This document shows positions 1 through 64,000 of a stretch of DNA of 64,000 bases, piece after piece; the first letter of the stretch is position 1, and each line of letters begins with the position of its first letter. Position numbers and translations under genes: made by a program. Below the pieces are notes generated by a model, which ran no database searches, was not told the origin of the DNA, and worked only from the letters and a program-made list of their open reading frames with translations. This stretch comes from Gemmatimonadales bacterium (GTDB taxonomy: Bacteria; Gemmatimonadota; Gemmatimonadetes; Gemmatimonadales; GWC2-71-9). The DNA is taken from assembly GCA_038321865.1 (NCBI GenBank), contig JBBQFH010000006.1, positions 174 to 64,173 on the forward strand, in the 5' to 3' direction.

Positions 1-1161
1 CGCCAGCGGCGCGAGGTCAAATCGAACCGTGTCCCCACGGCCGCTTGGCCGCAGCCAGACCGCATCGAACGCGTCCGACTCACCGAGCTGACGGAGCCGG
101 GTGCGCAACGCACGGACGTCGACGTCATGCCGGCCCTCGAGCCCCAGCACCCGCAGCAGCGCGCGCCGCTCGGCCGGCGTGGTACCCGTGGTCAGCACGG
201 TGTCGAGATGGGAAGGAAGCCGCCCGGCCGTGGCCACGGCGTGCGGCAGACAGGCCCCGGCCCCCAGGCTGGCGGCGGCCGCGCTTTCACCCAGCGCGAT
301 CAGGCGGGCGACATGGCCGGGAGAAAAGTCGAGGCTGGTGAACCCCTCGACCGCGGGACGGATGCGGATGTCGCCGGCCACGAGTGAATCGGCCGGCTGC
401 TGAAAGAGAAAGCCGAGCAGGCGGTCCGCCAGCGAGAGCGGTGAGTAGAAGTTGAGCGAGTCCGGCATGCGCTCGGTCGCGTCGGACACGATGACGCGCA
501 CAGCGCCGGCGCCGCGGGCAATCGCGACCGGGATGTTGGCAGACAGTCCGCCATCCGCGAGAAAACGGCCATCCACGCGCTCCGGCGAAAAAATGAGCGG
601 AATCGCGATACTGGCGCGCACGGCGCGGGCAAGATCGCCCGCACGCAGCACCACTGCGGATCGGTCGCGGAGGTCGGTGGCGACCGCACGAAAGGGAGTG
701 GGCAGGGAGTCGAAGTCGCCGCGGGCGAGCAAGTTTCCGCGCAGCATTGCGGCGCTCAGCAGCGCGTTGACCTCGCGCTCGCGCACGGCGGCGCTCTGCA
801 GGACGAAGCCGCGCTCACCCTGCTCCCAGACGACCAGCGGCTGCAAGGCGCCGAGCGCACGGGGGGCGCGTGGTGCGTAGGTCCGGAACAGGGATCGAAG
901 CGACAGTGATCGCGCGAGCGAGTCGATCTCGCGCCCCGAATACCCGCTGGCGTACATCGCGCCAACGACCGCGCCCATGCTGCTCCCGACAATGAAGTTC
1001 GGGCGGACGCCCAGGCTGTCGAGCGCGCGCAGCACGCCGATATGGGCCAGTCCCTTGGCGCCGCCACCGGACAGCACGAGGGCGACCGGCCCTGCGGGGC
1101 ACTGCTGCGCCCTGAGCGGCATGGCGGTGAGCAATGTGAGGAGGGCAAGCGCGCGGCGCAT
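1..1161 (-). CDS. Patatin-like phospholipase, partial (C-terminus lies beyond the left window edge)
   Basis: Hand translation of the minus strand from ATG 1161-1159 gives [20 protein letters not shown] (signal-like), the oxyanion motif SGGGAKG, the nucleophile motif [10 protein letters not shown] (GxSxG) and a later DGG motif. The frame stays open to position 1. It is not in the ORF track because no stop lies inside the window. Confidence 0.8.
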
Positions 1162-1273
1162 CGAGCGAAAGCTAATGCCCCTTGCGCCTGAAGATTCACC
1201 TTCGTATTTCTCGGCGAGCGTGCTGCGCCACGGCGCGCGGACGCGAGGCCAGACATCCCGGAGGAAGTGCCGC

Positions 1274-1537
1274 ATGACGTATGTGATCACCGAGGCCTGC
1301 ATCGGCGTGAAGGATCGGGCCTGCGTGGATGTGTGCCCCGTGGACTGCATTTACGAAGGGGAGGATCAGCTGTACATCCACCCTGACGAATGCATCGACT
1401 GCGGCGCATGCGAGCCGGAGTGCCCGGTGACGGCGATCTTTCCCGAGGAGGACGTGCCGCCTCCGCTCACCGACTATATCGAGAAGAACAAGGAAGCCTT
1501 CAACAGCGAGACTCCGCCGGGCCGGCCGAAGCGCTGA
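1274..1537 (+). CDS. fdxA: 7Fe (3Fe-4S + 4Fe-4S) ferredoxin, FdxA type
   Basis: The sequence [29 protein letters not shown]...[21 protein letters not shown] shows the classic Cys spacing. The internal ATG is at codon 100 of ORF 977-1537, and the upstream part of that ORF is Arg/Ser/Pro junk. Confidence 0.9.
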
Positions 1538-1551
1538 CCCGACGCAGACTC

Positions 1552-1582
1552 GGCCCCCGCCAACCCGCGGGGGCCTTTTTTT
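1552..1582. terminator. Intrinsic terminator shared by convergent genes
   Basis: A GGCCCCCGC (1552-1560) / GCGGGGGCC (1567-1575) perfect 9-bp stem with a 6-nt loop is followed by TTTTTTT (1576-1582). It sits between the ferredoxin stop and the stop of the minus-strand gene at 1581. Confidence 0.7.
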
Positions 1583-2786
1583 AAATGGTCCTGATGAACT
1601 CCGCTATCACCCGGCTGGTCTCTGCCGGCTGTTCGAGGGGCGGGATGTGGCCGGCGCCGTCAATGGTGGCGAAGCGAGCTCCGGGAATGGCCTCCGCCAT
1701 CGCCTGCGCATCGTCTGGTGGTGTGATGGGATCGGCGTCCCCGACCACGACCAGCGTCGGGATGCCGGCGAGCGTCGGGAGCAGGCCGGTGCTGTCGGGC
1801 CGGTCCCGCATGGCGACCAGCGCGCCGGCGATGCCGGCGACCGGCGTTGCGCCGATCATGCGGCGGATCCGCATCGCGACCGCAGAGGCGGCCGCGGCCG
1901 GATCGGGAAACAGCTTCGGGATCAGCCCGTCGGCGACGGCCTCGGAGCCACGGTCGCGCGCGAGCGTGGCCTGCGCATCGCGCGTGCGGCGCGCCTCGGG
2001 ACCATCCGGCTCCGCCCTCGTGTCCATCAGGATCAATCCCCGCACGCGTGCCCGCCACCGCCTCACGAACTCGAAGGCGACGTATCCGCCGAGCGAAAGC
2101 CCGCAGAGGATCACATCGTCGATGGCGAGTGTGTCGAGCAGCGCGGCAAGATCGTCGGCGTAGGTTGTCATGCTGTAGCCGAGGTCGGGGGCGTCGGACA
2201 GCCCCATGCCGCGGAGGTCCGGCGCAACACGGCGAAACCCTTCGAGGGAGCCAAGCTGATGCTGCCACATGGTGCGGTCGAACGGGTAGCCGTGAATGAA
2301 GAGAATCGCAGGACCGTTGGTGCCGCGCACATCGACCGCGAGACTCACCCCGTTGACGGTCAATCGCTGCACATCCCCGCCGGGCCGGGGTCGGGAGTTC
2401 ATGAATTCGGCAACTTCGATCGGCACCGGCACCGGACGGCCAGCCCGGCTGATGCAGACGAACACGAATTCGGCGGTGGCGATGAGCGTATCATCCCGGA
2501 GGCGCCGAGCCGTCTGGCGCATGGTGAAGCTGGTGCGTCCGTGGTGGGTGAGCGCCTGCTGGAACCGGAGTACGTCACCGGGAAAGGCGGCGGCATGGTA
2601 GTCGATGACGGTTTTCCGCACGGCCGGCCAGGCGCCCGCACGAGTGAAGACATCCATCCCCGGACCCCGCGCCAGCATCTCCCAGCGGGCCCGCTCGAAC
2701 AGACTGAGGAACGAAGCCTGGTTCAGGTGACCGAAGGCGTCACACTCGTCGGGATAGACGCTGAGATCGATCTCGAGGGAGCCCAT
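1581..2786 (-). CDS. Fusion protein: N-terminal hotdog-fold acyl-CoA thioesterase (4HBT/YbgC-like) plus C-terminal alpha/beta hydrolase
   Basis: The N-terminus carries YPDECDAFGHLNQASF (thioesterase Asp motif). The C-terminal part carries HGYPFD, the nucleophile elbow GLSLGG and the catalytic His context GAGHIPPLE. 401 aa. Confidence 0.8.
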   Translation of the reverse strand: MGSLEIDLSVYPDECDAFGHLNQASFLSLFERARWEMLARGPGMDVFTRAGAWPAVRKTVIDYHAAAFPGDVLRFQQALTHHGRTSFTMRQTARRLRDDTLIATAEFVFVCISRAGRPVPVPIEVAEFMNSRPRPGGDVQRLTVNGVSLAVDVRGTNGPAILFIHGYPFDRTMWQHQLGSLEGFRRVAPDLRGMGLSDAPDLGYSMTTYADDLAALLDTLAIDDVILCGLSLGGYVAFEFVRRWRARVRGLILMDTRAEPDGPEARRTRDAQATLARDRGSEAVADGLIPKLFPDPAAAASAVAMRIRRMIGATPVAGIAGALVAMRDRPDSTGLLPTLAGIPTLVVVGDADPITPPDDAQAMAEAIPGARFATIDGAGHIPPLEQPAETSRVIAEFIRTI

Positions 2787-2895
2787 CCCGATACGTTATG
2801 ACAAACCGGCAAGTGGCGGAAGACCGCCTCTCCGCCGCGGCCGGAAAAGGGGGTTACGTTGGTTCAGCGCCCCCCCTCACCCACAGGATCGGATC

Positions 2896-3069
2896 ATGCC
2901 GCCAGCTACCGACTACATCCGTCACGCCGCGCGCCTGGCTCGAAAGCTCCACATGGATTCCGCACTGGGCGGGTCACCCCAGCCGGATTCGGAATTCTAC
3001 AAGACCCTGGCGAAGGCGCTGGAGGAGATCGCGGCTGGCCTGGAACAGAGTGGAAAACGCGCAGATTAG
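2896..3069 (+). CDS. Possible small protein (57 aa, helical), unannotated
   Basis: Hand translation gives MPPATDYIRHAARLARKLHMDSALGGSPQPDSEFYKTLAKALEEIAAGLEQSGKRAD. An AGGAT sequence lies upstream of the ATG. Third-position GC is moderately high but lower than in neighbouring genes. It is below the 60-aa cutoff of the track. Confidence 0.3.
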   Translation: MPPATDYIRHAARLARKLHMDSALGGSPQPDSEFYKTLAKALEEIAAGLEQSGKRAD

Positions 3070-3167
3070 GCACAGTATTAGAACATCATACACCCAGTGA
3101 ACTGGCACTACGGTTCATTTTCGGGCCTGGAGTTGCCCCTGCGGGGGCATGCGGCCAGCTTACGCGG

Positions 3168-4343
3168 ATGACTGCGACGCCTGCGACCGCGCCTGATCCC
3201 GCCAGTATCCGCCTGATCGAGCGGCAGCCCGACCTCGAAGCGCTGATCGCCGAGCTCGCCCGGGAGCCGCTCGTCGCGGTGGACACCGAGGCGGCCAGCT
3301 TCCACCGCTATCGTGACCGGGTCTATCTGCTGCAACTGTCCTCCCGCCGGACGACGGCCGTCGTGGATCCGCTCGCAGTCGACAACCTCACCTCGTTCGC
3401 GACCCTGCTGGCCGACCCTGCGGTCGAAATCGTCTTCCACGATGCCGACTACGATCTTCGGCTGCTGGACCATGAGCTGGGCTTCCGGGCGACGAATCTC
3501 TTCGACACACGGATCGCGGCTCAGCTGCTGAACGAACCCGGCGTGGGACTGGCCGCACTGCTCGAGAAGTATCTCGGGCTGAAAATCGACAAGCGGTTTC
3601 AGCGCGCCGACTGGTCCGCCCGCCCGCTCTCCGCCGGGATGCTCGAGTACGCGGCCGGCGACACGCGCCACCTGGCAGAGTTACGCGATATTCTGCGCGG
3701 CCAGCTGGTCGAGCGGGGCCGGCTGGCGTGGGCCGAGGAGGAGTTCGCCCTGCTGGAGCGGGTTCGCTGGAGCGCCTCCGCCGAGGACGAGCCGGCGTAC
3801 CTCCGCATCAAGGGAGCCAAGGCCCTTCGCGGCCGCTCCCTGGCCGTGCTGCGGGAACTCCATGCGTGGAGAGACGGGCTGGCCCAGAAGGCCGACAAGG
3901 CGCCATTCCGGATCATCAACAACGAGCCGATGCTCACGATCGCCAAGGAGCCGCCGCCGGATATCGCCGCGCTCAGGGCGGTTCCGGGCGTGGGTCATGA
4001 TCTCGTCGAGCGCCGAGGCGCCGACCTGCTGGCAGCGGTCGAGCGCGGGCTGGCGGTGCCCGACCGGGAGCTCCCGCACATCGAGCGGCCGGCGAGGCGG
4101 GCCGCCGATCCGGCGTTCGACGCGAGGATGGAACGGCTGAAGGCGGTGCGGAACGCCGAAGCCACCCGGCTCGAGCTGGCACCCGGTGTCCTCTGCCCGA
4201 ACGGCACGCTCGAAGCGATCGCCCGGTCCGTGCCCGGAACGATGGGTGATCTGCAACAGATTGGGGGGTTGAGGCGGTGGCAGCGCGAAACGCTCGGCGA
4301 GGCACTGCTGGTCGCGCTGCCGGCGCGGGCGGGCGGTCAGTAG
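3168..4343 (+). CDS. rnd: Ribonuclease D (DEDD 3'-5' exonuclease plus HRDC domains)
   Basis: The sequence shows VAVDTEAASFHRYRDRVYLLQLS, FHDADYDLRLL and YAAGDTRHL (DEDDy motifs), followed by HRDC-like repeats. The start was chosen at internal ATG 3168 (MTATPATAP...). The upstream 103 codons of ORF 2859-4343 have non-coding character. Confidence 0.85.
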   Translation: MTATPATAPDPASIRLIERQPDLEALIAELAREPLVAVDTEAASFHRYRDRVYLLQLSSRRTTAVVDPLAVDNLTSFATLLADPAVEIVFHDADYDLRLLDHELGFRATNLFDTRIAAQLLNEPGVGLAALLEKYLGLKIDKRFQRADWSARPLSAGMLEYAAGDTRHLAELRDILRGQLVERGRLAWAEEEFALLERVRWSASAEDEPAYLRIKGAKALRGRSLAVLRELHAWRDGLAQKADKAPFRIINNEPMLTIAKEPPPDIAALRAVPGVGHDLVERRGADLLAAVERGLAVPDRELPHIERPARRAADPAFDARMERLKAVRNAEATRLELAPGVLCPNGTLEAIARSVPGTMGDLQQIGGLRRWQRETLGEALLVALPARAGGQ

Positions 4344-4642
4344 CCGAGGAATGCCTTGACCCGGGGATCCATCCGTTCAGGCGTCCAGTAGGGCTCCCAG
4401 ACCAGCTCGACGTCCACCGAATTGACGTCCTCGAGGTCCGTTACCACCTCGCGCACGTTCTGCATGATCTCGGCACCTGAAGGACATCCCGGCGACGTGA
4501 GCGTCATCTTGACGAGCACGTCGCCGGAGTCGTTGACGTCCACATCATAGACCAGCCCGATGTCCATGATGTTCAGGTTGAGCTCGGGATCCTTCACGGC
4601 GCGAAGCGCCTTGCGGACGGATTCAGCGGTCTGGACGGCCAT
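4337..4642 (-). CDS. DUF59/MIP18-family Fe-S cluster assembly protein (SufT-like)
   Basis: The sequence VKDPELNLNIMDIGLVYDV...MTLTSPGCPSG is typical of the DUF59 family. 101 aa. The stop overlaps the rnd stop convergently by 7 nt. Confidence 0.85.
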   Translation of the reverse strand: MAVQTAESVRKALRAVKDPELNLNIMDIGLVYDVDVNDSGDVLVKMTLTSPGCPSGAEIMQNVREVVTDLEDVNSVDVELVWEPYWTPERMDPRVKAFLGY

Positions 4643-4650
4643 GCCTCAAA

Positions 4651-5826
4651 CTAACACCGTGGCAACTGGACGGTACAGCGCTCCGGTACCATGCGGGCCA
4701 CCGCGTCGGACAGCCGGGAACGCACTCCGCGAATTCCGGCGAGTGAGCCCGCATGCCGCGGGTCGAAGCTCCGGTTGGTGAGGAAGATCAGGAACATGTC
4801 CCGCGCCGGATCGATCCAGATCTGGGTGCCGGTCCACCCGGTATGCCCATACGCCGCACCGCTCAGGAGGTCCCCGAATGCGGTCGGCCCGTCAGCCTCC
4901 CGATCGGGCGAATCCCAGCCCAGGAGGCGGGTGCCCGAGCGTTCACCCGGCTCGAGAAAGAGCCGCATCGTCTCCGCCCGGACCCACGGCTTGCCCCGGA
5001 CGCTGCCGCGCCGGAGCCAGGCCTGGGCATACCGGGCCAGATCGGCACCGGAGGAAAACAGCCCGGCGTGCCCCGCCACACCGCCGAACACCACCGCGTT
5101 CTGGTCGTTGGGGATCCCGGCCACCGCCTGGCCGCGGAAGGAGCTGCTGGGCGCGACTCGCGTGAGCAGGGTGGGATCAGGCCGATAGACGGTTGCCCGC
5201 ATCCCCAGCGGACGGCTGACCTCCTGCGCCACGATCGAATCGAGCGGCTGGCCGGCGATCTTCTCCAGCACCAGCCCGAGCAGGATAGCGTTGAGATCGC
5301 TGTATTCGGGTGAGGCGCCGGGGTCGCGGCGGAGCGAATCGGCCAGCAGCTCGGTGACCGCTTCCTCCCGCGAACCGGCCATGCGATAGAAGGGGACGTA
5401 CGGTCTCAGACCGCTCGTATGGTCGAGCAGCATGCGCACAGTCACACGGTCCTTCTCCAGACCGCTGAAGGCCGGGACGTAGCTCGCGACAGGCGCGTCA
5501 AGATCCAGCCGGCCCTGATCGACGAACCGGAGGGCTGCCGCCATGGTACCGACGACCTTGGAGAGTGACGCCAGGTCCCAGAGCGTGGTGGCCGGACCCG
5601 GCGTCTTGGAGCGGCGGCTCCAGGTGAAGTGACCGTAGCCGCGCTGATACAGGATCCGGTCATGCCGCCCGATAATCACCACCGCACCGGGGTAGAGTCC
5701 GAGCCGGATCCCGGTCTGAACGGCGGCGTCCACCGTGGCGTAGCGCGGCTTCCGCGCGGCCGGCGGGCCCGCGAGCACCAGGATCGGCAGAATGAGCGAC
5801 GCCAGCATGCGATACGGCATCGTCAC
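4651..5826 (-). CDS. Serine hydrolase of the beta-lactamase / PBP4*-like family, secreted
   Basis: There is an N-terminal signal sequence, an SxxK motif (ASLSKVVG), a later YSD/YSN-like segment and an HTGWTG box. 391 aa. Confidence 0.85.
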   Translation of the reverse strand: MTMPYRMLASLILPILVLAGPPAARKPRYATVDAAVQTGIRLGLYPGAVVIIGRHDRILYQRGYGHFTWSRRSKTPGPATTLWDLASLSKVVGTMAAALRFVDQGRLDLDAPVASYVPAFSGLEKDRVTVRMLLDHTSGLRPYVPFYRMAGSREEAVTELLADSLRRDPGASPEYSDLNAILLGLVLEKIAGQPLDSIVAQEVSRPLGMRATVYRPDPTLLTRVAPSSSFRGQAVAGIPNDQNAVVFGGVAGHAGLFSSGADLARYAQAWLRRGSVRGKPWVRAETMRLFLEPGERSGTRLLGWDSPDREADGPTAFGDLLSGAAYGHTGWTGTQIWIDPARDMFLIFLTNRSFDPRHAGSLAGIRGVRSRLSDAVARMVPERCTVQLPRC

Positions 5827-6614
5827 GGGACCAGACTGTCGCGCACGGAGCCTGGCGGCAGGTCGTACAGCAGGAGCACCGTGCGCCGGTCACGCTCGGA
5901 GATGGCGCCCGACCGGGTGGCGGGAAACATCACGTCGTTGGAGTCGGCCGAATGGGGCAGTCCGATCGCGTGTCCGGCCTCGTGAATGGCCACGGACAAC
6001 AACGCGTGGTCCGGAAGCCTCAGCCCGCTGCTGGTGCGCAGCGCCAGCGCAATGGACGCGTGGCGCACGTGCCCGAGCTGATCCCAGGTGAGGTCGGTCT
6101 GGCCGGCCCGGTCGAAGTTGAAGCTGTCGATCCAGTGCACGGTGATGTCGGCGTCCGTGGTATCGGAGACCATTTCGAAGCGGAGCGGCACCCCCGCCGA
6201 TTCCCACTCGGCGAACGCTTCGCGCACGTGGGTGGCGAGGCGGGCGGAATACCCGGCCGGCCCACCTTCGACGATGGCAACTCGCAAGGGCGTCTCCGGA
6301 CGGTCAGGCCACCGGCGAACCAGAGAATCGGTGGAGACGATCAATGAATCGAGGTACGTGCCGCCGGCTTCGCGGCCCAGCTGCCGGCGGATGGCTAGGC
6401 GGGCGAGCCGATCGATGGTCGGCGTGCCCATGCCACCGGCGCTGGCGCCGCTCGGCCGGGTGGCCGGGAGACCGGTCGTTTCGAGCACCGTGGGCGGAGC
6501 CGGCACGGAGCGCGCCGGTGGCGCCGCGTCCACCCGGACGACGCGAAACAGCTTGTCGCCGACGACGAAGAGAAACAGCACCAGCGTAATGGCGGGGAGA
6601 AACGAACGCTTCAT
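5823..6614 (-). CDS. Matrixin-like (M10 family) zinc metalloprotease, membrane-anchored
   Basis: It has an N-terminal TM segment and the zinc motif HEAGHAIGLPHS (HExxHxxGxxH). A 4-nt overlap with the downstream beta-lactamase-like gene suggests an operon. Confidence 0.8.
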   Translation of the reverse strand: MKRSFLPAITLVLFLFVVGDKLFRVVRVDAAPPARSVPAPPTVLETTGLPATRPSGASAGGMGTPTIDRLARLAIRRQLGREAGGTYLDSLIVSTDSLVRRWPDRPETPLRVAIVEGGPAGYSARLATHVREAFAEWESAGVPLRFEMVSDTTDADITVHWIDSFNFDRAGQTDLTWDQLGHVRHASIALALRTSSGLRLPDHALLSVAIHEAGHAIGLPHSADSNDVMFPATRSGAISERDRRTVLLLYDLPPGSVRDSLVP

Positions 6615-6748
6615 ACGGTCTCATCAATATGGGTGGCCGGCGCATCCTCGCGCCAGCACCGCTGGCGTCGTGCGCCTGAGCGGTCTAACATTTCGCCACC
6701 TCTGGTCGGCTCACCGCCCAGTATGACGGAGAAATCAGCCTGAACCTC

Positions 6749-9007
6749 ATGGGTCCGATCGCGCGCGCGCTGGTGCGCTGTCGCTGGGTCGTCGTCGTCG
6801 TCTGGGCCGGCATCGGTGCGCTGGCGGCGGTGCGCGCGCCCCACACCCCGGAGGTCCTCAACATTCGCGGCGGAAGCAGCCGACCCAACGAATCGTCCGC
6901 CGTCTCCCGGGCGCTCGACCAGCGCTTCAGCCAGCCGATCACCGAATTCTTCGTGGTCACGCTCGAGGGGCCTGCAGCGTTCGATTCGGGGCCTCCGCGG
7001 CAGCACCTGGACACCCTGCTGGGCCGGATCGCGGCCCAGCCCTACGTCCGGAGCGTGGCGTCGTACCCGTCCACCGGACAAACGACATTTGTCAGCCGCG
7101 ATCATCGTGCCACGTTCTTCGTGGTCGCGCTGAACGTCGCAAACGGCGACAGCGCCGGCAAGCTGGTCGTCCCGTTCCGCACCCTGGTCCACCGGACCCT
7201 CGAGAGTCTTGCAGACGGCCACGAATACCGCGTCCTGGTGACTGGGCGGTCCCCCCTCGATCTGGACGTCCGGACGGTGAGCGCGGAGGACAGCCGCCGG
7301 AGCGAGGCACGGCTGCTGCCGCTCACGATGGTGATTCTGGTGCTCGCCTTCGGCGCACTGGTGGCCGCCGTTCTCCCGCTGGTGATCGGCTTTCTCGCGA
7401 TTGCAGTCTCGCTCACGATCATCGGAATCGTTGCCCGCTTCACTCCGATGTCCATCTTCGTCCTCAACATGACCACGATGATCGGGCTGGGCGTCGGCAT
7501 CGACTATTCGCTGCTGGTGGTCACCCGGTTTCGCGAGGAGCTTCGCCGCGGCATCCGCCGCCGGGAAGCCGCGGTCAACACGATGATGACGGCCGGAACG
7601 GCCGTGGTTACGTCGGGACTCACCGTGGTGGTCGGCTTCGCCGCCCTGCTGCTCACCCCGCTGGTGGAGACGCGCAGCGTCGGCCTGGGTGGACTGATCG
7701 TCGTCGCCGTAGCGGTGCTCCTCTCGATCACGCTCCTCCCCGCACTGCTGGCGATCCTGGGCCGCGACATCGATGCACCACGCGCCCTGGCGCGGAAGCT
7801 CACCTGGTACCACTCGCCGCAGACCTGGGAGAAATGGGCTCGTACCCTCAGCCGCCACCCGCGCCGGGCACTCGCCCTGGGGGGCGTCGCCATCGCCATC
7901 CTCACCGCCCCGCTGTTCTGGATCCGGATCGGCCTCCCGGCCCGCAACTGGTGGCCGGCGGAAACCGAGGCGGGCAGGGGGCTGGAAACGCTCACCCGCA
8001 TGGGGGTGGCCGGCTACGTGAACCCGATTCGCATCGTGGTGGACCTCCCGCCGGGGGAGCATATCGTCGCGGCGGCGTCCCTGCGGGGGCTTCGCGCACT
8101 CTCCGATTCGCTCCGTGCCGATCCGCGCGTCCAGGAAGTCCGCAGCATCGTCGACCTCGAGCCGGGCACCTCGATCCTCGGCTATTCGATGCTATACAGC
8201 GATCTCCCGGCCGCACGCGAAAAGTATGGCGCCTTCCTGAACGGCTACCTCAGCGGCGACGAGCGGATGGCCCTGCTCGACGTGATCCTGACCGACACCA
8301 CCTCATTGACCTCGGCCATGGACGTGGTGGCGCGGGCGCGCATGCTCGGCGCAGCGAAACTGCGTCATCTGTCCGGCGCGCGCATTCTGGTCGGCGGCTA
8401 CGCGGCGGCCAGCGTGGATTTTCAGCGGGATCTGCTCCGGCGCTTCCCACTGCTGGTGCTGCTCATTCTGGCCGCCACCGGCATCATGCTCGCGATCGCA
8501 TTCCGGTCGGTGCTCGTGCCGATCAAGGCGGTCATCATGAACAGCCTGTCGGTCAGCGCGACGTTCGGGCTGATCGTCCTGGTATTCCAGCACGGGATCG
8601 GCGGACGCATCTTCGGCCTCGACGGCCCCACCTCGGCCATCTTCGTCGTGGTGCCGGTGCTGGTATTCGCGGTGGTCTTCGGCCTCAGCATGGACTACGA
8701 AGTGTTTCTGCTGAGCCGGATCAAGGAGGCCTTCGACCGGACGGGGCGGAACGACGAGGCGACGATGGAGGGGGTGAGCGCGACGGCCTCGGTGATCACC
8801 TCCGCGGCGCTCATCATGATCATGGTATTCGGGGTGTTCGCCTTCGCGCGGGTGCTGGTGATGCAGTTCCTCGGCTTCGGGCTGGCCGTGGCGGTGCTGC
8901 TCGACGCCACACTGATCCGGATGGTGCTGGTGCCCGCCTTCATGCAGCTGGCCGGTCGCTGGAACTGGTGGCCGGGCGTGCCGATCCGCAAAACGAAGCC
9001 GGACTGA
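6749..9007 (+). CDS. MMPL/RND-superfamily membrane transporter
   Basis: This 752-aa protein has two blocks of about 6 TM helices, each followed by a soluble loop. The repeated motif GxDYxxFLxxRxxEE (GIDYSLLVVTRFREE and SMDYEVFLLSRIKEA) is typical of MMPL proteins. Confidence 0.9.
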   Translation: MGPIARALVRCRWVVVVVWAGIGALAAVRAPHTPEVLNIRGGSSRPNESSAVSRALDQRFSQPITEFFVVTLEGPAAFDSGPPRQHLDTLLGRIAAQPYVRSVASYPSTGQTTFVSRDHRATFFVVALNVANGDSAGKLVVPFRTLVHRTLESLADGHEYRVLVTGRSPLDLDVRTVSAEDSRRSEARLLPLTMVILVLAFGALVAAVLPLVIGFLAIAVSLTIIGIVARFTPMSIFVLNMTTMIGLGVGIDYSLLVVTRFREELRRGIRRREAAVNTMMTAGTAVVTSGLTVVVGFAALLLTPLVETRSVGLGGLIVVAVAVLLSITLLPALLAILGRDIDAPRALARKLTWYHSPQTWEKWARTLSRHPRRALALGGVAIAILTAPLFWIRIGLPARNWWPAETEAGRGLETLTRMGVAGYVNPIRIVVDLPPGEHIVAAASLRGLRALSDSLRADPRVQEVRSIVDLEPGTSILGYSMLYSDLPAAREKYGAFLNGYLSGDERMALLDVILTDTTSLTSAMDVVARARMLGAAKLRHLSGARILVGGYAAASVDFQRDLLRRFPLLVLLILAATGIMLAIAFRSVLVPIKAVIMNSLSVSATFGLIVLVFQHGIGGRIFGLDGPTSAIFVVVPVLVFAVVFGLSMDYEVFLLSRIKEAFDRTGRNDEATMEGVSATASVITSAALIMIMVFGVFAFARVLVMQFLGFGLAVAVLLDATLIRMVLVPAFMQLAGRWNWWPGVPIRKTKPD

Positions 9008-9035
9008 ACCGAGAACTTCACCGCGGTTCGGGACG

Positions 9036-10340
9036 CTAGTTGACGAAGATGCGGCCGCCGCCGGATCCCCCGAAGCGAGGGTTGACCACGTTGTTGAAAA
9101 TCGAGCCGAAGCTGTAGCTGAATCCGACGGAGCCGAAATATCGGTAATTGGTGGCAAGCGCGCGGCGTTGCAGCAGCACTTCTTCGGGCGTCGCTCCGCC
9201 GGCAGGCAGAAACCGCTGATCGCGGACCCGCGAGACGCTGCCAAAAAAGTTCATCGACAATCCCTTGAACAGCCGAACGTCGAAGTTGCTGAACAGCTCG
9301 ACGCGGTTCTTGGCGAAGTCGTCGAGGTAGTGCGCGCCTTCGAGCGATACACTCACCGACCCCCACGGCTGCCGCGCATCGAGCGACGCCGCGAGCGACT
9401 CATCGAGCAACGTCTCGGCGGTCTTGAAAAAGATGGTCTCCTCGTCGTACTTGAACCGATTCACGCCGATGTTGTAGCGGACGGTGAATTGGCGACGAGT
9501 GGATTCCGAATACGGAAAGACGTCGTATTCGATTCCCGGCGCGAAGCGAAGCGCCAACGCCTGGTTGGAATAGGTCGAGCGGCTGGCCGATGCCACGGCG
9601 CCGGCTGCCCAGTGCCGGCCGATGCTTCGTGCAGCCAGTGTATTGGCACTGTAGTTCTTCGAGGTACTCTTGATCGTCGTGACCGAATCGATTTCGAATT
9701 TGTTCTCGCTGTAGTCGCCGTTCAGCGAGAAGTTGAGTTTCCACGCCTCGGTGGTGCGGTTCGCGGAGAGGCTGCCGGAGAGGTTAATGGAGTTCGACGA
9801 TGACTCGCCCTGGAAGAAGCTGCTCGCCCGGGCTCGAAATACCCAGTAGTTCCATGGATCGTGGGGCTTCCGGCTGCCGGCCGTTGCGTCGGCCTTGGGC
9901 GGCGAGTAGGTGATCGCGATGCGATCGGCCAGGGGAGTTCCGGCGAGGTAGCGGAGGAGTCCGATCTTGAACACGCGGGACAATCCGGTGCGGATCACAT
10001 CCTCGGTATCGTCCTGACGCGAATAGAAGTGCAGCGTGTCCCGCCGGCCAGCGAACTGCTTGAGTCCGATGAACGCCGCGGTGTACTCTCCCCCGCCACC
10101 CCCCGTCTCCTGCCGAGTCACCAGGATGTGCACGTCCGCGTCCTCCCGGCTCCTCACGTAGTCCACAAACGGGATCTCAGTTTTGTAGTAATCCATCTCG
10201 CAATACAGCTGCTGGCAATCCAGAAACACCCGCGGCGTCCTCGAAGCGTCCGGCGTCGGGTTCGCTTGCGCTCTCGCACGGGCCGGGACCAGGCACAGCG
10301 CGAGCGCGAGCGCGACGGGCACCGCGGTGAAGCGATTCAT
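9036..10340 (-). CDS. Putative outer-membrane beta-barrel protein
   Basis: It has the signal peptide MNRFTAVPVALALALCLVPARARAQ. The C-terminal two-thirds show an alternating hydrophobic/polar pattern rich in Y, F, S and N, and the terminal strand is aromatic-rich. I could not assign a family by eye. Confidence 0.65.
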   Translation of the reverse strand: MNRFTAVPVALALALCLVPARARAQANPTPDASRTPRVFLDCQQLYCEMDYYKTEIPFVDYVRSREDADVHILVTRQETGGGGGEYTAAFIGLKQFAGRRDTLHFYSRQDDTEDVIRTGLSRVFKIGLLRYLAGTPLADRIAITYSPPKADATAGSRKPHDPWNYWVFRARASSFFQGESSSNSINLSGSLSANRTTEAWKLNFSLNGDYSENKFEIDSVTTIKSTSKNYSANTLAARSIGRHWAAGAVASASRSTYSNQALALRFAPGIEYDVFPYSESTRRQFTVRYNIGVNRFKYDEETIFFKTAETLLDESLAASLDARQPWGSVSVSLEGAHYLDDFAKNRVELFSNFDVRLFKGLSMNFFGSVSRVRDQRFLPAGGATPEEVLLQRRALATNYRYFGSVGFSYSFGSIFNNVVNPRFGGSGGGRIFVN

Positions 10341-10427
10341 GGGATGTCCGGCGAGGGAAACCTGCCCAGGGACTCTGTTGGGAACGTCATGTACGACGCG
10401 GGAGAAGCCGAAAAGGTTGCGCGGATC

Positions 10428-13277
10428 TCAGCGCTTGGCGTCCAGCCAGTTGGCCCCGACGCCCATGTCCACCACCAGTGGCACCTGCAGCGCCGCCGCC
10501 CCCTCCATGTGTTCGCGGACGAGCCCCTGCATTGCCTGCATTTCGCCGGCGGGTACCTCGAACACCAGCTCGTCGTGGACCTGGAGGAGCATCCGGCTCC
10601 GGAGCGCCTGATCCGCGAGCGCCCGATGGATCCGGACCATCGCAATCTTGATGAGGTCGGCGGCGGAGCCCTGGAGGGGAGAGTTCTGCGCGTTGCGCTC
10701 GCCGTAGGCCCGCATGTTGAAGTTCCGGTCCTTGAGCTCGGGGATGTAGCGCCGGCGCTTGAACAGTGTTTCGACGTAGCCGAACTCGCGCGCCAGCTCG
10801 ACCTGCCTGTCCAGAAAGGCGCGGACGCCCGCGAACCGTTCGAAGTACTGGGCGATGAACTGTTTCGCGTCGTCCTGCGAAATTCCCAGTTTGCGGGACA
10901 GCGCGAATGCCCCCTGGCCGTAGATCGTCGCGAAGTTGATCGTCTTGGCCCGCGCCCGCATCTCCGAGTTCACTTCCGCCAGCGCGACACCGAAGATCAC
11001 CGCCGCCGTCTGGCGGTGAATGTCCCCGCCCTGCTGAAACGCCTCGATGAATGCCGGATCGCCCGAGAGGTGCGCCATCAGCCTCAACTCGATCTGGGAG
11101 TAGTCCGCCACCAGGAATTCGTGCCCCGGGGCCGGCACGAATCCCCGGCGGATTGCCTCCCCGCGCGGCGCGCGGATGGGAATGTTCTGCAGGTTGGGAT
11201 CGCTGGAGGAGAGCCGGCCGGTCGCCGCGCCCGTCTGATTGAAGCTGGTATGGATCCGGCCCGTCTCCCGGTTGACCCGCAGCGGAAGGGTATCCACGTA
11301 CGTGCTCTTGAGCTTCTGCAGCTCGCGGTAATCGAGAATCAGCTGGGGCAGCTCGTGGCCCAGCGCCGCCAGCTGCTCCAGCACGTCGGCGTCGGTGGAT
11401 GGCCCAGTCTTGGTTTTCTTGAGCACCGGCAGCTGCTGCTTCTCGAACAGGATGGCGGCGAGCTGCCGCGGCGAGTTGAGGTTCAGCGTTTCCCCGGCGA
11501 CGGCCGCGATCTGGCCCTCCAGCCGAATCATGTCGTCGGTCAGCTCGCGCGCAAGCCGGCTGAACAGCTCCCGATCGATCGCGATGCCGGCCCACTCCAT
11601 CTCGGTGAGCACCGGTACCAGCGGCATTTCAACGCTGGCGAGCAGCGCGGACATGCCGGTCTCCGCGAGCGAGGGCGCGAAGAAATCGTGCAGGGCCAGC
11701 ACGGTGGCGCTGTCGCTGCCGCAGTAGGCCGCCGCATCCTGAATGGCCACCTCGGCGAACGGAATCTGCGTCTTCCCCTTGCCGGTGAGCTCGCTGTATG
11801 ACCGCATCCCGCGGCCGAGGTGCTCGAGGGACAGCGCGTCGATCGCGTGCGAGCGACGGCCCGGATCGAGCACGAAGCTCGCGAGCATGGAATCGTAGGC
11901 CACTCCCGCCAGCTCGACGCCCGCTCGCCGGAGCACCTGCCAGTCGTACTTGATGTTGTGCCCGGCCTTGGGAACCGACGGATCGGTGAGCAGCCGGTAG
12001 AGCGGAGCGCACGCCGGGTCGGTGATGGGGGGCAGGTTCCGCACCGGGTCGGGCGCGGCCAGTGCCCCGCCCCGCGGCAGGTGTCCGAAGGGGAGATACC
12101 AGACTTCGGTCGGGCTTGACGCGAGGGACAGGCCGACCAGCTCGGCATCATGCGGATCGAGCGAGCTCGTTTCGGTGTCCAGCGCCACGAGCGGCGCGGC
12201 GCGGAGCCGCTCGACCAGCGCCGGCAGGTCGCCGGGATCATCCACCAGGACACACTCGCACGCGGAGCTGGTGTCGAGAGCAAGCCAGTCCGCCGCGGTC
12301 GGAGTGGCTGCCTGGACCGGTCCGTCGAGCACCTCGGCTTCCGCCACGAGGAGCTCGTCGGTCCGGACGGCCACAGCAGCGCCGCCCAGCTTCCGGGCCA
12401 ACGAAAAAAATTCCAGCTCCCCGAGGAGCCGCACCACCGCTTCGCGGTCGGGCTCGGCGGAGGTGAGCTGGTCCAGGTCGAACTCCACCGGCACATCGCA
12501 CTGGATCGTGACCAGCTCCTTCGACAGCCGTGCCGCATCGGCTTGGGACAGCAGCGCCTCACGCGAGCGCTTGCCCGGCACCTCGGCAGCGTGCGCGAGG
12601 ATCGATTCGAGATCCCCGTAGTCGGCGATGAGCTTCTGCGCGCCCTTCTCACCGATGCCCTTCACCCCCGGCACGTTGTCGGACGTGTCGCCGACCAGCG
12701 ACAGGAAGTCGGTGACGCGCGCCGGTGGCACGCCCAAGCGCTCCGACGCATTCGACTCGTCGACCCAGAGCTCGTCCACCGATGCCGGGCCGCCGCGCCC
12801 GGGGTTGAGCAGCGCGATCCCCGGCGCGATCAGCTGGTAGAAGTCCTTGTCCCCGGAGACGATCACCGTCTGGAGGCCGCGCCGGCTGGCGCGCGACGCG
12901 AGCGTCCCGATGACGTCATCGGCCTCGTAGCCCCGCACCGCGATGACCGGAATGCGAAACGCATCGAGCAGCTGGCAGATGCGCTCGACCGAGCGGTCGA
13001 AATCGGCCTGCAGCTCCTGATCGAGCTTCTGGCGGGTGCTCTTGTAATCGGGATACCGTGCAGTGCGGAAGGAAACGCCGGCATCATTGACCCAGGCGAT
13101 ATAGTCGGGCCGGTATTTTTCGCGCAGGCGGAGCAGAAAGTTGACGACTCCCCAGGCGGCCGACGTGTTCTCCCCCTTGGCGGTGCGGAGGGGCCGCGAG
13201 ATCATGGCGAAAAACGCCCGGTAGATCAGCGCGTAACCGTCGATCAGAAAGAGCTGGGGCGGATTGTGCTCGGGCAT
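10428..13277 (-). CDS. polA: DNA polymerase I
   Basis: This 949-aa protein has a 5'-nuclease N-terminus (LIDGYALIYRAFFA), a 3'-5' exonuclease region (VALDTETSSLDP) and polymerase motifs (DYSQIELR, RRxAKTINFGxxYG, QVHDELVFE). Confidence 0.97.
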   Translation of the reverse strand: MPEHNPPQLFLIDGYALIYRAFFAMISRPLRTAKGENTSAAWGVVNFLLRLREKYRPDYIAWVNDAGVSFRTARYPDYKSTRQKLDQELQADFDRSVERICQLLDAFRIPVIAVRGYEADDVIGTLASRASRRGLQTVIVSGDKDFYQLIAPGIALLNPGRGGPASVDELWVDESNASERLGVPPARVTDFLSLVGDTSDNVPGVKGIGEKGAQKLIADYGDLESILAHAAEVPGKRSREALLSQADAARLSKELVTIQCDVPVEFDLDQLTSAEPDREAVVRLLGELEFFSLARKLGGAAVAVRTDELLVAEAEVLDGPVQAATPTAADWLALDTSSACECVLVDDPGDLPALVERLRAAPLVALDTETSSLDPHDAELVGLSLASSPTEVWYLPFGHLPRGGALAAPDPVRNLPPITDPACAPLYRLLTDPSVPKAGHNIKYDWQVLRRAGVELAGVAYDSMLASFVLDPGRRSHAIDALSLEHLGRGMRSYSELTGKGKTQIPFAEVAIQDAAAYCGSDSATVLALHDFFAPSLAETGMSALLASVEMPLVPVLTEMEWAGIAIDRELFSRLARELTDDMIRLEGQIAAVAGETLNLNSPRQLAAILFEKQQLPVLKKTKTGPSTDADVLEQLAALGHELPQLILDYRELQKLKSTYVDTLPLRVNRETGRIHTSFNQTGAATGRLSSSDPNLQNIPIRAPRGEAIRRGFVPAPGHEFLVADYSQIELRLMAHLSGDPAFIEAFQQGGDIHRQTAAVIFGVALAEVNSEMRARAKTINFATIYGQGAFALSRKLGISQDDAKQFIAQYFERFAGVRAFLDRQVELAREFGYVETLFKRRRYIPELKDRNFNMRAYGERNAQNSPLQGSAADLIKIAMVRIHRALADQALRSRMLLQVHDELVFEVPAGEMQAMQGLVREHMEGAAALQVPLVVDMGVGANWLDAKR

Positions 13278-13280
13278 GGA

Positions 13281-13309
13281 CGAAAACTAACGGGGGGCCC
13301 GGGCCCCCC
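13281..13309 (-). terminator. Intrinsic terminator after the GWxTD gene
   Basis: A GGGGGGCCC/GGGCCCCCC palindrome lies at 13292-13309. On the minus strand it is followed by GTTAGTTTTCG. It sits between the stop at 13318 and the polA start at 13277. Confidence 0.5.
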
Positions 13310-13317
13310 GCCCCATT

Positions 13318-14697
13318 CTAGTCGGTCAGGCGCCGCACCCGATCGCGCGTCTGCTCGAAATCCGCCCGGGACGAGGGATCGAGCCTGAGGCGCCCGAAGC
13401 CGGTCTCGTCCACGAAATAGAGCGTGAGCCGCAAATTGACGTAGGTCCAGCGCAGGGTACGGCCACCGAGCTGGCCCGGGGTGGTAGCGTAGATCTCATC
13501 GGGCTCGCCCAGGGTAATGAAGACTTCACCGCGGTCGGTGCGCCATCCGTTTGTGCCTTCGTCCCGGAAGCGCTGGTTGGCGATGGCCAGGCGGGTAAAA
13601 TAGCCGTTGAGCGCCTCGTTCTCGGGGGTGGATGGATTCGGGTCGGTGGCGTGGTAGAACTCGCGCCAGATCCGGGGCCGGTTGGCCGGAGCGGCTCGCT
13701 TCAGCGAATCCAGCGCTGACTGATGGCCGAAATACCGAAGCAGCCCCACCATGTCGTCGAAGTTCGTGACGACCCAGGCGTTGGAGAACGACACCAGGGC
13801 CGACGTCTGGCGCGCGGCGGTGCCCTGCCCCACGATCAGTTTGAGCTCCCCCAGCGCCATGCTGTCCGGCCGCAGGCGCAGCACCTGGCTCTCGACCTGG
13901 TGCCCGCCCCGGAAATCGAGCGAGTCGCGGTACACGACGCTATCGGTCTCGGTGCGAACCTCGAACGGCACGCGGGTGGGCCGGGTGAACCCGTAGCCTT
14001 CGATGTACGCGAGGAGCGTGTCGCCGCCATAGGACACGGTGCCGCGTGGATTGAGGACGATGGACAGGGTGTCGGCCAGGCTGGAGCGGCCGCGCACCTG
14101 GTAGGCCAGCATGGGCGGCGACGTGGTCCCCGTGCCGAAGGACGGCACAACGAAGTCGGCTTCGGCCTTCGACGCGTTACCCGTGGTGGGATCGCGCAGG
14201 TCGATCGTCACGTGGTACTTCCCTGCCGCCAGTCGAAACACCTGCTGAAACAGGACGCTCTCGTCCGCCCGTTGCGTCTCGGCAAAGGTCGGCACCCGCA
14301 CCAGCTGGTCGCGCGCGGCGGTGACCGGCGGCGTACCGGCGCCGGCAAAGGCGATGGCCACATGGTACCGGGCGACAAAGCTGTTCCCTTCCTTCTGGAA
14401 GCTGAACGCGCGATTTTCCAGGGACAGCGCCACGATGGCGATCGTCGTGTCTGCGAGCCCTGCCGCGAAGGCCACCGAGCCGACGAAGGGGACCGGATCG
14501 CCGGCGGCCAAACGGCCGAGGCGCTTGTAGTAGGACTGGATGTTCAGGAACTGGGTAAGGGTCTCGGACGGGGCGACCTTGTCGTCACTTCCGACGCGCT
14601 TCCAGCTGCCGCAGCCCAGGGCGGCACCGGCGACCAGGAGTCCGCCCAGGGCAAATTGACGCTTCACGGAACCCCCACAATGACAGAGTGACGCCAC
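13318..14697 (-). CDS. GWxTD-domain lipoprotein
   Basis: The C-terminal motif GWRTDRGEVFITLGEPDEIY is the GWxTD signature. The N-terminus VKRQFALGGLLVAGAALGCGS is a lipoprotein signal, so the real start is probably GTG 14667. Confidence 0.85.
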   Translation of the reverse strand: MASLCHCGGSVKRQFALGGLLVAGAALGCGSWKRVGSDDKVAPSETLTQFLNIQSYYKRLGRLAAGDPVPFVGSVAFAAGLADTTIAIVALSLENRAFSFQKEGNSFVARYHVAIAFAGAGTPPVTAARDQLVRVPTFAETQRADESVLFQQVFRLAAGKYHVTIDLRDPTTGNASKAEADFVVPSFGTGTTSPPMLAYQVRGRSSLADTLSIVLNPRGTVSYGGDTLLAYIEGYGFTRPTRVPFEVRTETDSVVYRDSLDFRGGHQVESQVLRLRPDSMALGELKLIVGQGTAARQTSALVSFSNAWVVTNFDDMVGLLRYFGHQSALDSLKRAAPANRPRIWREFYHATDPNPSTPENEALNGYFTRLAIANQRFRDEGTNGWRTDRGEVFITLGEPDEIYATTPGQLGGRTLRWTYVNLRLTLYFVDETGFGRLRLDPSSRADFEQTRDRVRRLTD

Positions 14698-14811
14698 CGG
14701 TGCTGCGGTCGGTACGTTAGTGACGGCGGCGAGCTAGCGTCAAGCACATTCGTCACATAGACCAAGTCGAAGCTTGCTGTGGTCCCGGGAATTCACTAGC
14801 TTGGCAACTCA

Positions 14812-15705
<894 letters not shown>

Positions 15706-15707
15706 GC

Positions 15708-16262
15708 GTGACCGACAAGGCTGCGCTCGAACGGCTGCTGCTCGAGCGGTCGGTTCAGCGCGGCGATTTCGTTCTCGCCTCCGGCCAGCGGTCCTCCTAC
15801 TATATCGATTGCCGAATCACCACGATGTCCGCTGAGGGCCTGGTCCTGATCGGGCGGCTAGGCCTGTCGGCAATTCGCCGGTTGCAGTGGCGTCCAAGAG
15901 CGATTGGCGGGCTTACGATGGGTGCGGACCCGGTCGCCTATGCCATTTCGGCGGCAAGTTTCGGCAGTGATGCAGTGGTCGAGGCGTTCAGCGTGCGGAA
16001 GGAAGCGAAGGACCACGGCACGAAGCGACGGATAGAGGGCAACTTTCGCAGTGGTGACGACGTGGTCGTCGTCGAGGACGTGATCACCTCAGGCGGCTCG
16101 GCATTGCAGGCGATGGAGGCCGTCCGGGACTTCGGTGGCCGGGTTGTGGGGGTATTGGCCGTGGTCGATCGGGAACAGGGCGGGCGAGCCAGGATCGAAG
16201 CCACTGGAACAATAGTAGTTGCATTGACTACCGCCAGTGAATTGGGTGTGTCAGACGCGTAG
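15708..16262 (+). CDS. pyrE: Orotate phosphoribosyltransferase
   Basis: It shows GDFVLASGQRSSYYID and the PRPP-binding loop VVVVEDVITSGGS. The GTG start at 15708 lies 2 nt after the kinase stop. The upstream part of ORF 15603-16262 overlaps the kinase. Confidence 0.9.
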   Translation: MTDKAALERLLLERSVQRGDFVLASGQRSSYYIDCRITTMSAEGLVLIGRLGLSAIRRLQWRPRAIGGLTMGADPVAYAISAASFGSDAVVEAFSVRKEAKDHGTKRRIEGNFRSGDDVVVVEDVITSGGSALQAMEAVRDFGGRVVGVLAVVDREQGGRARIEATGTIVVALTTASELGVSDA

Positions 16263-16674
16263 GCCCCTCCGATTGGCCTTCGCCCTCGCCCTGACGGCGG
16301 CGTCGGCGTGCCGGCCAGCCACGACCGCCACGCTCGGGGACGACGTGCGTGCGCGCCTCAGCGCCGAAGGGATCCTCCATCAGGCCGACGACCTCACCTT
16401 CCGCTACACTGTCGGCGCCGGGAAGAGCAACGCTGCCTGGGAAGACCGGCGCGCCTCGATCGTCGTCACACGGTCATCGGTCCTGATTCACAAGGGCGCC
16501 AAGGTCGGTGTCGACGCTCGCGCCGGCGACGGGGCTTTCTCGGTCGAGCGGGCGGGGGTGCGGATTCGCATTCGCACCGGCAAGGGACGCGCATCCGAGA
16601 TCTGGTCGTTCGAGCCGCCATCCGACCCCGCCGGCTGGACGGCCGACATCCGCGCGGCCATCCGGCCGCATTGA
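16237..16674 (+). CDS. Hypothetical lipoprotein
   Basis: It has a signal/lipobox-like N-terminus (LRLAFALALTAASAC), good coding character and high third-position GC. The start is uncertain because ATG 16237 overlaps the pyrE end by 26 nt. Confidence 0.55.
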   Translation: MNWVCQTRRPLRLAFALALTAASACRPATTATLGDDVRARLSAEGILHQADDLTFRYTVGAGKSNAAWEDRRASIVVTRSSVLIHKGAKVGVDARAGDGAFSVERAGVRIRIRTGKGRASEIWSFEPPSDPAGWTADIRAAIRPH

Positions 16675-16714
16675 GGGTCGAATCCTCCCCGTAATTCTGC
16701 TGGTCTGGTCGCTG

Positions 16715-17107
16715 GTGTCCGGCTGGGCCGGGCCGGCGCCGCTGCGTTACTGTCTCAGCTACCGCACGGTCGGAGTGACGGGGGACTCGATCCGGCTCGC
16801 CCGGACGCTCGAGTGGACGGCCTCCGGCGATTCCGGGGCCGCGTTCGCCACCCCATTCCCGCTCGATTCCACGCACACGCCCCGCCTGCATTCCCGAACC
16901 GGGCGGTGGGCGCGGCGGGGGGCGGTGATCGCACTCCAGTTCGGTGACCCTGCCTGGCGCTACGTATATGACCTGCGCCCGTCGGGCGACTCGATCTTCG
17001 GCCAGGCACATGTCGAGACCGACATGCACCTCGATCGGGTACTGCACTGGCGGGTCGCCGGGCGCCGCTGTCCGGCCGGGGCGGCACGCCACACGGGAGG
17101 CGCATGA
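16715..17107 (+). CDS. Hypothetical protein (start uncertain)
   Basis: Coding-like sequence runs from about 16670. The stop forms an ATGA overlap with the next gene. The in-frame hydrophobic stretch ILPVILLVWSLV (16682-16717) has no ATG/GTG/TTG in front of it. The only canonical starts are GTG 16715 or ATG 16508, and the latter overlaps the upstream gene by 167 nt. Confidence 0.4.
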   Translation: MSGWAGPAPLRYCLSYRTVGVTGDSIRLARTLEWTASGDSGAAFATPFPLDSTHTPRLHSRTGRWARRGAVIALQFGDPAWRYVYDLRPSGDSIFGQAHVETDMHLDRVLHWRVAGRRCPAGAARHTGGA

Positions 17108-17352
17108 GCGAGCCTGCTTCGGAATTCTCGATCCGTCTGCGCCGGGCCGCGCGGGTCCTGCGCTGGAGCGTCGGCACCATGGTGGTCGCGTTCGCCACGG
17201 CCTGGGTGGCGGCCACCCGGCAGTCCGGCCCGCTCGTCCGTGGCGCGATGCTGATCGGGGCGCTCGGTTTTCTGGGCGCCACGCTGTGCTTTGTCTGGCT
17301 GGCGTATCAGGCCGCGACGCACCGAGGGCGGCGGCGCGCGCCGCCTCCCTAG
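17104..17352 (+). CDS. Small membrane protein (2 predicted TM helices)
   Basis: This 82-aa protein has two hydrophobic helices (WSVGTMVVAFATAWVAA and GAMLIGALGFLGATLCFVWLAY). Its ATG overlaps the upstream stop (ATGA). Confidence 0.5.
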   Translation: MSEPASEFSIRLRRAARVLRWSVGTMVVAFATAWVAATRQSGPLVRGAMLIGALGFLGATLCFVWLAYQAATHRGRRRAPPP

Positions 17353-17406
17353 GCGGCGTTACGCCGGCCAGCGGCGGCCCCGGACCGTTCCCGACGGAGC
17401 AGGCAC

Positions 17407-17703
17407 ATGGCGCGCGAGACGTTGTACGAACCGCTGACGTGGCGCCGGCTGCTGGCCTACGTGCTGGCCGTGCCGGCTGCGCTGCTTGCGGCGCTGTACT
17501 TCATGTACAGCCTGGCGGCATGGCGGGCGGGATACGCCTGGAGCGAGATGGACTGGGACGGCAGCGGGCACACGTCGATCGGCGAATTCCTGCACAGCCG
17601 GGACGTGGGCAGCCGGGTCGTCCAGGGCAACGGAAGGTTGTGTGCCGAGTTTTATGAAATGAGCAACGGCCGGCGGATCCGGCTGAGCTGCCCATCCGAC
17701 TGA
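17407..17703 (+). CDS. Small membrane-anchored protein with an EF-hand-like Ca-binding loop
   Basis: It has one TM helix (LLAYVLAVPAALLAALYFMY) followed by DWDGSGHTSIGE (nt 17551-17586), which matches the DxDxSGxxxxxE EF-hand loop pattern. Confidence 0.55.
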   Translation: MARETLYEPLTWRRLLAYVLAVPAALLAALYFMYSLAAWRAGYAWSEMDWDGSGHTSIGEFLHSRDVGSRVVQGNGRLCAEFYEMSNGRRIRLSCPSD

Positions 17704-17718
17704 GTGCCGGGTTCGGAC

Positions 17719-18084
17719 TCACATCGGCGGGACATCGAGCGAGAGTACCTGTCCGCGCTGCACGGGGATCGGTTCGGTAGAGGAGGAGCGACCGGTACCG
17801 CCGATCGGGAGCGCCAGGAATCGGACCAGCCCGACGCCGACGAACTGGGCCGAACCGACCGAGAAGCGTGTCGTCTGTCCGGCGGGCGCGAGGCCCAGCC
17901 GGCTTCGCTGGCCGCCGTGCTCAACGTACACGTCCATATCGGCGGTCGCCCGATTGACGACTTCGAGTCGAGCCTGCCCGCTGTTCGCCGAAACCTCGGC
18001 GTCGCCGATGGCGGGAGCGGATCGGGCGGCGCATGCCGGAAGCGGCAGCGCGAGCAGGGAGAGCAGGAGGCGGTAGCGGCGCAT
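17719..18084 (-). CDS. Hypothetical lipoprotein
   Basis: The internal start gives MRRYRLLLSLLALPLPACAA (lipobox). The first 26 codons of ORF 17719-18162 are Pro-rich and non-coding-like. Confidence 0.6.
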   Translation of the reverse strand: MRRYRLLLSLLALPLPACAARSAPAIGDAEVSANSGQARLEVVNRATADMDVYVEHGGQRSRLGLAPAGQTTRFSVGSAQFVGVGLVRFLALPIGGTGRSSSTEPIPVQRGQVLSLDVPPM

Positions 18085-18124
18085 GTGTGGACTCCATCGG
18101 GGTGAGCGCATTGGACAAGGTGCC

Positions 18125-18721
18125 ATGATGACGGGTGACGGCGGAACGGGGCGGGGAGCCACGCTCCTGGGCGGAGCGATCCTGCTGGCGCTGGTGCTCG
18201 GGCAGCCGCAGGCCGCCGCAGGTCAGGCCGCCACGGTGATTCTGGTTCGCCATGCGGAGAAGGCGGCCGAGCCTTCAGCCGACCCGGGGCTGACGGCGGG
18301 CGGGGAGGCCAGGGCTCAGGCGCTCGCCGAGGCGTTGGAGGCCGCGCGGCTGGACGCAGTGCTGGTGACGGAGTACCGCCGGACCCAGCTCACCGGCGCG
18401 CCCACGGCCCGCCGGCGCCGGCTCACACCCATCGTCGTGCCGGTGCGCGGCGATTCGCTGGCGCATGCGCAAGCGGTCGTGCGACTGCTGCGGGCTCGGC
18501 CCCGGGGCGATGCCGTGCTGGTGGTGGAGCATTCCAATACCATCCCGGCCATCATCGCGGAACTGGGTGGTCCGGCGCTTCCCGAGCTCTGCGCCGGCGA
18601 ATACGCCACGATGTTCGTGCTTGCGGTGCCGGCGCGGGGGCCTCCGCACGTGATTCGCGCGACGTATGGAGCGGCCGAGGCGGCCGACGCGAGGCGGTGC
18701 GGCAGTCCCGCCATGAAGTGA
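18125..18721 (+). CDS. Secreted histidine phosphatase (phosphoglycerate mutase/SixA superfamily)
   Basis: A signal-like N-terminus is followed by the catalytic RHAEK (RHG-type motif) in VILVRHAEK, with a later HSNT motif. Confidence 0.8.
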   Translation: MMTGDGGTGRGATLLGGAILLALVLGQPQAAAGQAATVILVRHAEKAAEPSADPGLTAGGEARAQALAEALEAARLDAVLVTEYRRTQLTGAPTARRRRLTPIVVPVRGDSLAHAQAVVRLLRARPRGDAVLVVEHSNTIPAIIAELGGPALPELCAGEYATMFVLAVPARGPPHVIRATYGAAEAADARRCGSPAMK

Positions 18722-18773
18722 CCGGCGCCGTCCGCCGGAGTATCTTTCGTCGAAACTGCCCGGAGGACGTCGC

Positions 18774-19199
18774 ATGTCGCAGCCACAGTCGGGCGAGACC
18801 CGATCGTCCGCCACCGCGCCGGCGCCTGATCCCCTCGCTCCCGAAGCGATCGGGCGTCCGCACCTGGTGGTCGTGACGACACGCGCGGCCGAGGCCGGCA
18901 GCGAGGCCGAGCGGCACGGCAGCGTGCTGGTGACGCGGTTCTGGCATCCGCGCAACCGGGCCTGGGCCGAGCATCACTTCGAATCGCTGGAGCACGCCGC
19001 CCGGCTGTTCGTTGACGAGAGCGGATGGCAGCTTGTGCAGCAGCAGGCCCTCGATGCGCCGCACGCGTACGAATTGATTTTTCAGGCGCGCCGGCTCGAT
19101 TTCGCGCGCCCGAGCACCGAGGACATTCTGCGGGAGATCGGGCTGACGCCGGAAGGCATTGCCCGGATGATGGACCCGCCGCCACCCAGTGAGGCATGA
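18774..19199 (+). CDS. Hypothetical protein (141 aa)
   Basis: It has a GGAGGA ribosome-binding site upstream of the ATG and high third-position GC. I recognised no family. It is the first gene of a tightly packed plus-strand cluster. Confidence 0.6.
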   Translation: MSQPQSGETRSSATAPAPDPLAPEAIGRPHLVVVTTRAAEAGSEAERHGSVLVTRFWHPRNRAWAEHHFESLEHAARLFVDESGWQLVQQQALDAPHAYELIFQARRLDFARPSTEDILREIGLTPEGIARMMDPPPPSEA

Positions 19200-19200
19200 C

Positions 19201-19365
19201 ATGGATCGCAGCCAGCTGTCGACGGAGGACCTTGCGGCGCTCATCGCCGATGCGCTGATCGGGGCCGGTTTGCTCAACCCCGACGATTTTGAGCGCGCGA
19301 CGGGCATCATCGGTGAGGAGATCGACGATGGCAAGGCTAACGAGGACACGGCCGACGAGGACTGA
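19201..19365 (+). CDS. Possible small acidic protein (54 aa), unannotated
   Basis: Hand translation gives MDRSQLSTEDLAALIADALIGAGLLNPDDFERATGIIGEEIDDGKANEDTADED. The ATG lies 1 nt after the upstream stop, and GC3 is high. It is below the track cutoff. Confidence 0.4.
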   Translation: MDRSQLSTEDLAALIADALIGAGLLNPDDFERATGIIGEEIDDGKANEDTADED

Positions 19366-19426
19366 GCGCGCGGCTGGCGGCACCGGTGAACGGGGATAGC
19401 TTGCGACACACCCTCGGAGAACCACG

Positions 19427-19627
19427 ATGACGAACAATCTGCCTGCAGTTCGGAATTCCAGCAGTCTCGTCGCGCCGGCCGGTGCCCATGGCCCGGTGGT
19501 GGCCCGCCGGTCGTCGGCCGTTCGCCAGCTCGCGCGCACGGCGCGCTCGGCTGCGGAGCTGGTGATGGTGGCGGCGGACGCCGTCGCCGACCGCGTGCTC
19601 GAGCTCGTCAGCGCACCGCGGCACTAG
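19427..19627 (+). CDS. Hypothetical small protein (66 aa)
   Basis: A GGAGA sequence lies 8 nt upstream of the ATG, and GC3 is high. Its stop overlaps the next gene's start by 1 nt. Confidence 0.4.
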   Translation: MTNNLPAVRNSSSLVAPAGAHGPVVARRSSAVRQLARTARSAAELVMVAADAVADRVLELVSAPRH

Positions 19628-19980
19628 TGGCCACCCTGGAAGCCCTGTTCCCGGAGCTGGCCGAGCTGGTTCGGAGGGATGCTCGCTCCCGCGGCTTCGC
19701 GGAAGCGCCCGAGCGGCCGGACGAAGCGGCCTTCGGCGGACGGGTGCTCCGGTGGAAGCGGGGAATGGAAGAGCTTCGGCTGCTCTGGGACGGACGGGAG
19801 CAGTGGATGAACTTTGAGTATCGGCCCGCACCCGATTATCCCGCCGCGCTCGAGTGGACGGGCACGCTGTCGGAGCGGTACACGGGACAGAACATCAGCG
19901 ACAGCGACGCCGCCCGTCTGCGAGAGGGGTTGACGGCGGCCGCCGCGGCCGTCTGGGCTCGGCGGCCCGAAAGGATCTGA
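19627..19980 (+). CDS. Hypothetical protein (117 aa)
   Basis: The GTG start is coupled to the upstream stop, and the sequence has good coding character. I recognised no family. Confidence 0.55.
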   Translation: MATLEALFPELAELVRRDARSRGFAEAPERPDEAAFGGRVLRWKRGMEELRLLWDGREQWMNFEYRPAPDYPAALEWTGTLSERYTGQNISDSDAARLREGLTAAAAAVWARRPERI

Positions 19981-19982
19981 AC

Positions 19983-20252
19983 GTGGATCGCCACGCACTG
20001 GCCCTGTTCATCCCGATCATCGCACTGATGATCCCGGTGGCGGCGATCGTGATGAGCGGCCTCACGAAACTCGCGCGCTACCGTGCCCTCGGCGCCAGCG
20101 ACGGCGGCGACACGGCCGGCCGGCTGGACGTGCTCGAGCAGGAGGTTATGACGCTTCGTCAGGAACTGGCGGACACGCAGGAACGCCTCGATTTTACCGA
20201 ACGGCTGCTCACCCGCGCCGATCAGCCTCAGGCGCCGCGACAGCTTCCCTGA
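19983..20252 (+). CDS. Small bitopic membrane protein with a C-terminal coiled coil (PspB-like architecture)
   Basis: The GTG start follows an AAAGGA site. It has the TM helix LALFIPIIALMIPVAAIVMSGL followed by LDVLEQEVMTLRQELADTQERLDFTERLL. The start was chosen inside ORF 19854-20252. Confidence 0.55.
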   Translation: MDRHALALFIPIIALMIPVAAIVMSGLTKLARYRALGASDGGDTAGRLDVLEQEVMTLRQELADTQERLDFTERLLTRADQPQAPRQLP

Positions 20253-20283
20253 CCCCGCGGAGCGCCCGCTGGATACCATATCA

Positions 20284-20772
20284 TTGATGGGAGGGCTGGG
20301 CGAGGTCGTGCTGCGCCTGATCGCGGCCATGCTCGTCGGATGCGCACTCGGCATCAATCGGGACCTGCGCGACAAGCCCGCCGGGCTTCGCACCCACGCG
20401 CTGGTGTCGCTCGGCGCTGCGCTCATCACCGTCGTCAGCGTGCAGCTTTCCTACTCAGCCGGCCACATGGACGGCAGCAGCGTCCTTCGCACGGTGCAGG
20501 GGGTCATCACCGGCATCGGCTTCCTCGGTGCCGGCGTGATTCTCCGCGACGGAACGACGCACAATGTCAGCGGCCTGACTACGGCCGCGTCAATCTGGAT
20601 CGCGGCGTGCCTGGGCGTCGCGTGCGGAGCCGGGCAGTGGCGCACCGCGACGATCAGTGTCGTGCTTACGCTGGCCGTGCTGATCCTGGGCGGCCCCTTG
20701 GAGCAGGCCATCCATGACCGCGTGCACCCGCACGACACCGGGCGAAGGCGCCGCGCCACGGATTCCAGCTGA
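20284..20772 (+). CDS. MgtC/SapB-family membrane protein
   Basis: The sequence RLIAAMLVGCALGINRDLRDKPAGLRTHALVSLGAAL...GVITGIGFLGAGVIL...GLTTAASIWIAACLGVACGAG is the diagnostic MgtC N-terminal domain. Confidence 0.9.
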   Translation: MMGGLGEVVLRLIAAMLVGCALGINRDLRDKPAGLRTHALVSLGAALITVVSVQLSYSAGHMDGSSVLRTVQGVITGIGFLGAGVILRDGTTHNVSGLTTAASIWIAACLGVACGAGQWRTATISVVLTLAVLILGGPLEQAIHDRVHPHDTGRRRRATDSS

Positions 20773-20793
20773 GAAACCGCCCATGGAACGAGG

Positions 20794-21171
20794 ATGCTTC
20801 CCCCTGCGGCCATGGGATCGGGGTCGGCGGGCCCCACAGCCGTGAATCGTGAGCTGATCTACGCGGTGGTACGCCGCATTCCGCGCGGCCGGGTGGCGAC
20901 CTACGGCCAGGTGGCCAGGCTGGCCGGATTCGCCCGGCACGCGCGCCAGGTGGGCTACGCGCTGAACCGCCTGCCGGATGACAGCGGCGTTCCCTGGCAT
21001 CGGGTGATCAATGCGCGGGGAGAGATTGCCAGCCGCGCGATGCCGGACGATGGCCGCTATCAGCGTATCCTGCTGCGGGGGGAAGGCCTGCGCTTCGACC
21101 CTGACGGACGCCTGCCGCTCGCGCGGTACCAGTGGAAAGATGGAACGCAAACCGAGGCCGAGGACCGATGA
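20794..21171 (+). CDS. Alkyltransferase-like protein (ATL/YbaZ type; MGMT DNA-binding domain without the catalytic Cys)
   Basis: The sequence VVRRIPRGRVATYGQVARLAG...ARQVGYALNRLP...VPWHRVIN shows the MGMT active-site PCHR replaced by PWHR (Trp codon TGG at 20995-20997), as in ATL proteins. Confidence 0.85.
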   Translation: MLPPAAMGSGSAGPTAVNRELIYAVVRRIPRGRVATYGQVARLAGFARHARQVGYALNRLPDDSGVPWHRVINARGEIASRAMPDDGRYQRILLRGEGLRFDPDGRLPLARYQWKDGTQTEAEDR

Positions 21172-21689
21172 TCAGCCGACCCGATCCACGCGAGCATCAC
21201 CCCTACTACGGCACGTACATCGCCGAAGCCGGCGAGGAAGACCCGGTCGCGACGATGCGCGCGCAACTCGAGAGCACATGCGCGCTGCTGGGTGCCGTCA
21301 GCGAGGAGAAGGCCGGTCATCGCTACGCACCGGACAAGTGGAGTGTACGCCAGGTCGTGGGCCACCTCGCCGATGCCGAGCGGATCTTCTCGTATCGCGC
21401 TCTTCGCTTCGCGCGGGGAGATACGACGCCGCTTCCCGGATTCGACGAGAACGAGTACGTGGCGACCGCCAACTTCGACACGCGGACGCTCGAGTCCCTG
21501 GTGAGCGAGTGGCGGGACGTCCGGCGCAGCTCGATCGCGCTTTTCGCCGGGCTTGCCCCCGAGACAGTGACCCGGCAGGGCATCGCCAGCAACGGCCCGA
21601 TGAGCGTCCGGGCGCTCGCGTACATCATTCCAGGTCATGTGAACCATCATGTTGCGGTCCTGCGTAGCCGCTACGGCATCGGGAGCTGA
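21168..21689 (+). CDS. DinB-superfamily protein
   Basis: It shows WSVRQVVGHLADAERIF and HVNHHVAVL (His-triad spacing of the DinB fold). The ATG at 21168 overlaps the ATL gene stop (ATGA). Confidence 0.85.
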   Translation: MISRPDPREHHPYYGTYIAEAGEEDPVATMRAQLESTCALLGAVSEEKAGHRYAPDKWSVRQVVGHLADAERIFSYRALRFARGDTTPLPGFDENEYVATANFDTRTLESLVSEWRDVRRSSIALFAGLAPETVTRQGIASNGPMSVRALAYIIPGHVNHHVAVLRSRYGIGS

Positions 21690-21692
21690 GAC

Positions 21693-22181
21693 ATGGCACG
21701 GCGCGTGGCTGGTACGGCGGCGGTGCTGCTCGCCGCAGCCTGCAGCGGGGAACCCGTCGCGGATGTTCCCAGCGGTCCATCGGTGCCGGCGGACACCCGA
21801 GCCGACCTGGTGCCCGCCGGCATCGACGCGCCTGCGACTGCGATCGCCGGCGATCTCTTCACGATGCATGTGGGTGTGCGGAACGCGGGGGCGCTCGACG
21901 TCGGACCGGGATGGATCGTGCGGGTGTATCTGTCCGCCGATGCGACGATCACGCCGTCCGACACACTGATCGACGAGTTCGTCACCTCGCGGGACCTCAA
22001 TGCCGGGCAGAGCGATTCGTACCTCCGCAACAAGAAGCTCTCGGCGCTGCTGCCGGCCGGCACCTACTTTCTCGGCTCGATTATTGACGCCACCGGTGTC
22101 GTAGACGAATCGCGCGAGACCAACAACGTGATGGCCGGTCCGCCGTCCGTTTCGCTGTCGGCCGCTCCGACGACCCAGTGA
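21693..22181 (+). CDS. Lipoprotein with a CARDB-like domain
   Basis: It has the lipobox AAVLLAAACSG. The pattern DL....I.AP.....G......V.N.G....G...V..YLS.D..I...D is typical of CARDB domains, and ETNN lies near the end. Confidence 0.7.
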   Translation: MARRVAGTAAVLLAAACSGEPVADVPSGPSVPADTRADLVPAGIDAPATAIAGDLFTMHVGVRNAGALDVGPGWIVRVYLSADATITPSDTLIDEFVTSRDLNAGQSDSYLRNKKLSALLPAGTYFLGSIIDATGVVDESRETNNVMAGPPSVSLSAAPTTQ

Positions 22182-22339
22182 CCAAACTGCTCGGCTTCGT
22201 CGGCGGAACGGCGGGCAGCGCGCTGGGCTGGTGGCTCGGCGCCCGAGTGGGCACCATGACCGCGTTCATGCTGAGCATCATCGGCACCGGCCTCGGCATC
22301 TATCTCGGGCGGCGCCTCGCCCAGGAGCTCAGCGAGTGA
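22178..22339 (+). CDS. Possible small membrane protein (53 aa, Gly-zipper-like), unannotated
   Basis: Hand translation gives VTKLLGFVGGTAGSALGWWLGARVGTMTAFMLSIIGTGLGIYLGRRLAQELSE. The GTG overlaps the upstream stop (GTGA), and GC3 is very high. Confidence 0.45.
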   Translation: MTKLLGFVGGTAGSALGWWLGARVGTMTAFMLSIIGTGLGIYLGRRLAQELSE

Positions 22340-22435
22340 CGGGCCCGCGCCGTACGGCGATGCAACCATCACGCTCGAGGGTGAGCAGCGGCCGCTCCGG
22401 TTCGAGCCGGCCGAGCACCGTTCACATGAGGTAAC

Positions 22436-22632
22436 ATGCCCGTCATCATCCGCACCGCCGGGCTGCTCGTCCTGTCCAATATCTTCATGACGTTCGCGTG
22501 GTACGCGCATCTGCCGTCTTCGTGCCGTTCGCGGTCCTGTACATGAAGCAGCCGCTGAAGCTCGACTACGTCTGGGCAGGGTGCTGCATTCTCGGCGCCG
22601 TGTACTTCGTGTTCCGCTCGCATCCAGCCTAA
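22436..22632 (+). pseudogene. DMT-superfamily DUF486 gene remnant with an internal out-of-frame deletion
   Basis: ATG 22436 encodes MPVIIRTAGLLVLSNIFMTFAWYAHL, the conserved DUF486 N-terminus. The frame then runs into a stop at 22544-22546. A different frame from 22513 encodes AVFVPFAVLYMKQPLKLDYVWAGCCILGAVYFVFRSHPA*, the family C-terminus. About 50 central residues are missing. Confidence 0.7.
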
Positions 22633-22636
22633 CCAC

Positions 22637-23194
22637 TTGCGAGGCGATCCAGTGGCGACCGATCTCCGCTATCCCATCGGGCCGTTCGCTTACGACGGCA
22701 TGACCACGGCGGAGAGCCGGCGCGAGCGCATCGAGCAGGTCGCCCGGGCGCCCGCCGCGTTCCGCTCGGCCATCTCGGGGCTCAGCGAAACCCAGCTCGA
22801 CACGCCATACCGGCCGGGGGGCTGGACGATCCGGCAGCTGATCCATCACATTCCCGACAGCCACCTGAACGCCTACACCCGCTTCAAGCTCGGCCTGACC
22901 GAGACGAATCCGACGATCCGCCCGTACGACGAAGCGCGCTGGGCGGAGCTGCCCGACGCGCGATCCGCACCGGCCGAGATGTCGCTGCGCCTGCTCGACG
23001 CGCTGCATGAGCGCTGGACCCTCATGCTCCGCTCGCTCGACGGCAGCGAGCTCGAACGGACGATTTTCCACCCGGAGCGCAATGCGACCATGACGCTGGA
23101 CGAGGTGCTCGCGCTCTATGCATGGCACGGCCGCCACCACGTGGCGCATGTGACGGCGCTCGCCGAGCGCGAGGGCTGGACGGCCGGGCGATGA
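22637..23194 (+). CDS. YfiT/DinB-family metal-dependent hydrolase (bacillithiol-transferase-like fold)
   Basis: The sequence is close to B. subtilis YfiT as I recall it: LRYPIGPF, QLDTPYRPGGWTIRQLIHHIPDSHLNAYTRFKL, IRPYDEARWAEL and LYAWHGRHHVAHV. The start is TTG 22637 or GTG 22652. Confidence 0.85.
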   Translation: MRGDPVATDLRYPIGPFAYDGMTTAESRRERIEQVARAPAAFRSAISGLSETQLDTPYRPGGWTIRQLIHHIPDSHLNAYTRFKLGLTETNPTIRPYDEARWAELPDARSAPAEMSLRLLDALHERWTLMLRSLDGSELERTIFHPERNATMTLDEVLALYAWHGRHHVAHVTALAEREGWTAGR

Positions 23195-23799
23195 AGGTGG
23201 TCCTGGGGCTGGCCCTCGGGCTGGCCGCCTGCGGCTCGCATGCCGGCGAGGACCGCGTCATCGTGCCCGGTCAGCGGGTCGGCGCCATCACCCGCACCAC
23301 CGGCATGGCCGACCTGCGGCGCATCTACGGCCCGACCAACGTCGTCGTCACAGAAGTGGAGATCGGGGAAGGGGAGACGGCACCGGGCGCGGTAGTCTTC
23401 CCCGACGATTCGCTGCGGCGAGTGGAGGTCGGCTGGCACGACTCGACCGCACGGGTTCCACGGTTCGTCGTGGTGCGCGGCGCTCGGAGCGCGTGGCACA
23501 CCGACGCCGGCGTCACACTCGGAACCGGGCTCACCCGGCTGACCCAGCTCAACGGCCGCGGGTTCGTGCTGCTGGGATTCGGCTGGGACTACGCCGGCAC
23601 CGTCGTCTCCTGGAACGATGGCGCGCTCGGGGTCCACGACAGCAGCCACACCCGCTTTATCGTCCGGCTCGCGCCGACTGCCGCCGGCGCCGACTCGCTT
23701 CAGCGCGGCGCGCTGGGAGACCGGGAGTACCGCTCCGATCAGGCCGGAATGGCGGCGCTGGCGCCGGCGGTGTACGAGCTCCTCACGACGTTCGAGTAG
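23191..23799 (+). CDS. Hypothetical lipoprotein
   Basis: The internal ATG gives MKVVLGLALGLAACGS (lipobox) and overlaps the YfiT stop (ATGA). Confidence 0.65.
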   Translation: MKVVLGLALGLAACGSHAGEDRVIVPGQRVGAITRTTGMADLRRIYGPTNVVVTEVEIGEGETAPGAVVFPDDSLRRVEVGWHDSTARVPRFVVVRGARSAWHTDAGVTLGTGLTRLTQLNGRGFVLLGFGWDYAGTVVSWNDGALGVHDSSHTRFIVRLAPTAAGADSLQRGALGDREYRSDQAGMAALAPAVYELLTTFE

Positions 23800-23821
23800 C
23801 GCCGCCCGGACGCGAGGCGAT

Positions 23822-25765
23822 ATGCGCGAACCCACTCCGAGTCTCGATCCAGCCCGGCGAGCGACGCTCACGAGCGCCGCCCACACGTTCGTCCCGGCCG
23901 GCGGAATCCCGGGCGTTCCCGCCGCGATGGAAGCCGCGATCGGCCAGCTGAGTCCCCGGCAACACGCCGAGGTGATGCAGCTGCTGGATCTCCTGGAGCA
24001 ACCGCTGCTGATGCTGGTGCTCTGCCGGCGGGCGCGGGCGTTTACCGCACTCGCGCCGGGAGAACGGGAACGCGCGCTTCTGGCGATGGCCCGGAGCGCG
24101 GTGCCTCAGCTCCGGAGCGGATTCCAGGCGCTCAAGCGGCTCGCGACGTTTCTCGCCTACGCGGACCCCGGGCCGACCGGCGAGAACCCGCTGTGGCGGG
24201 CGGCAGGTTATGAACCGTCCAGGAATCCTCCGGCTGTCGGAGCCCCGGTCACACTCACGACGATCACCCGCGCGACGAGCCTCGAGGCCGATGTGTGCGT
24301 CATCGGCTCGGGGGCGGGCGGCAGCGTCGCCGCGGCCGAACTGGCCCGCGGCGGACGCCGGGTGGTGGTGCTCGAGGCGGGCGGCGGCTGGCAGGCGCCA
24401 GAGTTCGATCAGCGCGAGCTGCCGGGAATGGAGCGTCTGTACCTGGATCGTGGCACGACGGCAACGCGTGATCTGTCCATCGCGGTGTTGGCGGGCGGAG
24501 CGCTGGGTGGCGGCACCACGGTCAACTGGCAGACCTCGCTCCGCACGCCCGATACCGTTCGGCAGCAATGGGCCGAGTTGTCAGGGTGCCCGCATTTCGT
24601 CGAGGACTCCTTCTCCCGTGCACTCGACGCGGTGAGCGAGCGGATCTCCGTTGGAACATCGGAAAGCGTCGTCAACGCGAACAATGACGCGCTCCGCCGC
24701 GGCTGCCAGGCGCTCGGCTACCGGCATGTCACCATCGCCCGTAATTCGCGCGGGTGCGATTCGCGGCAGTGCGGCTACTGCGTCTACGGCTGCCGACATG
24801 GCGGCAAGCAGTCCGCCGCCGCCACATTTCTCGTCGACGCGCAGCGCACGGGCGACACGGTCGTCATTCCCGGCTGCCGCGCCGACCGCATCCGGGTGAG
24901 TGCCGGGCGGGTGAACGCGGTCATCGCCGAAGCGACCGATTCCGCGACGGGCACACGGCACGCGGTCGAGATCCGGACACCGATCGTCGTCGTTGCGGGC
25001 GGGTCGATCGAATCGCCGGCGCTGCTGCTTCGCTCGGGGCTGACGCTCCCCGCGATCGGACGCAACCTGCTGCTTCACCCGACGACTGCGGTTGCCGGGG
25101 ACTACGATGAGCCGATCCAGCCGTGGAGCGGTCCGCCGCAGACCATCCTGTGCGATGAGTTCTCCGACCTTGAGGGTGGTTACGGCTTCCGGGTCGAGAC
25201 GGCGCCTCTGCATCCCGGCCTCCTGGCGATCGCGGCGCCCTGGCATGGTGCCGCGGACCACGCGCGCCGGATGACGCGGGCATCCCACACTGCGGCGTTC
25301 ATCGTGCTGACGCGGGACCGCTCGAGCGGGCGGGTGACGATCGGGCGGGATGGCCGGGCGGTGATCGACTATCGCCCGGGCGCGCGCGAGCTCGCGCACC
25401 TGCGCCGCGGGATGGTCGAAGCCGCGCGCATTCACCTCGCAGCCGGGGCGCGCGAGGTCGTCACCCTGCATGCGCGGCCACGCGCCTGCACCGCGGACGG
25501 TGACGTGACCGGGTTTCTCGACCGGATCCGTCGCGAGCGGTTCGACCGGAACCGGGGCGGACTGTTCAGCGCGCACCAGATGGGCACCTGCCGCACCGGC
25601 ACGAGCCGGCGAGATGCCGTCTGTGATGCGGACGGCGAGGTGTTCGGCGTCCGCGGGCTGTTCGTCGCCGACGCGAGTGCCTTTCCGGCTTCGTCGGGCG
25701 TCAATCCCATGCTCACGATCATGGCGCTGGCCCATCACACGGCCGGGCGGATCGCCGCCCGCTGA
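23822..25765 (+). CDS. GMC-family FAD oxidoreductase (long-chain alcohol oxidase-like, with an N-terminal extension)
   Basis: It carries the FAD motif DVCVIGSGAGGSVAAAELA and GMC C-terminal motifs (HQMGTCRTG and GLFVADASAFPASSGVNPMLTIMA). The start was chosen at ATG 23822 inside ORF 23618-25765. Confidence 0.9.
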   Translation: MREPTPSLDPARRATLTSAAHTFVPAGGIPGVPAAMEAAIGQLSPRQHAEVMQLLDLLEQPLLMLVLCRRARAFTALAPGERERALLAMARSAVPQLRSGFQALKRLATFLAYADPGPTGENPLWRAAGYEPSRNPPAVGAPVTLTTITRATSLEADVCVIGSGAGGSVAAAELARGGRRVVVLEAGGGWQAPEFDQRELPGMERLYLDRGTTATRDLSIAVLAGGALGGGTTVNWQTSLRTPDTVRQQWAELSGCPHFVEDSFSRALDAVSERISVGTSESVVNANNDALRRGCQALGYRHVTIARNSRGCDSRQCGYCVYGCRHGGKQSAAATFLVDAQRTGDTVVIPGCRADRIRVSAGRVNAVIAEATDSATGTRHAVEIRTPIVVVAGGSIESPALLLRSGLTLPAIGRNLLLHPTTAVAGDYDEPIQPWSGPPQTILCDEFSDLEGGYGFRVETAPLHPGLLAIAAPWHGAADHARRMTRASHTAAFIVLTRDRSSGRVTIGRDGRAVIDYRPGARELAHLRRGMVEAARIHLAAGAREVVTLHARPRACTADGDVTGFLDRIRRERFDRNRGGLFSAHQMGTCRTGTSRRDAVCDADGEVFGVRGLFVADASAFPASSGVNPMLTIMALAHHTAGRIAAR

Positions 25766-25830
25766 GCGGACTGCCAGCGCACCCCCCATCAGCGCATATT
25801 CTTCGTGAACGCATTCCGCCGGAGGCCCAG

Positions 25831-26106
25831 TTGGTCACTGCAATCATTCTACTGAGCATCGAACGCGGCCAGGTCAATCCGGTCGCCGAGGCGCTGATCG
25901 ACCTGCCGGGAGTGGCCGAGGTCTACTCGGTCGCCGGCCGCTATGATCTGGCGGTGGTGGTGCGAGTATCGGCCAACGAGCAGCTCGCCGACCTGGTCAC
26001 CCAGCACATGGTCAACCTGAAGGGAATCCTCCAGACGGAGACCCTGATCGCCTTCCGCACCTTCTCCCGCCATGATGTCGAGGCAGGATTCTCGCTCGGC
26101 GGTTGA
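25831..26106 (+). CDS. Stand-alone Lrp/AsnC ligand-binding (RAM) domain protein, no HTH
   Basis: This 91-aa protein reads AIILLSIERGQVNPVAEALIDLPGVAEVYSVAGRYDLAVVVRV...L..FV...I..L.GI..TET. The TTG start follows a GGAGG site. Confidence 0.8.
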   Translation: MVTAIILLSIERGQVNPVAEALIDLPGVAEVYSVAGRYDLAVVVRVSANEQLADLVTQHMVNLKGILQTETLIAFRTFSRHDVEAGFSLGG

Positions 26107-26137
26107 CGCATCGTTCATCAGCTATCCGGAGATTTCC

Positions 26138-26452
26138 ATGCCGTTCGAGCAGTACCACGAGCCAGCCTCCGAGCTGTCGCAGAAAACGCGCACCTTCGCC
26201 CGCATGTGCGCATCGCTGATCGAGGAGGCCGAGGCGATCGGCTGGTACGAGCAGCGCATGTCGCTCGAGAAGGACCGGACCGCCCGCGCGATCATGAAGA
26301 ACGCGCAAAAGGAGGAATTCAAGCACTTCGGAATGGACCTCGAGTTCCTGCTGCGGGCGAAGCCGGAGTGGCGTACCATCCTGCAGGGGATCCTGTTCAC
26401 GACCGGCAGCATCGTCGAGGCCGGCGAAGAAGCCGAGGAAGCGGCGGACTGA
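26138..26452 (+). CDS. Encapsulated-ferritin (EncFtn)-like ferritin-fold protein lacking a cargo-loading peptide
   Basis: The sequence HEPASELSQKTRTFARMCASLIEEAEAIGWYEQR...KNAQKEEFKHFGMDLEFLLR...ILFTTGSI aligns to EncFtn proteins as I recall them (LHEPAELLSEE...IEELEAVDWYQQR...NEEVEHAMMTLEWIRR...YLFTERPI). The Glu/Glu-x-x-His iron ligands are kept. The C-terminus is acidic (VEAGEEAEEAAD). The start is ATG 26138, after a GGAGA site. Confidence 0.8.
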   Translation: MPFEQYHEPASELSQKTRTFARMCASLIEEAEAIGWYEQRMSLEKDRTARAIMKNAQKEEFKHFGMDLEFLLRAKPEWRTILQGILFTTGSIVEAGEEAEEAAD

Positions 26453-26455
26453 CCG

Positions 26456-27109
26456 GTGACGTCAGGGAACGCGCCGAGGCCGCTTCGGCAACGCCCGCTG
26501 ATCATCGCCGTCGTGGGCGGCACCGGATCGGGCAAGACGACGGTGGCGCGTGCGATTCACGAGTCGCTGGGGGTGGAAGCCGTGCTGCTCGATCAGGACG
26601 CGTACTACCGCGACCTCGATCATCTGCCGCTGGAGGAGCGCCGCCGCGTCAACTTCGATCACCCGGACTCGATCGACACCGATCTGCTCGTGGCGCAGCT
26701 GGAACAGCTCGCAGCGGGGGAGGGAATCGACAAGCCGACCTACGATTTCGCAGCGCATACGCGAGCCCCCGGGCGGCTCCGCGTCGAGCCGCGCGAGGTG
26801 ATCATCGTCGAGGGCATCCTGCTCCTGTGCGACGCCCGCCTGCGAGCGTTGTTCGACATCAAGATCTTCGTGGACGTCAGCGACGACGTGCGGTTCATTC
26901 GCCGCCTGCTGCGCGACACGCGGGAGCGCGGCCGGACCATGGAGACCGTGATCGATCAGTACCTGGCGACGGTGCGGCCGATGCATCTGGAGTTCGTCGA
27001 GCCGTCCAAGCGCTACGCCGACGTCATCCTGCCCGAGGGTGGATTCAACCGGATCGGCATCGAGATGGTACAGGCCCGGGTGGACTGGGAATTGAGGCGC
27101 CGCCGCTGA
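26456..27109 (+). CDS. udk: Uridine kinase
   Basis: It has the P-loop IIAVVGGTGSGKTT plus NFDHPDSID, YDF and IIVEGIL, which are typical Udk motifs. Confidence 0.92.
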   Translation: MTSGNAPRPLRQRPLIIAVVGGTGSGKTTVARAIHESLGVEAVLLDQDAYYRDLDHLPLEERRRVNFDHPDSIDTDLLVAQLEQLAAGEGIDKPTYDFAAHTRAPGRLRVEPREVIIVEGILLLCDARLRALFDIKIFVDVSDDVRFIRRLLRDTRERGRTMETVIDQYLATVRPMHLEFVEPSKRYADVILPEGGFNRIGIEMVQARVDWELRRRR

Positions 27110-27111
27110 CG

Positions 27112-27633
27112 ATGCGTTCGCTGACTCTGCGGTCACCGGCCTTCGACGGCATTTCCTTCGGGACGCTGCTGGCCTATCGCGACAGCGAAACGGCGCGGTG
27201 GCGCGCCTGGTTCGACGCGCACCCGGCGGCGCTGGAGGTGCCGATCGGCACCGGGCGCATGGCCACGGTGCGCGGACTCATCATTCACATCTTCGCAGTC
27301 GAGCTCCGCTACGCGGAGCGCCTGCTGGATGCCCGGGTGACGACGTACGAAGAGCTCACGCCCGAGACGCTCGACGAGGTGTTCGCGATCGGCGCACGGG
27401 CGCGCACGCTCATCGACCGCTTCCTGGCCGAAGCCACCGACGACACGATGCGCGAAGTGCTCACGTTCCAGACGCTCACCGCCGGGGTCGTGAGCGCGAC
27501 GAGGTACCGGATCACCGCCAACCTGGTGAACCACGGCGTGCGTCACTGGGCCCAGATCGCCACCGCGATCCGGATCGCCGGGTTCGGCGACCAGTGGGCC
27601 CACGACTTCCTGCTGAGTGACGTCCCGGCCTGA
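27112..27633 (+). CDS. DinB/DUF664-like four-helix-bundle protein
   Basis: This is the last 173 codons of ORF 26206-27633 (MRSLTLRS...). It shows HIFAVELRYAERL and NHGVRHWAQI (His spacing of the DinB fold). The rest of that long ORF runs out of frame across real genes. Confidence 0.75.
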   Translation: MRSLTLRSPAFDGISFGTLLAYRDSETARWRAWFDAHPAALEVPIGTGRMATVRGLIIHIFAVELRYAERLLDARVTTYEELTPETLDEVFAIGARARTLIDRFLAEATDDTMREVLTFQTLTAGVVSATRYRITANLVNHGVRHWAQIATAIRIAGFGDQWAHDFLLSDVPA

Positions 27634-27663
27634 ACCGGCGAGCCGGTTCGGATCACGGTACCT

Positions 27664-27697
27664 ATGGGCGACGCTGACGCGTCGCCCATTTCATTTC
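27664..27697 (+). terminator. Intrinsic terminator
   Basis: An ATGGGCGACGC (27664-27674) / GCGTCGCCCAT (27679-27689) perfect 11-bp stem with a 4-nt loop is followed by TTCATTTC. Confidence 0.65.
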
Positions 27698-27920
27698 GGA
27701 ACCTCGGCGCCGGCGGTGTGTGGAGTGGCGCGGCCGGAACGTCGAACTGGAAACCACCCACGCGGGAGCATGCCGGCGACCCTGACTTCGTGTTCCGCAG
27801 GCCCACGTCACCGTCCGGAGGTGCATATGCGATCCAGCGTCGTACGCGATGTCGTACGCCTTACCCCGTTATCGACACTCGTCGTTCTTCCCGTTCCGCG
27901 CGCGCGGCCGGACTGACGCC

Positions 27921-28388
27921 ATGCGCGACGAGCACCGGCCGAAACAGGACCTGATTCACGAGGTGGTGGGTCTCCGCAAGCAGATCGCGGATCTCAAGGA
28001 AGCGGCGGTGTCCCGCCGTCGCGTGGAGGACGCGCTCCGGGAATCGGAAGAGCACTACCGCGCGCTGGTGGAACAGGCGCCCGCCGGCATCTGCCGGATC
28101 GGCCAGGCAGGGGAGCTGCTCGCCGCCAACAGCGCGTTCGCCGCGATGCTCGGGTACGCGTCGCGCAAGGAGATCGTCGAGCTGGCCCGTACCAGCGGGC
28201 TCTTCGCCGACCAGGCCGAGCGAGATCGCGTCATGTCGCTCCTCGCTTCGGCGGCGTCCACGGGGATCGGACAGGTGCGGTTCCGGCGGCGGGATGGCGC
28301 GGCCCTTGGCCTGCACCTGCGGGCGCGGATGGCGGACATCTCTGACGCGCGGGACTACATCGTCATCGTCGAACCACCAGGCTGCTGA
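27921..28388 (+). CDS. Stand-alone PAS-domain protein with an N-terminal coiled coil
   Basis: The sequence LRESEEHYRALVEQAPAGICRIGQAGELLAANSAFAAMLGY is a typical PAS N-cap and core. There is no output domain. The start was chosen at ATG 27921. Confidence 0.7.
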   Translation: MRDEHRPKQDLIHEVVGLRKQIADLKEAAVSRRRVEDALRESEEHYRALVEQAPAGICRIGQAGELLAANSAFAAMLGYASRKEIVELARTSGLFADQAERDRVMSLLASAASTGIGQVRFRRRDGAALGLHLRARMADISDARDYIVIVEPPGC

Positions 28389-28426
28389 CGCCTGGCACGA
28401 ACCCGGGGCAGGCCGCCAGGCCTGCC

Positions 28427-29668
28427 CTATTCGTGTCGGATGGCGTCGATCGGCGAGAGTCGCGAAGCTCGCAGGGCGGGATAGGTGCCGAAACCGAGCC
28501 CGGTGAGCACCGAGACGAGTGCCGCGATGACGAGCGTCGCCCAGGTGAACGCCGCGTGGACTTCCGCGTGCGTCTGGCGGCGCATCACCCAGGCCGCCGC
28601 AAATGCCCCCGCGAGACCCAGCCCCGCACCGATCACACTGCCCGCGCCAGTGATCGCCACCGACTCGGCGAGAAATTGGATCAGAATGTCTCGCTGCCGG
28701 GCGCCGGTGGCTTTCCGGATGCCGATCTCACGCGTCCGCTCGGTCACCGCCGCGAGCAGTACGTTCATGATCCCGATGCCGCCGACGATGAGCGAGATAC
28801 CCGCAAAGGTGCCCATCACCAGCTTGAAGATCACAATGCCCTGCCGAGCCTGCTCGAGCCGCAGCCCCTGGCTCGCGCCGATGGCGACGCGGTGCTGCCA
28901 GCTGCCGAGCCGAGTGGTCAGCCACTGCTCGGTGGCCGCCTTCACCGCGGTCACATCCTCCACCCGCGCCGCCCGGACGATCATCATCGGGGCCCGGGGA
29001 GTGGGCGCCGGCACCATGGCGGCCGCTGCGACGCCGAACGGCACCGTGGCGGCGAGCTCTCGGGTGCCCGGCGTCACGCCGATGATCGAGAAGGTGTCCC
29101 GCTCGAGCACGAGCCGGCGGCCCGGCAGGCCGGACACCGGCACGCCTGGAGCGACGATGGCGCCCAGCGCGGGTGATATGAGCGCCACGCGGGCGCCGGC
29201 GCGCGACTCGCCATCGGTGAAGATGCGGCCGGCGACGAGCGGCGTGCGGTGAATGCGGAGCATGGAGGCGGTGGCGGCGGTCACGGTGGTCGCACGGGGC
29301 CTGCTGCTGTCCGGCACGACCACACGAGCGGAGCCCTGAACCATCAGGCCGACCGCCGCACGCTCCCCCAGCGCGAGGGCCAGCGCATCGCCGTCAGACG
29401 GCGAGAACACGGGATAATCCGACCGGGGCACCCGGACATCGTCGATCAGGTCATAGGTCAGCGGGGTGACGAGGATGGCCTGGAGATCGGTCGTCTGCTC
29501 GATCTGCGCGCGGGCAAAGGCTTCGACGCCGTCGCCGATCGCGAGCACGGCGACCAGCGACGCGACCCCCATGATGACGCCGAGAGTGGACAGGACGGTA
29601 CGAAGCGGGTTGGCACGAAGGGTCTCGACGCCCACGCGGAGCGAGGCAGCGACAATCGACTGGCGCAT
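28427..29668 (-). CDS. MacB/FtsX-type ABC transporter permease (no adjacent ATPase)
   Basis: This 413-aa protein starts at internal ATG 29668 (MRQSIVAASLRVGVETLRANPLRTVLSTLGVIMGVASLV). It has a large periplasmic loop and then the FtsX module (ERTREIGIRKATGARQRDILIQFLAES...PALRASRLSPIDAIRHE). The upstream 330 codons of ORF 28427-30658 are a shadow of the opposite-strand gene. Confidence 0.85.
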   Translation of the reverse strand: MRQSIVAASLRVGVETLRANPLRTVLSTLGVIMGVASLVAVLAIGDGVEAFARAQIEQTTDLQAILVTPLTYDLIDDVRVPRSDYPVFSPSDGDALALALGERAAVGLMVQGSARVVVPDSSRPRATTVTAATASMLRIHRTPLVAGRIFTDGESRAGARVALISPALGAIVAPGVPVSGLPGRRLVLERDTFSIIGVTPGTRELAATVPFGVAAAAMVPAPTPRAPMMIVRAARVEDVTAVKAATEQWLTTRLGSWQHRVAIGASQGLRLEQARQGIVIFKLVMGTFAGISLIVGGIGIMNVLLAAVTERTREIGIRKATGARQRDILIQFLAESVAITGAGSVIGAGLGLAGAFAAAWVMRRQTHAEVHAAFTWATLVIAALVSVLTGLGFGTYPALRASRLSPIDAIRHE

Positions 29669-29755
29669 AGGGGGCGCCGTACGGCCCTCACCGCGACGCG
29701 GTTTCAGGGCGGCGGCCGCCGGGCCGGCAGTATATTGGGCCGAGGAGAGCATCAC

Positions 29756-30667
29756 ATGAGCGCACCGACAACCGCCGCGCGGATCCTGCTCGAAGGACTC
29801 GTCGACTATGCCGGGCTGTTCCCGCCGGCGGAACTCGACATGGCGTCCGCGGTCCGGCAATACGCCGGCCACCTCGCGGAGGAGGCGGCCTGGATGCTGG
29901 GACGATTCATCGTGCCGGCCGCGCGGCTCGACGAATTTGAGACTGCGTCGGCAGCGCACCTTCCCCGGACAACCGACCGCGCACCGTGGCGATTGAGCGT
30001 ACTCGCCGGAGCCGACCCGGCGGACGCGGCCGGAAGGGTTCAGGCGTTCAACGAACGCCATGGGCATGGCCCGGCCGGGCGCGCGTCGATCGACACCATG
30101 GAGCTCCGCGCCGCAGACGCCGCGGCGGTCGGGAAGGCCGCGCGCTCGGTGCCGCCGCAGGTCATTCCCTACATCGAGATTCCCATCGTCGATGATCCCG
30201 CTGCGCTGATCGCTGCCATCGGGGGCGCGGGGGCGCGGGCCAAGATTCGGACCGGCGGCGTCACGGCCGAGGCGTTCCCGCCGCCGGCCCAGGTGGCGCG
30301 CTTCATCCGCCTCTGCGCCGACGCCGGCGTGCCGTTCAAGGCGACCGCCGGCCTGCATCATCCGCTGCGAGGTGAGTACCGGCTGACGTATGAGCCAGCG
30401 GCGCCCTCGGGGCCGATGTACGGATTTCTCAACGTATTTCTGGCCGCCGCCTTTGCCGCCGCCAACCTGGGGCTCGCCCAGCTCGAAACCGTCCTGGTCG
30501 AATCCGCCGTCGGCGCGTTTCAGTTCGACGAGACCGGCGTATCGTGGCGGAAGCACCGGCTCGATCTCGACGACCTGCGCCACCTGCGGACTCGCGCCGC
30601 GGTGGCCTTCGGCTCCTGCTCGTTCGCCGATCCGGTGGCCGATCTTCGCACCATCCACCTACTGTGA
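29756..30667 (+). CDS. Conserved-looking hypothetical protein (303 aa), translationally coupled to fahA
   Basis: It has good coding character and motifs LVDYAGLFPPA, KIRTGG and FKATAGLHHPLRG. I recognised no family. The stop TGA overlaps the fahA ATG (TGATG). Confidence 0.7.
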   Translation: MSAPTTAARILLEGLVDYAGLFPPAELDMASAVRQYAGHLAEEAAWMLGRFIVPAARLDEFETASAAHLPRTTDRAPWRLSVLAGADPADAAGRVQAFNERHGHGPAGRASIDTMELRAADAAAVGKAARSVPPQVIPYIEIPIVDDPAALIAAIGGAGARAKIRTGGVTAEAFPPPAQVARFIRLCADAGVPFKATAGLHHPLRGEYRLTYEPAAPSGPMYGFLNVFLAAAFAAANLGLAQLETVLVESAVGAFQFDETGVSWRKHRLDLDDLRHLRTRAAVAFGSCSFADPVADLRTIHLL

Positions 30668-31974
30668 TGCCGATGACCGACGACACGCACGATCCGAAGC
30701 TCACCAGCTGGGTGGAATCGGCGCAGACCGCCGGCACCGATTTTCCGATTCAGAATCTGCCGTTCGGTGTGTTCCGCCACCCGGACCGGGACGAGATTCC
30801 GCGAGTTGGTGTCGCGATCGGGGATCAGGTGCTCGATCTCGCCGCCGCGCGGCACGCCGAGCTGCTCGGCGGACCGGTGGCGTGCGCCGCGGAAGCGTGC
30901 GACACGCCCAGCCTCAATGCGCTCATGTCGCTCGGCCGGGACGACTGGAGAGCGCTGCGGCTCGCCATCAGCCGACTGCTCCGGACCGGGAGCCCCCGAC
31001 GCGACGATCTGCTGGTGTCGATGCGCGCGGCGGAGATGCAGGTGCCGGCCGACATCGGCGATTACTCGGATTTCTACGCGTCGGTCCATCACGCCACCAA
31101 TGTCGGCAGCATGTTCCGGCCCGATAACCCACTCCTGCCCAACTACAAGCACGTGCCGATCGGCTATCACGGACGGGCTTCCTCGATCGTGCCGAGCGGG
31201 ACACCCGTGCGGCGGCCGGCCGGCCAGCTCAAGGATCCGCAAGCGGAGACGCCGGGGTTTGGCCCGTCCCGCCTGCTGGACTACGAGGCGGAAGTGGGGT
31301 GCTTCGTCGGGACCGGGAACCCACTGGGCGAGACGATTCCGATCGGCCAAGCCGAGCAGCACATTTTCGGCCTCTGCCTGCTCAACGACTGGTCGGCGCG
31401 TGACATCCAGACCTGGGAATACCAGCCGCTGGGGCCGTTCCTGGCCAAGAACTTCGCCACGACGGTCTCACCCTGGGTGGTGACGCTCGACGCGCTCGCG
31501 CCGTTCCGCACACCAGCTTACGCGCGCCCGGCCGGCGATCCCGCGCCACTGCCGTATCTCGCGGACCGCAGCGATCGCGAACACGGCGGTTTCGACCTCA
31601 CGCTCGAGGTGTGGCTCCGCTCGGCCCGCATGCGCGCCGCGGGGCAGGCCCCCGTCCGGCTCTCCCGCACCCGCTTCGCCGACATGTACTGGACGCTGGC
31701 ACAGATGCTGACACATCACGCCAGCAACGGCTGCAACCTGCGCCCCGGCGATCTGATCGCGAGCGGCACCGTATCGGGCGGCGCGCACGACGAGCGCGGC
31801 TGCATGCTCGAGCTCACCTGGCGCGGCACGGAACCGGTGGAGCTGCCCGATGGGGAAAGCCGGAAGTTCCTGCACGACGGTGACGAGGTGATCATGCGCG
31901 GGTCGTGCGAGCGCACCGGCGCCGTACGGATCGGCTTCGGCGAGTGCCGGGGAGAGGTCCTCCCGGCGAGCTGA
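30667..31974 (+). CDS. fahA: Fumarylacetoacetase
   Basis: The N-terminus DFPIQNLPFGVFRHPD...PRVGVAIGDQVLDL matches eukaryotic and bacterial FAH. It also shows YHGRASSIV, VGxGNxLGExI and LCLLNDWSARDIQxWEYxPLGPF. Confidence 0.92.
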   Translation: MPMTDDTHDPKLTSWVESAQTAGTDFPIQNLPFGVFRHPDRDEIPRVGVAIGDQVLDLAAARHAELLGGPVACAAEACDTPSLNALMSLGRDDWRALRLAISRLLRTGSPRRDDLLVSMRAAEMQVPADIGDYSDFYASVHHATNVGSMFRPDNPLLPNYKHVPIGYHGRASSIVPSGTPVRRPAGQLKDPQAETPGFGPSRLLDYEAEVGCFVGTGNPLGETIPIGQAEQHIFGLCLLNDWSARDIQTWEYQPLGPFLAKNFATTVSPWVVTLDALAPFRTPAYARPAGDPAPLPYLADRSDREHGGFDLTLEVWLRSARMRAAGQAPVRLSRTRFADMYWTLAQMLTHHASNGCNLRPGDLIASGTVSGGAHDERGCMLELTWRGTEPVELPDGESRKFLHDGDEVIMRGSCERTGAVRIGFGECRGEVLPAS

Positions 31975-31980
31975 CGCGCG

Positions 31981-33063
31981 ATGCTCTGGCTGCTCCTCCT
32001 GGTTCCACTGTCCGTCGTGCTCCGCTATGCGGTGCACCTGCCGCCGCTCTGGGTGTTTGCGGCAGCGGCGCTCGCCATCGTGCCGCTGGCCGAATGGATC
32101 CGGCGGGCGACCGAACAGATCGCGCGGATCGCGGGCTCCGCGATCGGCGGCCTGCTGAACGTTACTTTCGGAAATGTGGCGGAGCTGATCCTCGCGCTGT
32201 TCGTGCTGAGCGCGGGCCGGCCCGAAGTGGTGAAGGGCCAGATCACCGGCTCGTTCATCGGCAACGGCCTGCTCGGACTGGGCCTCGCGATCATCGTCGG
32301 CAGCTGCGGCCGGCGGAAGCAGACGTTTTCCCGCCAGCGCTCCGGCCTGCTGTCGAGCCTCCTCATTCTCTCGGTCATCGCCCTGCTCATCCCGGCGGTC
32401 TTCGATTTCACCGTCCGGGAGACCAGCACCCGCGCCCAGACCTCCAGCCTCGACGAGTACCTGAGCCTGGGCGTGTCGATTCTCCTGATCGGCGCCTATG
32501 CCGCGAACCTGATCTACACCCTCATCACCCACAGCGACGTCTTCGGCGACGACGAGGAAGAAGCCAAGGCGAGCGAGGCTGGCCCGACGTGGCCGCTGTG
32601 GCGGTCGCTGGGCGTCCTCGTCGGGGGAACGGCACTGGTGGCACTCGAGTCGGAGATCGTCTCCGGGGCGCTGGAGCAATCGGCGCTCGCGCTCGGCATC
32701 TCGGAATTCTTCCTGGGCGTGACGGTGCTGGCGATCATCGGCAACGCGGCGGAATACTTTGCCGCGGTCTATTTCGCCCGGCAGGACCGGATGGGTCTGG
32801 TCATGAGCATCACGGTCGGCTCCAGCATCCAGGTGGCGCTGCTCACGGCCCCGCTGCTGGTGATCGTCTCGTATTTCATGGGCCACCCGATGAATCTCGT
32901 CTTCAACAATCCGATCGAGCTCGTCGCCATCGCGGGAACCTCGGTGGCGGTGCGCGCGGTAGCGCAGGATGGCGAGACGACCTGGTTCGAAGGGGTGCTG
33001 CTGCTGACGGTATACGGCCTGCTGGCGCTGGCATTCTTCTTCGTGACGCCGGCCGCGGCCTGA
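31981..33063 (+). CDS. Ca2+/H+ antiporter (CaCA/CAX family)
   Basis: It has two alpha-repeat signature motifs, GNVAELI (TM2-3) and GNAAEYF (TM7-8), and about 11 TM helices. 360 aa. Confidence 0.9.
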
Positions 33064-33092
33064 CCGAGGACAGATTCCGGCCCGCCGCCGGC

Positions 33093-33950
33093 TCACATCC
33101 TCGCGCTATCCCACGTTCCCGCCGCCAGGGGACGAAAGTCCCGCCAGATCGCCACGTAGGGCGCCAGCATCAGCGTCACGAACCGCTCCAGCGCCAGGGG
33201 GAAGGGGAAGCGCTGCCGGAACTCGGATGAGGTGATGCCGAGCATCGTCCGCAGGTGGCGGCCGAAGCTCTGGGGCGAGGAGTACTCCAGCCGATAGGAT
33301 ACGTCGGCCACCGACAGTCCGCCGGCCTCGAAGAGATGCGCCGCGTGGAGCAGGCGCACCGCGGCCAGATAGTTCTTGGGGCTGGGCAGGCCCGCCCGCG
33401 CGAACCGCGACATCAGCGTGCTCGGCCGCACGTGCACCCGTTCCGACAGCTTGCGGACCGTCGGCGTCTCGGGGGCGAGCCGGATCATCACTTCCATGAA
33501 CAGCCTCGCGTCCGCCGGCGCCTCGTCCAGCGCATCGAGGATCGGGCCCTGGATCCGGGAAACCGCCCGCGTCGCCGGCTGGCCGACCACATGCCGCAGC
33601 TGGCTCCAGCCCGCCGCCGACGTGACATCCACCACCTGGCGCACCCCAGACGCGCCGAGCCGCAGCAGCATCTCGGTGGCGCCGGCATCGTGCTGCGAGA
33701 GCAGCGCGACGGTCGGGATTCCCGGAAAGTCGCGAACCAGCCGCCCCACCGCGGCGATCTGCTCGGGCACGCAGCGGTGCACCGACACGAGCACCGCGTC
33801 CACCGACCGCTCGCGCACCACCCGCACCGCGTCCGGCACCGAGTCGCGATGGATCACGGCGAACACGCCGCTGCCGGCGGCGTCCACCCGCTGCCGCTCG
33901 CCCGGCGTGAGCACGGCGGCCACTGTCAGGCTGCTGGCCGAATACACCAT
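33093..33950 (-). CDS. AraC-family transcription regulator with an N-terminal receiver-like (pseudo-receiver) domain
   Basis: The C-terminal HTH_18 region reads VADVSYRLEYSSPQSFGRHLRTMLGITSSEFR. The N-terminal 120 aa have a CheY-like alpha/beta pattern, but the usual phospho-acceptor position reads LVSV rather than LxD. Confidence 0.8.
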   Translation of the reverse strand: MVYSASSLTVAAVLTPGERQRVDAAGSGVFAVIHRDSVPDAVRVVRERSVDAVLVSVHRCVPEQIAAVGRLVRDFPGIPTVALLSQHDAGATEMLLRLGASGVRQVVDVTSAAGWSQLRHVVGQPATRAVSRIQGPILDALDEAPADARLFMEVMIRLAPETPTVRKLSERVHVRPSTLMSRFARAGLPSPKNYLAAVRLLHAAHLFEAGGLSVADVSYRLEYSSPQSFGRHLRTMLGITSSEFRQRFPFPLALERFVTLMLAPYVAIWRDFRPLAAGTWDSARM

Positions 33951-34183
33951 GTGGTTCTCCCGGAAGGTGTGACGTCATCCTAGCTTGCGGGACTCAATGC
34001 GCCCGCAACCTTCGCCCGGTGCGCGGCGGCCCGGCCCGTTCGGCCGCGCAACCATTCCGCCGGTCGGGTCATCCAACATCTGAGCCACTGGACCGTGTGA
34101 ACCCTGCCGGGCTCCGCGACGTACGGTTTCCTGTCGAGAGAAACCCGTCATGACCCGCCGGCCCTCGCCGGAGTGACCGCGAC

Positions 34184-37100
34184 ATGGATCCGATTCCCGA
34201 TCTGAGTACCCGCCTGCAGGCGGCGCTGGGGCCGCAATACCGGCTCGAGCGCGAGATCGGTCGCGGCGGGATGGGCGTCATCTTCCGGGCGGTCGACACC
34301 GCGCTCGACCGACGCGTCGCCGTGAAGGTGGTCCACCCGGAGCTGGCCGCCCACGGCGCCATCGCCCGCCGCTTCCTCGCCGAAGCGCGCACCGTCGCCC
34401 GGCTGCACCACCCCAACATCGTCGCCGTGCACGCGGCCGGTTCCTCCGGCGATCTCCTCTGGTACGCCATGGACGAGGTGCCGGGCGAGACGCTCCGCCA
34501 GCGCATCCTCCGCGAGCGCCGCCTCCCGGTGGCGGAGGCGGCGCGGATCGCGGCGGATCTCGCCGGCGCACTCGATGCGGCCTGGAAGGCGGGCGTCGTC
34601 CACCGCGACCTCAAGCCCGAAAACGTGCTCCTGGCCGACGGCACCGGCCGCGCGTTGCTGACCGACTTCGGCATCGCCCGCGCCTTCGCGCCCGACCAGT
34701 CGGAGCCCGCCACCGGCGAGGGTGTGGCGATCGGAACGCCGGCGTACATGAGTCCCGAGCAGGCCTCGGGCGACGTGGTGGACGGGCGGAGCGATCTCTA
34801 CGCGCTCGGGGTGGTGCTGTACGAGATGCTGACCGGCATGCCGCCCTTTCACGGGCCCAACCGCGTCGTCGTGTCCAGGCACATGACCGAGCGGCCGGCA
34901 CCGGTGGAGCAGCGGCGGAAGGATTGTCCGCCGGCGCTCGCGGCCGCCGTCGAGCGTGCGCTCGCCAAGGCGCCGGCCGACCGGTTCCAGACCGGCGAAT
35001 CGTTTCGCGCCGCGCTCACCGGCGAACAGCCCGTCACGTCCCCGCGCCGGACCGCACGCCGCTGGGCGCTGGCCGCCGCCGCCGCATCGCTCGTCGCCGT
35101 CAGCGCGCTGCTGGGCGCCTCGCGCCTCCGCCATGACGGGCCGCCGGCGGGGGTGAACCCGCGGCAGTCGATCCTGGTCCTGCCATTCGACAACCTCAGG
35201 GGCGACGCCGACATCAAGTGGCTGGAAGACGGAAGCGTGAGCATGCTCGCGCTCAACATGTCGCAGTGGAACGACCTGCAGGTCGTGGATCACGAGCGGC
35301 TGCACGATCTGCTCGCGAAGCACCACATCGGCATCGGCGACGCGATCGGCCTCGACATGGCGCGGCGACTCGCGCGGGAAGCCGGCGTCTGGACGGTGGT
35401 GCTCGGCGACTTCCACCGGGCCGGGGACTCGCTCCACCTGGTCGCCCGGGTGTACGACGTGGCAAGCGGCCGGCGGGTAGATGTGGCTCAGGCCGACGAT
35501 CGGCCGGGCGAGGATCTGCGCCCGGTGTTCGACCAGCTGGCGGCCCGACTGCTCGATCTCTCGGGCGCGCCGAGCCGGGTCCACACCGGCCTGGCCCAGG
35601 CGACCACGGGTTCCCTCGAAGCGTTCCGGGCCTACCTCGCCGGCGAGGAAGCGCTGAACCGGTGGGATCTCGCACTGGCGGAGCGCGAGCTTCGGCGGGC
35701 CACAGCGCTCGACACCACGTTCAGTCTCGCCTACTACAAGCTCGCGCTCACCCGCGGCTGGCTGGTGGGTGCCTCGGACTCGATCGCGGATGCCGCGATG
35801 CGCCGTGCCACAGCCAACGCCGACCGCCTGCCCGAGCACGAGCGCACCGTCGTCAGCGCCTACCGTGCCTTTCTCGGCAACGACCTGGCGACGTCACGCG
35901 CACTCTACCAGCGGCTCATCGCCCGCAACCCCGCCGACGCCGATGCCTGGTACGGCCTCGGCGAAGCGTGGTTCCACGACATGACCGCGCGCTCCCGGCC
36001 CGAGCAGCTGACCGAGGGACTCCGCGCGTTCCGACACGCGCTGGCGCTCGATCCCGAGTATGCGCTGGCCTACGACCACGTCGGCACCATCCTGGCGGAC
36101 GCCTCGCAGCCGACCGCCATGTTCGCGCTGCTGCCCGGTGACTCGATGGTCGCCAGCCGGGATACCGGCGGCCGCTCGACGCTCGACACCGCCGCCCGCG
36201 CCGCCGCCACCCGGCGAGCCCGGGCGGCGGTGGTGGAGCTGGCGCGAAGCTGGATCGCCACGCAGCCCACGACGCTCCGCGCCCATGCCGCGATGGTCAA
36301 CGCATACATCGCCGCCGCGGACTATCCCGGCGCACTGGCCGAAGTGGATCGCTACCGCGCGCTGGTGCCGTCGGACCCTGAATACCCGTTCGTCGAGGCG
36401 CGGATTCACTTCGCGGCCGGCGACATCGACCGCGCCGCCGCCACCCTGCGCGGCGCACTGGACACGACGGACGCGGCCGACTTCCATCGGTTCGAAGGCA
36501 ACCTGACCGTGTTCCAGGACCTGGCGTCCGCGGCCAACGTATTCGCCTATCAGGGCGATCTGGTGAACGCGGCGAGGGCGATCGATCTCGCCGATCGCGC
36601 TCGGCGAGAGGTCTACGGCGCGCTGGTGCCGGCCGGCAGCTTTCTGGCCGGCGACGCCTGGCATCGCTCGGCGCTCGGCCAGCTCTACGCCGCGTTCGGC
36701 GGGCCGGCCGCCTCACTCCGGCGGGTCTGGCAGAGCGCGGCCGAGGCGGGGCGCATGGCCGAACCGGAGATGCGGAAGAAGCTCGCGCGGACCGGCGGCA
36801 CGGCGGCGATCGAGCTGTTCGCGGGGCCCGAGGCGGACTCGACGGCGCTCACCGAGCTGCACACGCTGACCGGCGATACCCCGCCGAAGGAGGTCCGGGC
36901 GCTGCTGGCGCTCAGCCGCCGCGATCCTGCCGCGGCGCGGCGCGCGCTTGCCGAGCCGGACAGCATGATGGAACCGGGTCCGGGCTACCTGATTTACCAC
37001 CGGCCCCTCGCCGCCGAGGCCTATTACAGGCTGGGCGAGTACCAGACGGCACTGACCCTGCTGAGCGGATTCGAGCCCATGGCCTACTCGATGAGCGGGT

Positions 37101-37291
37101 TCGATGCGCGGTGGGGAATGCTCGGCCGGGTGCGGCTGATGCGGGCGGAGCTCCATGCCAAGCTGGGGCACACGACCGAGGCCCGAAACGAGTACCGGCA
37201 GGTGCTCGACCAGTGGAAGGGCGCCGACCCGACGCTCAACGCCCTGGTGCGCCAGGCCCAGCGGGGTCTCGCCGGCCTCGGCGAGGGGTAG
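34184..37291 (+). CDS. Membrane Ser/Thr protein kinase with a periplasmic/TPR sensor region
   Basis: It carries Hanks motifs (GRGGMGVIF, AVKVV, HRDLKPENV, DFGIA and SPEQ), one TM helix (WALAAAAASLVAVSALLGA) and then about 700 aa of TPR-like repeats. Confidence 0.9.
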   Translation: MDPIPDLSTRLQAALGPQYRLEREIGRGGMGVIFRAVDTALDRRVAVKVVHPELAAHGAIARRFLAEARTVARLHHPNIVAVHAAGSSGDLLWYAMDEVPGETLRQRILRERRLPVAEAARIAADLAGALDAAWKAGVVHRDLKPENVLLADGTGRALLTDFGIARAFAPDQSEPATGEGVAIGTPAYMSPEQASGDVVDGRSDLYALGVVLYEMLTGMPPFHGPNRVVVSRHMTERPAPVEQRRKDCPPALAAAVERALAKAPADRFQTGESFRAALTGEQPVTSPRRTARRWALAAAAASLVAVSALLGASRLRHDGPPAGVNPRQSILVLPFDNLRGDADIKWLEDGSVSMLALNMSQWNDLQVVDHERLHDLLAKHHIGIGDAIGLDMARRLAREAGVWTVVLGDFHRAGDSLHLVARVYDVASGRRVDVAQADDRPGEDLRPVFDQLAARLLDLSGAPSRVHTGLAQATTGSLEAFRAYLAGEEALNRWDLALAERELRRATALDTTFSLAYYKLALTRGWLVGASDSIADAAMRRATANADRLPEHERTVVSAYRAFLGNDLATSRALYQRLIARNPADADAWYGLGEAWFHDMTARSRPEQLTEGLRAFRHALALDPEYALAYDHVGTILADASQPTAMFALLPGDSMVASRDTGGRSTLDTAARAAATRRARAAVVELARSWIATQPTTLRAHAAMVNAYIAAADYPGALAEVDRYRALVPSDPEYPFVEARIHFAAGDIDRAAATLRGALDTTDAADFHRFEGNLTVFQDLASAANVFAYQGDLVNAARAIDLADRARREVYGALVPAGSFLAGDAWHRSALGQLYAAFGGPAASLRRVWQSAAEAGRMAEPEMRKKLARTGGTAAIELFAGPEADSTALTELHTLTGDTPPKEVRALLALSRRDPAAARRALAEPDSMMEPGPGYLIYHRPLAAEAYYRLGEYQTALTLLSGFEPMAYSMSGFDARWGMLGRVRLMRAELHAKLGHTTEARNEYRQVLDQWKGADPTLNALVRQAQRGLAGLGEG

Positions 37292-37307
37292 GATCCGGGC
37301 TATATTG

Positions 37308-37714
37308 GAGGATGGTCGAGCGCGGTGGTCGCGGGTGCCGCAAGGCGTCCGAGGAAAGTCCGAGCTCCATCGGGTAGACTGCCAGGTAACGCCTGGGCGC
37401 CGCAAGGCGACGGACAGGGCCACAGAAAACAGACCGCCCGGAGCGCAAGCGAAGGGTAAGGGTGAAACGGTGGGGTAAGAGCCCACCGCGCCTCTGGCAA
37501 CAGAGGTGGCACGGCAACCCCCAGTCGGAGCAAGGCCAAATAAGCGGCGAGGTGTGACCCACACCGACCAGCCCGACCTCGAAAGAGCGAGGGCAGCCGC
37601 GGGTAGGCTGCTAGAGGCGGCCGGCGACGGCCGTCCCAGACAGATGACCATCTCCTGACCCGGGCGCAAGCCCGGGAAGGGAAACAAAACTCGGCTTACG
37701 GCTCGACCAGCCAG
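37308..37714 (+). ncRNA. rnpB: RNase P RNA, bacterial type A
   Basis: Universal motifs are present in order: GAGGAAAGTCCGAGCTCC, GCCAGGTAACGCCTGGG, ACAGAAAACAGACCGCC, GGGTAAGGGTGAAACGGTGGGGTAAGAGCCCACCG, GGAGCAAGGCCAAATA, GGGTAGGCTGCT, AGACAGATGACCATC and ACAAAACTCGGCTTA. P1 pairs 37310-37321 with 37701-37712 (11 of 12 bp). The ends are accurate to within a few nt. Confidence 0.93.
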
Positions 37715-37722
37715 GCCGGAGC

Positions 37723-37752
37723 GGCGGGCGGAACCTTCGGGTTGTGCCCGCC
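37723..37752 (+). terminator. Stable hairpin just after rnpB (possible terminator or 3' processing element)
   Basis: The sequence GGCGGGCGGAACC-TTCG-GGTTGTGCCCGCC has a UUCG-type tetraloop and is followed by GTTCTCT. The weak U-tract keeps confidence low. Confidence 0.35.
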
Positions 37753-37845
37753 GTTCTCTATCCGGCCCCGTACCTACCGCACGCCCGTCCCTGTCCCTAC
37801 CTTCGGGCGGGCGGATACCTGTTTTCGACTCTCACTGAGGCACCC

Positions 37846-38616
37846 ATGCAGGCACGATCACTGAGCTTCGCGGCGCTGGCGACCGGCGTCATGTTTTCCG
37901 GCACCACGGCGGCGCCGGTCACGCTGAAATACCGGATCAAGCAGGTCTCCGAGCAGGAGGCCGACCTGACCGTCGCCGGGCAGGGCAAGCAGCAGCAGCG
38001 GAGCGGGTCGTCGATGTTCGTGACCATCACGTACACCGATTCCGCCGCGGGCCGCACCGTGCACTTCGTGGTCGATTCGGCGGTGGCCGACAGCGGTACG
38101 CCGGACATCATCAAGGCGTCGTTCGACAGCCTGCGGGGCCAGGCGTTTCATGGCTTCCTGGCCAACGGGAAGGTGACGTCGCTGAAGGCGATGAAGGACG
38201 GCCAGGCAACGACCGGAATCGCCACGCTGATCGGCACCCTTACCCCGCGGATCAAGCCGGGCACCAAGGTCGGCGCCGCCTGGAGCGACACCACCGACGC
38301 CACCAACGAGGTCCCCAGCGGCAACATCGCCACCCGCACCGTCGCCAACTACAAGGCGAGCGCGCAGGAGATGCGTGACGGCGTCAAGGCGCTCAAGGTG
38401 GATGTGGCCAGCAGCTCGGCGCTGACCGGGCAGCAGTCGGGGAATACGATCGAAGGGACGGGCACGGGTACGGCCACATACTACGTCGCCCCGGACGGCC
38501 GCCTGGTGGCCTCCAGCATCACGTCCATGTCGACGCTCGCGGTCACGTCGCCGCAGCTGCCGGAGCCGATCCCGGTCACGATCAAGGGCAGCGTGACGGT
38601 CACCGCGATCAAGTAG
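37846..38616 (+). CDS. Secreted hypothetical protein (paralog A of a tandem pair)
   Basis: The internal ATG gives a signal-like MQARSLSFAALATGVMFSGTTAA. The protein is rich in T, S, G and V with a beta-rich pattern. It shares colinear motifs with the next gene. Confidence 0.65.
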   Translation: MQARSLSFAALATGVMFSGTTAAPVTLKYRIKQVSEQEADLTVAGQGKQQQRSGSSMFVTITYTDSAAGRTVHFVVDSAVADSGTPDIIKASFDSLRGQAFHGFLANGKVTSLKAMKDGQATTGIATLIGTLTPRIKPGTKVGAAWSDTTDATNEVPSGNIATRTVANYKASAQEMRDGVKALKVDVASSSALTGQQSGNTIEGTGTGTATYYVAPDGRLVASSITSMSTLAVTSPQLPEPIPVTIKGSVTVTAIK

Positions 38617-38640
38617 CCTCACTGATTCACGCGTTTCACA

Positions 38641-38669
38641 GGGCCCGCCGCCGGCGGGCCTTCGTGTGT
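38641..38669 (+). terminator. Possible intrinsic terminator
   Basis: A GGCCCGCC/GGCGGGCC 8-bp GC stem (38642-38660) with a 3-nt loop is followed by TTCGTGTGT. Confidence 0.45.
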
Positions 38670-38714
38670 CCGGCCGTGATTGACACGCGCCAGCCGCACG
38701 GCGAGCATTCGACA

Positions 38715-39596
38715 ATGACCCGACCTCATCTGCTCGCGGCGCTGTGCGCCGCCACAATGGCCTGTGCCTCCGCGACGCCGGCCCCTTCGTCCGCCCCCGC
38801 GCCCGGCAGCACGCCCGGCAGCACGCCATCCGCTTCCGGCCGTGCACCGGCCATCCGTAGCGGGGCACTCATCTACCAGCCCTCGACCGCCTCGTACGTG
38901 CTCCGCCGGCGCGACAGCGTGAGCGTCGAGCTTCCGAATGGACTCCGGCGCACCCAGGTCCTGTCCAGCGCCGGCTATTTCAGCGTGGCGACCCGCGCCG
39001 GCACCCCGATGCCGATCGCGATTACCCTCGATTCGCTGACGGTCGAGGGCCCGCTCGCGGCGCAGTCGGCGATCGACAGCGCCCGGGGAGCGCACTGGAC
39101 CGGCAGCGTCTCCGCCATCGGCGTCGTGTCGGGCCTGACCGCCGAGCGCACCAGCAGCGTCGCCGAGCAGTTCCGGGGCATGCTCCCGCTGGTGTTTCCC
39201 GTCCTGCCGGCCGGCGGGGTGCGGGAAGGCGCGGCCTGGAGCAACACGCGGGACGACACGATGCGCGTCCTGGCCTTCAACGTCCGCGAGCACGCGGTGG
39301 ACAGCGCCCGCGCCACGGCGGATACGGCGCGCCTGGCCGGCAAGCCGTGGATCGCGATCACGACCGCGGCCGGCTTCACCCGGATCGGCGGCGGAAGCCA
39401 GTTCGGCCAGGCGGTGGAGGTGCGGGCAACGGGAACGCGCCACCTCACCAGCCGCCTGCGGCCCGACGGCATGCTCGGCAGCATGGACGGCACCGAATCG
39501 AGTGACATGACACTCACCGTTCCAGCAATGGGACAGACGCTGCCGGTCAAGCAGGACGGCACGTTCAGCGTGCGCCTGCTCCGCGCCGCCCGCTGA
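38715..39596 (+). CDS. Hypothetical lipoprotein (paralog B of a tandem pair)
   Basis: The internal ATG gives MTRPHLLAALCAATMACAS (lipobox), followed by a Pro/Ser/Ala linker. The body aligns by eye with the upstream gene. Confidence 0.65.
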   Translation: MTRPHLLAALCAATMACASATPAPSSAPAPGSTPGSTPSASGRAPAIRSGALIYQPSTASYVLRRRDSVSVELPNGLRRTQVLSSAGYFSVATRAGTPMPIAITLDSLTVEGPLAAQSAIDSARGAHWTGSVSAIGVVSGLTAERTSSVAEQFRGMLPLVFPVLPAGGVREGAAWSNTRDDTMRVLAFNVREHAVDSARATADTARLAGKPWIAITTAAGFTRIGGGSQFGQAVEVRATGTRHLTSRLRPDGMLGSMDGTESSDMTLTVPAMGQTLPVKQDGTFSVRLLRAAR

Positions 39597-39616
39597 CCCA
39601 CCTCACGCTTCGGCGG

Positions 39617-40474
39617 GTGCTGCTCGCGGTGCTCACGGCCACAGCGCTTCTGGTGCTGTGGCTGTTCGCCGTCTGGCCGCCGCCGGTGTGGTACCGGTCC
39701 CACTGGCCCGCCCGCACCGCGTTCATGGCGATGCGGGACGGCGCGGCGCCTGGCGCCGCCCCCGTGTCCTACCAGCCGGTGCCGCTGGATGCGATCGCGC
39801 CCGACCTGGTGCAGGCAGTGCTGATCGGGGAGGACAACCGCTTCTGGACCCATCCCGGCATCGACTTCGTCGAGCTCCGGCGGGCACTGGGCTACCGGCG
39901 GCCGGCGTTTTCCTGGACGTCGCCGCGCGACGTGGTGGACGTCGGCCGCTCCCTCGGCCGCGCCTGGAGCCGGCGTGACGCGTTGCGCGGGGCGAGCACC
40001 GTGACCCAGCAGCTGGCCAAGAATCTCTACCTCTCGCCCTCGCGCAACCCGCTGCGGAAGCTCAAGGAAGCGGTCACCGCCTTCCGCCTCGAGGGCGCGC
40101 TCGGCAAACGACGGATTCTGGAGCTCTATCTGAACGTCGTGGAAATGGGTGATGGCGTCTGGGGCGCGCAGGCGGCGAGCCAGCGCTATTTCGGCCGGAG
40201 TGCGGCGAATCTCAGCCGCGCCCAGGCCGCCGCGCTGGCCGGCGCGCTGCCCTTTCCGCTGCTGTCGAATCCGGCGGTTCATCCCGGCAGGATGCGCTGG
40301 CGGCAGAGCCTGATCCTCCGCCGCATGGGCGGCGAACGGATCGAGATCCCGAGTGTGGTGGACGAGCCCCGGCCCGAGCCCGGCGACAGCATATCCCACA
40401 CACCCGCGGTAGACTCGCTGCTCGATTCCCTCCGCGCTCCGGTCGAGACCCTGCCGCCGGATTCGGCGCCATGA
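39617..40474 (+). CDS. mtgA: Monofunctional peptidoglycan glycosyltransferase (GT51)
   Basis: It shows the GT51 motifs IGEDNRFWTHPGIDF, GASTVTQQLAKNLYLS, RKLKEA and ILELYLNVVEMGDGVWG. There is no transpeptidase domain. Confidence 0.88.
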   Translation: MLLAVLTATALLVLWLFAVWPPPVWYRSHWPARTAFMAMRDGAAPGAAPVSYQPVPLDAIAPDLVQAVLIGEDNRFWTHPGIDFVELRRALGYRRPAFSWTSPRDVVDVGRSLGRAWSRRDALRGASTVTQQLAKNLYLSPSRNPLRKLKEAVTAFRLEGALGKRRILELYLNVVEMGDGVWGAQAASQRYFGRSAANLSRAQAAALAGALPFPLLSNPAVHPGRMRWRQSLILRRMGGERIEIPSVVDEPRPEPGDSISHTPAVDSLLDSLRAPVETLPPDSAP

Positions 40475-40499
40475 GGCGCCGCCGCCGAAAGGAGATGCC

Positions 40500-41621
40500 A
40501 TGAGACCCGAAACCCTCGCCGTGCACGCCGGTCACCAGGTGGATCCCGCGACCGCGTCGGTCACCCCGCCGATCTACCTGTCCACCACCTTCGAGCGAAG
40601 TCCCGAGGGCACCTATCCGCAGGGCTACAGCTACATCCGGGAAAACAACCCGAACCGGGCCGCCCTCGAGGCCTGCCTCGCGGCGCTGGAGGGCGGAGCC
40701 GCGGCAGCGGCCTTCTCCTCGGGCTCGGCGGCTACGCACGCAATCCTCCAGACGCTCACGCCGGGCGATCACGTGCTCGCGCCCCACGATGCATACTACG
40801 GCACCGCACGGATTCTCCGGGAGTTGCTCGGTCCCTGGGGGCTGGAGTGCAGTTTTGTCGATATGGCCGACCTCGATGCGGTCGAGGGCGCGATCGGCCC
40901 CCGCACCCGGCTGGTCTGGATCGAGACACCGTCCAACCCGATGATCCGCGTGACGGACATCGCGGCCGTCGCCGAGCGGGCGCACGCGCGGGGTGCGCTG
41001 GTGGCGTGCGACAATACTTGGGCGACACCGGTGCTGACCCGCCCATTCGAGCACGGTGCCGACCTCGTCATGCATTCGACGACGAAGTACCTGGGGGGCC
41101 ACAGCGACCTGCTGGGCGGCGCGGTGGTGTCACGAGTGGAGAACGAGGTGATCGCCCGGCTCCGCACGATCCAGCGCGTCGGAGGGGCGGTTCCCTCGCC
41201 GTTCGACTGCTGGCTGGTGCTGCGTGGCGTGCGATCGCTGCCCTACCGGATGCGGGCGCACTCGGCGAGTGCCCTCGCGGTCGCGGAATTCCTCGCGGGC
41301 CACGCGGCGGTTTCAGCCGTGCACTATCCCGGGCTGGCCGCGAATGCGGGGCGCGGGACCGCCATCCGCCAGATGGAGCTGTTCGGGGGGATGCTGTCGT
41401 TCGAAGTGGAGGGGGGGCGAGCCGGCGCGATGGCGGTGACCAGTCGCCTTCGGCTGGTCACCCGCGCCACGAGCCTGGGCGGCCCGGAAACGCTGATCGA
41501 GCACCGCGCTTCGGTCGAGGGGCCGGCCACCCGCACCCCCGAGGGTCTGCTGCGGTGCTCGATCGGCCTGGAGCACCCCGACGACCTGATCGCCGACTTC
41601 GCCGGGGCGCTGACCGCCTAG
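40500..41621 (+). CDS. Cys/Met-metabolism PLP enzyme (cystathionine gamma-synthase/gamma-lyase family)
   Basis: It shows YSYIRENNPNR, the PLP-lysine context HSTTKYLGGHSD and a C-terminal LIRCSIGLEHPDDLI-type motif (LLRCSIGLEHPDDLIAD). Confidence 0.9.
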   Translation: MRPETLAVHAGHQVDPATASVTPPIYLSTTFERSPEGTYPQGYSYIRENNPNRAALEACLAALEGGAAAAAFSSGSAATHAILQTLTPGDHVLAPHDAYYGTARILRELLGPWGLECSFVDMADLDAVEGAIGPRTRLVWIETPSNPMIRVTDIAAVAERAHARGALVACDNTWATPVLTRPFEHGADLVMHSTTKYLGGHSDLLGGAVVSRVENEVIARLRTIQRVGGAVPSPFDCWLVLRGVRSLPYRMRAHSASALAVAEFLAGHAAVSAVHYPGLAANAGRGTAIRQMELFGGMLSFEVEGGRAGAMAVTSRLRLVTRATSLGGPETLIEHRASVEGPATRTPEGLLRCSIGLEHPDDLIADFAGALTA

Positions 41622-42238
41622 AAGACTTCGTTGCCTTCGCGGCCGAGCTCCTGGACGGAGCGTACGTTGCGGTCGCGATCGGCTTCGGTGCCGTTGCCGG
41701 CGCCGTTGCCCGACTCCTCGATGCGGTCCCGATCCTGGCTCCGCCGGGCCCTGGCCGCGCGGTGTTCCTGCCAGCGGGTCGAGGCGTCGGTCTTCAGCTC
41801 GTCGATCTTCTTGCCGAGCTGCTCCCGGGTGCGCGTGCCGCTGTCGGGGGCGAGCAGCACGGCGGCGGCGGCTCCGGCCAGCGTCCCGAGGATGGCGTAG
41901 AGCGGCTTGTCCATGCCGCTGGCGGCATCCGGATGGATCCGGCGAGCGCTTTCCTTCCGGAATCGCTTCCAGTTGCCGGCCGCGCCTCCGCTGATGGCGG
42001 CGGCCCGCTTGCCCAGCTCCAGTTCATCGAACTGCTTACCCAGCTCCAGCTTCCTGAGCCGCTTGCTGAGCCGCTTCCTGGTCCCGGCCCCGGCATCCGG
42101 CGCCAGCAGCAGGGCCACGCCGGCCCCGATCGCCGCCGCGACGAGAGCGGTGACGACGATGCCGCCCGCGCGTCCGCCGCCGGTGGCGCCGGCGTCGGTG
42201 AGAGTAAATGAGTCTAAATCAGCTTGACGCTTGGTCAT
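41618..42238 (-). CDS. YtxH-domain protein (duplicated YtxH motif)
   Basis: It has two TM/amphipathic segments, each followed by LLAPDxGxxTRxxL (LLLAPDAGAGTRKRL and VLLAPDSGTRTREQL). The start was chosen at ATG 42238. The stop overlaps the convergent upstream gene's stop. Confidence 0.7.
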   Translation of the reverse strand: MTKRQADLDSFTLTDAGATGGGRAGGIVVTALVAAAIGAGVALLLAPDAGAGTRKRLSKRLRKLELGKQFDELELGKRAAAISGGAAGNWKRFRKESARRIHPDAASGMDKPLYAILGTLAGAAAAVLLAPDSGTRTREQLGKKIDELKTDASTRWQEHRAARARRSQDRDRIEESGNGAGNGTEADRDRNVRSVQELGREGNEVF

Positions 42239-42333
42239 ATGGCTATCCCTCCAGTGACTGAATGCGGTCGTGAGAGGGGACAAGATGCGGCGCGGCTGAT
42301 GGCCGCGCTGTGACGCAGACGACGTTTTCGAGG

Positions 42334-43449
42334 TCAGTCCACCAGGCGGAGCGGCATGACCAGCGCGAGGAAGCTGGCGGGATCGTCCCAGCCCACCGGC
42401 TCGCAGGTGGCGGCCCGCTCGGGCGCCTTGAAGGTCATGCGGACTTCGTCGGTCGGCATGTACTTGAGGATCTCGAGCATGTAGGAGGCATTGAAGCCGA
42501 TCTCGAGCGGATCGCCGTCGTAGCTGACCGTCACCTCTTCCTGCGCTTCGCCGAGGTCGGGGGTCTGCACCGAGAGCTTGCAGGAGCCGTTGGCGAAGGC
42601 CATGCGGATCCGGTGGGTCTGGTCGCTGGCCACGATGCTCATGCGCCGGAGCGCGCTGGTGAGCGCGGCCTTGTCGACCGTGGCGGCCTTGTCGTTGTCC
42701 CGCGGAATCACCTGCTCGTAATTGGGGTACGGGCCCTCGATCAGCCGGGTGAAGATCTGGGTGCGCTCGGAGCGGAAGCCGAGGTGGTTCTCGCTGCGGG
42801 CAATCTCGACCTGTTCGTCGGGGCCGAAGAGTCGCCGAATCTGCTCGAGCGCCTTGGGCGGGACGATGAGATCGGCCTGGCTGGACCCGCCGGTGGCCGC
42901 CGATGGCACGTCCATGCGGGCGAGGCGATGGCCGTTGGTGGCGACCATGCGCATGCGCTCGGGCCGGAGCTCCCAGAGCACACCGTTGAGGATCGGCCGG
43001 CTCTCTTCGGTGCTCGCGGCGAAGGCGACGTGCTGGATCAGCTTCTGGAGATCGCCGGACGACGTGCGCCAGGAGCTGTCGAACTTGACGGCGGGAAAGG
43101 CGGGAAACTCCTCACGCGGCAGGCCCAGCAGCTTGAACTTCGACCGCCCGCACTCGATCGTGACGCGTTGCTCGCCCGACGCGGTGATCCGGATCGCCGC
43201 ACTGGGCATCTCGCGGACGATTTCGACCAGCTTCCGGGCGGGAAGGGTGATGGCCCCCTCCTGGTCGACCGACGCGTTGACCGTCGTGCTCACGGCGATG
43301 TCGAGGTCGGTTCCGGAGAGCCGGATCCCGTCCTTCGTTGCCTCGAGCAGGATGTTCGACAGCACCGGCAGGGTCGTTTTCGTCGGCACGCTGGCGGCGA
43401 CGGCGACGAGCCCTTCCTGGAGCTGCTCCCGCGTGATCGTGAACTTCAT
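42334..43449 (-). CDS. dnaN: DNA polymerase III beta sliding clamp
   Basis: The sequence MKFTITREQLQEGL...PVLSNILLEA...LSGTDLDIAV has the canonical three-domain length of 371 aa. It lies directly downstream of dnaA. Confidence 0.97.
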   Translation of the reverse strand: MKFTITREQLQEGLVAVAASVPTKTTLPVLSNILLEATKDGIRLSGTDLDIAVSTTVNASVDQEGAITLPARKLVEIVREMPSAAIRITASGEQRVTIECGRSKFKLLGLPREEFPAFPAVKFDSSWRTSSGDLQKLIQHVAFAASTEESRPILNGVLWELRPERMRMVATNGHRLARMDVPSAATGGSSQADLIVPPKALEQIRRLFGPDEQVEIARSENHLGFRSERTQIFTRLIEGPYPNYEQVIPRDNDKAATVDKAALTSALRRMSIVASDQTHRIRMAFANGSCKLSVQTPDLGEAQEEVTVSYDGDPLEIGFNASYMLEILKYMPTDEVRMTFKAPERAATCEPVGWDDPASFLALVMPLRLVD

Positions 43450-43705
43450 CGGTCTCCTCGGGCGGCTAGAAACAGATACTACTTTACCAATTTAAATAAC
43501 TAGCAGTAGCAGTAGAGGGTATGGAAATGTGGACCGCCACCGCAAGCGACCTGCACCGGAACACGTTACCCGATTCTCGCGCTGTCGATACGGAGTGGGG
43601 GTTGCGGAAGAGTACCCGCTTTTTCCCCGACTCTCCACTGGTTTCCATAATCCCCACATCCCCGCAATCCACCGCGTGGATGATTCTCTGGACGGAATCC
43701 ACAAC
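43450..43705. other. Probable oriC module (AT-rich unwinding element plus DnaA-box cluster) in the dnaA-dnaN spacer
   Basis: Positions 43467-43530 are strikingly AT-rich for this genome, including an 11-nt pure A/T run (AATTTAAATAA, 43489-43499). TCCAC-core boxes lie at 43528-43536 (TGTGGACCG), 43649-43658 (AATCCCCACA), the 43667-43681 inverted pair ATCCAC-CGC-GTGGAT, and 43695-43703 (GAATCCACA). Confidence 0.7.
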
Positions 43706-45082
43706 TCAGTCGGCGCACAGCTCCTGCCGCGCGTGATCGATGCGATCGCGAAAGGCGCGGTCGCGCGTCATCTGCTGCTGCACTTTGTCCACGCTGTGAA
43801 TCACCGTCGAGTGATCGCGGCCGCCGAACGCCTGGCCGATTTCCACCAGCTGCATCTGCAGCAGCTCGCGCGCGAGATACATCGCGATCTGGCGCGGCAC
43901 GGTGAGCGTCTTGATGCGCGCCTTGCTGCGGAGGCCTTCGGGGGTCACCCCCCAGCGCCGGGCCACCACTTCCTGGACCTTGTTGATGGTCGGCAGCGGC
44001 TTTGGCTCGTTCAAGTCCTCGCCCGGCCTGATCTTGTCGGACAGCGCCTCGCGGGCGAGCTCGATCGAGATCTCCTTGTGCTTGAGCGAGGCGTACAGCA
44101 GCAACTTGATGATGCAGCCCTCGAGCTCCCGCACGCTCGAGCGCACGTGCTCCGCGATAAAACGCAGCACATCGTCGGGAATCGTGGTCTCCAGATGGTC
44201 CTGCTCCTGCTTCTTCCGGAGGATGGCGATCCGATGCTCCAGGTCGGGCTGGCCGATATCGGCCACCATGCCCCACTCGAAGCGGCTGATGAGCCGCGAC
44301 TCGAGGCCGGGAATCTCCTTCGGCGGCCGGTCCGAGGTCAGGACGATCTGCTTGTTGCCTTCGTACAGCGCATTGAAGGTGTGGAAGAACTCCTCCTGGG
44401 TCATCTCCTTGCCTTCGAGGAAATGCACGTCGTCCACCAGGAAGAGGTCCACGTCGGCCCGGTAGCGGCGCCGGAACTCCGGCATCGTCCGGCCGTGGAT
44501 GCTCTCGATGACTTCGTTGATGAACTGCTCGGCACCGACGTACAGGATACGGGTGCTGGGATTGTGCTGGCAGACCGCGTGGGCGATCGCCTGCATGAGA
44601 TGGGTCTTGCCCAGCCCCGTCGCGCCGTAGATGAAGAGCGGGTTGTAGGTCTTGCCCGGCGTCTCCGCGGCGGCGTGCGCGGCGGCGGCGGCGAGCTCGT
44701 TCGACTTGCCGATGACGAAGGTGTCGAAGGTGTACCGTTCGTTGAGCGGCTGGGTGCTCGGATTGACGGGCGTGACAATCGTGGCGGCCGGAGGCGCCAC
44801 GAAGAAGTCCATCTGGGGGCGCTTCTGGCGGTCTTCCTGGACGCGAAACACGACGGCCGTGTCCTGGCCGAGCAACGGCCGGGCCAGGCGCGACAGGATC
44901 GCAGAGTGCTTCGACTCGTTCCATTCGACCGCGAACTGATCCGGCGCGCCGACGATCAGCCGGCCCTCGTCGAGCGCGATCGCCTCGGTGGGCTCGAGCC
45001 AGGTCCGGATCGTATGGTCTGGAAGTTCGCGATGCGCCTCATCGAGGATGCGCTTCCATGCTTCTTTGGCGGACAGCTGCAT
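43706..45082 (-). CDS. dnaA: Chromosomal replication initiator protein DnaA
   Basis: It has Walker A (GATGLGKTHLMQA), box VII and sensor motifs, and the C-terminal DNA-binding signature (GGRDHSTVIHSVDKV). 458 aa. Confidence 0.97.
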   Translation of the reverse strand: MQLSAKEAWKRILDEAHRELPDHTIRTWLEPTEAIALDEGRLIVGAPDQFAVEWNESKHSAILSRLARPLLGQDTAVVFRVQEDRQKRPQMDFFVAPPAATIVTPVNPSTQPLNERYTFDTFVIGKSNELAAAAAHAAAETPGKTYNPLFIYGATGLGKTHLMQAIAHAVCQHNPSTRILYVGAEQFINEVIESIHGRTMPEFRRRYRADVDLFLVDDVHFLEGKEMTQEEFFHTFNALYEGNKQIVLTSDRPPKEIPGLESRLISRFEWGMVADIGQPDLEHRIAILRKKQEQDHLETTIPDDVLRFIAEHVRSSVRELEGCIIKLLLYASLKHKEISIELAREALSDKIRPGEDLNEPKPLPTINKVQEVVARRWGVTPEGLRSKARIKTLTVPRQIAMYLARELLQMQLVEIGQAFGGRDHSTVIHSVDKVQQQMTRDRAFRDRIDHARQELCAD

Positions 45083-45219
45083 CTACACTCGAAAACTCGT
45101 GGAGGTGATCCAAGGGCAGACGATGTTACGAGCGCGGTGTGGAAAAGTCAAATCGTAAGAATGCGTCCTTGACGGATGGATTTTCACTCGTCCGGCACGT
45201 CGCGTCCCGTCCCGCATGC

Positions 45220-45248
45220 TTGACCTGTTCCCGCCCTCCCGCTACTTT
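45220..45248 (+). promoter_or_regulatory. Candidate sigma70-type promoter for rpmH-rnpA
   Basis: TTGACC (45220-45225), a 17-nt spacer and TACTTT (45243-45248) lie 29 nt upstream of the rpmH ATG. GAGGAG at 45262-45267 serves as the ribosome-binding site. Confidence 0.5.
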
Positions 45249-45276
45249 CCCGGGCTTACTTGAGGAGCCTTGACCG

Positions 45277-45438
45277 ATGAAGCCGTCGTATCGTCCGCGC
45301 AACAAGCGCCGGATCGCCAAGCATGGATTCCGCGCCCGCATGGCCACCCGCTGGGGCCGTGCGGTCCTGTCGCGCCGCCGCAAGAAGGGCCGCAAGCAGC
45401 TCGTCGTCTCGATTCCGTCGAAGCACGGGGGATCCTGA
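45277..45438 (+). CDS. rpmH: 50S ribosomal protein L34
   Basis: Hand translation gives [53 protein letters not shown], which carries the L34 signature HGFRxRMxTxxGRxVLxRRRxKGRK. It is not in the ORF track because it is only 53 aa. Confidence 0.93.
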
Positions 45439-45788
45439 CGCCAGCGGAACGCCTCACGCGGGCCAACCGGCTCGCGCGGGCGTCCGATATCCGTCGCTGC
45501 CTGAACACCGGCCGGCGCCGCAGGACCGAGCATCTCGAGATGATCTGGGCCGACAACACAACGGGCCACCCGCGCATGGGACTGATCGTACCCAAGTTCC
45601 AGTTCAACGCGGTGGCCCGCAATCGTCTGCGGCGGCGCCTCAAGGAAATCTGGCGCCGCGACATCCGGGCCATGCAGCCGGCGTGGGATCTCGTGATCCG
45701 CGCCCGCCGCGAGGCCTACTCCGCATCGTTCGATGCGCTGCGCCACGAGCTCCTTGGCTGGCGTGATGTGACGCTGGCCGCCGAGTGA
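45435..45788 (+). CDS. rnpA: RNase P protein component (conserved core; true start unresolved, see findings)
   Basis: The sequence [17 protein letters not shown]...[29 protein letters not shown] contains the RNR motif. The coordinates use CTG 45435, which overlaps the rpmH stop. The only canonical upstream in-frame start is TTG 45270 (ORF 45270-45788, 172 aa). ATG 45540 would truncate the conserved N-terminus. Confidence 0.8.
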
Positions 45789-45792
45789 CGCC

Positions 45793-46023
45793 ATGCTGTC
45801 GCTCGGGCGACTGCCCCGCCGGATCATCTCGCTTCCCATCCGCGGCTACCAACGATTCATCTCGCCGGCGCTCCCGCCGTCGTGCCGCTTCACGCCGTCC
45901 TGCTCCGCCTACGCGCTCGAAGCCCTCAGCCGGCACGGCGCGCTGCGCGGATCGTGGCTCGCGGCGCGCCGGCTCGTGCGATGCCATCCGTTCAATGCCG
46001 GTGGCGTCGATCCCGTCCCCTGA
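45793..46023 (+). CDS. yidD: Membrane protein insertion efficiency factor YidD
   Basis: The sequence [49 protein letters not shown] is the diagnostic YidD sequence. Confidence 0.9.
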
Positions 46024-46043
46024 TGTCGTGACCTAGAGAGACC

Positions 46044-47738
46044 ATGGAACGTCGTACGATCTGGGCTATCCTCCTCATGATGACCATCGCCATCGCACCG
46101 GCGTTCTTCATCAAGCGCAACTCGGCGGCGATCAAGCCCGCACCGCCGCCGGTCACGATCGACAGCACCCGCGCCGCGCCGGCCGACAGCACGCCCGCCG
46201 TGGCCGCCACCGCCCGGCGCGACACGACGGCCGCGCCGACGGCCGCGCCGTCGAGTGCGCCGGAAGACACCGTCGTCGTTACCTCCGACCTCTACCGCTA
46301 CCGCATCAGCACCCGCGGCGCCCGGCTGGTGGGCGCGGAGCTCACCCGCTACAAGTCGTTGGCGGCGGCCGATCACGGGGCGCCGGTCGAGCTGTTGCGT
46401 CCGGGCAGCTCGATCCTCGGTCTCGCCATCGTGAGCAACGGGGACACGGTGCGGCTCGACAACTGGGTCTTCACCCCGTCCGCCACCTCGCTCGCGGTGC
46501 AGGGGCCGACGCCGCTGACGCTCTCCGCCACCCAGGGCGCCTACTCGGCCGCACTCACGTACACCTTCACCCCCGACTATCAGATCGCGATTGCCGGCCA
46601 CGTCACCGGCCTGGGCCCCAACGGCGCCCTGCTGCTGGTGGATCTCGGCGACGGTTTCCGGAACGCCGAGGCCGATTCGGTGCAGAACCAGCGCGCGTTC
46701 AGCTTCGTGGTCAAGAACGACCAGGCGCGCCGGAACGATTTCGCCGGGCTCAAGGCGGGCGTGCCGACCGTGGTGAGCGGGCCGTTCGAGTGGGTGGCGG
46801 TGAAATCGAAGTACTTCGTGATCGGGCTGTTCGCCTTCGATTCGACATCGACCAGCGGGCGGATCAGCGGCGTCACCGCCCTCGCCCCGGCGAATGCGCC
46901 AAAACACCCGACCGAAGCCCGCGTGCGCATCACGCTGCCGGTCACCTCGGCCGGCGCCCTGGCCTACCGGCTCTACGCCGGTCCGATGGAGCATCCGCGC
47001 CTCAAGGCGATCGGCCACGAATTCGATGACGCCAACCCGTACGGCTGGCCCGGCTTCCGCACGGTCATCCGCTTCTTTGCCGTGCCGGTGCGGTGGCTGC
47101 TGGTCGCGATGCACGAGAACCTGCACCTCGCCTACGGCGCCTGCCTGATCCTGTTCGGGATCCTGGTGCGGTTGCTGCTGTGGCCACTCAATTCGAAGGC
47201 GATGCGCCAGAACATGGCGATGCAGGCGGTGCAGCCGCTGGTGAAGACGGCCCAGGAGCGCTACAAGGACGATCCGAAGAAACAGCAGGAGGAGATGTTC
47301 CGGCTGTACAAGGAACACAACGTCAACCCCATGGGCGGCTGCTGGCCGATGCTGCTGCCGATGCCGGTGCTGCTGGCGCTGTTCTTCGTGTTCCAGTACA
47401 GCATCGAGCTCCGCGGCGCCTCGTTTCTCTGGCTGCCGGACCTGGCGAGCAAGGATCCGTTCTACATCCTGCCGATCGTCATGGGGCTGTCCATGTACGT
47501 GCTGAGCAAGGTGGGACAGATGGGGATGGAGCCCAATCCCCAGATGCAGATGACGACGTACATCATGCCGGTCTTCATGACCGTCATCTTCATCAACTTT
47601 GCGTCGGGCCTGAATCTGTATTACGCCGTCAGCAACATCGCCAGCATTCCGCAGCAGTGGCTCCTGGCACAGGAGCGGCTCAAGCGCATGCCGCCGGCGC
47701 CGAAGGCCGCCAAGCCGAAGCCCGCGCGACCGGCCTAG
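46044..47738 (+). CDS. yidC: Membrane protein insertase YidC
   Basis: An N-terminal TM helix and large periplasmic domain are followed by the conserved core (WPLNSKAMRQNMAMQAVQP...MFRLYKEHNVNPMGGCWPMLLPMPVLLALF...LWLPDLASKDPFYILPI). Confidence 0.95.
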   Translation: MERRTIWAILLMMTIAIAPAFFIKRNSAAIKPAPPPVTIDSTRAAPADSTPAVAATARRDTTAAPTAAPSSAPEDTVVVTSDLYRYRISTRGARLVGAELTRYKSLAAADHGAPVELLRPGSSILGLAIVSNGDTVRLDNWVFTPSATSLAVQGPTPLTLSATQGAYSAALTYTFTPDYQIAIAGHVTGLGPNGALLLVDLGDGFRNAEADSVQNQRAFSFVVKNDQARRNDFAGLKAGVPTVVSGPFEWVAVKSKYFVIGLFAFDSTSTSGRISGVTALAPANAPKHPTEARVRITLPVTSAGALAYRLYAGPMEHPRLKAIGHEFDDANPYGWPGFRTVIRFFAVPVRWLLVAMHENLHLAYGACLILFGILVRLLLWPLNSKAMRQNMAMQAVQPLVKTAQERYKDDPKKQQEEMFRLYKEHNVNPMGGCWPMLLPMPVLLALFFVFQYSIELRGASFLWLPDLASKDPFYILPIVMGLSMYVLSKVGQMGMEPNPQMQMTTYIMPVFMTVIFINFASGLNLYYAVSNIASIPQQWLLAQERLKRMPPAPKAAKPKPARPA

Positions 47739-47753
47739 CGCGGCGCCCGGCCG

Positions 47754-49073
47754 GTGCTGTCCGATCCGATCGTCGCTCTCGCCACCCCGGCCGGCCGCTC
47801 GGCCATCGCGGTCGTGCGGCTGAGCGGCGAGGGGGCGCTCGCGATCGCCGATCGCGTCATCAGCTCGTTTCAGCCCTTTCCCCCTCGTACCGCCACCCTC
47901 GCCACCTTCCGGGATGCCGCCGGCCTGCCGATCGACCGCGGCCTCTACACCGTTTTTCCCGCACCCGACAGCTACACCGGCGACGACCTCGTCGAGCTCT
48001 CCTGCCACGGAGGGCTGGCGGTGCCTGCGCGCCTCCTTGCCGCGCTCCAGGCCGCGGGTGCCCGACCCGCCGCCCCCGGTGAATTCACCCGCCGCGCCGT
48101 CCTCAACGGCAAGCTCGACCTCGTGCAGGCCGAAGCCGTCGGCGATCTGATCGACGCCACCGCGCCCGCGCAGGCGCGCGTGGCGCTGGGCCAGCTGGAG
48201 GGCGGACTCTCCCGCCGGCTCAACCAGCTGCGCGACGCGCTGATCGGAGTGCAGGCCCTGCTCAGCTACTCGATCGATTTTCCCGAGGAAGACGACGGCC
48301 CGGTGCCCGCGGAGCGCATCAAGGCCCGGATGGCCGAGGTGGCCGAGCGCATCGATCGGCTGGTGGCGACGGCCCCCGCCGGCGAGCGACTGCGCGAAGG
48401 CGCCCTCGTGGTGCTCGCCGGCCGGCCGAACGCCGGGAAGTCATCGTTGTTCAATGCATTGCTGGGAACCGGCCGAGCGCTGGTGACCGACATCCCCGGC
48501 ACCACCCGCGATGCGATCGAAGCCTACACCGATGTCCTCGGCTGGCCGGTGCGGCTGGTGGATACTGCTGGGCTCTGGGATTCGCCGGACCCGATCGACC
48601 GGCTCGGTATCGAGGTGAGCCGGCGCTATCTGGGCGCCGCCGACCTCGTCGTCCTCTGCATCGAGGGGCGGGAGCCGGCCACGCCGGCTGAGCTGGCGCT
48701 GGCGGCGGAACACCCGACGCTGCTCATTCGCACCAAGGGCGATCTGCCGGGGTCGGCGCCCGACGCCGTGTCCGCCGAGACCGGAGCCGGCCTCGATCGG
48801 CTGCGGCACGACATCGCTGCTCGGCTATTCGATGATCGTGTCGCCATGGGCGACCTCGAGCCTGCGCTCACGCGCGAGCGCCATCGCGTGGCGCTGGTGC
48901 GTGCCGCCGCCGCGCTCGCCGCCGCCCGGCCACACCTCGCGCCGGGCGGCGAGGCGGTGCTGGCCTCGCACCACGTGCGCGAGGCGACGACGGCGCTCGA
49001 CGAGCTGGTCGGCGCGGTGGACATCGAGGAGGTGCTGGGCCGGATCTTTTCGTCGTTCTGCGTCGGCAAGTAA
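47754..49073 (+). CDS. mnmE: tRNA modification GTPase MnmE
   Basis: It shows DPIVALATPAGRSAIAVVRLSG, G-domain motifs (GRPNAGKSSLFNAL and DTAG) and the C-terminal FCVGK (CxGK). Confidence 0.95.
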   Translation: MLSDPIVALATPAGRSAIAVVRLSGEGALAIADRVISSFQPFPPRTATLATFRDAAGLPIDRGLYTVFPAPDSYTGDDLVELSCHGGLAVPARLLAALQAAGARPAAPGEFTRRAVLNGKLDLVQAEAVGDLIDATAPAQARVALGQLEGGLSRRLNQLRDALIGVQALLSYSIDFPEEDDGPVPAERIKARMAEVAERIDRLVATAPAGERLREGALVVLAGRPNAGKSSLFNALLGTGRALVTDIPGTTRDAIEAYTDVLGWPVRLVDTAGLWDSPDPIDRLGIEVSRRYLGAADLVVLCIEGREPATPAELALAAEHPTLLIRTKGDLPGSAPDAVSAETGAGLDRLRHDIAARLFDDRVAMGDLEPALTRERHRVALVRAAAALAAARPHLAPGGEAVLASHHVREATTALDELVGAVDIEEVLGRIFSSFCVGK

Positions 49074-49084
49074 GGCGCGGTGCG

Positions 49085-49372
49085 TCAGAGCTCGCTCGCG
49101 CGGCAGGTGAGGCGCGGGTGTTCCGGATCGCTGAGATCGAGCTTGTCCCACGGAATTACGGTGGCCGCGTGTCTCGGCCCCCCGAAGGTGCGCGCCAGTC
49201 CGACCGAGAGCCGTTCCAGCAGCGCGTGCGGACCGACATGGAATTCGCGCACGAGGCATTCCTGGTCCACGCGGTCGGCGCGCACCTCCTCCAGCCGGCC
49301 GACGGGCTTTCCCTCGGAATCCCTGACCCGCCGACCCAGCAGCAACTCGAGGTGGACCTCACGCGTGCTCAT
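49085..49372 (-). CDS. PRC-barrel domain protein (95 aa)
   Basis: The sequence LLGRRVRDSEGKPVGRLEEVRAD has the PRC-barrel pattern. The internal ATG 49372 is preceded by GGGAGGG. It overlaps the upstream PRC gene by 14 nt. Confidence 0.7.
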   Translation of the reverse strand: MSTREVHLELLLGRRVRDSEGKPVGRLEEVRADRVDQECLVREFHVGPHALLERLSVGLARTFGGPRHAATVIPWDKLDLSDPEHPRLTCRASEL

Positions 49373-49733
49373 GCTTCCGCCCTCCCGGCAGTCGTTCGCT
49401 GATGTGTACCCGGAGCCAGTCCTCCACCACATTCAGGCGGGTCTCCTCCAGCAGGAGGTCGACGGTGACATCGAGCTCGACCCCGCGTACCAGCCCCCAC
49501 GGAATGCGATAGGGCTGGGTGTGTGTGCCGCCCCAGCGGCGAGCCAGGGCATCGGCCAGGCGTCCGAGGCTCTGGCTCAGTCGGCGGGCCAGGGTCGGGG
49601 CGCCCGCCTCGAGATAGACCACCCGCGGCGGCGCACCGTCCCGCAGCTCCAGCACGATGCCGTCGACCTTTCCCATGCGGTGCCTGTTGCGGTCCAGCAT
49701 CTGACTGTCGAGCACGTCGCGAATGAGAAGCAT
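49359..49733 (-). CDS. PRC-barrel domain protein (124 aa)
   Basis: The sequence IRDVLDSQMLDRNRHRMGKVDGIVLEL has the PRC-barrel pattern. Its start lies 2 nt after the NRAMP-like gene's stop. Confidence 0.75.
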   Translation of the reverse strand: MLLIRDVLDSQMLDRNRHRMGKVDGIVLELRDGAPPRVVYLEAGAPTLARRLSQSLGRLADALARRWGGTHTQPYRIPWGLVRGVELDVTVDLLLEETRLNVVEDWLRVHISERLPGGRKHEHA

Positions 49734-49735
49734 GG

Positions 49736-50950
49736 TCAGCCTCCGGTGATCATCAGCGGCAGCGAGACGACCGCGAGCACGAAGGCGAGCGCGGTGATCA
49801 CGCCGACCACGATGTTGCTCACCCAGCCGTTGCGATACACGCCGAGATAGCGTGCGTCGTTCATGATCAGCAGCAGGGGGACCACCACCGCCGGAAGCGA
49901 TGCCGCACTGACCACCATCGACAGGTTGGTGAGCTTGAGGATATCCACGCCCAGCAGCGTCGGGATGATTGCCAGCAGGGTGAGCAGTGTGTAGGTGAGG
50001 CTGAACCGGGCGTCATCCGACGGCGGCAGGTCCTCGCTCCACTCCCAGCCGAATCCCTGGGCCATCATGTAGGCGCTGGTCAGCGCGACCTCCTGTGCGG
50101 CGCCGAAGCAGGCCACCGCCAGCGAGATCACGAAGAGCGCGAAGCCGGCCCGCCCCATGGCCGAGGTGAGGAGAAGCGGCAGCTGCTCGAAGCTCTCCAC
50201 CTGGATCTTGCGCGGATGAAAGACGACGGCCGAGGCCACGAGCGCGCCGATGGCCACGATACCACCAAAGCCCATCCCCGCACCCGCAGTGATGCGATTG
50301 ATGTTGAGGTGGCTGACGTTCCACCGGTCCTCGATCGCGCCGGACGAGTAGAAGAAGAACAGGTACGGGCTGATGCACGCGCCAAGTACGCTGACGGCGA
50401 GGAACCAGTAGTGCGTCCCGTCGCGAGCCGGCATCCGCGGAACAGCTCCGCGCGCCACCTCGGCGAACGGCGGATGGAGCATGAACGCCGCGACCAGAAA
50501 GGCCAGGGTCACCAGCCCCAGCATGGAGACGCCCTTCTCGATCAGGCCGAACGTTCCCTTCCAGAGCAGAAACCAGCTCAGCAGCGCCACCGGAATCACC
50601 CACCACCGATAGCTCACGCCGCTGATCATCTGCAGCGCCAGTGATACGCCTCCGAGCTCGGTCGCCAGCGCCATGTACATCACGAGCAGCATGATGACGA
50701 GCGGGAACATGAAGAAGCGGAACCCGAATCGTTCCCGGATCACGTCGGGAAGGGAATGCTTGCTGATGGCGGAGAGACGGCCGGACATCTCCACCAGGAA
50801 GGCGAGACAGATCGCCCCCAGGATGATCGACCAGATCAGATCGAACCCGAAATCGGCACCGGCCTGGGCCGACGTGGCCAGCGAGCCGGCCTCCAGAAAC
50901 CCGCCGATGCCGATGACGAGCCCAAGCGCGATCTCGAGGATTCGTTTCAC
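49736..50950 (-). CDS. NRAMP-fold transporter with a non-canonical metal-binding site
   Basis: TM1 reads IGGFLEAGSLATSAQAGADFGFDLIW, against the canonical IDPGNxATxxQAGAxFGYxLLW. TM6 reads LGACISPYLFFFYSS, against the canonical LGAxxMPHxxYLHSS. 404 aa, with about 11 TM helices. Confidence 0.85.
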   Translation of the reverse strand: MKRILEIALGLVIGIGGFLEAGSLATSAQAGADFGFDLIWSIILGAICLAFLVEMSGRLSAISKHSLPDVIRERFGFRFFMFPLVIMLLVMYMALATELGGVSLALQMISGVSYRWWVIPVALLSWFLLWKGTFGLIEKGVSMLGLVTLAFLVAAFMLHPPFAEVARGAVPRMPARDGTHYWFLAVSVLGACISPYLFFFYSSGAIEDRWNVSHLNINRITAGAGMGFGGIVAIGALVASAVVFHPRKIQVESFEQLPLLLTSAMGRAGFALFVISLAVACFGAAQEVALTSAYMMAQGFGWEWSEDLPPSDDARFSLTYTLLTLLAIIPTLLGVDILKLTNLSMVVSAASLPAVVVPLLLIMNDARYLGVYRNGWVSNIVVGVITALAFVLAVVSLPLMITGG

Positions 50951-51020
50951 GTGCCGCTCGTCTCGATTCGAACCGCGTCGATGACCGTCAGTATCGTCGG
51001 CGCACTGGGGCGCTCCGCGG

Positions 51021-51851
51021 TCACCGGGCGCTTCCCGCGAAGGGAAGCCGCGGAATGCCGAAGGCAGTCAGAATGCTGTCGATCACAGCGCGCCGCCGCA
51101 GGATGACCCCGTCAAGCTCGCGGCGAAGGGAGTCGTCGCCCTTGCGCACGCCCATCGAGATGCTGTAGGCCAGCGGAATCCCCGGCGGCTCGCCCGCCGG
51201 CGAGACGGGCGTGAGTGTCAGCGGCACGGGCTCCCGGTTCGCGAAATAGCCCGCCAGGGGGCCCCAGACGATCGCCACGTCGATCTCGCCCCGGGCGAGC
51301 GCCTCGAGAATGCGCGCCGGCGGATTGGGCTTGCTGTAGTCTCCGTACAGCGTGTACCCGACGACGTTCGCGATGATGCCTCGGCGGGAAAGCGCGTGCG
51401 CCGGCGGCGTGTTCATGTAATCGTTGCCGATCAACTGGACGCCGATACGGAGCCGGCGCAGCAGCGAGTCATCCAACGAGGAGATGCGAAGTCCCCGGTC
51501 TTGCCGAGTGACGAAGACGTAGCTCGACCGATAATACGGCTGAGTGACGCGGACCATCTCGAGGCGGGTGGGCACACCGATCACCACATCGCAGGCGGAG
51601 GCGTTCAGCGTATTGCGGAAGAAGCCCCGGCGCTGCGCCCACCAGAAGTACGTGAGCCGCGCGTGAAGCTCCTTCGCCACGAGCTCCGCGATCCGGTTCT
51701 CGAACCCTTCGCCCCGCTGGTTGGTGAACGGCAGATTGTTGGGATCGGCGCAGACGCGGAGCTCACGCACGGGTGGCGCCGGCCGCGCAATGCCGAAGCC
51801 GAGCAGGAGCGGCATGAAGGCCCTCAGGCAGCGGCTAGAGCGAACAGACAT
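51021..51851 (-). CDS. Periplasmic substrate-binding protein, MoxJ-like (quinoprotein-dehydrogenase-associated SBP family)
   Basis: A signal peptide is followed by LRVCADPNNLPFTNQRGEGFENRIAELVAKEL...YFWWAQRRGFFRNTL...CDVVIGVP. From memory this matches the MoxJ-type SBP_bac_3 subfamily. Confidence 0.75.
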   Translation of the reverse strand: MSVRSSRCLRAFMPLLLGFGIARPAPPVRELRVCADPNNLPFTNQRGEGFENRIAELVAKELHARLTYFWWAQRRGFFRNTLNASACDVVIGVPTRLEMVRVTQPYYRSSYVFVTRQDRGLRISSLDDSLLRRLRIGVQLIGNDYMNTPPAHALSRRGIIANVVGYTLYGDYSKPNPPARILEALARGEIDVAIVWGPLAGYFANREPVPLTLTPVSPAGEPPGIPLAYSISMGVRKGDDSLRRELDGVILRRRAVIDSILTAFGIPRLPFAGSAR

Positions 51852-51905
51852 GCAGCGTCCCGCCTTTGGTGGATTTGGCCGTGTCCTGCAGACTACAACA
51901 GCGCG

Positions 51906-52115
51906 CTATCGCTTGTGGCTTCCGTCGCAGAATGGGCGTGTCTTCGACAGCCCACACCCGCAGAGCTTCACCTGGCCGGGATGCTTGGTGGGGGGAGGGA
52001 CCAGCACTTCACCTTCATTGTTGCGGATGACGACCGGACCCTCGATGATGTACGGCCCGGAAGGCTTCCAGGTCACGGTCGTGATGGCCGGCGGTCCCGT
52101 CTCCGGATCACTCAC
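51906..52115 (-). CDS. CDGSH-type [2Fe-2S] iron-sulfur domain protein
   Basis: The sequence CGCGLSKTRPFCDGSHKR matches the CxCxx(S/T)xxxPxCDG(S/A/T)H motif. 69 aa. It overlaps the upstream gene by 4 nt. Confidence 0.85.
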   Translation of the reverse strand: MSDPETGPPAITTVTWKPSGPYIIEGPVVIRNNEGEVLVPPPTKHPGQVKLCGCGLSKTRPFCDGSHKR

Positions 52116-53056
52116 GCGCTCTGAATCCCGCGCGCGACCTCTTCAGCCGACTGGAACTCGTCCGCGGCCGCCCGCAGCGCCGCCGCAATGCCGCGCTCGG
52201 CCACCAGCGCCTCCGCCATGCGGTATCCCAGGTAATAGCCCGATCGCTCGGGAATGACCCGCCCGCCGATCAGCCGGCTGGCGGGACTCATGCCGCCCGA
52301 CAGGTAGCGCAGCCGCAGCCCCAGGCCGCTCTGGTCGAGGTCGGGCTCCGCCACCCGGCGCAGGAACGACTCGATCTCCCGCAGCCGATGATACTGGCGG
52401 CGGGGATAGCCGAAATAGTCGGCCGGATCGAAGCCGGGAGCCACCGCCTGCGCAGCATGCACCGCGAGGCCCTCGTTGATGAGGAGCTCGCGAAGCGGCG
52501 CGCGACTGCCGGTCTGCCAGTAGTCGTAGAAGCCGCCCGCGTCGCTCACGAGACGCTGCATGTCGCTGGCGCTCGCCGGCGAGGTATAGCGCACCGTGTG
52601 CGCCAGCTCATGCGCCACCCAGAGCTGGATCAGGTCGGGCGAGAGCCCCATGCCGTACGTTTCCGGGTTGACTCGGCCGGTGAAGTGCTCGACACAGATG
52701 AAGGCGACGCCGCGCCCGCCGACCACGAGCTCCCCTGCGTTCGCCCCGCCCATGCCGACCATGAGGTAACAGTCGGTGGGGCGGTCGATCTGGAGGACGT
52801 CCTGCGCCCGTGCGGTGGCCTCCTCGACGGACTGGGCCAGGTCCACCGACTCCGTCAGCGCGACGAGATCGCTGCGGTCCGCGCCGAGCGCGGCGCGCAC
52901 CACATCGTCGGCCTGCGGGCTGTCGGGGTCGAGGACGTAGTTGCGCCAGTAGGCGTCGAGGATCGGGCGGTGGGTTTCGCGGTATTGCTGGTAGGCCGCC
53001 AGCGGATCGGCAGCGGCGAGCACGGCGAGAAATTCAGGAAGAAGATTGATCAGCAC
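52112..53056 (-). CDS. Putative zinc-dependent peptidase (DUF2268-like)
   Basis: It has an HExxH motif in WVAHELAHTV. The size and surrounding pattern are consistent with the DUF2268 family, but the assignment is from memory. Confidence 0.7.
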   Translation of the reverse strand: MLINLLPEFLAVLAAADPLAAYQQYRETHRPILDAYWRNYVLDPDSPQADDVVRAALGADRSDLVALTESVDLAQSVEEATARAQDVLQIDRPTDCYLMVGMGGANAGELVVGGRGVAFICVEHFTGRVNPETYGMGLSPDLIQLWVAHELAHTVRYTSPASASDMQRLVSDAGGFYDYWQTGSRAPLRELLINEGLAVHAAQAVAPGFDPADYFGYPRRQYHRLREIESFLRRVAEPDLDQSGLGLRLRYLSGGMSPASRLIGGRVIPERSGYYLGYRMAEALVAERGIAAALRAAADEFQSAEEVARGIQSA

Positions 53057-53127
53057 GCGCCATAGTAAGAGCGTCGAGGCGCGCGGCGCAAGATGCGCGG
53101 CGATCTCGATACGCGCTCAGCGCGATC

Positions 53128-53973
53128 TCAATGCACGCCGCGCTGCTTTCGTTTGGCCGCGTCGTCGAGGAATCGGCGCTCGGCCGGCGTGAGACTCGCG
53201 ATGCCCTGCGCGCTGATCTTGTCGAGCACGCGATCGAGCTCGGCCCCGGTGGTGTCAGCGGCCTGCGGGCGGGGGCGGCGCGGCAATGGCGTCGCGGGGG
53301 TGCGGCCCTCGGGCTCGTCGCCGGCACCCGACTGCACCATGACGACCCGCTCGACCGACCGCGCCGGCTCGGTCGGGGCGCGCCGGGACAGATGCTGCAG
53401 GCGGAGGAACAGCCAGCCGGCCATGGCGCCGCCGAGGTGGGCGGGATGGGCGATGCCGTCTCCCCGCGGCCAGAGCGCGAGCACGAGGTCGATGGCGATG
53501 AGGACCGTGACGAGGGTACGAGCCCGGATCGGCGTGGGGATGGGGAACACCAGCATCTCGGCGTCGGGCCAGAACATGGCGAACGCGACCATCACGCCCA
53601 GTATGGCGCCCGAGGCGCCGTAGAAGGCGTCGACCTGCATGAAGTTGCCGAGCAGCAGCGCGAAAACGGCCGCACCGACCCCGCAGTACAGATAATAGAG
53701 AATGAAGGAACGGCTGCCCATCCGGCTCTCGACGGCCGCGCCGAAGACGAAGAGCCCGATGGAGTTGGCCAGAAGGTGGCCGAGTCCGCCATGCACGAAC
53801 ATGTAGGAAACGAAGGTCCAGGGCCGCGCCAGCGCCCCCACAGGGGCAAAGGCCAGTGCCTCGCGCAGCAGCGGGGAGGTGAAGAGGGTCTCCATGAGAA
53901 GGAGCACCACCGCATTGATGACGAGGAGGCGCAGCACCCATGGGGTCAGGCGGGGATACGGCAGCAGGTTCAC
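53128..53973 (-). CDS. Rhomboid-family intramembrane serine protease
   Basis: It shows FVHGGLGHLLANS (the HxxxN region), the catalytic GASGAILG and a later His in AHLGGAMAG. A soluble C-terminal tail follows (ELDRVLDKISAQGIASLTPAERRFLD). Confidence 0.9.
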   Translation of the reverse strand: MNLLPYPRLTPWVLRLLVINAVVLLLMETLFTSPLLREALAFAPVGALARPWTFVSYMFVHGGLGHLLANSIGLFVFGAAVESRMGSRSFILYYLYCGVGAAVFALLLGNFMQVDAFYGASGAILGVMVAFAMFWPDAEMLVFPIPTPIRARTLVTVLIAIDLVLALWPRGDGIAHPAHLGGAMAGWLFLRLQHLSRRAPTEPARSVERVVMVQSGAGDEPEGRTPATPLPRRPRPQAADTTGAELDRVLDKISAQGIASLTPAERRFLDDAAKRKQRGVH

Positions 53974-53987
53974 CGGTCAGGCATCCT

Positions 53988-55037
<1,050 letters not shown>

Positions 55038-56426
55038 CTAGCGCGTCCCGATCATCTGCTGGAGCACATCGTACCGGCTCACGATCCCGATCAGGCTGCC
55101 ATCCTTCCGGACCAGTGCCGCCGGACTCTCGCGGGTCAGCATCGCGGCCAGGCGATCGGTCTGGAACTGGGCATCGACCACCGGGAACGGCGCCTCCATC
55201 ACTTCGCGCACCGGCCGGTCGAGCAGCGCCGGCTGTTCCAGCGCCCCGGTCATGAGCGCGCCTTCGATCAGCCCCCCCACGCACTCCCCGTCCTCCACCA
55301 CCGGAATCTGGCTCACCCCCCAGGTGCTCATGAGGTTGAGCGCCTGCCGGACCGCCGCCGAAGGGGCCACACTGACCAGCGCCGGCGCGTTGCCATGCCG
55401 CTGCTCCAGCAGCTGCTCCACCGTGAGCTGCGGTTTCGCAAGCAGCTGATTCTCCTGCATCCACTCGTCGTTGAACAGCTTGGACAGATAGCGCTCGCCG
55501 GTATCGCAGAGGATGGTGACTACGAGGGACGCCGGATCATCCAGCTCGCGCGCGACATCGAGCGCGAGCTGCACATTGAGCCCGGCCGACCCGCCGACCA
55601 GGATTCCCTCCTCCCGCGAGACTCGGCGGGCCATCGCCATGGACGCCTTGTCGGTCACCTGGCGCCACTCGTCGATGTAGTCGAACCAGATCGTCGTCGG
55701 AATCTGGTCGCCGCCGATGCCTTCGACCTTGTACGGGTGGCCCTCACCCATCGTCCGGGTCCGGGCGTACTGGCTGTAGAGCGAGCCGACCGGATCACCC
55801 GCGATCACCCGGATGGACGGGTTCTGCTCCTTGAGATACTTGCCGGCGCCGCTCACGGTTCCGCCGGTACCCGCGCCCGCCACCAGATGAGTGATGCGCC
55901 CGCCGGTCTGCTGCCAGAGCTCCGGCCCCGTCGTGCGGTAGTGCGCCTCCGGGTTCACGTCATTGAAGAACTGATTGGCCAGGAACGCGCCAGGCGTGTC
56001 CTTCACGATCTGCTTCGCCTTCATCACGTAATTGTCCGGATGGTCGGGCGGCACGGCGGTAGGCGTGATGACGACGTCGGCGCCATACGCCTTGAGCAGG
56101 CGCACCTTTTCCTGCGACATCTTGTCCGGCATCGTGAAGATGCACCGGTATCCCTTGAGCGCCGCCGCGATGGCCAGGCCCACGCCGGTGTTGCCGCTGG
56201 TGCCTTCGACCACGGTGCCGCCCGGTTTCAGCTCGCCGCGCCGCTCCGCATCCTCGATGATCGCCAGCCCGATCCGGTCCTTCACCGATCCACCCGGGTT
56301 GGCGTATTCGGCCTTGCCGTACACCGGTGTGCGGATGCCGGCGCCGACCCGGCCCAGCCGGATGAGCGGCGTCCAGCCCACCGTGTCGAGAACCGAGTCG
56401 TACGGCGTCAGGTGCGGATGGGTCAT
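55038..56426 (-). CDS. Cystathionine beta-synthase (PLP domain plus C-terminal CBS pair)
   Basis: The start was chosen at ATG 56426 (MTHPHLTPYDSVLDTVGWTPLIRL). It has the PLP Lys context NPGGSVKDR, plus GTSGNTGVGLA and GAGTGGT. Two CBS motifs follow at the C-terminus. Confidence 0.9.
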   Translation of the reverse strand: MTHPHLTPYDSVLDTVGWTPLIRLGRVGAGIRTPVYGKAEYANPGGSVKDRIGLAIIEDAERRGELKPGGTVVEGTSGNTGVGLAIAAALKGYRCIFTMPDKMSQEKVRLLKAYGADVVITPTAVPPDHPDNYVMKAKQIVKDTPGAFLANQFFNDVNPEAHYRTTGPELWQQTGGRITHLVAGAGTGGTVSGAGKYLKEQNPSIRVIAGDPVGSLYSQYARTRTMGEGHPYKVEGIGGDQIPTTIWFDYIDEWRQVTDKASMAMARRVSREEGILVGGSAGLNVQLALDVARELDDPASLVVTILCDTGERYLSKLFNDEWMQENQLLAKPQLTVEQLLEQRHGNAPALVSVAPSAAVRQALNLMSTWGVSQIPVVEDGECVGGLIEGALMTGALEQPALLDRPVREVMEAPFPVVDAQFQTDRLAAMLTRESPAALVRKDGSLIGIVSRYDVLQQMIGTR

Positions 56427-56890
56427 GGGGTGATTTCCGAGTGGGCCGGGTTGCGGAAATGGAACGGCTGCAGGAACGGCGTCGCGACCGGCGCCCCCTG
56501 GTGCAGCGCGGGCGCAAAATGCAGCTTCGGTGCCGCCGCGAGCGCGGCCGAATCGAGTGCCGGATAGCCGCTGGACTCGGCGATGCGGATCGAATCGGGC
56601 TCGATGCGGCCGGTTGCATCCACGAAAAGGCGGACCAGCACCGTCCCCTCGATCCCGGCGCGCAGCAGCGCAGCGGGATAGACCGCGGGCGTATTCGCAT
56701 CGAGCGCCACCGGCGGGTCGTCCCCCGGGGCGACGAGGGGCGCCGTCGGCCGCTCCGCGGCCGGCGGAGGCGGCTCCCGCCGGCAGGCCACCGCCAGCAT
56801 GGCGGCGGCCCCGAGGAAGGCGATGCGACGGGTACGGAATGGCGCGGCAGTCACTTCCCAAATTACCCAGGTGTTATCCTTCGCGTCCAA
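56423..56890 (-). CDS. TonB C-terminal-domain protein
   Basis: It has a TM/lipobox-like N-terminus and a Pro-rich linker (EPPPPAAERPTAPLVAPGDDPP). The TonB_C pattern follows (YPAALLRAGIEGTVLVRLFVDATGRI...SSGYPALDSAAL). The TTG start is uncertain. There is a 4-nt overlap with the CBS gene. Confidence 0.7.
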   Translation of the reverse strand: MDAKDNTWVIWEVTAAPFRTRRIAFLGAAAMLAVACRREPPPPAAERPTAPLVAPGDDPPVALDANTPAVYPAALLRAGIEGTVLVRLFVDATGRIEPDSIRIAESSGYPALDSAALAAAPKLHFAPALHQGAPVATPFLQPFHFRNPAHSEITP

Positions 56891-56907
56891 TTTTTTCCGA
56901 GCGAGAG

Positions 56908-58320
56908 ATGACCGAGGCGGTTGAAGCGGTGCCGGCCGGCGGCCTGCGGCGCGCCATCCGGGACGGCATCCGGGGCACCCGGCAGGATTACACGCAGGGC
57001 TCTGTCGGCCGCGCGGTGATCCTCCTCGCGGTCCCGATGGTGCTGGAAATGGCGATGGAATCCGTCTTCGCCGTCGTGGACGTCTTTTTCGTGTCTCGCC
57101 TGGGCGCCTCGGCGGTCGCGACCGTGGGGCTGACCGAATCGCTGCTCGCGCTCGTCTACACGATGGCGATGGGGCTGAGCATCGGCGTCGCGGCGACCGT
57201 GTCCCGCCGAATCGGCGAACGGGACGCCGACGGCGCCGCCCGCACCGCCGTGCAGGGTATCGCGATGGGCGTCATCATCGCCCTCGCCCTCGGCATCGCC
57301 GGCGTGACGCTGGCACCGCGGTTGCTGGCGCTGATGGGCGCGACGTCCGACGTCCTGGCCATCGGCACCCGCTATGCGCGCGTGATGCTGGGCGGCAACA
57401 TCGTGATCCTGCTGCTCTTTCTCATCAACGCGGTCTTTCGCGGCGCCGGCGACGCGGTGGTCTCGATGCGCGTCCTCTGGACTGCCAACCTCATCAACAT
57501 CTTCCTTGGCCCCTGTCTCATCTTCGGCGTCGGCCCGCTGCCGCGGATGGGGGTCACCGGTGCGGCCGTCGGCACCACGATCGGCCGGGGGATCGGCGTC
57601 CTGCTGCAGCTCTACCTGCTGACGCAACGGAATGGCCGGGTGCGGGTCCGACGCCGCCACATGCATCTCGATTTCGGGCTTATGTGGCGGCTGGTCCGGC
57701 GCTCCGCGAGCGGCACCCTGCAGGTGCTCATCGGGACTGCGAGCTGGATCGGGCTGGTGCGGGTCATTGCGGGATTCGGGAGCGTGGCCCTCGCGGGATA
57801 CACGATCGCCATTCGAATCCTGCTCTTCGCGCTGCTGCCATCGTTCGGCATGAGCAACGCCGCGGCCACCATGGTGGGCCAGGCGCTCGGCGCCGGGAAG
57901 CCCGAGCGCGCCGAGGCCGCCGTGTGGCGTGCCGGCCGGTACAACACCGTCTTTCTGTCGCTCGTCGGGATCGTGTTCGTCTTTGCCGCGACGCCGATCG
58001 TCCGGCTCTTTACGGTCGACCCGGCGGTGCAACCGATCGCGGTGGACTGCCTCCGGATCGTGGCGCTGGGCTTCCCGCTCTACGGATTCGGCATGGTCTT
58101 CACCCAGGCCTTCAACGGCGCCGGCGACACCTGGACCCCGACGCTCATCAACCTCGGCTGCTTCTGGCTGTGGGAGATCCCGCTGGCCTGGCTGCTGGCG
58201 CGACATTTCGCCATGGGACCGCGCGGCGGGTTCATCGCCATCATGGTGGCGTTTGCGACGCTGGCGCCCGTAAGCGCGCTGCTGTTCCGGCAAGGCCGCT
58301 GGAAGCGGCAGCGGGTGTGA
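56908..58320 (+). CDS. MATE-family efflux transporter
   Basis: It has 12 TM helices, a typical N-terminus (AVILLAVPMVLEMAMESVFAVVDVFFVSRLG) and an internal repeat. The start was chosen at ATG 56908 within ORF 56530-58320. Confidence 0.9.
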   Translation: MTEAVEAVPAGGLRRAIRDGIRGTRQDYTQGSVGRAVILLAVPMVLEMAMESVFAVVDVFFVSRLGASAVATVGLTESLLALVYTMAMGLSIGVAATVSRRIGERDADGAARTAVQGIAMGVIIALALGIAGVTLAPRLLALMGATSDVLAIGTRYARVMLGGNIVILLLFLINAVFRGAGDAVVSMRVLWTANLINIFLGPCLIFGVGPLPRMGVTGAAVGTTIGRGIGVLLQLYLLTQRNGRVRVRRRHMHLDFGLMWRLVRRSASGTLQVLIGTASWIGLVRVIAGFGSVALAGYTIAIRILLFALLPSFGMSNAAATMVGQALGAGKPERAEAAVWRAGRYNTVFLSLVGIVFVFAATPIVRLFTVDPAVQPIAVDCLRIVALGFPLYGFGMVFTQAFNGAGDTWTPTLINLGCFWLWEIPLAWLLARHFAMGPRGGFIAIMVAFATLAPVSALLFRQGRWKRQRV

Positions 58321-58321
58321 G

Positions 58322-59446
58322 CTACGGGTGCGGAGGCAGCCGGTAGCGCTCCAGCCGCTCGACGCCATCCGCGTCCGTCGCGACCAGGTACGCCGTCTCC
58401 CGGCCGAAGGCGATCAGCCGCCGCCCCGCCGGCAACGCGACCGCCGAGACGCGGCGGCCGGCCCCATCGAACAGGTCGAAGGTGCGCGCCACACCCGATG
58501 CCACGGATCGCTCCACCCAGAGCATGCCGTCCGGCGCGATGCGCGGCGCCGTGTCGGTGAACGGCGGCCGCACCGGCGCAAATTCCTGGTTCGTCACCAT
58601 CGCGGCGATCGCTTCGGGTGTGGTCATGCTCGAAGGCATGGCGCTCACCCCGCCGGTGCCGCGGCCCGAGATCGACGACGTGAGCACGAAGCGGGTGACG
58701 TACTCGCTACGGTCACCGCGCGTCACCGTCAGCGGCCGGTACGGCGTCGCGGGCCCGCTCGAAATCCTCCCGCTGGCCGGATCACGCCACTCCACCCGGT
58801 ACCCGGCCGACCGCACGAAGGCGATGCGGCCCGACCCGTCCACCTGCCACACGTCCTGCGGCGCGAAGACGACGTACGGAATCCCCATCACGCGCGTGTT
58901 CAGGCGATAGGTGATGCCGCGTACGCGGCCCAGCCGCTCGATCCGGTCGGTGCGCGGGTCCCAGCGCGCGACGATCACGGAGTCGTTGGGTGCGGCACCG
59001 GGCTGCGCCCAGGTGGGAATCTCGAAGTAGACGCGCCCGGCGCGATCGGTTCCGCGCGGCGTGACGCTGCCGCTCATGCCGGGACGCTGGCTCGATACCG
59101 AGCGCGCCACCTTGAGGTCCGGTCCGATAACGGCGAGACGATTATTGCCTTCATCCAGCAGCAGGGTGGAATCACCCGGCAGCGGCAGCAGCGTGCCCGG
59201 CAGCTGGTACTCGGCCGGGCCGGGCCCCTTCCGCGCGAGCTGCCGGACGGCGCCGGTCCGGAGGTCCGCCACAAGAACGATTTCATCCAGCCGGTCGGCC
59301 ACGAGGACCCGGCCGTCCGGCAGCTCCCTGACCCCGCGGATCTGGCTGAACTCGCGGGCAAGTGATGCCTCCGGCCCGGCGAGCCGGCGCACGGGCACCA
59401 CATCGGGAACCTGCATCAGCGTGGCCGCGAGCAAGACCGCGAGCAT
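58322..59446 (-). CDS. Secreted hypothetical protein, probably a beta-propeller
   Basis: The start at ATG 59446 gives a signal-like MLAVLLAATLMQ. The body shows repeated strand-turn units with DGR, DG and GR motifs. I recognised no family. Confidence 0.6.
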   Translation of the reverse strand: MLAVLLAATLMQVPDVVPVRRLAGPEASLAREFSQIRGVRELPDGRVLVADRLDEIVLVADLRTGAVRQLARKGPGPAEYQLPGTLLPLPGDSTLLLDEGNNRLAVIGPDLKVARSVSSQRPGMSGSVTPRGTDRAGRVYFEIPTWAQPGAAPNDSVIVARWDPRTDRIERLGRVRGITYRLNTRVMGIPYVVFAPQDVWQVDGSGRIAFVRSAGYRVEWRDPASGRISSGPATPYRPLTVTRGDRSEYVTRFVLTSSISGRGTGGVSAMPSSMTTPEAIAAMVTNQEFAPVRPPFTDTAPRIAPDGMLWVERSVASGVARTFDLFDGAGRRVSAVALPAGRRLIAFGRETAYLVATDADGVERLERYRLPPHP

Positions 59447-59527
59447 GGCGAGCTCCGAAGCGAGGGGTGAAGGGATACCGCATAGACGCCTGGAACGGCG
59501 GCGTGGTTGCAGCGGGTAGATTCCGCC

Positions 59528-62032
59528 ATGGCCCTTCCGATCGAGCCGTCGCTTCCGGCCCTCGCCCGCGCGCTCCATGATGGCCGCTCGGCCGTGCTGC
59601 AGGCGCCGCCGGGCGCGGGGAAGACGACGCGGGTGCCGCTCGCCCTGCTCGATGAGGCGTGGCTGGCCGGGCGGCGCATCGTGATGCTCGAGCCCAGGCG
59701 GCTGGCGGCGCGCGCGGCCGCCCGGCGCATGGCGGAGCTGCGCGGTGAGCGGGTCGGCGAGACCGTCGGCTACCGCATGCGCGGCGACAGCCGGGTCGGC
59801 GCCGGCACGCGCATCGAGGTCGTCACCGAGGGTGTCCTCACCCGGATGCTGGCCGACGACCCGTCACTCGACGGCGCCGGGCTCGTGATCTTCGATGAGT
59901 TTCATGAGCGGAGTCTCAACGCCGATCTGGGTCTCGCGCTCGCCCTGCAGGCGCAGGCGGTGCTGCGCGAGGATCTGCGGCTCCTGGTCATGTCGGCCAC
60001 ACTGGACGGGGCCGCGGTGGCCCGCCTGCTCAGCGGGGCGCCGATTATCACGAGTGAAGGCCGGAGTTTTCCGGTGCAGACGCGCTACCTGCCGCGGCGC
60101 GCCGGCCGCCGGCTCGAAGACGACGTCGCCGCGGCTGTTCGAGAGGCCCTCGAGACCGAAGCCGGCGACATACTCGTCTTTCTGCCGGGCGCCGGCGAGA
60201 TCCGCCGCGTCGAATCGCTACTGCTCGGCTCAGCGCTCCGTACAGACCTGCTCATAGCCCCGCTGCATGGCTCACTGGCGCAGGAGGCACAGGACCAGGC
60301 GTTGCGGCCGAGTCCGGCGGGGCGGCGAAAAATCGTCCTGTCCACATCCATTGCGCAGACCAGCCTGACGATCGAAGGAATCCGCGTGGTGATCGACGCC
60401 GGATTGTCGCGCGTGCCACGGTTCTCGGCGCGCACCGGGATGACGCGCCTCGAGACAGTCCGCGTGTCCCGGGCCTCGGCCGAACAGCGGCGCGGCCGGG
60501 CCGGGCGCCTCGCTGCGGGCAGCTGCTACCGGCTCTGGGGGGAGGCCGAGGAGTCCGGCTTCCTGCCGCGTGACACGCCGGAAATTCTCGAAGCCGATCT
60601 CGCACCGGTCGCGCTTGACCTGGCCGCCGCCGGCGTCGCCGATCCCGCCGACCTGCGGTGGCTCGACCCTCCGCCGGCGCCGGCGTTCGCCTCCGCCCGG
60701 GCGCTCCTCGGCCAGCTCGGGGCGTGTGATGCCGGCGGCCGCATCACGCCGCGAGGCCGGCGCATGGCGGCTCTGCCCCTGCACCCGCGGCTGGCCCACA
60801 TGCTGATCGAGGCCGAAGCGCTGAATCAGGGGGCGCTGGCCTGTGATCTCGCGGCGCTGCTGGGCGAGCGCGACGTGCTCAGGGGCGAGGGCGGACCACC
60901 CCATGCCGACCTCCGCGTCCGGCTCGACCTGCTGCACCATCGCGAGGCCGACACGCGGTTCGCCGGCGGTATCGAAATCGATCGCGACGCACTGCGGCGG
61001 GTGCGGACCGAGGCGGCCGAGCTGCGGCGCCGGCTCTCGCCATCGGCGCCGGATATCAGAGCGGACGATGCCGCCGGGCGCATCCTGGCGTCGGCCTATC
61101 CCGATCGTGTCGCGCAACGGCGTCCCGGCCCGTCGGCGCGCTTTCTCCTCCGAAACGGCGGCGGCGCCTCGCTCACGCCGGGAGATCTCCTGTGGGATGC
61201 GGAGTGGCTGGTCGTCGCCGAGACGGACGGGCGGCGGCCGGAAGCCCGGATCGCCCTGGCCTGTCCGGTCTCCCAGGACGAGATCCTCGCGGTACTGGGT
61301 GACGCCATCGTGCGGGAAGTCGCGGTCGAGTGGGACGCCCGGGCGGGAGCGGTCGTGGCGCACACGCTCGACCGCCTGGGGGCGATCTTGCTGCGGGACA
61401 TCCCGCTGCGCGATCCGCCGGCCGCCGCCGTCGCCGCGGCGCTGCTGGGTGGAATCCGGGCTGAAGGAATGGCCGCGCTTCCGTGGACCGACAACGCGCA
61501 GCGGCTGCGGGCGCGAGTGGCGTTTCTCCGGGATCACGATCCCTCGTGGCCCGATCTCTCCGACGCCGCGCTGCTGGCGCGGCTGGACGAGTGGCTCGGA
61601 CCGGAGCTCGCCGGCATTCGCCGGCGCGACGAGCTCCGGCGCGTCGACCTTGCGGCCGCGCTGCTCGGCATCCTCGACTGGCGCCAGCGCGCCGCGCTCG
61701 ACGCGGCGGCTCCAACCCACATCCAGGTGCCGACCGGGTCCAGGATACCGGTGGATTACACCGATCCCGCCGCTCCGGCGCTGGCCGTCCGGCTGCAGGA
61801 GCTGTTCGGACTCGCGGACACCCCGCGGATCGGCGGGGACCGTGTCCCGGTCATTCTGCAGCTGCTCTCGCCGGCCGGGCGCCCGGTGCAGATCACCCGC
61901 GATCTCGCGGGGTTCTGGTCCGGCAGCTATGCCGCGGTGAAGAAGGACCTCAAGGGCCGCTATCCGCGACACTACTGGCCGGATGATCCGCTGCGGGCGG
62001 AGCCGACCCGCCGCGTCCGGCCGCGGGGCTAG
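59528..62032 (+). CDS. hrpB: ATP-dependent RNA helicase HrpB (DEAH box)
   Basis: It has Walker A (APPGAGKTT), DEFHERS and SATL motifs, then the helicase C and HA2 regions and the HrpB-specific C-terminal domain (RYPRHYWPDDP). Confidence 0.92.
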   Translation: MALPIEPSLPALARALHDGRSAVLQAPPGAGKTTRVPLALLDEAWLAGRRIVMLEPRRLAARAAARRMAELRGERVGETVGYRMRGDSRVGAGTRIEVVTEGVLTRMLADDPSLDGAGLVIFDEFHERSLNADLGLALALQAQAVLREDLRLLVMSATLDGAAVARLLSGAPIITSEGRSFPVQTRYLPRRAGRRLEDDVAAAVREALETEAGDILVFLPGAGEIRRVESLLLGSALRTDLLIAPLHGSLAQEAQDQALRPSPAGRRKIVLSTSIAQTSLTIEGIRVVIDAGLSRVPRFSARTGMTRLETVRVSRASAEQRRGRAGRLAAGSCYRLWGEAEESGFLPRDTPEILEADLAPVALDLAAAGVADPADLRWLDPPPAPAFASARALLGQLGACDAGGRITPRGRRMAALPLHPRLAHMLIEAEALNQGALACDLAALLGERDVLRGEGGPPHADLRVRLDLLHHREADTRFAGGIEIDRDALRRVRTEAAELRRRLSPSAPDIRADDAAGRILASAYPDRVAQRRPGPSARFLLRNGGGASLTPGDLLWDAEWLVVAETDGRRPEARIALACPVSQDEILAVLGDAIVREVAVEWDARAGAVVAHTLDRLGAILLRDIPLRDPPAAAVAAALLGGIRAEGMAALPWTDNAQRLRARVAFLRDHDPSWPDLSDAALLARLDEWLGPELAGIRRRDELRRVDLAAALLGILDWRQRAALDAAAPTHIQVPTGSRIPVDYTDPAAPALAVRLQELFGLADTPRIGGDRVPVILQLLSPAGRPVQITRDLAGFWSGSYAAVKKDLKGRYPRHYWPDDPLRAEPTRRVRPRG

Positions 62033-62106
62033 CGAGCCGCCGCCGCCGTCCATCAGGGTAGATTTCGTCCACGCCTTCAGAGATCACCATCACCCCAGGC
62101 CGTCCC

Positions 62107-62802
62107 ATGACCAGACCTGTCCGTGCCCGTCTCCGCCTCGCCATCCCACTGATCGCGCTGGCCGTCGGCCGGCCGGTGCTCCACGCGCAGCAGGTGGACA
62201 CCAGCGCATACGTCGCCTCGTTCATCACGGCGGGCCGTCCGGAGGACGAGCTCCGCTCCGGCATCGAGCGCGCCCAGGTCGAGGAGCAGAACGCCGCGCG
62301 CGAAGCCGACCGGATCAAGCAGTATCGCGATCAGCTCGCCGCCCGGGTCAACGTGCAGCGCGCCGATATCGGCGCGCTCAAGTCCCGCACCGATCTCGCG
62401 AAGAAGGAGGGCCGCGACGCCGATCGCGCCGATCTTGAGTTGCGGCGGCGGAAGGCGGAGCTCGACCAGAAGACATTCGAGCAGGTGAAGTCGCTGTACG
62501 AGGCACAGGTCGGCGAGCTGGAGGCACGTCGGGACTGGGAGCGGGCGCGGGGCAAATCGTACGAGGCCGAGCTGAATCTCTCGCGCAAGCGGACCGAACG
62601 GATGGAGCGGCAGACCGCCGACTCGACTTCGCTCGGCCGGCTGGACGCCGACATTTACTCGCTGGAAGGCAAAATGCTCGAGGCGCGCAAGGCTGAAGCC
62701 GACCGGCAGGCGACGTGGGCATCACGCTACCGGAGCACCGTGGATCGCCAGATCTCGGTGTACCGTGCGCAGGCCAGTGCCCGGTCTACCTCCGGACGCT
62801 GA
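62107..62802 (+). CDS. Secreted coiled-coil protein
   Basis: A signal peptide (LRLAIPLIALAVGRPVLHAQQ) is followed by a long stretch rich in R, E, A, K and D with a heptad-like pattern. Confidence 0.6.
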   Translation: MTRPVRARLRLAIPLIALAVGRPVLHAQQVDTSAYVASFITAGRPEDELRSGIERAQVEEQNAAREADRIKQYRDQLAARVNVQRADIGALKSRTDLAKKEGRDADRADLELRRRKAELDQKTFEQVKSLYEAQVGELEARRDWERARGKSYEAELNLSRKRTERMERQTADSTSLGRLDADIYSLEGKMLEARKAEADRQATWASRYRSTVDRQISVYRAQASARSTSGR

Positions 62803-62805
62803 CGA

Positions 62806-64000
62806 TCAGGCTGGCCCGGCTTCGCGCTGCAGCTCGGCGAGCCGGTTGAGGGCATCGAGCGGCGTAAGTGAATTGACGTCGAGATCGCGGAGCCGGCCCA
62901 GGACGGGGTGCGGCTCCGCGATGGCAAAGAGGGGCAGCTGGCCGGGATCGGCCGGCCGGGGAGCGGGCCCCTCGACCACGCGGTGCTCACCCTCGAGCGT
63001 CCGGAGCACCTCGCGGGCGCGGCGGACCACCGCATCCGGCAGCCCGGCGAGCTGGGCCACGTGCACGCCGTACGAACGGTCGGTGCCGCCCGGCTCGAGC
63101 CGGTGGAGGAACACGACGGCATCCCCGCTTTCCCGCACGGCCACATTGTAGTTGCGCGCGTGCTGAAGCTGCTCCGGCAGCTGCATCAGCTCATGGTAGT
63201 GCGTGGCGAACATCGTCTTGCAGCCGATGCGATCGTGCAGGTATTCGGTGACCGCCCAGGCGATCGCCACGCCGTCGTAGGTCGATGTGCCCCGCCCGAT
63301 CTCATCCAGCAGCACCAGGCTCCGCGCCGTCGCGTTGTGAAGGATCGCGCTGGTCTCGCTCATCTCCACCATGAAGGTGGACTGGCCGCGCGACAGGTTG
63401 TCGCTGGCGCCGACGCGGGTGAACAGCCGGTCCGCGACGCCGATGCGCGCCTCCGCCGCGGGCACGAACGACCCGATCTGGGCCAGCACGACGCAGAGCC
63501 CGATCTGGCGCAGGATCGTGCTCTTGCCCGCCATGTTCGGCCCCGTGACGAGCAGGACGCGCTCCGCCTCGTCGAAGCGGACGTCATTGGGAATGAACGA
63601 CTCGCGCGGCATCAGGCGCTCGATCACCGGATGCCGGCATTCACGAAGGCGGAGCGCGTAGTCGTCGGTCACTTCCGGGCGCACGTAGCGGCCCGTCACC
63701 GCGCACTCGGCCAGACTGGTCCAGACATCGAGCCGCGCGGCCGCGCGCGCGGTGCACTGCACCCGTTCGATCGCCGCGCCCACGCGCGCCCTCAATACGC
63801 CGAACAGCTCCGCTTCCCGGACACCCATGCGCTCCTCGGCGCCGAGCACCCGGGATTCGTATTCCTTCAGTTCGGGCGTGACGTACCGCTCCGCCCCGGC
63901 CAGCGTCTGGCGCCGCTCGTAGTCGGCGGGCACCCGGCTGGCATGCGCGTGCGTGATCTCGAGATAGTACCCGAACACCTTGTTGAACCCGACCTTCAGC
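62806..64000 (-). CDS. mutS: DNA mismatch repair protein MutS, C-terminal part (N-terminus lies beyond the right window edge)
   Basis: It has Walker A (GPNMAGKST), STFMVEMSE, DEIGRGTSTYDG and FATHYHEL motifs. The frame stays open to position 64000 (upstream codons read LKVGFNKVFGYYLEIT). Confidence 0.95.
   Translation of the reverse strand, partial: LKVGFNKVFGYYLEITHAHASRVPADYERRQTLAGAERYVTPELKEYESRVLGAEERMGVREAELFGVLRARVGAAIERVQCTARAAARLDVWTSLAECAVTGRYVRPEVTDDYALRLRECRHPVIERLMPRESFIPNDVRFDEAERVLLVTGPNMAGKSTILRQIGLCVVLAQIGSFVPAAEARIGVADRLFTRVGASDNLSRGQSTFMVEMSETSAILHNATARSLVLLDEIGRGTSTYDGVAIAWAVTEYLHDRIGCKTMFATHYHELMQLPEQLQHARNYNVAVRESGDAVVFLHRLEPGGTDRSYGVHVAQLAGLPDAVVRRAREVLRTLEGEHRVVEGPAPRPADPGQLPLFAIAEPHPVLGRLRDLDVNSLTPLDALNRLAELQREAGPA

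Follow-up and report, generated by a model that had tools for sequence, protein, structure and literature searches.

The window analysed here is a stretch of 64,000 nt from contig JBBQFH010000006.1 of a Gemmatimonadales bacterium (GCA_038321865.1), whose own numbering is used throughout, and it carries the conserved gene cluster rpmH-rnpA-yidD-yidC-mnmE, the order of which is repeated in related loci (Table 1). The L34 protein matches its Pfam family over profile positions 1-43 of 44 (E=3e-17) and runs on past the end of the model in a tail of some 8 C-terminal residues (IPSKHGGS), the gene being 53 codons long in all of the 80 closest species. The rnpA gene lies in the -1 frame relative to rpmH, within a long ORF of 172 aa (45270-45788) whose residues 62-161 match the Ribonuclease_P family starting at profile position 1 (positions 1-101 of 109, E=6e-23). 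Read codon by codon, this frame shows a stop (TGA 45261), then TTG 45270, and between that TTG and ATG 45540 no ATG, GTG or TTG, the three codons counted here as canonical starts. The original prediction that rnpA has no canonical start after rpmH, TTG 45270 being the sole one before the conserved core, is thereby confirmed, and the coordinates and lengths that it gave for the three conceivable products (172 aa from TTG 45270, 117 aa from CTG 45435 and 82 aa from ATG 45540) are all correct. On the + strand, neither a terminator nor a promoter-like site was found in the rpmH-rnpA interval, and an Rfam search of 44900-46100 returned nothing meaningful. Ordinary ATGA or GTGA overlaps are present elsewhere in the window, at 5825, 23192 and 30665.

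Table 1. Features of the rpmH-rnpA locus (window coordinates; SD, Shine-Dalgarno)
Feature	Position	Strand	Remarks
SD of rpmH, GAGGAG	45262..45267	+	9 nt before ATG 45277; from sequence
TTG	45270..45272	+	sole canonical rnpA-frame start upstream of the core; judged non-functional as rnpA start
rpmH, ribosomal protein L34, 53 aa	45277..45438	+	ATG 45277, TGA 45436-45438; Pfam PF00468
SD-like purine tract GGGGG (consensus GGRRG)	45427..45431	+	inside rpmH tail, 3 nt 5' of CTG 45435
CTG, proposed rnpA initiation codon	45435..45437	+	overlaps rpmH stop as CTGA
ACG (Thr57), conserved near-cognate codon	45438..45440	+	one codon 3' of CTG; alternative or secondary start
rnpA, RNase P protein component, 117 aa as proposed	45435..45788	+	stop TGA 45786-45788; Pfam PF00825
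yidD	45793..46023	+	Pfam PF01809, E=3e-31; next gene after rnpA

The junction between the two genes was compared across 141 distinct sequences from Gemmatimonadales genomes and metagenomes, and at the species level across the 80 closest species of a genome scan with 417 hits. Column conservation around the junction was taken from 79 aligned loci, anti-SD duplex energies were computed over 140 sequences, and protein relatives were drawn from the top 120 hits, which do not include the named Gemmatimonas proteins. The distribution of junction codons is strikingly narrow: CTGA is found in 132 of the 141 sequences and TTGA in 3, so that a start overlapping the upstream stop by 4 nt is present in 135/141, and the 80 closest species have either CTGA (78) or TTGA (2). 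ATGA and GTGA are absent (0/141), although the original prediction had considered that relatives might have ATG or GTG at this position. The six remaining sequences end rpmH with TAA and consequently have CTA or GTA at the junction. When the open rnpA frame is scanned to 12 codons past the CTG, 38 of the 132 CTG-junction sequences, and 26 of the 80 closest species, have no canonical start anywhere. Since the same junction recurs in 132/141 sequences, 38 of which have no canonical start, the lack of such a start in the window is neither a chance event nor a sequencing error. The NCBI annotation of one relative (GCA_050257015.1) places the rnpA start at the homologous CTG, with the 4-nt overlap; literature searches turned up neither N-terminal nor ribosome-profiling data for the start of rnpA in the clade. 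A start codon would normally drift among ATG, GTG and TTG, and the lack of ATG and GTG at the junction therefore needs an extra assumption, namely selection for weak initiation.

The constraint on the junction is also visible from the rpmH side. The last rpmH codon is variable, with about ten codons in use (TCC, GCC, CGC, AGC, TTC, CAC, GGC, GTC and others), and before TGA its third base is C in 132 sequences and T in 3, never A or G; the entropy of this base is 0.17, versus 0.8-1.9 at other four-fold sites of the gene. Serine codons of rpmH away from the end are mostly TCG, and the UGA-C context of the stop is invariant.

Anti-SD pairing shows two peaks across the 140 sequences. The strongest corresponds to the SD of rpmH itself (mean -8.1 kcal/mol), whose GGAGG columns at -14..-10 are conserved in the 79 aligned loci, and the second, about as strong (mean -7.9 kcal/mol, with a duplex of -5 kcal/mol or lower in 97% of sequences), to the GGRRG tract inside the rpmH tail. 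Glycine codon 51 of rpmH, in this tail, is GGR in 80/80 species, GGC being dominant at glycine codons 27 and 38. We propose that the tract is a ribosome-binding or tethering site for rnpA, a role suggested by its pairing potential and position. It is also kept in the TAA-stop lineages, where CTG is gone, and may thus owe part of its conservation to the L34 tail (K-H-G) instead of to ribosome binding for rnpA. The tract lies 3 nt from the CTG, which is short for de novo initiation, and 6 nt from the ACG.

All six TAA-stop sequences have a canonical TTG in the open frame, at +17 or -85 relative to the junction, as opposed to 43/132 of the others (Fisher p=0.0016), an association that rests on only about two independent TGA-to-TAA events; in this lineage the TTG at +17 is probably used as the start. 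Neither position was retained as a start for the whole clade. The leucine codon at +17, six codons downstream, is NTG in roughly half of the sequences, the others having CTC or TTC, and the NTG at -85, which is created by the L34 tryptophan codon and is the source of 145-aa gene calls, is canonical in about 30% and in some cases cut off by downstream stops.

As the rnpA frame is open in the window from 45264 through rpmH, translation could in principle begin at TTG 45270, which would embed rpmH out of frame within a 172-aa rnpA and give RnpA a 55-aa N-terminal extension. Such nesting has an experimental precedent in Thermus, according to the account of Feltens et al. 2003 given in PMC9841429. 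Consistent with it, the position of the TTG is occupied by GTG in one relative (L001) and by TTG in another (L072), one protein relative (P0042) begins with M exactly there, and species with a stop in the alternative frame number 17, versus 23.5 +/- 2.3 in column shuffles of the rpmH alignment. However, rnpA-frame stops occur inside rpmH in 27/141 sequences (17/80 of the closest species), at 7 different positions, and it is on such stops in relatives that the original prediction had beforehand made this option depend. Only 3/80 of the closest species have a canonical codon at -7 (between SD and rpmH ATG), the nearest relatives (L008, L011 and L003) have CTG at that position, and in the window GAGGAG lies just 2 nt from the TTG, as opposed to 9 nt from the rpmH ATG. 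Nor is the predicted extension conserved as a protein: synonymous changes in rpmH translate into radical swaps in the other frame (W/R 40:40, H/D 43:35), the four-fold sites of rpmH are as variable as elsewhere (entropy 0.8-1.9), and the extension has no homolog in Pfam or PDB. TpA avoidance and phylogenetic non-independence can account for the mild deficit of stops, and the -1 frame across rpmH is open in 63/80 of the closest species when about 56 are expected from the shuffles, which upholds the original caveat that an open frame of 55 codons is unsurprising at this GC content. Selection for an open alternative frame was likewise considered and set aside, the deficit being weak (18 stops versus 27 expected) and confounded by phylogeny and TpA avoidance. 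On these comparative grounds Thermus-like nesting is refuted as a feature of the clade, and for the window itself we regard it as very unlikely; the 55-codon open frame from TTG 45270 would be a by-product of the GC-rich third positions of rpmH and would yield no functional protein. The stops also narrow the search, as the nearest one (in L148) lies only 5 codons before the CTG, confining the rnpA start to the junction, within 4 codons upstream of the CTG. On the other side, initiation at ATG 45540, the third option of the original prediction, would yield an RnpA of 82 aa truncated at its N-terminus. This is the first ATG of the rnpA frame after the junction, and gene calls similarly truncated to 88-94 aa exist in relatives (P0121, P0123 and P0139). 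Yet the 35 codons upstream of it (to GRRRR) belong to the best-conserved part of the protein and vary codon-periodically in the rnpA frame, they are covered by PF00825 from profile position 1 and by the N-terminal portion of solved RnpA structures in alignments, and the methionine is replaced by isoleucine in several relatives, which leaves this option a near-negligible probability.

Within the interval left by the in-frame stops, CTG is the only conserved near-cognate codon. Downstream of the junction conservation is codon-periodic in the rnpA frame, and the protein read from the CTG is colinear with solved RnpA structures of 117-119 aa: PDB RnpA chains match it with E-values down to 1e-7, and in the alignment with the T. 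maritima RNase P protein (chain 3q1q_A), residue 60 of the long ORF falls on residue 4. Taken together, these comparative data strongly support the option of the original prediction in which a 117-aa RnpA starts at a CTGA-coupled CTG, and it is most probable that rnpA is co-transcribed with rpmH and translated from CTG 45435. The initiating triplet can be placed only to within one codon, as the adjacent ACG is almost as conserved and better spaced. Initiation at this ACG, alone or together with CTG and by means of the same SD-like tract, would agree with its presence in 132/141 sequences, including all six TAA-stop ones without CTG, with the G found at its third position in 74/79 sequences, and with a more typical 6-nt spacing to GGRRG. 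In E. coli, older work placed ACG in the same weak near-cognate class as CUG. Nevertheless, nine sequences have ACC or ACA and all of them keep the CTG, while the junction codon is swapped for the canonical TTG in 3 sequences, as start codons are. The A of the ACG is fixed in any case by the rpmH stop codon, a conserved threonine as residue 2 accounts equally well for the AC, and the TAA lineages have all gained a canonical TTG, suggesting that ACG alone is insufficient; initiation at the ACG thus appears unlikely. A different route to RnpA would be an L34-RnpA fusion that arises from a programmed -1 ribosomal frameshift shortly before rpmH ends, with the SD-like tract as stimulator. The -1 position of the rnpA frame and the internal tract just 5' of the invariant UGA-C context would fit such a scheme, the prfB and dnaX signals use internal SD elements, and the end of rpmH superficially resembles the prfB site AGGGGGUAUCUUUGAC. 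The rpmH end, however, lacks a slippery heptamer of the form X XXY YYZ, the nucleotides between tract and stop vary freely (GGATCC, AGCGCC, GGCTCC, CGGGCC, AGCCGC), and short SD spacing stimulates +1 rather than -1 shifts; moreover, the L148 stop would leave just 4 codons for a shift. The sole apparent L34-RnpA fusion in the databases (P0180) comes from an indel-ridden contig and was rejected as an artefact, its frame switching at L34 residue 28 and again near the C-terminus. A conserved RNA structure at the junction was also rejected, as the RNAalifold consensus of 25 sequences (+/-60 nt) reached -3.5 kcal/mol and showed next to no covariation. Overall, frameshifting seems extremely improbable.

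For initiation at the CTG we propose a termination-reinitiation mechanism. Ribosomes finishing L34 would terminate at the UGA of rpmH but stay on the transcript, because the 3' end of their 16S rRNA would pair with the GGRRG tract located 3 nt before the CTG. A small fraction of them would use initiator tRNA to start again at the near-cognate CUG. Short SD spacing and a weak start codon would together act as a built-in attenuator, by which a very highly translated ribosomal-protein cistron would give rise to only little RNase P protein. Four-nucleotide start/stop overlaps are the standard geometry for such coupling (PMC10666635), and, as in ATGA or GTGA pairs such as trpB-trpA (PMC10666635), the putative rnpA start has its last two bases in common with the upstream TGA, the SD-like sequence is contained in the first gene of the pair, and the two genes are separated by neither intergenic space nor a promoter or terminator. 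What sets rnpA apart from these pairs is the near-cognate CTG, rarely replaced by TTG and never by ATG or GTG in about 135 sequences, along with an SD spacing of merely 3 nt. A conserved non-canonical start in an essential gene is also known from infC of E. coli, which encodes IF3 and starts with AUU. Both genes would thus have a weak near-cognate codon selected across species, without drift to AUG. We know, however, of no autoregulatory logic for rnpA, and the combination of its weak codon with the proposed obligatory coupling to a ribosomal-protein cistron suggests the setting of a stoichiometry rather than feedback.

In E. coli, rnpA starts at a GTG of its own, with an SD in an intergenic spacer after rpmH, and the two genes are co-transcribed with an output of RnpA far below that of L34. 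Gene order is shared with the Gemmatimonadales locus, as presumably are co-transcription and the low output of RnpA, but the L34 of the latter extends about 8 residues further at the C-terminus, and it is inside this tail that the proposed ribosome-binding signals of rnpA lie. The comparison with Thermus is closer in appearance: as described in PMC9841429 from Feltens et al. 2003, rpmH there lies wholly within rnpA, the two AUGs are contained in AUGGAUG and share one SD, and the long RnpA protein was demonstrated. The same two genes overlap out of frame in both cases, with rnpA expression tied, here putatively, to the translation signals of rpmH, and the window likewise has a start-like TTG just 5' of the rpmH ATG. 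Here, by contrast, the overlap consists of 4 nt at the 3' end of rpmH and is not complete, stops interrupt the long frame in one relative out of five, and the upstream start is not conserved. The nested arrangement of Thermus is therefore not shared by this GC-rich lineage, despite a similar-looking sequence.

These results have consequences for annotation as well as for the biology of the clade. Public RnpA calls in Gemmatimonadales are 88, 94, 111, 117, 145, 175 and up to 293 aa long; most of them are artefacts of gene callers that require ATG, GTG or TTG, and the 117-aa form is defensible. On the reading proposed here, rnpA would be a clean natural case, found throughout the clade, of an essential bacterial gene with a conserved CUG initiation codon, and the overlapping synonymous sites of rpmH would show directly that this one nucleotide is under selection. 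It may also serve as a model for how a low-abundance protein can share a transcript with a very abundant ribosomal protein when neither a terminator nor a second promoter intervenes. CUG initiation in E. coli is roughly 1-2% as efficient as AUG (bioRxiv 10.1101/063800). We tentatively suggest, at a probability somewhat short of even, that selection in Gemmatimonadales actively keeps the junction codon weak (CUG, rarely UUG, never AUG or GUG), such that reinitiation coupled to L34 would give only about 1% as much RNase P protein. If this is true, the weak junction codon would be a hard-wired setter of stoichiometry for the RNase P protein, and, as IF3 discriminates against CUG, the supply of this protein could track the level of IF3 or the growth rate.

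Re-reading of the locus, including a codon-by-codon walk through the rnpA frame, and Pfam searches reproduced every detail of the region's description in the original prediction. In the rnpA frame a TGA stop at 45261 is followed by TTG 45270, no other ATG, GTG or TTG occurs between this TTG and ATG 45540, and a CTG at 45435 forms CTGA with the overlapping rpmH stop. The spacing of GAGGAG (45262-45267) is 2 nt to TTG 45270 and 9 nt to the rpmH ATG. The Ribonuclease_P match covers residues 62-161 of the 172-aa ORF opened by this TTG, starting from profile position 1. The divergent dnaA and rpmH genes are separated by a 194-nt spacer (45083-45276) containing a candidate rpmH promoter (TTGACC 45220-45225, 17-nt spacer, TACTTT 45243-45248), which shows partial column conservation across 79 loci (T/A at -34/-33, T/T at -30/-29) and scores under the threshold of a consensus scan. 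If real, it would leave a 5' UTR of only about 20 nt, so that most upstream in-frame "starts" of relatives would lie outside the mRNA.

Features of the rpmH-rnpA locus in the window
Feature	Position	Strand	Evidence or remark
dnaA	43706-45082	minus	Pfam DnaA
rpmH (L34, 53 aa)	ATG 45277, TGA 45436-45438	plus	Pfam L34, E=3e-17
SD-like tract GGRRG	45427-45431	plus	ends 3 nt before CTG; second pairing peak
rnpA-encoding frame	ends 45788	plus	Pfam Ribonuclease_P, E=6e-23
yidD	45793-46023	plus	Pfam YidD
yidC	46044-47738	plus	Pfam YidC
mnmE	after yidC	plus	

The 172-aa ORF matched more than 100 protein clusters at 60-85% identity, and scanning a single genome per species gave 417 relatives; species counts refer to the best 80 of these, nearly all of them MAGs labelled Gemmatimonadales or Gemmatimonadota. 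A metagenome scan that started from a divergent relative, together with five contig look-ups, contributed 85 further loci; after removal of duplicates, 141 distinct rpmH-rnpA junction sequences were scored, with RnpA cores 59-87% identical to that of the window. In all loci rnpA lies in the -1 frame relative to rpmH, which has 53 codons everywhere except in metagenome locus L118 (52). One MAG (GCA_050257015.1, JBLMWC010000012.1; loci L001 and L165) carries the label "Bacillota bacterium", but the RnpA of its dnaA-rpmH-rnpA-yidD-yidC locus is 82-84% identical to that of the window and groups with Gemmatimonadales, and the MAG is probably mislabelled or contaminated.

The junction reads CTGA in 132 of the 141 sequences and TTGA in three, and neither ATGA nor GTGA, the canonical alternatives that the original prediction had proposed looking for, occurs in any of them. 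The T, G and A of CTGA are set by the rpmH stop, while the C belongs to rpmH as the third position of its last sense codon, which varies (TCC, GCC, CGC, AGC, TTC, CAC, GGC, GTC, CGT, TCT), so that its residue is unconstrained by L34. Before a TGA stop this third base is C (132) or T (3) and never A or G; its entropy of 0.17 is the lowest among the variable third positions of the gene, and serine is mostly encoded by TCG in the rest of rpmH. In 26 of the 80 species and in 38 of the 132 CTG-junction sequences, no canonical start lies between the closest in-frame stop upstream and the twelfth codon after the CTG. From the stops lying furthest downstream to the conserved core, the CTG and the adjacent ACG are the only conserved near-cognates. 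Initiation at CTG 45435 yields a product of normal length (117 aa), as the original prediction had put forward as one of three possibilities; in an alignment with the RNase P protein chain of Thermotoga maritima, residue 60 of the long ORF falls on residue 4, making the CTG-start protein colinear with solved 117-119-aa RnpA structures. In the NCBI annotation of GCA_050257015.1, too, rnpA starts at the homologous CTG and overlaps rpmH by 4 nt, and several other NCBI Gemmatimonadales RnpA entries start with MTPS at this position.

The 4-nt overlap is accompanied by an SD-like tract inside rpmH. When a generic 16S 3'-tail sequence was slid along 140 sequences, predicted pairing showed two peaks, the rpmH SD (mean -8.1 kcal/mol) and rpmH nucleotides 147-155 (mean -7.9 kcal/mol; -5 kcal/mol or lower in 97%). 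The second falls in the last three codons of an L34 C-terminal tail of about eight residues (IPSKHGGS; 45415-45435, rpmH codons 47-53) beyond the Pfam model, which houses both the tract and the proposed rnpA start and in which K49-H50-G51 is invariant in the clade; it looks as if rpmH had extended through a former rnpA ribosome-binding site. Gly codon 51 is GGG or GGA and His codon 50 is CAC in all 80 species, whereas Gly codons 27 and 38 are mainly GGC and His codon 16 is CAT or CAC (40:40). In the alternative frame the tract encodes Gly, Arg, Glu or Ala, indicating a constraint on purines rather than on the amino acid, although the L34 tail may account for part of this conservation, as the tract is kept in lineages without the junction CTG. 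Separately, 66 of the 80 species have GGA or GGG at Gly codon 17, which follows His codon 16 (45322-45324), and the usage at codons 16 (CAT in 40 of 80) and 17 is unusual in a genome with 69% GC. No conserved RNA structure, Rfam family, terminator or plus-strand promoter-like site was found at the junction.

Six sequences (L081, L085, L086, L089, L094 and L131), representing about two independent events, have TAA as the rpmH stop, giving CTAA or GTAA and destroying the CTG (CTA or GTA). All six have a canonical TTG in open frame either 6 codons downstream (+17) or 28 upstream (-85), whereas among the 132 sequences with the CTG junction only 43 do (Fisher p=0.0016, phylogeny ignored). This fits, over few independent events, a CTG that would be a functional start needing replacement once destroyed; starting at the upstream TTG, which lies inside rpmH, rnpA in L081 and L131 would be partly nested and extended by 28 aa.

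The Thermus-like alternative, in which rnpA starts at TTG 45270 with rpmH nested inside it, is rejected. Within rpmH, stops interrupt the rnpA frame in 17 of the 80 species and in 27 of the 141 sequences, at seven different positions and in L148 only 5 codons upstream of the junction, which by the original prediction's own reasoning eliminates it. A canonical start at the position of TTG 45270 occurs in only three of the 80 species, the closest relatives (L008, L011 and L003) having CTG there, and the TTG frequent in relatives at -16 from the rpmH ATG belongs to TTGGAGG, the Shine-Dalgarno sequence of rpmH. The extension has no homolog in Pfam or PDB, and the proposed double-frame constraint is not seen: third positions of rpmH vary freely (entropy 0.8-1.9 at four-fold sites), and alternative-frame residues track them with radical swaps (Trp/Arg 40:40, His/Asp 43:35). 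The caveat that GC-rich DNA could well open such a frame by chance was well placed, since an open -1 frame is expected when rpmH third positions are G or C; 17 species with a stop compare with 23.5 +/- 2.3 predicted by a column-shuffle null over the 80 species, a small deficit attributed to TpA avoidance and shared ancestry. In Thermus, according to PMC9841429, which cites Feltens et al. 2003, a single SD serves both AUGs of AUGGAUG, and production of the long protein was demonstrated, whereas here the upstream start is not conserved. The third proposed start, ATG 45540 (82 aa), is excluded by the high conservation and codon-periodic variation, in the rnpA frame, of the segment between it and the CTG.

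Initiation at the adjacent ACG 45438, instead of or besides the CTG, is a less likely alternative: this triplet is present in 132 of 141 sequences at a 6-nt spacing from the tract, but nine sequences replace it by ACC or ACA, all keeping the CTG, and the junction codon itself alternates with TTG. An L34-RnpA fusion by -1 frameshifting is unlikely, given the lack of a slippery heptamer, the variable intervening nucleotides and the stop in L148, which leaves only four codons for a shift. The sole database "fusion" with both Pfam domains (P0180, an ENA contig, 186 aa) switches frame from L34 to rnpA at residue 28 of L34, leaves frame again near its C-terminus, and is discarded as an indel-error artefact of a doubly frameshifted contig.

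The 182 matched database proteins disagree widely on the length of the clade's RnpA, a systematic gene-caller artefact of the missing canonical start. Calls that begin at an internal Met have 88-94 aa, NCBI entries that translate the CTG as M have 116-120 aa, those opened by the NTG that arises from the L34 Trp codon have 145 aa, and those opened by the TTG within the rpmH SD have about 175 aa; others have 111 aa or reach up to 293 aa.

The arrangement combines two known phenomena, four-nucleotide coupling and a conserved near-cognate start. Such overlaps are the standard geometry of termination-reinitiation (PMC10666635), but here the probable start triplet is CTG, and this is specific to the rpmH/rnpA junction, as ordinary ATGA and GTGA overlaps occur elsewhere in the window. 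Ribosomes ending at the rpmH UGA may remain tethered by SD/anti-SD pairing, and a small fraction would re-initiate on the CUG with initiator tRNA; in E. coli, CUG initiation reaches about 1-2% of the AUG level (bioRxiv 10.1101/063800). That ATG and GTG are wholly absent, though synonymous for L34, argues for selection for a weak junction start. A literature search found no paper describing this rpmH/rnpA arrangement, which is not the Thermus-like surprise but is worth recording and readily testable. The weakness of the start may plausibly serve to scale ribosomal-protein output down to the low RNase P protein level with no terminator or second promoter.
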